A DNA stretch of 64,000 bases from Podarcis melisellensis (taxonomy: Eukaryota): assembly GCA_964234715.1 (NCBI GenBank), contig OZ174282.1. One strand, 5' to 3'. A program made the translations under genes and the position numbers. Position 1 is the first letter of the stretch. Each line of letters begins with the position of its first letter. The notes beneath the pieces are model-generated. The model saw nothing but the letters and a program-made list of their open reading frames with translations. It was not told the DNA's origin and did no database searches. Positions 1 to 64,000 of the stretch are shown in pieces.

Positions 1-731
1 TATTTTTATATCTCATTATGATTTAATGTGGGAATTGTTAAATTGGTTGTGCAGCTTCTGATGTGTTCTATTTACTGTTTATGGCTGTTTTCATTATATT
101 TCTAATTAAGTATGTTTTTCATGTTGTAAGCTGCTTTGAGCATGGTTTTAACTATGGAAAGGGGGTATACAAATAAAACGTTGCTTGTGTGGGACCCTCC
201 TCCGCCAAGGTGCTGGAGAGCCGCTGCCAGTCAGAGACTGGGCTACATAGACCAAGGGTTCAGTTCTGCTTCTGATGTCCATGGGGTATTGCAGAGCAGA
301 TGCCTGGGCCCATGGGGGCCTTTGGAGTTGTGTAAGGGACAGAGGCTCACAAGTGGCCCTCCAGAGCAAGCCTGTGATGGCAGACAGAGGACGGGAGACG
401 AATCTGGGGGCCTGCATGAAAGAGCTGCCTCTGTGTTGGAATGCCTCTGAGTGGAACTCACCCCACTGGGAAAATGGGAAGGAGAGTTTCCCTCAGGATG
501 GCTTCTGTGTGGGAAAACACAACTGAGACGGAAAAGCACTTGGCCAATCAAGCAGCCTTCGCCAGCCTAGGACTACAACTCTCATCAGTCCTTGCATAAT
601 CTATCACCATGCTGACTCACAGCATCTCATGCTGATGGAAGTATTGGACCACTGCAGGGCACCCAGTTGGAGAAGGTTGTTGGCAGAAGTAGCCTAAGCA
701 ACCAGAGACTCCCTTTGCTCCTTCCTTGCAG

Positions 732-3700
732 GCCTGTCCTCCTTGTCCGCGCTGCTCGACACTATGAGGGTGCCGAGCAGATCCTTGTCCGCCAGGCTGT
801 GATGTCCTCCTGCCAGTTCATCAGCCTCAGGCTGGCCACGCTGCCTCCCATGGGCCGCTGGCTGAGAGTGGCCTGCCCAGCCAGAATAGACCTCTCTGGT
901 AAGTGGCTGCAGGGCCTGGGCTTGTCAAGTTGCCCTTTCTGGAGCCAGGTAGCCGCTTGCCTCTTTTGACTCCAGGTGCCTTGTGCCCAGAGGGCCAAGC
1001 TGGCAAGCCTGGTGAGGCTTGGCAGGGGCCCTTGTCCTTCTGCTCCCCAGAACACGACTCAGTGTGGCCTTGAATGGAGGGAGGGAGCTTGTGCAGGACA
1101 GTACAGATGGGATTTGATAGGGTAGGGGCTGTGAGCGATGTTTGGCTCCTTCCTTGAGTGCCGGGGAATCCATCCCCTGCAAGGCAGAAGCAAGCCCTGG
1201 GCTCACTGAGGAGCAGAAGCATGATGTGCAGGGTCTCGTGCAAGGGCACAGAGGATGAGTTGGGTGCAAGCAGTACCCAGCATCCTTTGCAGCATTGCAA
1301 GGTCTCCTGGGGAGAGTCCCACTCTTTGGTTATGGGCTTGGGTGGGTGGTTGGGCAGGAGGCTGTGCAGTTTCTTATGTGACCCCCTTTGGGCTAATTTT
1401 TACAGGTGGCTGGAGCGACACCCCTCCCATCACATATGAACACGGAGGTGCAGTGGTGGACCTGGCCATCCTGGTGGATGGGCACAGGCCCATTGGTGCA
1501 CAGGCCCGGCGCATTGCTGAGCCAGAGCTGCGGCTCGTTAGCCGCAGTGGGAGGCTGGAGGGAGAGATGGTGGTGGAGCTGGTCTGCAGAGACCTGGAAG
1601 ACCTGCGGGATTACTGCCAGCCTCACGCACCCGGTAAGAGCCCCTTTTCCTGGAGCGGGAAGGGAGCAACTGTACCAAGGCAGCTTCCTTGCTTGCTGGG
1701 AGGGGATCCTGTGAGAGACTTATCAGGTGGCAGTAGGGAGCCCTGTACTGGCTGGGCTGTAGCTCAGTGGTAGAATAGCTGCTTTGCATGCAGAAGGTTC
1801 CTGGTTCAATCCCCCGCAGCATCTCTAGGTTGGACTGCCTGAAATCCTGGAGAACTGCCGCCTGTCAGTGTAGACAATACTGAGCTAATGGACCCAAGGT
1901 TTGACTTGTTATAAGGCAGCTTCCTATGATTCTAGGCAGAGTTGCATCTGCTATAAAATGTGCCTTTTATTTTCACATGTCTGTCGGAGGCCTGAGAGTA
2001 GCCAGCCTCTTGCTCCTCTTTTAATGGACCTTCTTCTTCTTAGGAGCTTTGTTGAAAGCAGCCTTGATTTGCACCCACATTGTGGACCTTGCTACTCAGA
2101 ATTCCTTGCGGGACCAACTGATGGAACACTTTGGAGGCGGCTTTGAACTCCGCACCTGGTCACATCTTCCTCACGGATCAGGACTGGGTATGCCTCCAAC
2201 CTCTCTACGTGCATGCCTGGCATTGCTCAAGGGGACCTAGCAAAGACCTCAGGTCCACTCTGGCAGCATTTCTCTTGTTGATGTTAGAGGGGCCTCGTGT
2301 ATCCTGCCCTGCCCCAAAGGCATGAGATCAGAACCCCATCCACCTCTCTTTCCTTTCCTCCATTCAAGTTCAGTGCTTTTTTATATACTTCAACAAACAC
2401 CACTGTTGCTTCATTACGTGAACCACCTTTTGAACACAACACACACGTAACTAGCTGTAAAGTAACATAACGCGATATGTAATAAAACTGTAATTTTAAT
2501 CATCATATCAAAAAGCACAGTTCCTGATAGCAACATATATTATCTTCTATATATATTGGTATCGTAAAGTCCAAGGATTGACAGGTCCAAAGATTACAAT
2601 GCAGTTCCTGTTGGCAATGCCATTTCATTGCCAACAGGAACTGCATTGTAATCTTTGGACTTGACAATCCTTGGACAATCCTTGGACTATTCCAATTTAT
2701 ATAGAAGATATGATGCATTGCAATCAGGAACTGTGCTTTTTGATATGATGATTAAAATTACAATTTTATTACATATCATGTTATGTTACTTTACAGCTAG
2801 CTACGTGTGTGTTGTGGTTTTTATATACTTCTGCAGACCTTGTGCTCCTTCCCTTGAGTTTTCCAACACCTCCCTCTTGTTTGCCACTGTTGCTCTTTCT
2901 GCTGCAGAAGAACAGAAATAGAATATGAGATGTTAGATGCATGGAACCTCCAGTTTACAGGCACTCTACCATTGACTAGTACCAGCTACCAGGGAGCAAC
3001 AGTTGGAGATGGCTGTTGTAGGGCTTCTCAGAGGTATCTACATAGCCAGAGAGGCCTTTGGTCTGACCTAGTCTGGCCCTTCTCATGACAAGGTTCTGGT
3101 CTGGTGCTGTGGAATGCAAAGGGTGGCATAGGGCTCCAGTGACAAAGAAAAAAACTGGTAGGCCTCCACACCCCACACCCCCGGCTATCCATGTTGTGCT
3201 CACTTGCTCTGTCCTATAGGCACCAGCAGCATACTGGCAGGGGCTGTGATGGCTTCTTTATACCAGGCATCTGGGCACTCCACCAGCGTTGAATCCCTCA
3301 TCCACGCCGTGCTGCATTTGGAGCAGGTTCTCACCACAGGTAAGACTGTTTATTTGTTCTGCTGCACATGCCAAAGAAACCAAAAATCTGCAGAAAGGGA
3401 GATGTCTAACTCAGTGCCGTCTCGTTCTCCTTTTCTTGAAGTTAGCCTCAAATATAGCATTAGCAGGGCCTTGAAGGCATTTCTTCATCTGTCTTGGTAG
3501 CTCAGTCGGTACAGCATGACAGTCTTAATCTCAGGGCTGTGTATTCAAGCCCCATGTTGGACACAAGATTCCTGCATTGCAGGGGGTTGAACGAGATTAC
3601 CCTCGTGGTCCTTTCCAGCTCTACAATTCTGTGATCAAGACTTGGCTGAAATCTCTCCAGTTCTTTTGACAGCTGTGATTTCAAAGGTGCTGTTGGCTGT

Positions 3701-6700
3701 TTTCTTCCAGAAAATATTTTGGGGTGTTTCTGTTGCTTGCACAAAACTGCTCCCGCTTCTCCACAGTCCTGATTCCCATGTCTGTATGTTTCATTGGATG
3801 AATGTTTTTATTCCTTCTATGCTGCTCCTTTTAAAATGTCATATCCTGCCCTTCTGCCAAGCAGCTAAGTCAGTGACCTCCTCCTTGCTTTGCAGACTTT
3901 TGCCCTCCACTTGAGTAACACATAAACAGGTCTTACGCCAGTCTGGATTCTGGTGCCTTCCAAGCAACTAGGCCAGTCCAGTAGCTTCTGCCCTTTGGTT
4001 GTGTTTTTGACTTTGCCCTGAAGGAATGTGCATAATAAAAGCCAGAGCCCCCACCAACAGCCCTGACCCAGACTTGTTAGGAAGACAGGAGAACTAGCCT
4101 CGTGATGAAAGGATTCTTGTGCAAAGAAAGAGTTTTTCAGAGGCAGTTTTTCAGGGTTGTGATCTGGGCCTGTGCCCGGGGGTGGAGAGGAGCCAAAAGT
4201 GATTAGAAGCAAACAGGGTTCTAGGTCAAAGAGGAAAAGGCAGTGGGTGGGATGCGTGAGAGTGAGAGTGAAGGCAGAGCAGCCCTTTCAGGCCAAAGGG
4301 AAGGGCTGGGTTGATGGCAGGGGGATCCTCATTGCATCTCTTACATATTTTTAGAGTAAATGTAGATAGAGAACCCAGCAGAAGCAATGGGATGCATAGG
4401 AGGAGGGTCTTTACCATTTCTGAGTGTCGTTTTCTTTTGATAATTACATTCAGGGCTGCTTTGCCACTGGGGCAGAGCATTCACATGCAGATAAACCGAT
4501 GTGGGTGTATCTATATTGGCTGAAGCAAGGATCTATTTTTGGTATTCTGCTTCTCACACCTACTTCCTAATATTGTTGAGGATGAGACATCATGGAAAGG
4601 TGCTCAATCACTTTTGATTAACCCCTCTCCATGGCATGGTTCCTACTCAAAGGGTGCCCAGGATAGCTTACAACATAGAACAGGATAAAACCACCAGCAA
4701 AATACAATAATTAAATGGCCATTATCATTCTGCAGGCCTGGACAAATAAAAGGACTTCAAGTGATGTTAATAATGTGAATTCTACCCCATGCTTTATCAT
4801 GTCTGATTATACATTTTTAAACTATAAAAACATGGTGTAATATTTGAAACCAAATTAAACCAAAACAAGGTCCTTCTGTCCTTTCCTACGCCAGCTTCAG
4901 AAAGGAAGAGGGCTCCCAACTATAGGTAAGTCTTCTCTCCATTGGACCCCTCCTGCCTCCCACAAGGGATTCACCTGGCAACTGGTAAACAAGCAGGATC
5001 TCTTCCTCAACACTTGTTCTTGTTCCTTGCAGGTGGAGGGTGGCAGGACCAAGTGGGTGGGCTGGTGCCAGGCCTCAAGATCGGGCGTTCAAAGCCTCAG
5101 CTGCCACTAAAGGTAGAAGTGGAGCAAATCACCGTCCCAGAGGGCTTCATACACACCCTGAATGAGCACCTGCTCCTGCTGTACACGGGCAAGACCCGCC
5201 TGGCCCGAAACCTGCTCCAGGTACGGAAGGTGCTTGGAGGTGCCAGTTGTGGCCTGAGGTCCACAGCTCTGACGTACCTTAGAGCAGAGAGTTCTACCTG
5301 TCCTACAACAGGCGTACTTTTCTCCCTGTGCTGTTGGCATGATGCATTTCATCCTTCAGTTTTGGTCTACACAGGTAGGATGACTCACCTGGTAGGGTTG
5401 CATGTATTCTTATTAACACTTTTCTTATTGTTTTATTACTTTCCCTAAGGTAATAAACCTAAGGTCCTAGAGTCACGTAAAATGCAATTTATTTTATTAT
5501 TTATTTCAATTATATCCCACCTTTTCCTCCAAGGAGCTTGAGGTGGCCAACATGGTTCTCTCCCTTCTCAATTTAATCTCCATTAACAACCCTATGACGT
5601 AGGTTAGACTTGAGAGGCACTGACTGGCCCCCAAGGTCACTCCGTGAGTCTCATGGTCATGTGGGGATTTGAACCCTGGTCTCCCAGGTTCTAGTCCAGC
5701 GTTCTAACCAATGGCTCTCAATTTAAAACACCAGGATGGCTCTCAATTAAAACACAATGTTAAAAAGAGTATTTTTACACTGGCACTTTCCCCAAGGTGC
5801 AGGAAGGTGGTTGTAGAGGAGGAATTTGCTAAGCCTTTCTCCCTCTAAGCACTCTTGAGCACCAGAAACGGAGACAACTTTTAATTGCTTCCTTTTCTTT
5901 CAGGATGTTCTAAGGAACTGGTATGCCCGGCTTCCCACCATTGTGCAGAATGCCAGCGCACTGGTGAACAACGCAGAGGAGTGTGCCCAGGCCCTTCAGC
6001 AAGGTACTGCAGTTTGTTCCTTGGGCATCTTGTTCAGCTCATTACCCAGGGCAGAGGCTGTAGTGCCTCTGCTCAAAACATCTTGTGCAGAAACCACCTC
6101 CTATGCTGAACAGGCTCTCATTTTGCAGGAGCTACTAGGATAGTTGTGTGTGCGTGCATGTGCATCAGAGCAATTACTCCAGGCAACAACCAATGGGAGT
6201 GGGAGGGGGGCATCTTTTAAGATGTCATCATGGACTTTAGCCTTCCCGAAATTGCTGTAGCCCAAAACATCTGGAGGGCAAGCCCCATCAGCCCCAGCCA
6301 GCACTCACTGGTTTGGGGAAAGCAATTCTATCTAGCTGGATCTTGTAGTGCTCCTCTTGCTAGATTGAAAGCAACAGAGAAGCAGCAGGGAAGAGCAGCC
6401 AGAGCTACTATCTTCCCACTTCTGTGGTGGGCAGCCCAGCCCAGGTGTCAGATTTCCCCAGAAGGAAGAAGGCTGACATGCACACCATGTGATTAGAGCC
6501 AAGAGCACTGTCTGGCTGTATCTGACAGGGAAAGGAGACCTAGCAACTTTGCTCTAAGATGGGCTAATCGTTCAGTGCCAGTGTCCTGTAACTCCTTCTT
6601 CTCACCCCAGGCAACCTGGCTCTCTTGGGCAAGTGTATGAATCATTACTGGCTGCAGAAGAAGAATATGGCCCCTGGGTGTGAGCCTTTGGCTGTCCGGC

Positions 6701-7509
6701 GCATGATGGAGGTGCTCCAGCCTCATGTTTATGGGCAGAGCATGGCTGGCGCTGGAGGAGGTGGCTTTCTCTATGTCTTAACTAAAGAGCCCAGGAACCA
6801 AGAGGCCTTGCAGAGGATCTTGATGGAAACAGAGGTGAGTGGAGCCAACTCCTAAGTCCCTGTCAATCGGTGTCTCCCTGCAGAAATTTCAGCAGGTTTG
6901 GGGTCCGGGAGCAGGTTAATGCACACCCTCTCCCAAGGAAATTCGGAGAGGAGAAATTCAGTGATGGGTGGGTACCATGTAGTTGCAGGGAGGGGGAGCC
7001 TCACACTTGGGAGCTGAGTTTGGCCCTCCAGGCCTCTCTAACAGGCCCTTGAGATTCTGGCATGGGTTAGGCCACACCCCTTGCCAAGGCTACACTTCTC
7101 ACCAATACTGCTTAGCATAATCTTTGAGTGCTTTGGCTGAGCTCTTCTGTTGTGATGATGCCCCTTTGCTTGGTCAGATGGAGACATGTGGCTGTGTGTA
7201 GAAACCTAATTTTTCAGAGCTAGAATGTAGCCTCCTGGCCAAAGAGAAGAGTGGCCTCTGCACTGGCCTGTGACCTTCTAGGGCATGTAGGCCTGATGTC
7301 AGGTCAGGAGTGGCAGTCGACCCCCTTGTAGTGTTGAAGTTCCACCAGGCTGCAGAACAAAATATTCTGATTTAAATATTTTGTAGTGAAGATTTCACTC
7401 ACCCTGCATGCCTTCCTTTCAGGGCCTGGGGAATTTCAGCATCCACACTGTGGAGGTGGACACAGCTGGGTTCCAAATACAGCTTCTGGAGGAGGATTGG
7501 GAACCATAG
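732..7509 (+). CDS. FCSK: Fucose kinase (L-fucokinase), 3' part; 8 coding exons, 5' exons lie upstream of the window
   Basis: Exons with GT-AG ends and consistent phases: 732-898, 1406-1633, 2044-2187, 3220-3339, 5033-5220, 5904-6003, 6611-6834, 7423-7509 (TAG 7507-7509). The spliced translation contains [24 protein letters not shown], the GHMP-kinase P-loop [11 protein letters not shown] (split across 2187/3220), [29 protein letters not shown] and AGAGGGGF. Position next to COG4 matches mammalian synteny. Confidence 0.96.
1754..1933 (+). mobile_element. tRNA-derived SINE
   Basis: A box TAGCTCAGTGG, B box GGTTCAATCC, tail ataaggcagcttcctatg. Relatives at 20518-20703 (+) and 62641-62728 (-). 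Confidence 0.75.
2392..2817. mobile_element. Insertion consisting mostly of a ~380-bp inverted repeat (foldback), flanked by a 14-bp direct repeat
   Basis: Arms 2435-2619 and 2626-2816 are reverse complements (loop CCATTT). TTTTTATATACTTC occurs at 2378-2391 and 2818-2831. Family not identified. Confidence 0.8.
3495..3636 (+). mobile_element. tRNA-Lys(CTT)-derived SINE with CR1-type tail
   Basis: Head TAGCTCAGTCGGTACAGCATGACAGTCTTAATCTCAGGG...CCCCATGTTGG resembles tRNA-Lys(CTT); tail ggggttgaacgagattaccctc...tccagctctacaattctgtgat. Confidence 0.75.
5497..5712 (-). mobile_element. MIR/CORE-like SINE
   Basis: acaaccctatgacgtaggttagac...cccaaggtcac...ggggatttgaaccctggtctccc (B box on the minus strand). 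Relatives at 26280-26600. Confidence 0.6.
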
Positions 7510-7751
7510 GCACTGCAGGGTTTCCTGCCCACATCCTACAGTTGTGCAAGATCTATGGACGAATGACTCAGTGGCTGAATTTGGTTTAGTATTTCTTTGG
7601 AAGATTCCTGCACTCCTTCCCTGCAGACGGGGTGAAAACAGCAGCTACCCCACCCAAGTGAAAAACAATATTTAGTTGTGAATTAGTAGGGCCTGCAGTC
7701 AAATCTGCAGCATTCTTCAGGAAATTACGTGAAGTAATCAATGAAAAACTT

Positions 7752-7784
7752 TTTATTTCCTTGCTGATGTAAATCTCCTTTATT
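7752..7784 (-). terminator. COG4 polyadenylation signals (two AATAAA)
   Basis: TTTATT on + at 7752-7757 and 7779-7784, ~610-640 nt downstream of the COG4 stop. Confidence 0.65.
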
Positions 7785-8390
7785 TAAATCGACCCACCCT
7801 CCGCACAGCATATGATGAACACATTAAGGGATCTTAAATGAATTCAGACCATTGATTGGTGGAGCTCAGCACTGTTGACTCTGACTGGAGGCAGCTATCC
7901 AGAGGCATAGTCAGGCATCTTAACTGTCTCTGTTTCTAAAGAGCCTTTTCACTGGAGACACCAAGGACAGAGTGCAGAATCTACTGGCATAGAAGACATG
8001 TCTACATCCCCCAAAGCACCATCTTGTTCCTATGACTTAGTTGATCTGTGGTCTTAGCCCCACTTGCTAACTAAAATTTACAATAATTGCTTGGCAATTT
8101 CAGTTGCTATTTAACTTGGAATTTATGTAGAAATGTTAGTGCATCATGATAAAGATGTAGAAACAGGCGAGCTGTACCAACTTGCAGAAAAACAAGAGGG
8201 AAATCTCTGAAGGAGGAACTAAGTTTTTGAAGTTTACCCAACGTATACAGAGGTGGTTGTTCTTTCAGCTTCAGAGATCCCACTGGGAAAGGAACTTGCA
8301 TTTCCCTCCAGTCTTAAGAACATAGCAAGGCCTTCTTAGGAGAGGGCACCAGTGATCTCCACTAGCAGGAGTAGGTTGTTGCAAAGACAG

Positions 8391-26047
<17,657 letters not shown>

Positions 26048-26654
26048 TTTGGCCCCACGTCGTTCTAGAGATAAGAAAATTGAAGAGTCGCGCTCGATTA
26101 GCCAGGAAATGGCGCTTCCGGGCTCCTGAGGACACTTTTTTAAAAAAACATGGTACCCCCCCCCCCCCGCCCGGGCTCTAAGCGTAAACGGATCACAGAA
26201 AACGCGGGATGGCGGCTTTTGCTACTGATCTGTAATTAGATTTCTGCGCCCTCTTTCGCCCAGGAAGCTCACGGATCTCCTCCCACATTTTATTCTCACA
26301 ACCACCCTGCGAGGTAGGCCTACAAGCTGAGAGGCAGCGATTAGCCTAAGGGCAGCCTCTGTCTTCCAAGGCTGAGCTGGGGCGTTGAAGCAGTCTCTGC
26401 CGCAGTCTCCCCTGGCTCTTGATGGCTGCAACGCCTGTTTGACTTCATTTCACTTTGTCTCTCGTCGCCTTTCCTCCAAGGGGCTCAAAGCGCTGTACGC
26501 AGCCTGCATGCTCCACGGGGGCTGCTTTATCCTCACAAAACCCCTGCGAGAGAGACGGGGACATGCCCGAGACCTCCCAAGTCCTGGTCTAACACGGTCA
26601 CCAGGACCCCGCACCGGCTCAGTGCATTTTAGCCCAAGCGTTTCAACATAAAAA

Positions 26655-26795
26655 CAATTTTATTCTTTATACGCCGCCCATCTGGCTGGGTTTCCCCAGC
26701 CACTCTGGGCGGCTTACAACATATATATAAACATCGTCAAACACCGAGCATTAAAAGCTCCCCGATACAGGGCTGCCTTCAGATGTCTTCTAAAA
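26655..26795 (-). mobile_element. LINE 3' tail (L2-like) inside the COG4/SF3B3 promoter interval
   Basis: Minus strand reads agacatctgaaggcagccctgtatcgggagcttttaatg...taagccgcccagagtggctggggaaacccagccagatgggcggcgtataaagaataaaa (stem-loop plus A-rich tail). Family assignment is tentative. Confidence 0.6.
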
Positions 26796-27279
26796 GAATA
26801 CAAGCGGAGAATAAAACCCGCGAGGCAACGGAGCACAGCCAGACAAAGGCTGGCAGGAGAATGGACAGAAAAAACAGTGAAGCTCTTAGAAGGTGGGGAA
26901 AGCACAGCGTCCAAAAGTGAATCCGGCTTCCGGCGTCCGTGTATACGTCTACCCAAAATAGACTATAGCAGACAAATCGTCACATCCGGGAACATTAATA
27001 TAGGTGCCTAAGCTATTGCCTGTGTCTCGGGGTGGGGGTGGGAAAACAACCACCAACAGCGGCGTTTCTATTGCAGAATAAAATGGTGAGATTATTTCCT
27101 GAGCAAAACAACAACAACTCTAGGCTAAAACGGGTGAAGTGGAACAGTCCAAGCCGCGCGGGGGTTGCTTCTGGCACGCCGTGGCCAGCCCAATCGCTCT
27201 GTTCCGCGCTACTTACGTGGAAGGACCCAAGGAGCGCGGGAGGCAGCTGAGGCAATGGCGGTGCTTGACTGCGGGCTGT

Positions 27280-27503
27280 GGAGGAAGTGAAGCAGCGGCA
27301 GGATCCGCCGCCATCCGCGCTGTTCCTGCGGTAAACGCTGCCAGATCCCTTTCAGAATTAGGCTGCAAATTCTCTAATCCCCGGCGGGAGGAGGTCATGG
27401 CGTATTTGTAGGCTGCCACGCTCGTGGTGTTACCGAGGCCCTTGAGTGGACCGTTGCTGGGCGACGCCGGTGCGGGCGGGAAAGAGCTCTGGACAAGCAG
27501 GCG
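27280..27503 (+). other. SF3B3: Probable non-coding first exon(s) of SF3B3
   Basis: GC-rich sequence downstream of YY1/ETS motifs, with candidate donors GCG|GTAAAC (27331) and GCG|GTGAGG (27504). The first coding exon is entered through acceptor cagcag 28461-28466, ~35 nt upstream of the ATG. The TSS and exact boundaries are not determinable from sequence alone. Confidence 0.5.
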
Positions 27504-28499
27504 GTGAGGGTGCCGCGCTTTGTACACTTCTCTGGACAATTTTGGCCGCATTTTCACTTTGCCCACTGAGGGGAGGGGGCGCCTAGCAGCAGCGGTAGGA
27601 CGCGCGCTGCTTTTTCGCAAACCACGAGGGAGTTTTTCGTGCAGGGTTTAAGCCCGACCCTCCATTGTTTTAACCCACATAACTTGCAATACCAAGGCAG
27701 GTTTATTGTGGAGGGGGAAGCCCCGTTGAGCGGGGTGGCACTTACGTTTGAGTCAACGTGGAGAGGACGGTGCTGCTCTTTATTTGTAAGAGACTTATTT
27801 CTCTCCGTCCATCCTACTGCATGTGTACTCGAAAGTGAATGTGGTCAGGATTCATGCAGTCGTGCAGTCTTGTGCATGTCTACTCAGAAATAAGGCCTGC
27901 TAAAATTGTTCTTCCTGATCATGCCATACATCTTTTAAGTTGTCTAATACTTTTTAAAATAACTTTGGTGAGCTGGGCTTTAGTCCATAAAATCTTATAT
28001 CATAAAAATGTTTTAGTCTTTAACATGCCACAAGATATTTAGTTGTTTTAGCTGCAGCAGATTTAATGGCTGCTACTCTGGGAATGTCTGCTCCGTTGTA
28101 ATATGTGAATTTATTAAGTAACAAATTGTAAAAAGTGTTTGTATCCCCTCCAGTGAAACTGCAAGTTGATGTTGATTCATCATTAAAATTAGGAAACAAA
28201 TATTTTCAGGGTGCCCGTTACTTTCAGTTTTAACACTTGGTTCCTTCATAAGAACATTTTGCTTTGTGGAAAGTGAGGAAGGAAAAACCACCTCGTTGAG
28301 GTTTTTCAGTCTGTGAAGTGTTCATATGAACCATCTTTCAAATGGGTTTAACGTTCAAGTTTTCTCCACCAGCTGGCATTTATGCTAATGTGTGATCAGA
28401 ATTGAACAAGTTTAAAAAAGCACACACTGTAGTATATTAACTGCTTGGTGTTCCTTTTCTCAGCAGGTGAACTGAGGTGAAGTGATATCAATCGGCACC

Positions 28500-31400
28500 A
28501 TGTTCCTTTATAACCTAACTCTGCAGCGAGCCACCGGGATCAGTTATGCCATCCATGGCAACTTTTCAGGTACTCAGTTCTGACTGAAAGCTTAGATGAA
28601 AGGTGAAAGCAAAGTCTGGTTAAATTAGACATAGCATGTATTTCTGCTGAAGTTGTATACCTGCAATTTTGTTTAGAATGGCAGAGATACTATTTCAGGA
28701 TTCTTATAGAATATGGGATCTCAACTTTGTCATATTTTTCTGGGCCAAATAAACTAAGTTTTCTGAACCTCTTCAGACATCAGGCAGTGGTTAGGCTTGC
28801 AACGTTCACTTTTCTCCTTGGCTTATCAAAAGGCAAGGAAGGGCAAGGTTAAGTGGCCACACATCATGTATATGGATAGCAGAGCAATATGCTTTTGAAA
28901 AGTAAGCAACTTGTCTGCTGACCTCCAATTCTGATTCAAGATTTGGCATTCTGATTTCTGGTCTGCATCACAATTTCAGGACAACTACTTATGTGTTCTC
29001 TCTGTAAAAAGTGGTCACAACTCAGGTAGGGAAAACAAACCTACAAGGCACTTTTGAACTTGTAAGCAGCAATAGGAGGTTTGATAGAGAAGTGCTGATG
29101 CTTTGGCCATCTTCCTCTTTGGCTGATGATCAGGTTTTTCTTTTCTTTTTAGGTACCAAACAACAAGAAATTGTTGTTTCTCGAGGCAAAATCTTGGAGT
29201 TGCTTCGTCCTGATCCGAACACAGGAAAAGTTCATACTTTGCTGACAGTGGAAGTCTTTGGAATCATTCGCTCTCTCATGGCCTTCAGATTAACTGGTGG
29301 AACCAAAGACTACATTGTGGTGGGCAGTGATTCAGGTCGCATTGTTATCTTGGAATATCAGCCCTCAAAAAATGTGTTTGAGAAGATTCACCAGGAAACC
29401 TTTGGCAAGAGTGGATGTCGCAGAATTGTTCCTGGACAGTATTTGGCTGTGGATCCTAAGGGGCGAGCTGTCATGATCAGTAAGTTGGGATGGTTGTTTT
29501 CAGTGGTAGCTGTATAATACTGTTGAGTAACTGAATGGGAGAAATGATTTGGATAAGAAACATTGGTTGGTTTTTCTATTCTTGGTCTAGGTTTTGAAAC
29601 CCCTCCAATCAAAAGTGCTTTTATTGGCGATCCCAGTGCAACTAGATCTGTGTTGCAAATGGGAACTGAGAAGTTGTGAGTTTCCTTAGGCCATCTAAAT
29701 GAGTTTGTGGTTGAGTTGATATTTAGACCAGGGTTTCCCACTTTATACTCTTAGCCACTCCAGCTAGATTTACTCTCAGCCAATCAGGGTGATTCCATGT
29801 TACGAAGAATTTGTTGGAATGCAGCATAATTCAAAATACTTCCCTTCTATGCATTTGGTACTTGATGTGGTTATGTGTATGACTGCTGAAAACTGAACTA
29901 GAAATAGAGCTAAGTTTGCTTAATGGGATGTAAGTGGAGCCTTCTGTGGGTGTCAGTTTGAAGAAAAGCACTTAAGCCCCATATAACTGGTGCAACAGTT
30001 TTCTCTTCCCTGAAGTGATGATTAGGAATTCATGTCTCTTCTCTGACATAAGACGTGGAGACATTTGGATCTAATTCTGATCAGGTTCTCATCATAAATG
30101 CCCATTTTCTTATGCATGCATCATGCCATTTTTTTAAAGCTGAAATGTAATTTTGGGGTTTGATACAAATCTTAGTAGCTAAAGTAGATCTGTAAAAACA
30201 TTGAATGTTGAGCATGGTTTTCTAATTGTTTACCATCCTGTGATGTGAAAAAAGTTGTCTTCAGGTGAGCCTCCACTGCCATGGCTATAAGATCATATGC
30301 AGCTACCTTAACGCCACTTTTCCTTTATATGGGGCTGCACTATGACAATGGCAGTTATGGCTCTTGTAGTCCAGAAGAGGATGGGTGTGCGAAACCCAAT
30401 CCTGCTGTGGTTCAACTTCTAATGTTAAACTGGTTTAGTGTTACATCTGAATGCAACTACTGGTTCTTCCAACAGGAAAGTAGCAGGGGAAAACTGCTGT
30501 GTCTTGAGAGGGCTGCAAGGCCTGCTTATGCAAAAGTAGGGATTGGGCACCTTAAGCATTAAAGTGCAGACATCATCTGCTTCTGTAATCCTAATGTTCT
30601 CTCTGTCTAATCTCTTCATAGGTGCCATTGAGAAGCAGAAGCTAGTGTACATTCTGAACAGGGATGCTGCAGCCCGACTCACAATTTCTTCCCCATTAGA
30701 AGCGCATAAAGCCAACACCTTGGTTTACCATGTAGTTGGAGTAGATGTGGGGTTTGAAAATCCCATGTTTGCCTGTCTGGAAATGGATTATGAGGTATTG
30801 GGGAATTCGTCTCTCTGGTGACTTCCCTGCTCAACTGTGTGTCTCTTTTTAAAAAATGCAACTAACCTTGTTGACTCCTTTGTCAACAAAGTCAACTGTC
30901 CATCTTCAAGTTCTCCAATATGCTTAGTATGCCCTTCTTATAAATAAGCTGTCTTTCATCGTATTCTCCATAATACAGCAAAATAGAGATTTCTCTGGAT
31001 GGCGTGGAGGAGGCCTCCAGTGCAACCATGGGTTAGGTCCCCACTATCAGAGTTAGGCAAGTCACATGACTGAGTACATAAACAGATCAGAAGGGCAAGG
31101 AGGGAAACAGGCCTTGGTGGGCAAGCAAGCAATTGCAGAGAGCAAATGCTCTCCAAAGGTGTCCAAGTCCTTGACTTTGGGCTTAGAACACAGCTTACGA
31201 TCAGAGGACACCTCACCTGAATTTGTACTAGTATTTTGTTCTTAGTGGCATATTAATAGCAACAACAGTATTACTATTTGTTGTGTATATAGTGTCATTT
31301 ATGCACCGGTATGATATATTCCTGTAACCTAAGAGATTTCTGTTCTAAAACAGACACAGGGAAACAGTAGAGGAATTGGGGAGGCAGGTGAAGAATGTGT

Positions 31401-34400
31401 GTTTGTTAATTATGTCAGCTCTGGATACATGTGGGACTGGCACTGTAAGACAGGAGTTGCATGGATGTCTGTTGAAGTGCTTTGCAGTGTTTTTATTGGT
31501 TAGTTTGATTATAAGTTTATATTAGAGGTCTCTGTACTGCCCTTCACCAAAATAGTCACAGGGTGGTTTACAAAGAACAAAACATAATTTTATTTTTTAT
31601 AAGTAATTCTTATATATTATGTTCCATTGATTTTGTGGCAATAGGGTCAGTTGCTGCACCAGATAAACAGGCAGGTGGCAGACTGAATAATCCGTTTCTG
31701 AACTATTGGATATTTTAATTTTTTATTCCTGGCAGTTTTTGTTTCGGGACCTTCACTTACAGTGCAGGCAAACCTTTTCAGTCTGCTTTATTACTCTTAA
31801 TTTTTTCATTTTATTATGAACATTTATATAGTATTCTTCAGTTGAAATTTCCAGGACAGCTTACGCTAAAAATGCATCTAAAAGTATGTTCTCTTACGAG
31901 GCAGAGTATGACACTAATTTATTGTTGGTACATGTATTGTTTTCCACAGGAAGCTGACAATGACCCCACAGGAGAAGCGGCAGCCAACACCCAGCAAACC
32001 TTGACATTTTATGAGTTAGATCTGGGTTTGAACCATGTTGTCAGGAAATACAGTGAACCCTTGGAAGAACATGGCAACTTCCTCATTACAGGTACTGCTA
32101 CCATTTCCGTCCTTTTAGGGAAAAGGCTTTATCCTAAGATGTCAGAAAGAGAACTGCTTGAGACAAATGCACATTTTCTGTAGGCTCAAGCCATACTTGA
32201 TGAATGAAAATTAGATATCCTTGATAGTTGCTTTTGTGCCATGCTTTACAAAAGTGAAACAAGTATTTCCACTCTATGCTCTACACTGGAAACCTAAAGT
32301 AGGTTAAAAAGTGGAGACCTCTGTTAGTAGGCAGAAATCATCAGATTCATGAAAGCTCACCATGTGTAACCCTCTCACTCCTGTGCTTTTCTTTGCTACC
32401 CTGATGATTGTCTGCACCTTAGCCCAAACCATGACATTTGTCTTACTGCAGCAGACATTCGAACACGAATACATTGCCACCAAGTAGTCTGGCAGCCAGG
32501 CCAATACTGGACAGGGCAGGATTGCCCGGAGGGCCAGCCAGAGTAGGAAAGCTGGCTTGCCAGCCAGTTGGGTAACACTGGATATTTGCAAGTCCCTTCT
32601 TGCTTTCTCTTCCTCTGCTTGAACACAGACCCCTCTTCAGCCTGAAAATGGTGGCAAACTTGTGCAGTTTTTTCTCAAGTGTACCTTGGGTAAACCAGTT
32701 CCACAAGAACCAGACGAAACTATAGATGGAGCTGCTCTTCTTCAGCTTCTTACGACATGTTTCTTTTATTTGTCAGTCCCTGGAGGTTCTGATGGTCCCA
32801 GTGGAGTGCTGATTTGTTCTGAAAACTACATCACCTACAAAAATTTTGGTGACCAACCAGATATCCGATGTCCCATTCCCAGGAGAAGGGTAAGGATCTT
32901 GTAGCCTTTTTCACCCTAAAGGAATATCCCAGTAGCATTCTCTGGGCAGCTGAAAAAATGGTTCACCTTTCAAGTTTGGCCAGAAAACGCAGCATTTGTA
33001 TGAAGATGAATGCATTATTAACAAAGCTGTGTAGGCTCCATTGAGGTCCTTAGTGAACTTGGGCTTCCATGGAGTGGGGAGTGGGTCTTCCCATGCCACA
33101 CCTTACTTGTTAACTCCTTTTCCATATCAGCTAGAAAGAGCTGGCAGCAAAAGGTTGACTTATGATTTTGCAAAATTCCCAAAATTCTCTCAATGCTTGC
33201 TAAGACTTTTAGGGACCATTAGGAATTTGAATCTATGTAACAATATATCTGAAGAGTCCACAAGGGACTGTGCTGCCTGAGCTAGGCAGGCAGGCCACCA
33301 TTGCCACCTCCAGCAGCTGTGCTGGTAGACTTTGCAATAATTGTGGATGAGGTTGCTCTAGAAAGTGCATGCTCCATCACCACTTTGTCATAACTGTGGG
33401 AAATACTCTTTTTGCTTTCATCACAGCAAAATGGCAGCAATGCAAGCACTTTGCAGGGTGATCTTGCCCACTGTGCCTTATTCTGAGCAAGGTGTGAGAT
33501 AGGCACCAAGGAGAGCATTTGGGTTATCCTTGCTTTATGGGAGGAAGGACCCAGTTGAATGGCTAGCAGTAGTGGCAGCTGGTGATGGAGGCAGGTCATT
33601 TGAGGGTAGGGGTGCCTAGTCTTCAGCCTGAGTTATGTGGTGTAGAGTGGCTCATTATAGGACCAGCCACAAAAATATTAATTTCCTAGTAGCTGAAACC
33701 ATTATGATAGAAATTATTACTTAAATATGGAAGTTCTGCTAATTGTAAACTGAAAGTGAAAACGCTGTTGTGGCTTGATGTGATGAGTTGATGTCTCTTC
33801 TCTGATGCTTATTGTGGAGATGGCATTTCTTTCTGATCAAGCATTTTTGGTGATTACGTACTTGGTGCTGTGCAGGATACAGAAGACACTGTCTAAAGGT
33901 TTTTAAATTTCAAATCTATATTAGACAGTCAAGAGACATTACTGAGAGAGGGCTGTACCTCCCATCTGGTGGAGTTGGGGTACAGTCTCCTTTGTTGCTT
34001 TAGCCGTCAGGCAGCAACTACAAATGGTCCTCTTTCAGAGGGTGTTTGAGACCCTTGAGCTGCAGTTTTAAGGTTCATGTTTTTGTTGCACTGCAAACCA
34101 TTGCTTTGTCTGTTCTTTTTGTTGGTAGTTTAATTTTATGTTTTAATGTTTACTTGTAAGGTCTCTTGAAGTGCTTTGACAAGAATTGGGAGATAGAATT
34201 AATTTAATAAATAGATCATGTTGGAAATTGATATTTGATGGGGTGGGGAGAGCTGGACCCAAGGATTGTGAGGTTTATAGCTCCTGCAAGGCCCAGTGAA
34301 AGAAGCAAGGGAAGTGGCTTGATAGAGGGCTCGGGAGCAGCATCCCAGAAGGGCCCAGCAAGGAGGACTAGCAGGAGAAGAACTTTCCCAGAATGGAAGG

Positions 34401-37400
34401 AAGCAGTGAGGGAGCCTGGCAAAGCTGCTATAAAGAGGGGTGATATTTGCAGTAGGAGGGAAGCCATTAACAGGTGATTTCTAGCTATGATTCCATTAGG
34501 GCAGCTTCTGCCTTTGAGTCTGACTTGCTCTTCCTTCTGGCAGAATGACTTGGATGACCCTGAAAGAGGCATGATTTTTGTCTGCTCTGCTACACACAAG
34601 ACCAAGTCTATGTTCTTCTTCTTGGCTCAGACTGAGCAGGGTGACATCTTCAAAATCACCTTGGAGACTGATGAGGACATGGTACGTCTCCTGCTGTATT
34701 CATGAATGTTTGCTTGTGTGTGTGAGAGAGAGAGAGAGGGGGGAAATGTTTGCTTGTGTGTGAGGGGGAGAGAGGGAGGAAGAATGGGTGATGTGTGAAC
34801 TTTCACATCTAGATCAAGCAGTAAATCATTTGTGGTGGTTTCAGGTAACAGAAATTCGACTCAAGTACTTTGATACAGTTCCTGTCGCTGCTGCCATGTG
34901 TGTTCTGAAAACTGGGTTCCTCTTTGTGGCTTCTGAGTTTGGAAACCAGTAAGTAAAATCTCCGACTTCTTTCTGAAGGGTTGCTGAATTTTTATGCTTG
35001 ATACTGCTGTTGATGTTCTGCAAAGCACACATGCAGTTTTGGCTACCTTCTCCAAATCTGGAAATTGTTCAGGTTGTGGCTGAATCTCAGACCCTTGCAA
35101 CCAACCACAGGTATGGCCTGCCTGCTTGGTTTCATCTTGCCAATTTCATCAAGGAGTGTGTCAGTGTCCTGTTTTCAGAATCTTACAGCAAGCATGGGTG
35201 TTGTGGGTTATTATGTCAGGATAAAATTTTGGATTTGTTTAGCCAGTGAGGCCCAAACACATCTATACACATATAGCTCATGGTGTGATATTTCATTCAC
35301 AGAAAGAGAGAAAGGATCTGGGCAGAGAGCGTATCGTATTGTTTGCCTTTTCTACAGATAGACCAGGGCTAGTCAACCTTTTTATACCTACCGCCCACTA
35401 ATGCATCTTTCTTGATGGTAAAATTTCCTCACCGCCCACCAGTGCTCGATGGAAGGTGGATTCAGCTCATCCCGTAGAACCCCCTCTCGCTCACCTAGAA
35501 CCTTGAAACGCCCACTAGTGGGCAGTAGGGACCAGGTTCACAACTCCTGAGATAGACAAATAAGGATGTGAAGATGTGTCTTAAACTTGGCCCCTCAGCT
35601 ACTCTCCTTTGTCCTCAAAGTGTTTTCTTCAGCAAGCAGCCCTACATCTTGGACATAATTGAAATAGCAAAGCCTGGGGTGGGGAGGAAACGGTCCAGTT
35701 TCATCAGAAGTGGCCCTCCTAGTGTCTCCCTCTTCTCTTTGCAGCTACCTCTACCAGATAGCTCATCTGGGGGATGATGATGAGGAGCCAGAGTTCTCCT
35801 CTGCCATGCCCTTGGAGGAAGGAGACACATTCTTTTTCCAGCCTCGGCCTCTCAAGAACTTGGTGCTGGTGGATGAACTGGACAGCCTGTCTCCCATCTT
35901 GTGTTGTCAGGTATGCTGTGTGCTTTGTCCCATAGCTTGTGACAAGCTGCTGGGTTCTGTGTTGACCTCTGATGCTGGACATTGCATAGCCCTCTAGACC
36001 TTGAGAAGAATTCCAAATATGGTATAAGTTTCCAAAACTCCTTTAGATCAGAAACACAAAGCAGGTGAGTTAGTTCTTTGTCATGTTTGTATTTCACTTT
36101 TCCACAGAGTTGCTTAGCGCAACATGCCTGTCCCTCCTCTTCCCACCATTTATTTTCACAGCTGCTACTTTGGGTTGTAGGTTAGGAGGTGATACCCCTA
36201 TGAGAGAGTGTCTGACTTGGTGGAAGTTGTACCCAGTGCACTGCACTCTTCTGAATTTTGCCACTTTTAATTTTGCACGGGATTTGTTAGGGGCCCAGGA
36301 CTTAACACTTTATGCACCCCCAATAGTTTGCAAAGTGGGCTAGCATAATATTTTCTTAAGTTGAGCCAGCTGTAGGTCACTGTGCAGCATTTTTACAGAA
36401 GTGACTATCTGAAGGGAGGGAATTCTGTCAGGAGAGAGCCCACTCCCAGTGGGAGCAGTCAGAATTTTTTTAAAAAAATTTAAAAGGTGAAATTTGGGAG
36501 AGGGATGGCTTGAAGGCCACATTTTTTTTGCCAATCCTGCATGACAGTGGGGGATCTATGGAAGCAGTTGGTTTTTTTAAAAAAGGCCTAAAATATTGGA
36601 GGTCTTGAGTGGAAACAAAAACCCTTTGGGGGAGCCACTTGCGGCACCTGATTTATAAAAAGGTAATTTTATACAAAACACCAAAATGTAAATTAATACT
36701 TTAAAATACCTCACAAAACTGCAAGCCTTTCAAAAAACCTACATAATTGGCAAACCAAAGTTAATGGACTATGCTGAAATGTAAAACTAACTGGAAAGCT
36801 CAGAAATCAAGACAACAAGAAATTTAAAAAAGAATGGGAAATGTTTATTATGTATTTGCAAAAGTATTGTAAACAGGTTAATACGTTGGCAGGATTTTAA
36901 AAACACTTGAAATTTAAGAAATAGTACAGGAAATCTGAGGTTAAAAAAAATAATTTGGAGTAGAAATGATAATGCAGCTGAAAAGAAAACTTAAGGAATG
37001 GGGGGTGGGGAGTCACAGGTTTCGGAGAATCCCATTTTATTGATTTGATATTGTTTATGTATTTATTTTTTGTTTGTGGTTATTGTATTTGTTATTATGT
37101 GTTGTTGTTTGTTATTTTTGTTGAAAATTTATTAAAAATATATATTAAAAAAGCCTAAATACAATTTTGAAGGGAAATCCGAAAAGTTGAAATCTGAAAA
37201 ACATGGAGTAAAAGGTTGGAAGATAAGCTCTTCCATAAAAGATCGCTCCAACTGTGAGACTAATTCAGGGGAATATCTTCCCCACTTGATGTCATTTGCC
37301 ATTAGTTATTAATGCAGATTACCAGTTTATCAAGTGGCAAATGTGAGAACCTTTGCCGCAATCACATATGTAAATGGGAGTAAAGTGTTGTAGCTCTACT

Positions 37401-40400
37401 TATGATGCTTCGAAAGTGATAACCATCTTAATCGAACAACCTGTCACCTTTCCTCTCTTATCCCTGCATCTTGGCTGCTTTCTGTGCAGATAGCTGATCT
37501 GGCTAATGAAGACACCCCTCAGTTATATGTGGCCTGTGGGAGGGGGCCTCGGTCGTCACTGAGGGTCCTTAGACATGGACTTGAGGTAAGAAGGGCAGGA
37601 CATGAAGAGCAAAGCCATTCTGGATCTTCCTCTTGGGTGAAACCTTTTTTGTTAGATGAGAATGGATTCACTGGTGTATTCTGAAGCTGAGTAGAGCTAG
37701 AACAGGCATAGGCAAACACTGCCCTCCAGATGTTTTTGAGACTACAATTCCCATCACCCCTGACCACTGGTCCTGTTAGCTAGGTACGATGGGAGTTGTA
37801 GACCCAAAACATCCGAGTTTGCCTATGCCTGGGCTAGAATGTCAGCCTAACTGATCTCACAGTTTGGTTAGATTTTAGAGCCAGGTGGGTGAATCACATT
37901 TGCTGCACTGTGTGAGAATGTCATAAGAAGTCATAAATAGCATGTGCATTGGGGATTTTGGAGAAATATACTGAGCTAGATTTTCCAGTGGTTGGGTTCA
38001 GTGTAAAACATTTTTATAGTGGTTGAAGGACAGAATAATTCTTTTGTTTTCTCCTGTGTAATAGTAATAATTAGGTCCTTTTTATTTGGTGGAGAAAAGC
38101 TCTGTTTTAAGCTTTTTAGCATTAATAAAATATGTCTTTCTCTAGGTATCTGAAATGGCCGTCTCAGAGTTGCCTGGTAACCCCAATGCTGTATGGACAG
38201 TGAGGAGGCATGTTGAAGGTAGGAGGTCTTCTGTGATGCAAATGCAGTGGTAAATGGCACGTTGAATTTCATTGTTCATCTACAAGTCACCTTACTTGGT
38301 TCAGCTGTCTTTGCCTGGAGAGCATCTACCTGCCTCAGGATTATGACTTTCATTCTTAAACTGGAGTAAACACAAATGTTTTGTGAAAATTGCACATACC
38401 AACTCGGAGAGAAAATCTGCCTGTTTGTAGGTTTTTAGGAGTCCCTCCCTGCTGAGAGCAGGAGCACTGACAATGCTGTTGCCCCTCTTGCTATGGATGT
38501 AGTGCATTCTGTTCAGTGATCTCTTGGCAGTGTTGCCTTTAAGCTCACTGCTGTGGCCTTTCTTGGTGTCTCTTAGTATATGATTATGATCTTTACCACT
38601 CATGGTGTTCCTTCAGCCTCCACCCCCGCCTTTCACTGGAATTGTCTTTGCCATACAGCCTTTGGTATCTTATGTGCTACTACGCCTTCTGTGTGTTCCT
38701 GGAATCTCTGCTGGGGCAGTGAACCTGGGCGGCTGTCCCGGGACATTCTGTCTTGGGGTGTATTATTGCAATAGAACCTGACCTGTCTGTGGAAGAAGAA
38801 GAGGCCTTAATGCACAATCCTAGGCTTATGGTGGTAACATGATTGTTTCGCTCAAAAGCTCCATGGACAGCACAATTATGACTCTTCATACTACATCATT
38901 TGCTTAATCATGAAAGAGTATTGTGCTTTTTTGGAATTAGGGGAAGTTGTAATGCCCTTCCTTGAAGGCATGTCTGAGAAATAACCAGGTACCCCTCCTG
39001 ACTTGCATTTGCCATTTGCTGAAGGCCCTTGCTCCTCATTTTGTATGTGTGTTGTTGTTGTTTTTCTTCTTCATATATTAATCTGTCCTCTGTGATGGAG
39101 TCAAAAGTGTGTATGGTCTTCAGACAGGACATCCGTGCTGTTCTCAGCTGTCTAGTTAGCACAGAACTTTGGAAAGCCAGGACCTGTTTTGATCAGCCTT
39201 TCTGTATTTTCAGCAGTTCAAGATTTGCTCTGAAAATGCTTTCCAGACCTGTCATTCACATGGCTGGTGGTCAGGAAAAAAAAAATGCCCCTGTGAGACT
39301 TTTCCCAGACAGCAGCTGGTTTTTCATGGAGTGGAATTTAGAATCTTAGAGTTGGAAGGGACCCAAGGGCCATCTAGTCTAACCCCCTGCAATCTCAGCT
39401 AAAGCGTCCATGGCAGATGGCCATCCAACTTGTTTCATGTGTGAAAATAAATTTATTATATGTGGACTTCAGTGCCTCATAAATGTTTGGGTGACCCAAG
39501 TGAGTCCCAGCTCTCACGTTACAGTGTGATTGAGTAGAATACATTGGTCAGGAGGATAGCTTTACTGGTTCAGTTTCGCATCATGCACAAGGTTGTTTGA
39601 TGCACTTAGTATTTATTAATGGCTCCCTCTAACCAGGTGTGTGCCAGTTTTTGCCATGTAATGTGTTAATGAAATGGCTTGGTGTCTAAAAAATGCTAAG
39701 CCATGGTTTCTTAAACCATGGTTGGGTTGTACCCTGCCCAGTGGCTTAACTATGGTTTGTTTACTGCCAACAAGCCACAATTTGAAGCCGTGGGTTCTTG
39801 TTGGCTTTGGAACCTTGTTTAGTTTTTAATTACAGCTTGCTATTATGTATGAATCCACCACATTTCCTCAATCACTATTTCTTTGGCCATCTCACCACCT
39901 CCTCACTAAGCTACCAAGACATGTGGCAAGATCAGCTTGAAAAGAAACCAAACTTGGGAAAAGAAAGCCATGGTTTGTTTTATTATCTGTGGTACAACTT
40001 GTGCCATATACATGGTCAAACAAACAATGACTTCACTTTGTGTGCAAACCAGGCCAGTAGTACAAAACTGACTTGGTCATAATGTGGTAATCCTGCCTGT
40101 GTCTGGCTTGTGCTTCTGAAGTTCTGCATTCTCTCATGTTACATGTGTACCATATGAACCCCTTCCAAGCAAAAACTAACCTTGGCTGGTATGTGGTCCC
40201 TGCTACTACCAATACCAAGCCTTCTTTTTTCTTCCACAGGTGGCTGGTGGTGGAGGTGCTGATCCCCTCCCACAGGTGTGTACCTACAGCCAGGGGCTGT
40301 AATTGGAGGGGGGAGGAAGAGGCACAACCTTGAGGCTCTTTTTAAATTACTTTTCTTGCAAACACCTCTTTCAGCAAACTATGTAAGAAGTCAGTATCCA

Positions 40401-43400
40401 AGTACCATCTGAGTCCTCAGCCCTCTCCTGAGCTGGGATAAGAACTGGCTTTTACTGTCCAATTGCTTTCCACATCCTTGGGGTCTTTCTCAAGATAAAG
40501 TTAAGCTTCACATGCCTGTAACTATAAGGAACTGCCATCTTTTCTTGCCCACTGGTTCTGGGCATTCCAGTATTTTAATGGGGGTGGTGAGACCAAGTTC
40601 ACGTTTAGAGATGTTAAAGTCTAGATATTCATTATACCATATTCTTCTACACCCCAGAGTTCTGGGTTTAGTGACTCTTGTTCCTTACCAGAGTTCCCAC
40701 TCTGGGTACAAAATGAACAATACAGGCAGCTGTCTGATGCGCTGTTGACATATGATGGACCTTGTCTGCTCACTCACCCTGTTGGCCTCACCTTGCTCTG
40801 TGCTGAGAAGGAGAAAAGAGGTGCTGCTTGCCTGTCTTGATTCCTCTCTGGCTTGACTTCTTTCCCCTGCCTTTCACAGGAAGTTGGTGGTGGTGTTACC
40901 ATTTCACTGCTGCTCACAAAATGACTTACAAGACTATTTAAATACAGCATAGCTTATGCAGCAGTTAAAATCCATGTGCAAAGTTAAGAGGCATGAGATC
41001 ACGGGCATATCTGTAACTTTTAAACAGTGATATTTCAAGTACTTCTCTGATCACTCCCTCCCTCACTCAAAACTTTGCTGATGCTGTCTTTTATGGAGCA
41101 GTCAGACACTGGGCATAAGTTTCATTTAATTTTTCCAAGAGAGTTTGGGCTAGGAAAGCCATGTATGCACTGTCGTTAGAGCTAACAGGTTACTTCTGTA
41201 ACCACAAGAAAGGAATCTCAACAAAAATTAATGTTTGTGAATGAATTCCCAGTGCTAATGATACTGTTAACAATCTAGTCCATGATGAACTTCTGACTAC
41301 TCGGACACCACGATTTTCCAAATAATTGATTTGCTTCTTGTGTTTAAAAGGGGTAAATTCAATTGTGTAGATAAAATGAGGGATGAAGCTGCATGGGAAC
41401 CCCGATAGTTGTCCAGGAGCGCCCCCTCCCCCAAAAGCTAGTTCTGGCAGCTGTTGGGTGCCAGCAGACTGAGGACAGTGGGGGTGCTTTGTGAATAAGG
41501 AAGCCTTGCTGCCTGCGTTGCTGAACCTTGTGCATCCATTACAGTCGAATGCTTATGACATGGGTGAATCTGAAGACCTGAGTGCCTCGATTTGGAACTG
41601 TGTTAGGAGTCTGTGGAGGACTTGGGTGGCGGCTTTAGCCTTTATTGTGACAGAGAGGAGCACATGTCATGGACTTCTGCACTGAGGTGGGAGTAAGTTC
41701 CACTCAGGTCAGCAAGTAAAAGGGTGAATGGCTTTGCTTTTGCCAACCTTAGGGCTCTCTCATCTGTTTTGGACTATCAGCTGTGCTAGGGAAGCTGCAA
41801 CCCAAAGCAGCTGAATGGGCATGAGTTTGGTGAAGGCTATACAGTAAGCCTGAAATTTGGGGGGGGTATATTATGGGGAAAGCACCAAAAGCCAAAATCA
41901 CATATGGCCAAAACACATTGGAGGATATTGTGAAAGTCGTCCCCCCCCCTCAGATGCCTGCCCCCCTTTTAATTTATTTGCCAAGCACAAAACTGAATTC
42001 GCACAAATTAAATATATGTAAGTTACTTGTACATGGAAAGCAGCTACACAAGCCTAGGTGACAGGAACACGGAAGCAGCCATTGGGCCATTGGCTCAGTA
42101 TTCTCTACCCTAACTGGCCGTGTCCCTGCAGGGCTTTCTTTTAGGAGGTATTAGCAGCTCTACTAGGGATTGCACCAGCAGGGGAAATGTTTTCTGCTAT
42201 AGTGGTAATTTCTAAATGGTTTCATTGGCAGAATGAATGTGAGGAAACTGAACAGTGACGTGTCTGTTAAAATGTTACATATTTATTTGTTTATTATTAA
42301 ATTTGTTAGTCACTTTATATTTCCCAAGGCAACCCAAAGCAACTTACAGCCAATTAAAATTCATATTAACATATCTATGCATTGTCTAAATCCTGTGTAA
42401 TCTCTGGCACTATATTTAAAACATGTGAATAAGCTATTTTGTTTCTATGGATAGAGGACAACTGGAAAGTGTTCATGTATCCATTTCCAAGCTGAGTGGA
42501 CACCATGTTAGTTAACATTACAGTCTCTTCTTCAGCCCCACTTTTTTTTTATTTCAATTGAATCCATGTTGCCCCCCTGGTATCTCCATCCTTGGCAGTA
42601 TTGCTGTTTAATTCTTCCTTTTAGCCCCCATTTATTTCCATAAAACTGCAGCCAAATTCTTTCCCTTCTGCCCCTTGAACAAGAAATCCCCTTGGTCTTT
42701 TTGGTGGTAACTAAACCGGACTTGCCACTTAGCATCTACTGTTGAAGCCTGAACTCTAGGGAGGACAACTGCTTGACGTGGAGTTCCTGTAGGGCTCCAT
42801 TGTGGGAAGATGCAAAGAGAAGAGCATCTTGATGCAGAAGTGCAGATCTTGCCACCATGGGCACATCTCTTTCTAGTGGCTTCTAATCTTGCATTTTGAT
42901 GGTTCAATGCAATTTATACTTGTGAAGCCATAGAAGTTTCTCTAGCTCTGCAAAAGCCTGCTCTGACTCAGATTCCTCAATCTGGCGCTTAATAGTTCAG
43001 TGGCATTCTGGGTTTTTTTTTTTCCCTTTCTGGAATGTGGAAAGAAGGTGTGTGGATTCTTACTATTAACTTCTGGTGGAAAGATCTAAAATCTGTGAGA
43101 GGTTGCTAACCATTTGTTCTCTGAGCTTCCATCTGCTTCATTAGTTCATTGTTTTTGTAATAGTGTTTTGTTATCCCTCCTGCCAACTCCATCATTTTTT
43201 TAAAAAGAACTAAATTAGCTGCATCTCATATGTTTTAGTTAAGTTACATTGTCCGGGTTGGTGTATTTTTTATTAACCTGTGGGATTTATTTTGATCTAC
43301 ATCACAATTTTTGTTTGACAGATACTCTGTGTTTGTGTGTGTTATTTAGAGAGAGCAAATGAGAATAAACTGTTCTGTTGGCTGCAGGCATAAACGTCTT

Positions 43401-46400
43401 GTCTGATCATTTTCTTGTGGTTAGGAGGAGAGCAAGAAACTGTTTTCACTACAGTTGTATTCTGACCCAGATGTGATTATGATATAAATGGAGGGGGGAG
43501 GGAGAGGCTCTCAAAGAAGGTCCACACTTCTTGCTGTATCTTCCTTGTGCCTTGAGTATTCTTCTCCTTTTACCACAGTCCAAGTGTCTGAAGGCCATGC
43601 TGCCCCTTTGTCATGAACTTGTGTGTGATGGTGATGATGGAAATAACTGTAGTAGCCTTTGTGAAGAGTTTCTGTTGTCCATATTTGTTCTACAAACCTC
43701 TTTCTTGACCTTCTAAATATTGGCACCCGTATTCTTTCTTCTGCAATTAGATGAATTTGATGCCTATATCATTGTGTCCTTCGTCAATGCCACCCTGGTA
43801 CTATCTATTGGAGAAACTGTAGAGGAGGTTACAGACTCGGGATTCCTTGGTACTACGCCCACCTTGTCTTGCTCATTGTTGGGAGATGATGCTTTGGTGC
43901 AGGTAAGGGGCCTTTTACCTCTGAGTGTTCTGCTTGCCTTTTGCAGCCAGGCCCGTTGGCCTTCTCAAGAGATGCAAGGAGAGGGTTTGGTTGTGGTGCT
44001 CTCCTGGCATGGATGGGGTGGTGGTAGCTTATTTAATAGTTGTGACCTGCAAACTGGCTAGAGAATAAGGTCACCTTTAACGTTGGGAAAGGACTCTTTC
44101 CAGAGCCTTTCAAAGTAAGATTCCCTTGGTGTTCCGCTCTTACTAAAAAACGTTTAGTCTTCTACTGCATTATTTTAACTGGCTGCATAGACTAATATTC
44201 CCTGTGATTTTTGTTTTGTTTTTAAAGGTAGATAGGAGCTTGTGGAATCTTGATCATTTACCTTGGTAGCACTTTTCAAGTTGCTGTTTGTTGACCTTGC
44301 CCTCTCTCAGCTAGATATAATGAGAGCACTTGATGGTGAACGGCAGAAATTAGTTGTGTGAGTGAGATAAAGATTATAGATCATTTTGTAAACTAAAAAG
44401 CTGTATAGGTAGGCATGGAAATCTTGCCATGTGCTTGTGGCAAATGGGCTAGAGATGGGCATTCTGAGTAAGCTTTTGTAAACCAGATAAGAGGTGCTGG
44501 TTCTTCTGCTTCCCTTGTTGACCTGTGGTGTGTCTAAATGACAGTAAAAAACTGTATGCGAGCAAGCAGTTTAGGAAAAAATTAAAAAAGGCTAGGCTGA
44601 TAACTTCTGTGAACTGACTTGCAAGGCTAGCCTAATAATGGAAAGAACAGCAAAGGCACTTCCTGTCAGATGGACTGACTCAGCATCTTATTTCTGTATT
44701 TGTTTAGGTTTATCCTGATGGCATCCGGCACATCAGAGCAGATAAAAGAGTTAATGAGTGGAAAACACCAGGGAAGAAAACCATCGTCAAATGTGCTGTG
44801 AATCAGAGACAAGTGGTGATCGCACTGACAGGGGGAGAGCTGGTCTACTTTGAGATGGACCCGGTACGTGAGCTTAGCTGGAGGGAGATGTGACTTTCAT
44901 GAGGGTTTGCAGACTAGGCTTGCAGTGGAAACAAATGAGAACTGCATCACAGCACTATTGGGCTCCTTATGTCGCATTCCTTCATTTCAGGGGTTCTTGT
45001 GCAGAATAACTTTCAGGTAATTTGTGCTATTTGGGTGGGGTGGGTGTTTGGGGGTTGCTTTGGTGGGCCATTGCAGAGACTGGCATATTTTTTAAGACCA
45101 GCTTATCTCTGATAAACTTGGTGTTCTCCAAAGTGCTCCAGGCTTCCTACCTCAAAAGGTCAAACAAGCAAGGTCACCTGTCATCATACCTGGTTTAAAG
45201 AATTTACTGCACAGCTCTTGATCTGAAATGAGTCTGGTTCTGCTAATCCAGGTGTGACTTCCTTCCTCCATTGTGCCTTTTTTCCACACCAGTCAGGGCA
45301 GCTGAATGAATACACAGAGAGGAAGGAGATGTCTGCTGATGTGGTGTGCATGAGCTTGGCCAACGTTCCCCCAGGAGAGCAGCGCTCCCGGTTCCTTGCT
45401 GTTGGGCTGGTGGACAACACTGTGCGCATCATTTCCCTCGATCCCTCTGTAAGTGCTTCCTGAGAGTCGCTTGCCTGTAGCTAAGCCTTTGCTGACCCAA
45501 ATTAAAGTATTGTAACCAAAACTACCCCCCCCCAAAAAAAAACTGAGTGAGAGGAAGTTCCAGGGGTGGTTAGCAGGGCTTTCCTTTCTTTGGATGTGAG
45601 AATGCACTAGACTGACTTTGGTTTGTTATCTAATATGAAAGGAGAGCATATTGGAAGCAAGCAGACTTATAAAGTGGGCAATACAACTACTGGTGCTTCG
45701 TCAGAAACCCCAAAGGCATGGCTTACTCCTCCAGTACCCCAATATGTCTTCCAATTTTAGCTGACTCCAGCTGAACTCTAGCATGCTCTTTTCCCAACCC
45801 AAACTGCAGTTGCTTTCTCTCCCCTCCCCTTCTTTTTTTTGATACCCTGCCTCTTAATTTGAAGGTTCAGGCATTCCAAAGGGCTTGATGCCAGTAAGGC
45901 ACATCCAAGCCTCTGGTCATGCGTATAATAGCTCAGTTCACAATAATCAAGGTGTATGTTGTACATGAGCTTTCTCCAACCTGGTGACTTTCTGATGGTT
46001 TGAACTACAACTCACCCCAGCCCTAGCCAGTTTGGCTGAGGATTATGGTAGTTGTATTCCAAACTTTTGGAAGATAGTGGGTTGCCTGAAAGAAGGCCAG
46101 AGCTAAAAATGATTCTTCAAAGACTTCCTCAGATGAAATGAATCTTCCCACAGATTGCTCCAAATGGAGAAACACTTTGAGCTGGTTGGCATAATCAACA
46201 TTGCCATGTGCTTCTTCAATCTATCTCTTCAGACTGCTGGGGGATGTGGTTGAATGCCCTCCTACATAGAAAATTGGCAGGTCAGCCTAGTCTTCTCCTT
46301 CAAATGTGCCAGGCATTTTTGTACAAAGGAGAATCCAGCCATTTACAGTTCCTCAGCTGATGTCTGAAGTGGTTCAGGGTAGCAACAAAGACCTTATGTG

Positions 46401-49400
46401 TTATGCTTTGTTCTTTCTATCTGCTTTAGTAATGGTATCTTCCTTCTCCATCCCTTAGGACTGTCTTCAGCCGCTGAGTATGCAAGCTCTCCCTGCCCAG
46501 CCAGAATCACTGTGTATTGTGGAAATGGGTGGAGCTGAGAAGCAGGATGAGCTGGGAGAGCGGGGCTCAATTGGCTTCTTGTACCTGAACATTGGCTTGC
46601 AGGTGAGCAATTACTGCCCAGAACCTTTGCTGGATCCTCAATATATGGGATTGGACCAGGTCTTGCTGCATTTGACTGGGCTGTGTGGGAAGCCATACTC
46701 TTGAGTTTGTACAACCCTATAGAGACCCGTTCCACATACCCTAACAGAAGGCCTGCCAGAATGGAACACTGCGTCCCTCCTGCCACCTTCTTCGCTCTTC
46801 CAGAGCTCCCGAGGAACGGAGCCCTCTCCCGCTTTATTAAGACAGACTCTAATCCCATTGTGAAGGATACCTTCTGTCTGCCAGGGAGGAGGGTGGAAGT
46901 GTTAGAGCTCATCTTCCAGTGGGTCAGGGGTCTTTGTATTTAGGTGGGAAGTGGCAGTAGCCTACACTTTAAGCTGCTTCACAAAAAAGCCTTTTCTTAG
47001 TTTGTTAAAGGAGGAAACAGCAGCTTTTTAGCAGTGTTGTGCTTAATTTTGTACATGCCAGAGAGTACCTGGAAATAGTAAGACTTCCAGAGTCAGGAGC
47101 TGAAGATACATTGGTATTCTGAGTTCATCTGCTGCTCTTTTTCTCTCTGCCTGCCCTTGTCCCTCTCCCCACACCTTGCTTTGCTCATCTTCCCTTGTAA
47201 CCCAGAACGGTGTGCTTCTCCGAACTGTCCTTGATCCAGTTACTGGTGACCTCTCTGACACAAGGACCAGGTATCTGGGCTCGCGCCCTGTGAAGCTCTT
47301 CCGAGTCCGGATGCAAGGCCAAGAAGCGGTGAGTGAGCGGGGAATCAGAGGAGTGCACTCATGAAAAGCTGGAGGGGGAGGAGCAAAAACGTCAGGAGGA
47401 CTGTGAATCTGGTGACTAAGATCTTTTAGAAATTTGGGGCGGGATGAGTTCACATCTAAATTCCTTGTTTACCGTCTGGTACAGAGGGAAAATACATGCT
47501 ATTGGATGGGGGTGTGAGTGAGGGAGAAAACAAGAGTGTTGATCAGGTCAGGGGAAAGGAAATACCTTGGCCTGCTTTTGGATCCTGCTCATTTTAGCTG
47601 CTTGTGGGAAAGGGAGGGGGCATTAAAGGAGGATGAAGTACTCAATGTACTTTGTTTGCCTGGCTCTTGCTGCTGTAGTCATTGCACCTGATTTACAGAG
47701 TGCAAGGTGTTTTTGAAAGTTGGTGATAAAGTAGCCAGGCATGTGGCCTTCAGGATCATGTTGTGGAGCTGGAAGGGACTCTGTGGGTCATCTAGTCCAA
47801 CACCATGCAATGCAGGAATCTCAATTTGGCCCCCTCACAACTTCTCTTATCCTGCTGGTTTGGGGACTCCTAGAGCCTGTAATTAGTTCTGCCCTGCCAA
47901 CAGAGCCTTTGATTCTGGACTGCTAGGAGAAGAAGGCAGCCAGCTTGGTTCCCAAAGGTGTGAGCTGCTCTGTCCCATTTGTTGCTCTCTCCCTGAGTTT
48001 TCTCTCTCTTCTTTTCCTCCTGCTCCAGGTGCTGGCCATGTCAAGCCGTTCTTGGCTGAGTTACTCCTATCAGTCCCGCTTCCACTTAACACCCCTCTCA
48101 TATGAAACGTTGGAGTTTGCCTCTGGCTTTGCTTCAGAGCAGTGTCCAGAGGGCATAGTAGCCATCTCAACAAACACACTGAGGTTCGTATCAAAATGCC
48201 AGCGGTGGGAACGGAAACAAATAATGGAACCTGTTTGCCTTCTCTCTTGGCACACAGGACTGTCTGTCTGTCTTGCTTGTCTGTCCCAAGCTCCTTCCTG
48301 CGCAAAGCAGGGGCATCTGGTGCCCAAAAGGGTTGCCCTGAATGCCTCCTTTCTACATGACCTTGCATGGGTAAGGTGGCTTACCCACTCTGCATTGAGT
48401 AGCTTGATCTGGCCTCCTTCCTAGTTGCTCAAGATGGGAAGGAGAGCTGTACATGGCAGCCACCCACCCACTGCATCCCACCCGAAGCATGACTGGTTGT
48501 TGGGAGGAGATTATTCCTTGGTGGTAGCCAGTCTGTGGAGTGTTCACTTCAGAGGCTGCTCTACTTTTTCACAAAGCATCGGGTGGTTCTGAAAAAGCAG
48601 CCTTGTTGGTTTTGTTGAAGGTCTACTTGATCTCTCTTCAGGGGCAGGAGGCAGCTGTCTCTCCTGATCTTGAATATTAAAGGAGGTTGCCTGGCATGCT
48701 GACACCCACAGGCGTTCCTGCATGAAGCTCCATAGAATACAAAGTACTGTGAATTGGCTGTCAGGGGTGGCCATTGTAAATAAGCCTGCAAAAGTAACTG
48801 GTCTTTAGCCATCATTCAAGTGCAGGTACAGCGCTCTTCCTTCCACTAAGCAGACTGAAGGAGGAGGGACGCAAGGACCCTTTCCTCCTCTGCCTTTCAC
48901 TCACACACTCATGGAGCTCCCCATCACTGATGGCTACCAGGCAAGTTGTCAGTTTTCAGGTTGAAAAGGTCCCACTTCTGCTTGATGGAAGGTGGTTCAT
49001 GCCACAGATGCTTGCCCACAAGGGAGGCTCCATTGTTTGGCCTGGATGTCCTTTTAGTTCCTTTAAGGTGGCTCACTGGGATAAGCTTAATGTCTGCAAC
49101 TTTTTGGCTCCCACAGGATTTTGGCCCTGGAGAAGCTTGGAGCTGTCTTCAATCAGGTTGCCTTCCCATTGCAGTACACTCCTAGGAAGTTCGTCATCCA
49201 CCCTGAGAGCAACAACCTAATCATCATTGAGACGGACCACAATGCTTATACTGAGGCCACTAAAGCCCAAAGGAAGCAGCAGATGGCGGAGGTAACATGC
49301 CTGGCTTCTGCCTCGGGCCCAGCTCTCACCAAAGAAGGGCAGGGGCAGGATTCTGTGAGCTGGAGCTTCTTTTGCTGCTGCTGCACTTGGTGGGGAAGTT

Positions 49401-52400
49401 GTCGCAACACAGTGCAGAGCAGTGACCACTTTCCTTTCTAGAGAGGAGGCTAGTCTGCTTTTGTAACCCATGGAAAAGCTCACTTTCTGCACCTCAGTTA
49501 GGACTGCCTAATCATCATAATCACAAGAAGCAGTGATGGCCACCAATTTGGATGGCTTTAAAAGAGCATTAAACAACTTCACAGAGAAGTATATTATCAG
49601 TTGCCTACTAACCATGGTGACTATATTCTGTCTCCATTGCCAAAAGCAGCATGCCTCTAAATGCCAGTTCTTGGGAATGACTTAGGTCCTGCTTGGGCTT
49701 CCAAGAGCATCTGCTTTGGCCACTGTGAGAACAGGATGCTGCACTAGAGATAGGTCTTTGGCCTGAACCAGCAGGCAGCACTTATAGTCCTTTTTTGCCC
49801 CTTTGTGCATTGCAGGAAATGGTGGAAGCCGCAGGGGAAGATGAGAGGGAACTAGCTGCAGAGATGGCGGCAGCGTTTCTGAACGAGAACCTTCCCGAGT
49901 CCATCTTTGGTGCCCCAAAGGCAGGAAATGGACAATGGGCGTCTGTTGTCCGGGTGATGAACCCCATCCAAGGAAACACTTTAGATCTAGTCCAGCTGGA
50001 GCAAAATGAAGCTGCCTTCAGGTAAGGAACAGTTTCTGCACCTCTGAAGCAAGTTATCCTTTTGAATGCTGCCCTTTCTGCTAAATAATGGAAATACTCT
50101 TTATACTTTTGTATACTTACTTTGGTCATACTTGAAGTACACCAGTCAAACCAAATATTTACTTGTGCTAGATGACTCTAGAATCTAATTAAATAAAGCA
50201 AAAATGTGGTCTACCTGAAGTTGTTTGGGGTCTTGGGGCTGATACACAGCAGTCATTTACCATGATCTTCTCAGCTGACAACGGCCCTAATTAAGTCTCA
50301 TTCAGTTTGTGTATTGCATTTCTATGCTTCCTTAGTCACAAGCAAATGGTACAACATACTCTTCGCTGCTGCCTTCCCCCAAAGCGTTCTCTCTTGCTCT
50401 TCGTTGCTGTGAAGCAACTGCTTCTTTTGCCTTCCCAGTCTTCCCTTGTCTTGTCAAGTAACATTATCGTTCTGGCTCTCTACAGTGTGGCAGTGTGCCG
50501 ATTTGCCAATGGTGGTGACGACTGGCATGTTCTAGTGGGCGTAGCCAAGGACCTCATCCTGAACCCACGCTCTGTGGCTGGAGGCTTTGTCTACACCTAT
50601 AAGTTGATAAACAGTGGGGAGAAGCTTGAGTTCTTGCACAAGGTGAGAATTTCCTCCACTAGTGGGTTGGAGGGGGAGGAATCTGGGAAGATGAACATGG
50701 ATGGGGCTTGCCAAGAGGTTGCTAAAATGTACTGATGAGACCCAACTCTTTGGGACGGAAATCTCTTGGTTGGGAACAGAGGACCATCACTGTTAGTAAG
50801 TACTCCACAAATGGTTTTCCTTCTGTCCACAAAACAGCAGCCATATCAAAAATCACATTGGATTTTGCCAGTGTTTGCCATGCAAAATGTATGCACATTG
50901 CTTGCTACCAGGGAAATTTGAGCAATTATAGTAATGGTGTGACAGTTGCAGTTATCTAATGGACATTTGAAGCAAAACAAGCATAGACCTGTGAATGGGT
51001 CATTTATAGGTGATCTGACTTAAGCTTTTGCAGCATCTGATGGTGGTTGCTGAATACTTTGGCTTCTGTTGACGTGGAGAAAGCCAACAATGTACAGAGC
51101 ACTGCAAAAGTTTAAGTCTTCCTCCTTGTTGATACCTAGCAGCCTGGACCTGTGTGGAGGCAGGTTCTTTTTGGGGGCAGGAACTGGACTAGGAGGCCCC
51201 TTCCTAGAGGCGGTTTGTCCTTGTGGGCTTGCAATGTCCATCTCTTCCCCAGTGGATGCAATGGGTACTTGATTCAAGTGGGCCCCAAAACTCAGTGGTG
51301 GTGGATCTGCATCCTTTGCCAGGGCAGAAACTTGCCCATCCTTGCAGTGGCAGGGCTTCATCTATGCAGTGAGGGTACTATTAAGGATCTTTGTTTTGTC
51401 TGCTTGACAAAGGCTACTTCTCTTTCATTTCATTTCTGTTCAGACCCCAGTAGAGGAGGTACCAGCTGCTATTGCCCCCTTCCAAGGCAGAGTGCTCATT
51501 GGCGTGGGGAAACTCTTGCGGGTATATGACTTGGGCAAGAAGAAGCTGCTCCGGAAGTGTGAGAATAAGGTATTTAGAACGTGTTGTGTGTGTTTGTGTG
51601 CGCAGATCTCCTGGATGCTGCATTTCCTAAGGCAGACATTCCCTATCGCTTTTAACAAATTTGGTTGAAACCTTTGAACTTTTTTCAAGCTCCAGAGAAA
51701 CGTTCTCTTGCCCAGAACTTTGGCTTCCTTCAAAAATTTAGGAATTAAGCAATTCCTAAATTGCTTAAGGGGTAAGTCTTCAGGGCTGTTTCCACCCTCT
51801 CTGTACCTTATTACATTTCACTGGATAGATAATCATTTTCTTTCCCTTTCGAATAGAATTGAGAATCTGAGGCTCAAAGGTGTGGTCTTGTGTTTCTATG
51901 ATTCACATAAGGTGATAGTTGAAAGTTTTGGATTTTTTTTGTCATTCCTGACACCAACTTTGTAATGGTGTAGTGAACAGTCTGCACAAAAGGGCACAGA
52001 GCAACCTGAAGCCCTCCAAATGTTTTGGACTACAACTCTCATCAGCTGTCAGCGTAGCCAATGGTCAAGGATGATGGGATTTGTAGTCCCAAACATCTGG
52101 CGGGTGCTGGGTTATAGAAAGTAGAAAAAGGAAGATTTTCATATTTCACATATTTGCTTTTCCCTTGTTTGTTTGGCCTTCTGAGTATTCTAGAATCAGG
52201 AGAGCTACCTAGAATGATGTTAGCACTGGTTCTCAGTGTACATTCAGATATAGAAAGTGATCACAGATAAGCAATGTCCCAACTCCCCTTTTCTCTCTTA
52301 GAAAGCTACAGCTGTTGCACTATAAATGATCATAGCTTTGCAGAGAGATGCCCGTGATGTTCAGATTTCATGAAGGCTCAGGAAGGGATTTTAGGGCTTG

Positions 52401-55400
52401 CCTTGAACAGCCTCCCCTTTCTGCTTTTTGAACTGCTTTTCTGAATTGCTGTCACTTCCCAGCACATTGCCAACTACATCTGTGGGATCCAGACCATTGG
52501 GCACCGAGTGATCGTCTCAGATGTCCAGGAGAGCTTCATCTGGGTGCGCTACAAGAGGAACGAGAACCAGCTGATCATTTTTGCAGATGACACCCACCCC
52601 CGCTGGGTCACCACTGCCTGCCTCCTCGACTATGACACAGTGGCTGGGGCTGACAAGTTTGGCAACATCTGTGTGGTGAGTCAGCCTGAAGGCAGCCAGG
52701 AAACTCCTGGGGCTCATTTGAGAACTGTCCTGCTCTCGTTTTGATTCCCTGATGTGGGAGATGCCAGTGAAACCCCAGCCTTTTGCTAAGCACCATTTAG
52801 CTGGTGGCCTGAGACCTTTCTCCTGCACTCACACACTGCTGTCATGGGCGGTGGCAACTTCCTCTGGACACTCTTCTGCCAAAGTGCACACCTTGTGACT
52901 GTTCTGTTAATGGAGACATATGCTTGGTTGCTCTCCTTTTGTGGCTTGGATCACACATCACAGTCAGCCCACAGCTAAAAACAAGACTGTGGATTTATGT
53001 GGTTGTGTTGGTGCATGCTGCTGAAAAGTTCTTGCTTTGCTCCTCTCCTACTACTGCTGCTGCGGCGGCTTGTTGTGACTTCCAGACCTCATCCTGTTGG
53101 TTTGTTTGCTTCCAACAAGCACAAGCAATGAGTCAAGAACAAACCTTGGCTAACTCTCATGGTTTGTTGGGGGAGAAACATGCTGTGAACCCAGGTTGGG
53201 GCACTCACTGTGGTTTGATGTGACATGCAGAGTGTTTGCTTGTTTGGGCTTTTCTGAATTCATGCTTACAACACCTTCTAGTTATTTCCATTTGCCACTG
53301 AGGCCACGCGTGAGTTTGACTCTCTTGATGCCTCCTCCTGTAGGTGCGGCTGCCACCCAACACAAATGATGAGGTAGACGAGGACCCAACTGGAAACAAG
53401 GCATTGTGGGATAGAGGCCTTCTTAATGGGGCTTCTCAAAAGGTAACTTTGGTGTAGGGAAGGGGGTGCTTCCTCAGGTGAGAAACTGGAGGCTCTTTCT
53501 AGTTCTCTGGTTATTTATTAACTTCATTACCTGCTTATTTCTGGAACTGGCAACTTCCTTTTTAAGAATATATAAATCTACTGATAAAAAACATGTTAGA
53601 GTGATTTTTTTTTTAAAGCCAGAGTATCCCTATGGAATTAATAACATAACTGTCTGCCTGTTGGAGCCTGAAACGGCTTTTGAAATTAACTTCTGTGTCT
53701 ATGTAAATGCAATGTGGAGCAGAGTTAAACCCCTGCATAGAGTGAAATTGTACTCATGTGGTCAAGCAGGTGCCTTTGGAGCTTTGTAATTAGGGTTGTT
53801 TGTAGTTGTTTTTCGTGCACAAATAATGGAGATTTTTAAAAAGTTCACAGAAAAAATCTCTTCGGTGTTATTGAAATGCTGTAACATGATACAGGCAAAA
53901 CTTTTGTGATTTCCCCCTACTCTGCTTTGAGAAGTTCCTGGGGAGAGGAGGGACAGTTTCCCTTTCCAATAGGGGAACATTGGACCCCTGTTAGTTAAAT
54001 GAAACTTGAAACAGAATGGGGGAGAAACAACCCAGGACAACTGACCCCATGCAATTGTTGAGCCAGTATAGGGAGTATGAAGTGATTCAGGTTTGCTTAA
54101 TTAATTAATTTATTTTTGCAAATATTTGAAATGCCTTCTGAGGTTCATAGCACCCCTTCTGAGGTTCATAGCAAATTTTAAGACATATTTCAACAGTCCT
54201 CCTGTTTTAGGGGGGGATAATTTAATTGACACTGCATTTTAGAAATGTGAAATACTGTCCTAATGAAATACTGTGCTCATAATGGAAGGGGTCCAATGTA
54301 CTCCAGTAGCCTAATAGCACCTCCCTCCCCAAGCATTACACATAGAAAATCACTGTTGCAAGTTTGCATTATAAGTGTGTTTAGAAATGTCCTCACCAAC
54401 CACTGGAAGTGATAAATGTAGGTTTTCTTTGATGAAAATGAGATTGTCTGGATTTAATGCATTATCTTAGGTCACCTGCTGAAGTCTTGCTTGTCTTCCT
54501 TTCAGGCAGAGGTGATTATGAACTACCATGTAGGGGAAACAGTCCTGTCCCTGCAGAAGACAACTCTAATCCCCGGAGGCTCTGAATCTCTGGTCTATAC
54601 GACCTTATCTGGGGGCATTGGCATTCTGGTCCCGTTTACATCACATGAGGTAGGAAGTTCTTGTATGATGGAAATATTAAGAGTTGTTCATCTACATAGT
54701 GCAGCAGGAGCACTTAATGCCCTGCAGTAGTGACAGTGAGTTATGGGAGGATGGAAGACAAAGCTGAAAGGGTGGGGAGGCTATGCCACTCCCTGCCCAC
54801 AGTTGGCCTCTTGGCTCTTCCTTGTGTGGATCAGAAATGGATCTGCTTTAATGAGCTGCCCATGGCTCTCTTTGCTCTCTGTATGTCTCCCCCCCCCCCC
54901 AGTGCATACACTGATATCTGGCAATATAATGTACCCTGAAAACCTTTGCTGACACAGGTGACGCCCACATTTGCCAGTTGGCTCTGCCCATGAGGCATGA
55001 CTGAAATTTTATTGCATGACAGAATGAAGCAGAGCTAAAAAGGACTCACGGAAATTTTGGCATTTGGTTGCCCAAGGTACAAATGGGCTGGGCTACTCGT
55101 TAGAAGCGTCTGTCCAAGGAAAGGACTGGGTGACATATTTTACAGGAATATATGGCCCCCGCTCTGACTCACCCTCACAAGTTTACTATACTCAGTTGTT
55201 ATAATTGCCAGAATGGCCAGACATCACGCCCAATCATAAACCAATTAGCCAATAAAGCTCTAGGAGAAGACATGATCCCAGTGGAGATTTATAAGACCGG
55301 ATTTCTGGTCGCCCATTTTTGCAAAACAGTTTTCATATATTAACAGCTCAGGTTACATACCGGAAGGGTGGAAGCTGAGTATAATTGCCCCAATATACAA

Positions 55401-57250
55401 AAAGGGTGATTAGAAAAATCCTGCCAGGTATAGACCCATTAGTTTGTTAGATGTAGCCTCTAAACTATATGCCAGGCTCCTCCTTGGGAGACTGGATGAA
55501 TGGGCAGATACAAATAAGGTAATATCTGAAGTCCAGGCCGGTTTCCGAAGAGGGAAATCCACATTGGACCAGTGCTTTGTTATGCACTTTCTGCTATGTA
55601 AATAAATCCTTCCCCAAAATGATGCATGCCAGCCTGCAGATGGCTCACTCTCTCTAGGACAGGGGTCAGCAATCTTTTTTAGCTGTGGGCCGGTCCACCG
55701 TCTCTCAGACCATGTGGTGGGCTGGACTATATTTTGAAAAAAAAACCTGAACCAATTCCTATGCCCCACAAATAACCCAGAGAGGCATTTTAAATAACAG
55801 CAGCCATTCTACTCATGTAAAAACACTCTGATTCCCGGACCGTCCACAGGCCAGATTGAGAAGACGATTGGTCCGCATCCGACCGCTGGGCCTGAGGTTG
55901 CCTACCCCTGCTCTAGGAGGTTTGTTCAGGTGGCGTGTTGTCAACCAGTGTACCAATCACAGCTGCTCCTCTTTTCAGTGCTGGCCTGACACTGCTGCTT
56001 CCAGCTGTTTTCCTTTCCCTTTGATGGCGCTCTCTCTTTTCAGGATCATGACTTCTTCCAACATGTTGAGATGCATCTGAGGTCTGAACACCCTCCTCTC
56101 TGTGGACGAGACCACCTCAGCTTCCGCTCCTATTACTTCCCAGTGAAGGTAGGCTGAGTTTGTGGGTCTCTGCTACATGTCCATCATATGCTAGTAAGCA
56201 CTTGAACTCTGCTCATGGGTAAAAGTTGCCAATGTGAAGGCCAAATTTCCCCCTGCATTTTATGCTTGGTCACAGCATCTGCTGAGGTTGCTGGAATGGC
56301 TTTTCCAGGACAGGATTCTGCTTGCTAAGAAGGGTAATCAGCAATGGGGCCTATATGTCTATGTGATTCTCTGACTTTTTCTTTTTCACCATCTGGGTGG
56401 TTTGTCTGAACGGACGTTTATCTTTTCTAAGTGATATGTATTGATTTCAAGCCCCGATTCCCTATTGCAGTTCTCCCTGGTGATGGTAGCATCCTGTTAG
56501 AACTGACCTAGGTATCAAGGTGGGTCTACTTTTTTCTTTGGAAACCACGTGTTTCTCTTGGGTCACCTGTACATCATGGATAGGGCAGCACTGTCCATTG
56601 TGTCAGAATTTGGTTTCTGCCCCCCCCCCCATATGAATCTGCATTTCAGGAAATGATTCTGTGACAATGAGGAGTCATGCAGCAGGTTATTTTTGCATTA
56701 GCACGGTTAAGTCTTCATTTCCAGACTTGCAGCATTATCAGTGTAGCTCTAAAGCTGCAAGTTCACCACATGCCAAGCCCTGGGGTGATCTTGAGCAAGA
56801 AAGATAGTTCGAGTTTGTTTGTTTTTTGCTGGAGTTTTCTAGTTTTTTGTGGCCCCCCCCCAATCCCATGGACTTGTGGACACCTGCATTTTTCACTTTT
56901 AGGCAAATGTCTGCTGAATACCTGTACTTTTTTAAAGAGAGAATTTGCTTTTATTCATTCTGACTCTTGTGGAGAATCTTAGGGCCTCTTAGACAAGCCT
57001 CTTGTTCTGTGTGCTTTGGGTCTGCTTTCTGTGCTTGAGCCCATTCCCTCCTTCGTTCCATGGGCTGCAGCTTCTAAAATAGCCTCCCACCCTTTCTTTC
57101 TCTTGCTAGAATGTCATTGATGGGGATCTGTGTGAGCAGTTCAACTCCATGGAGCCCAACAAGCAGAAGAACGTGTCTGAAGAGCTGGACAGGACCCCAC
57201 CAGAGGTGTCCAAGAAGCTGGAGGACATCCGCACCCGCTATGCTTTCTGA
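28500..57250 (+). CDS. SF3B3: Splicing factor 3B subunit 3 (SAP130); 25 coding exons, 3654 nt, 1217 aa
   Basis: Coding exons: 28500-28569, 29153-29479, 30622-30794, 31950-32091, 32777-32889, 34544-34681, 34845-34948, 35745-35910, 37490-37585, 38146-38218, 43751-43902, 44708-44863, 45293-45448, 46459-46602, 47206-47328, 48029-48183, 49117-49291, 49816-50021, 50486-50642, 51444-51569, 52463-52675, 53344-53442, 54506-54649, 56044-56148, 57110-57250. All introns are GT-AG and phases are consistent. The protein starts [24 protein letters not shown] and ends [14 protein letters not shown]. Length equals the known 1217-aa vertebrate protein. Confidence 0.99.
30009..30085 (+). ncRNA. SNORD111B: Box C/D snoRNA, SNORD111 family (copy in SF3B3 intron 29480-30621; SNORD111B-like position)
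   Basis: Terminal stem CCTGA/TCAGG, C box GTGATGA 30015-30021, guide TCATGTCTCTTC before D' box CTGA 30043-30046, C'-like TGGAGA, D box CTGA 30077-30080. SNORD111/111B are known to be hosted in SF3B3 introns, and the guide is complementary to 28S rRNA GAAGAGACAUGA. The 111 versus 111B label is assigned by position only. Confidence 0.92.
33773..33842 (+). ncRNA. SNORD111: Box C/D snoRNA, SNORD111 family (copy in SF3B3 intron 32890-34543)
   Basis: Terminal stem GCTTGA/TCAAGC, C box GTGATGA 33780-33786, guide ATGTCTCTTC before D' CTGA 33802-33805, C'-like TGGAGA, D box CTGA 33833-33836. Shares guide and boxes with the copy at 30009. Confidence 0.9.
35364..35549. mobile_element. hAT MITE
   Basis: Ends CAGGGCTAGTCAACC...GGTTCACAACTCCTG; perfect 8-bp TSD AGATAGAC at 35356-35363 and 35550-35557. 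Confidence 0.85.
36745..37152 (+). mobile_element. L1-clade LINE 3' end (ORF2 C-terminus, 3' UTR, A-rich tail)
   Basis: Frameshifted [49 protein letters not shown], then a GT-rich 3' UTR and A-rich end. Confidence 0.65.
37703..37831. mobile_element. Short hAT MITE (ACTACAA.TCCCA-bearing family)
   Basis: Perfect 15-bp TIR CAGGCATAGGCAAAC; 8-bp TSD AGCTAGAA/GGCTAGAA (7/8 identical). Degenerate relatives near 555-680, 6230-6320, 45965-46090, 51995-52115, 58300-58380 and 61900-62015. Confidence 0.85.
49520..49780 (+). mobile_element. CR1 LINE 3' fragment
   Basis: gcagtgatggccaccaatttggatggctttaaaagagcattaaacaacttca (ORF2 end [17 protein letters not shown]), followed by a 3' UTR with ggccactgtgagaacaggatgctg. 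Confidence 0.7.
55030..55605 (+). mobile_element. Internal reverse-transcriptase fragment of a non-LTR retrotransposon (degenerate)
   Basis: The frame from 55321 reads [50 protein letters not shown]...[17 protein letters not shown], i.e. LINE RT N-terminal motifs (YRPISLL, QAGFR). Upstream [14 protein letters not shown] is in another frame. Confidence 0.88.
55660..55910. mobile_element. hAT (Charlie-like) MITE
   Basis: Ends CAGGGGTCAGCAA...TTGCCTACCCCTG; perfect 8-bp TSD CTCTAGGA at 55652-55659 and 55911-55918. Confidence 0.9.
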
Positions 57251-57783
57251 GAGGCGCCTTTTCAGGGACGTGGCTGGGATTCCTGTTCCAAAGATGTTTT
57301 GAAGGGTATGAGCTTTTTTGGCCAGTTGCTCCCACTTTGGTACTCTTGTTTTCTTCCAGCGACTTGAAAGTCCAACCATGTCATCAACCTGTTCTGTCCA
57401 TGCTGTTCCAGGAGTCAGTCAGGTTCTCCCAAGTGGCGAGGCCTCCCCTTTCAGGTGTGTTTCTGGCTCCACCCTTTTATAGACAGTTTGGGTGCTGCAC
57501 CCACTACCAGCCTGCCCTTGGACAAGGCCCTGATGCCCTTTCCTTGTCAAGTGAGCTAGCTAGATGAAGTCCCCTTTTCTGAGTTGGTAAGATCTGAGCA
57601 CAGGGACGTTAGGGCTCCTCCTCTTCCATTGGCCAGTGTCTGGGAAGCCTTGTGGGCGTGGCTGGTGTAATTTTTCCATCCTGCAGTTTTTATCTCTGTG
57701 TTTGTAAATAGAGTCTTGTACCAAGTTAGCCTTTTGTCTGCTGAAGAGATGGCCTGTGTGATTCTGGCCATAGATTTTTCTTT

Positions 57784-57808
57784 AATAAAACCCAGCATCT
57801 GGATTAAA
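57784..57808 (+). terminator. SF3B3 polyadenylation signals
   Basis: AATAAA 57784-57789 and ATTAAA 57803-57808, ~535 nt after the stop, followed by GT-rich sequence. Confidence 0.7.
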
Positions 57809-58437
57809 GGTTGGCTGACAAACCTGTTTGGTGACTTCTCTCATGAATTTTACCTGCTCCTGGGGACATGAGCTAGGGAGGAGCTCTGTCAATGGCACAT
57901 TAAATTCATGGGAGGATCAATCTTGTCATTCATTTTAAAATGCACTTCTTACCCTTTTGGCTGCAGAGGAAAGCCGCGTTTCCCTGCACTTGCAGTGTCT
58001 AGTATTAGGCTCTGTATTTCTCTAGAGATCTTACTCTCCATTTACTCTGCTGTGGAAGACTTGTTCAGCCCTCTCAGCTGTCCTAAGGAGGTTTATACTT
58101 AAGTTCTGGAATTGTCTCCCAACCTACCCTACCCCTTCAGAGAAGATAACGTTGCTGTTATGTTTACTTTCCTCAAAAGCAAACCTTTTGCACTCCCTCC
58201 CTCCGAGCCATTCTTCGGGCTGCATTACATGTGAATGATCTCTTTGTTTCTATGGTGGGCTGACTACTTGTTTTAATTGTAATATATGGGTTTGATTCAC
58301 CCGAGTCAGCCTGGCCCAATAGTCAGGGATAATGGGAGCTGTTTGCAAATATTTGGAGGGCACAGGTTCCTGACCTCTGGAGGACAGTGCAGATGTCTAT
58401 GGAACTTGTGACTGGCTGCAGCTCCTAAACACAGATA

Positions 58438-58795
58438 CAGTGGTGCCCCGCAAGACGAACGCCTCGCAAGACGAAAAACCCGCTAGACGAAAGGGTTTTC
58501 CGTTTTGGAGGCGCTTCGTAAAACGAATTCCCCTATGGGGTTGCTTCGCAAGACGAAAAAAATCTTGCATCCCCCCCCGCGGTTTTTTTCCGCTTTTTCC
58601 GCCCTTTTCTTAAGCCGCTAAGCCGCTTATCAGCTGTTCCGCTGATAAGCCGCTTAACAGCTGATCGCTGGAAGCCGCTTGACAGCTGTAGCGCTAATCC
58701 GCTAAGCTGTCAATGGGCTTGCTTCGCAAGACGAAAAAACCGCTATACGAAGAGCCTCATGGAACGGATTAATTTCGTCTTGCGAGTCACCACTG
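58438..58795. mobile_element. Tc1/mariner-superfamily (pogo/Tigger-like) MITE
   Basis: 22-bp TIRs CAGTGGTG(C/A)C(C/T)CGCAAGACGAA, TA duplications at 58436-58437 and 58796-58797, no ORF, CpG-rich. Confidence 0.9.
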
Positions 58796-59824
58796 TATTT
58801 GCTTGAAGAGATACAAATGCCCTTCAGATATTATGGGGACCAGATGTTTAGTTCAAAATGTGCTGGCTGCTGAGAGATCAGTGTCTGGTTTTAATAGTCG
58901 TGAGCTCACTTTTAGTTGAGGTCCAGCTAGAAATACAGTGGAACTGGCAGCACTGCCCCTTGGTGGAATGGGCACTTGCCGGATCAGGCTACAGAGAACT
59001 TATGAGCAGTATTTTATTTAAGCCCAAAGCCAGGTGATTTCAGATCTACAAATTGGGCCAGGCTTTCTGGGCCTTTTTCAAAAGTTTCCTGGTGCTTTGG
59101 GTTGCTTTTGTTTCAAATGTCTTCACTGAACAATTACTTTAAAGGACTATTTCTCCTTCCATGTATGGATGTGGGAGTTCTGGATTGGATATCCTCCATT
59201 TCAGAAGTAGAACTAAACAAATTCTCTTGTCAGCTGAAAATCTCTTTCGGCTAGGCTCTGACATGCTGTGTCAAACTGCCACACTGGACCTTCTCTGGCT
59301 CCAAGAAAAGGAGAGCCCATCCCATCAGAAGGGAGCCAGTAGCCAGTGAGGGATTGCGGAAAAGGGAGTAATCTGTGTCTGGTGGGAGGGTCTTGATGTG
59401 AAGGGCAACTGTCAGTGACAAAGACTGTGGTTGAAGCTTGCTGTGGGGAAGAACTATCTTCTATGCTGCTATAGTGGAAGCTACAGAAATAGTACCCCTC
59501 AGACTTCACCCCTGTTACTTCTCCACATACACAAGCAGGCACACTTGGATACTAAGCAGCTCTTTAGATTCTATGGGCATGGAAATGCTGGTTTCCTGCT
59601 ACAAGGTGTTGGAAATATGCAAATGGCTGTGAGAAGAGGGTTGGGGATTGATGCACTGGCTGGTACTGAAATCAGCAAAGCCCAGCTCCTTTCTCCTAGT
59701 CCAGGGGCTGGGGCTTTAGAGCAACAGCATTAGAAAAAGGCAGGCCCCAGAAGGCTAAAAAACAACAACACATGCTTATTGCTTTCCATGTGAGAAGATA
59801 CAGAGGGACGCAGCTATTGATTGC

Positions 59825-59985
59825 TACTTCCACTGTTGGAGGCAGTGTGCTTCTTAATACCAGTTGCTGGGAATCACATGAGGAGTTTCTATTGTGCTCT
59901 GCCTTTGAGTTTCCTACAGGCATCTGGTTTGTCTCTGCCAGAGCGGTATGGGTCTTTGCTACAATCCAGCAGGCTCTTATGCTCG
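59825..59985 (+). mobile_element. Degraded CR1 3' UTR fragment
   Basis: ggaggcagtgtgcttcttaataccagttgctgggaatc...aggcatctggtt...atccagcaggctcttatg, similar to the 49520 copy. Confidence 0.5.
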
Positions 59986-61349
59986 TCTGAAATACACCTT
60001 AAGACATCTCTGTTAAGAACCCCTACTAGGCTAGAACTATAGAAGCTGGTGCTTTGTTTTAAAAAAATACACTTACCTTTCGATTTCTGTAACCATAAAT
60101 TCAGAATTGGAATGGCTGGGACAAATGTGTGTTAGCATTTGTGTTGTGATTCCAGGAGGGTTACAGGTAGGAAAACCACCTGTGGATGTTGTGTGCCTGG
60201 CTGAAGAAACAACTGCTTTCTTCCTCTTATGCGTAGGAGAGTAAGAATGGGTGGGATGGGGTGGGAGGAACCAATTTGCGTTAATTACAGTACAACTTTT
60301 ATTAATACTGGAATCTTCACAGTGCATTCGTTACTTGTAGCAGTGACTATTTTAAATGAAGGGAGAGGATAATTAACTTTAAGAATGAAAGAGGGTGGGT
60401 GGGTAAGGCCAGGGCTGCTAGCAAAAGGGGGGGGTAGGGAAAATAAATTAGAAAAAAAGAACAAGTTAACAGCACCAGAATAGTTAACATCAGTTGAGAG
60501 AGACATTTTAAAGGGTTTTTTTCCTCTGTACAAAAAAATAAAATAAAAATAAAAAGCAAAATGCAAACATTTCTCACGCATTGTCACTGTTGTCATTTCT
60601 GGCCATGACAGGGAGGAGGGGGGCACCCACAGGAAGGTTGGTTGGTTAGAAACTAAACTGTTATTACTACGACAGTATAAGAGTTAAGGAGGCTACAACG
60701 TGACACCCACGCAAGCGCACATAAGACGTCTGGGCTGTGGGGAGGGTGGAGGGGACTGCTGTGGCTCTATGTACAACAACGACAACACCAGGCCCTGCTG
60801 TGCCTTGCAGGAGCTAAGGATGGGGAGACGGGGAGGATCCAGCAAGAGGGAGCAGGCGCAGTTGTGCTTTCTCAGAGGCTTCTAGGCTCCCCAGCCCTTG
60901 CAAGGGGCCTTGAGTTGGCTGGTTTGTATTCACCACCGCTGTGCTTTGCTTGTGCCTCACCACACAGCACTCAACGCTGTCCACAGCTGTGCTCTCTCTC
61001 TACTTTAGAAAGGGTTGTTGACCACCATGCTGCTGCTATGAGAAATGTGGTGGTATCTCTCTTGGAATAATTGTCACAAGCCCATCTTTCATTTTTTTCT
61101 TTGCATGGGCAAGCTCTGTACTCGAATGCCTGGCCAGTCCAACGACAAAGGAAGCCCCTAATGTCTAGCGTGGGCTCTGCCTCCCCCACTTAGCCACCCC
61201 ATATGTGCTACATCTGTGCTGTTCAGTGATCCTTGGATACTCAACAATCCCAGGAGAGGAAAGCAAGACATGCTCAATTCTTGAGCCCAACAAACACAAA
61301 AGGTGGAGGTTATGCAGCAGGGGCCGTTTAATGGCCCCTCATTTGTTGA

Positions 61350-61483
61350 GGAAGCTTGATCTGTAAAGCATGAGACTCTTAACCCAGGTCCAGGCCCCAT
61401 GTTGGACAAAAGATTTCTGTATTGCAAAGGGTTGGACTGGATGACCCTCATTGTTCCTTCCAACTCTACAATTCTCTGATTCC
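61350..61483 (+). mobile_element. tRNA-Lys-derived SINE (same family as 3495-3636)
   Basis: gcatgagactcttaacccagg...ccccatgttggac...gggttggactggatgaccctc...ccttccaactctacaattctctgattc. Confidence 0.7.
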
Positions 61484-62640
61484 TTCCTAGTCAAAGCACA
61501 GGGAAAGGCGTCTCCCTCTTTCCCCCTCACTTTAGACCACCTTAATTCCCAGCCACTGACTTTCCCCATCACTTTCTCTTTCTTTCAATACTGTCCCCTT
61601 TCCCAACATCACTTTCCATTTGCCAACAGAGCCGATTTCTAGACTTTCTGGGACAATATCAGGGTGAGCACAAGGTAGATCCAAGTCTCTTGCACTCTCC
61701 AGATCTGGGTATAAGATTACGTAACTAATATAAATAAACTCAATGAATTTATCCAAACCCTTAAGTTGTTTCTGCGGGGCAAATTCTTCTGTTCCAAATT
61801 TGGGGGGGGGGCAGGTGGAAGTAAGCAAAACAGCTTAAAAAGTTGATAGGCACTATTTGTATTTATGTTCCTTCTGACTACCTGGCTTGCGTGCCCTAAA
61901 TTCCAGCCCTGCTGAACTCTTAACTCCCATCAGGCCCAGAAACCAGCCTAGCCCATGGTCAGCATCGATGGGAGTCTTAATAACATTGGAAGGTGAAAAG
62001 TTATCCATCCCTGGCCTAAAACAGTGAGAAATGTGGATATTCTTACAGCAGCTGCATGGCCCAAGCTGGAGCTTCTGGCTGGGAGCTGCAATCCAACTCA
62101 TGCTCCTTCAGCTCCAAGCACAAAGGAAGAAGCTGTGCTGAATATTCATTTGGTTATAGATCTGGAGGCCAAAACCAGAACAAGGGAGCTGGTCTGTTTC
62201 TGTAAATCCCCTCTGCCCCCATTTTTAAAGCCTGCTTGTGGCAATTCTTTCCTCACTTTCTGCTGGGACTCTAATTTCTTGAGCAGGTCAGGGTGAATCG
62301 GGGAATCGTACCATGAATGCGATGTGGTTGACCGTATAGCAGATCTGGCTAAGCAGCAGCAACATCGCCAAAGGTAAACGAACCAACCAAGAGGGTTGGT
62401 TCAGCTATTTCCCTCTCTGCAGATACTTTTAGCCCCTTTCAAAGTATCCACCCAATATTGACAAAATGGGGCCCCTTTTGATGCTGTTAGAAGAGGCACC
62501 CTGCCACACACTCACAGGCTTAGTCATAACCATACCCATACTTGGCCAAAACAGGCTCACATTGGAAAAGGCAGAGGACACTGCCCCAGACCCAGCACTC
62601 CGCCTAACACTGCTTGGCAGCAGCCTCCCACAACACAACA

Positions 62641-62728
62641 AAGATCTTTCCTATTATCTGGAGATGCCAACAGTTGAACCTGGGACCTTCTACATGCCAA
62701 GCAGGTGCTCTACCACTCTGCTACAGCC
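62641..62728 (-). mobile_element. tRNA-derived SINE head (same family as 1754-1933)
   Basis: Reverse complement reads ggctgtagcagagtggtagagcacctgcttggcatgtagaaggtcccaggttcaa...ggcatctccag. Confidence 0.65.
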
Positions 62729-63444
62729 TTTCCAGTGACACCAGAACCTGTGAGCATCAGTTTAACAACCTTTGGCCTTGCCAGATGGTTGTAGGAGAAT
62801 TCAAGAGCAGACACCCTTGGTCTTTGCACACACCCTGCACACACACCTCTACGGCCCTCAATTACCAAAGTCCTCCACTACCATCCACAAAAAGACTTCT
62901 TTTGCCCCTATATCCACTTAGCTACAGCTATTCCAGAGCAACAGCCATCCACCTTCACCTTTCCATCACTACCAATTCTGCTCCCTCCCACCCACCTTCA
63001 AGGGAGAACCATGGCCACTGCTCTTATCAAAAGGTTCAAGCCTAGTGCTGAAGTGGCACTGAGGGCAGATCAACAGCAGCCCAACCCTCAGCCTCTCAGA
63101 TTACAGAGCTCCTACCCCACTTGGGACGAGAGCGCAATCCTCTTCCTGAATATAACCAACCTGCCCACTCTGCTCCCAGTAGAGCCACGGAGGAAACGGA
63201 GGCCGATAAATCTGTGGCTGTGACTCAACCTCTTGTTGGGGGGGATTGGGCCCTCCTGCCTGGTGACATGCCTGCAGGTTGTCCACTCCCTGCCCCTTGC
63301 ACCCTCTCCTCCAGCTGCACATTTGGGATCCACCTAGGAACACGAGAGGCTTCCGGGATTGTTCACGGGGGTGTTAACTGCTGCTTGTAAAGTCTTTCTT
63401 GAAGTAGCTGATACAAACAGATGGCAAACAGAAAATAACTGGAA

Positions 63445-63445
<1 letters not shown>

Positions 63446-63474
<29 letters not shown>
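63446..63474. repeat. (AGAC)n microsatellite
   Basis: agacagacaaacagacagacagacagacag. Confidence 0.75.
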
Positions 63475-63475
<1 letters not shown>

Positions 63476-64000
63476 GAGCTGTGAAGGGAGGATTCAGCAC
63501 AGGACTAACAGTGCATTTTTTTTGTCCGGAGGAGGTGGGTGCTCTCTAGGAACGGCAGCCTCCATTTCTTTGCCATGTGCAAGTGTGTCGGGGCGTGTGT
63601 GTGTAGTTTATACTAAGAACACTGTAGTTGCTAGATCCAGTTCAGGTTTTCACTCCTTCCTGACAATCATGGAGCAAGGGAATGGCCTCCCTCCTTGTGG
63701 CGGCAGCAGCAGCAACCGGTCTCTCTGCAGGCCAGGATGAAGGAAGGTGCAGGAGGGGAAAGGAAACCTGGGCAGGGCAGCAGATGGAAAAACAATGTGT
63801 ATAAAAGAGGCTCCAAAACCAGTTCAGTGCCAGGCTGTGCCTGTGCAGGTTTGTTAGCAAAGGCGTATAGATTAGTCTCCTTTATATCTAGACTCTGACA
63901 CGATCTCCATAAAGTGGCTTTGCCTTTTGTGGTTCGTTTACTTCTCTTCCATTTCCCCTGGTTTAGTCCTGACTCTGGTTGCTCTCCAGCCACCGGGTGG

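Follow-up and report, generated by a model that had tools for sequence, protein, structure and literature searches.

The 64,000-nucleotide stretch of Podarcis melisellensis DNA analysed here, referred to as the window, carries SF3B3 on its plus strand, with 25 coding exons from 28500 to ~57250 that join into a single frame of 1217 amino acids; the 50 codons at 43753-43902 align to residues 469-518 of human SF3B3 with an E value of 1e-25. Exons and introns are numbered on the assumption of one non-coding 5' UTR exon, as in human. Among the 24 introns that separate coding exons, intron 11 has the greatest length, 5532 nt, the next measuring 1654 nt; the gene model bears out the preliminary description of this DNA in placing it at 38219-43750, in phase 1 and by far the longest of these. 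The poison exon that is the subject of this report sits 2021 nt into the intron. Its stretch has a single match in its own genome, and no open reading frame of note runs across the element by eye. No Rfam family was found in intron 11, so a hosted snoRNA does not explain its conservation. The features of the locus are as follows.

38146..38218, plus strand: SF3B3 exon 11 (coding exon 10), 73 nt, end phase 1, upstream splicing partner of the poison exon; from the gene model and contig joints
38219..43750, plus strand: SF3B3 intron 11, phase 1, host of the poison exon; from the gene model and the skip joint
40174..40180, plus strand: AACTAAC, a near-perfect branch-point or SF1/QKI-type motif, 3 nt before the hairpin, with its A at -61
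40184..40198, plus strand: left arm of the stem, 12 of 15 letters, with three mismatches to the published vertebrate consensus
40199..40206, plus strand: hairpin loop region, an 8-nt spacer separating the arms and more diverged than any other part (rows compared by eye)
40207..40221, plus strand: right arm of the stem, the exact published 15-nt consensus, holding the A's 40211, 40212 and 40217 and the AG 40218-40219
40222..40239, plus strand: polypyrimidine tract and acceptor AG, with the 18-nt spacing from the right arm found in human, mouse and chicken; joint to 40240
40240..40275, plus strand: orthologue of poison exon 11a, 36 nt, with splicing at its 5' end in a relative and a 3' end predicted from homology and motif
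40260..40262, plus strand: in-frame TGA, codon 475; with the exon included, the sole stop ahead of the normal one
40276..40281, plus strand: predicted donor GTGTGT, scoring higher than any other GT up to 460 nt from the acceptor
43751..43902, plus strand: SF3B3 exon 12 (coding exon 11); from the gene model and the human alignment

Elsewhere in the window, COG4 lies on the minus strand with its first coding exon near 25960, head to head with SF3B3 across a GC-rich tract at ~26000-27300; its assignment draws on Pfam COG4_m (E 2e-16), the COG4_C match (E 0.014) being below its cut-off. Two SNORD111-family C/D snoRNAs are found on the plus strand in SF3B3 introns, at 30006-30088 and 33771-33844, scoring 48.2 bits (above the gathering score) and 42 bits (below it). 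Weak matches to mir-5408 on both strands at 37729-37813 and 52018-52098, far below the gathering score, fall on short high-copy repeat fragments that are probably remnants of palindromic transposons.

The exon and its splice sites

The letters from which the preliminary description proposed a poison exon are all as it gave them: ACTAAC at 40175-40180, the tract, the acceptor AG at 40238-40239, CAG/GTGTGT with its boundary at 40275/40276, and TGA at 40260-40262. The joined gene model also upholds its statement that a 36-nt exon would preserve the frame yet carry an in-frame TGA. On inclusion this stop would precede the last junction by 2124 nt and 15 junctions, against a criterion of more than 50 nt ahead of a later junction.

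Splice sites were scored with a small weight matrix built from the gene's own 24 introns, with real sites scored leave-one-out. The acceptor at 40239 reaches 13.7 bits, above all 24 real acceptors, and just two of the 1617 intronic AGs score as high, namely itself and a site at 40880. The donor at 40276 scores 7.9 bits, above 14 of the 24 real donors and a value reached by 14 of 1416 intronic GTs, and its GTGTGT is without A at +3 and +4. An alternative donor at 40255 (5.8 bits) was rejected as weaker than that at 40275; there, too, an early stop would result. The preliminary description held that COG4 uses the GTGTGT donor at two exons, and two minus-strand COG4 coding stretches do end in this way, at 14614 and 10343; a third AG/GTGTGT is present at 5156 on the minus strand. 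Since 25 kb of SF3B3 introns contain 32 pseudo-exon pairs that pass lower-quartile thresholds, along with four copies of ACTAAC, the motifs by themselves are only suggestive, and it is identity with a published conserved element, together with the spliced joint at 40240, that decides for more than chance.

The site at 40880 (40860-40895, plus strand) is the top-scoring intronic AG, at 14.0 bits, and over 23 nt it shows 83% likeness to the acceptor of the poison exon, which stands 640 nt upstream. If joined to exon 11 it would likewise give an early stop; no joint to it is among those listed in the four contig runs described below.

Contigs from 4 of the 24 listed runs (X1, X5, X9 and X10), tentatively taken for RNA and derived from the related organisms A and B, were placed on 38000-44100. 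The normal skip joint from 38218 to 43751 occurs in three of these four runs. The junction from 38218 to 40240, which the preliminary description had proposed as a check, is present as a GT..AG joint in two of them (X1 and X5, from two studies), and the acceptor is used, in a relative, at exactly the predicted base. The short side of these joints is just 26 letters at 90% likeness, and they come from the relative and not from this genome. The joint to 40240 is not listed in X10 or X9, and the joint from 40275 to 43751 is listed in none of the four runs; such contigs drop rare forms. X1 record 5 (from 40238) and X5 record 20 (40238-40926) run unspliced through the proposed donor, so the length of 36 nt rests on motif and homology. 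The donor remains a predicted one that the absent joint does not refute, because contigs drop rare forms and a target of nonsense-mediated decay (NMD) is expected to be rare. Whether spliced or unspliced at the donor, the transcript meets the same TGA. Much of intron 11 is covered by the contigs, some of which extend across its borders into exons 11 and 12, the border with exon 12 being bridged in X5 and X9. A pile-up of contigs at 39340-39430 marks a short high-copy repeat fragment.

The predicted stem-loop and its published counterparts

The element is the orthologue of the human and mouse SF3B3 poison exon 11a, and is thus already published and not new. The preliminary description was right to propose a poison exon subject to AS-NMD, and the acceptor is in use, but the exon is one already in print (PMC11162794; PMC5062968); what it missed is the hairpin at 40184-40221 and the AG at 40218-40219. 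Li et al. 2024 reported that a stem-loop in SF3B3 intron 11 conceals branch sites upstream of exon 11a, with stem arms conserved in 80 vertebrates (PMC11162794). When compared by eye with the human, mouse and chicken sequences in Table S2 of that paper, the last ~80 intronic nucleotides before the lizard exon are near-identical; the exon begins where primers LH196 and Sf3b3-inc_1_R place the human and mouse start, and its end resembles primer LH7.

The right arm is the only match to its published consensus in the window at two or fewer mismatches, where chance would give a mean of 0.13; the left arm taken alone is at chance level, with three matches against 2.35 expected, and here it ends 8 nt before the right arm. 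The human mapped branch sites, at positions 92, 93 and 98 of 120, map onto the A's at 40211, 40212 and 40217. Folded by itself, the 45-nt element reaches -15.2 kcal/mol (z -3.2), with one of 200 shuffles as stable, and the predicted fold has 14 pairs and a 7-nt loop, the published family ranging over stems of 14-17 bp and loops of 5-8 nt. Of the 14 pairs, 13 are kept in the published chicken register and 12 in the human register. The significance of the fold drops in longer folding windows, to z -2.5 at 81 nt and -0.17 at 146 nt, and when the exon is included the probability of the published arm-arm pairing runs from 0.59 down to 0.01 in four folding windows. The AG at 40218-40219 sits within the predicted stem, between ACTAAC and the acceptor. 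Taken with the human and fly experiments described below, the predicted fold makes it likely that the hairpin hides the branch adenosines of the poison exon in this genome as well.

In a human minigene, disruption of the stem raises inclusion from 60% to 87-94% and compensatory changes restore repression, while in fly cells, as in flies, no inclusion is left once five A's of the right arm are mutated (PMC11162794). The passages of the same paper that bear on this exon also report SHAPE-MaP results that back the human and fly stem, lowered inclusion in fly cells on knock-down of U2 and U2-associated factors, and knock-ins that alter SF3B3 protein levels; no demonstration of strict autoregulation by SF3B3 itself was found in them. 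For the rodent exon, which is annotated as a cassette in mouse, cycloheximide raises inclusion in rat cells, the rat event is without nuclear retention, and inclusion is higher in differentiated smooth muscle (PMC5062968).

Human exon 11a shares with the lizard element its gene, intron, stem arms, 18-nt tract, exon start and branch A's (PMC11162794), from which the lizard element departs in three left-arm changes and a different loop. The human exon is also shorter, ~29 nt as inferred from overlapping primers LH196, LH188 and LH7, whereas the 36 nt found here preserve the frame. By eye, the lizard exon has a GTG insertion relative to the human exon, and the first of the two in-frame TGAs of mammals reads TGG, so that the second TGA alone is kept. 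Poison function here therefore rests on a single codon, since the insertion and the change of TGA to TGG leave one stop in an exon whose length keeps the frame. The mouse and rat Sf3b3 exon E11alt (Llorian et al. 2016, PMC5062968) has the same start after exon 11; in mouse it lies ~1937 nt into an intron of 5238 nt, as against 2021 nt into one of 5532 nt, and is listed as a 28-nt interval (28-29 by convention), making it frame-shifting. Exon 5a of Drosophila Sf3b3 occupies a homologous intron, with a stem-loop whose right arm holds the branch A's and a stop-bearing exon downstream, but the primary sequence of its arms and exon is unlike that found here (PMC11162794).

A further core spliceosome gene with a poison exon is SNRPB, when SF3B3 is set among the genes of its machinery. 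The poison exons of SNRNP70 (PMC5062968) and SMNDC1 likewise put a spliceosome component under AS-NMD control, in different genes, and a review's table of AS-NMD genes that are conserved across animals includes SF3B3 (PMC8652244). The passages found in PMC12427521 and PMC4402522 do not concern this exon, and no further primary study of an SF3B3 poison exon was found in the literature searched.

Alternative readings of the element

We consider it unlikely that in this lineage the main role of the acceptor is that of an alternative 3' splice site or decoy, with a slow GTGTGT donor that leaves the 3.5-kb downstream part of the intron in an RNA that would be held in the nucleus or degraded. Such a reading gains from the contigs, in that after the joint to 40240 the only ones listed (X1 and X5) continue unspliced past 40276 and the border with exon 12 is bridged in X5 and X9, and from the donor, where positions +3 and +4 are not A; on either course translation would run into the same TGA. 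Against this, no contig represents a single transcript, rare forms are dropped from contigs, and few molecules of a fully spliced NMD target are to be expected; the donor outscores 14 of the 24 real ones and two COG4 exons end in the same hexamer; and the relevant passages of PMC5062968 give the mouse annotation as a cassette and the rat event as one without nuclear retention. In the literature searched, nothing was found on an SF3B3 decoy exon with intron retention. The other uses of the acceptor are less probable still. Recursive splice sites typically have strong donors and belong to much longer introns. The preliminary description had suggested such a site because both ends of the exon read AG/GT, and the acceptor is indeed spliced; but removal of the 5.5-kb intron in two steps through a zero-length exon would use the re-made donor AAG/GTGGCT, which is far from consensus by eye, and the orthologue is a documented cassette exon, so that the suggestion is unsupported and we regard it as very improbable. 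A pseudo-exon arisen by chance, for which the 32 pairs passing lower-quartile thresholds in the introns might speak, is ruled out for practical purposes by the exact published 15-mer, the conserved spacing and exon start, and the spliced joint.

A different question is which adenosine is used. The preliminary description took ACTAAC for the branch point, and A 40179 is the best match to U2 within 80 nt upstream of the acceptor, with 5 of 6 pairs as against 4.5 and 4. It could be the main branch point, with the hairpin shortening the distance from A to acceptor from 60 nt to ~19 nt and hiding the AG at 40218-19, or the motif could be a site where competition between SF1 and QKI tunes the exon. 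The motif is predicted to be unpaired (0.8-1.0); to the eye, UACUAAC is found at the corresponding position in human, mouse and chicken, and primer LH161 has a CTAAT-type motif ahead of the fly left arm; the human deletion primer LH10 retains the motif and shortens its distance, and SF1 and QKI compete at ACUAA sites (PMC13004596). The human mapped branch sites, however, fall in the right arm and not at UACUAAC, the motif stands at -61 with an AG between it and the acceptor, and the experiments in PMC11162794 run the other way: breakage of the stem raises inclusion and its restoration lowers it, the opposite of what a bridging role would give, and inclusion is lost, both in fly cells and in the fly, when the five A's of the right arm are mutated. 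The parts of PMC13004596 that were searched do not name the SF3B3 poison exon. Table S2 covers concealed sites only, and so cannot exclude use of the upstream ACTAAC. We conclude that ACTAAC at 40175-40180 is probably not the main branch point, and either of the principal roles just outlined for it seems to us improbable.

A further feature is that the first bases of the exon repeat TGGCTGGT of the left arm, an 8-mer of which the window, counted on both strands, holds 11 copies. In folds that include the exon, the right arm can pair with the exon, covering the acceptor, with a probability for this register of 0.00, 0.82, 0.68 and 0.39 in four folding windows; because the value depends on the window folded, the pairing is only a lead. 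The search in PMC11162794 folded only the last 120 intron bases, to which such a pairing would be invisible. The text of that paper mentions UACUAAC only as the yeast consensus, and no paper on UACUAAC in SF3B3 was found in the non-subscription literature searched. Tentatively, the two features may be read together: UACUAAC would be a second branch site or SF1/QKI site, and pairing between the right arm and the first ten bases of the exon would loop out the tract and cover the acceptor, making the element a two-state switch and not a single hairpin. Both would be features conserved in amniotes and so far unreported, and the exon as found here, frame-preserving, would stand a single codon away from a coding micro-exon of 12 residues. 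We consider this joint reading doubtful.

A possible feedback gate on SF3B3

The reading that we prefer, with a probability of roughly 0.85, is that 40184-40281 comprises the orthologue of the published exon 11a and a stem-loop that likely hides its branch adenosines, that the exon is mostly skipped, and that its inclusion would trigger NMD. The arms, the tract, the acceptor and the stop are all present, and among the contigs of the relative exon 11 is spliced to exon 12 in some and to 40240 in others. The arms are predicted to pair in the lizard RNA, as they have been shown to do in human cells, and would thereby cover the A's at 40211, 40212 and 40217. By extension from human and fly, where U2 snRNP and U2AF are plentiful or the stem is open, U2 would engage these A's and the exon would be included; the donor at 40276 would then close the 36-nt exon, and the TGA, 15 junctions before the last, would lead to degradation of the message. 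A fall in U2 factors would in turn cause the exon to be skipped and more full-length SF3B3 to be made. If the same gate operates here, it would amount to negative feedback from the supply of U2 snRNP to the output of SF3B3.

On this evidence another vertebrate lineage carries, in intact form, the feedback element published for this core protein of the U2 snRNP and splices at its acceptor, and a real regulatory exon has been recovered from raw sequence. The lizard version offers a natural variant of the element, in which the left arm is altered at three places, the length keeps the frame and one stop alone is left. The upstream UACUAAC and the pairing of exon with arm, if true, would refine both the understanding of how the hiding of branch sites is tuned and the targeting of antisense oligonucleotides to this exon.
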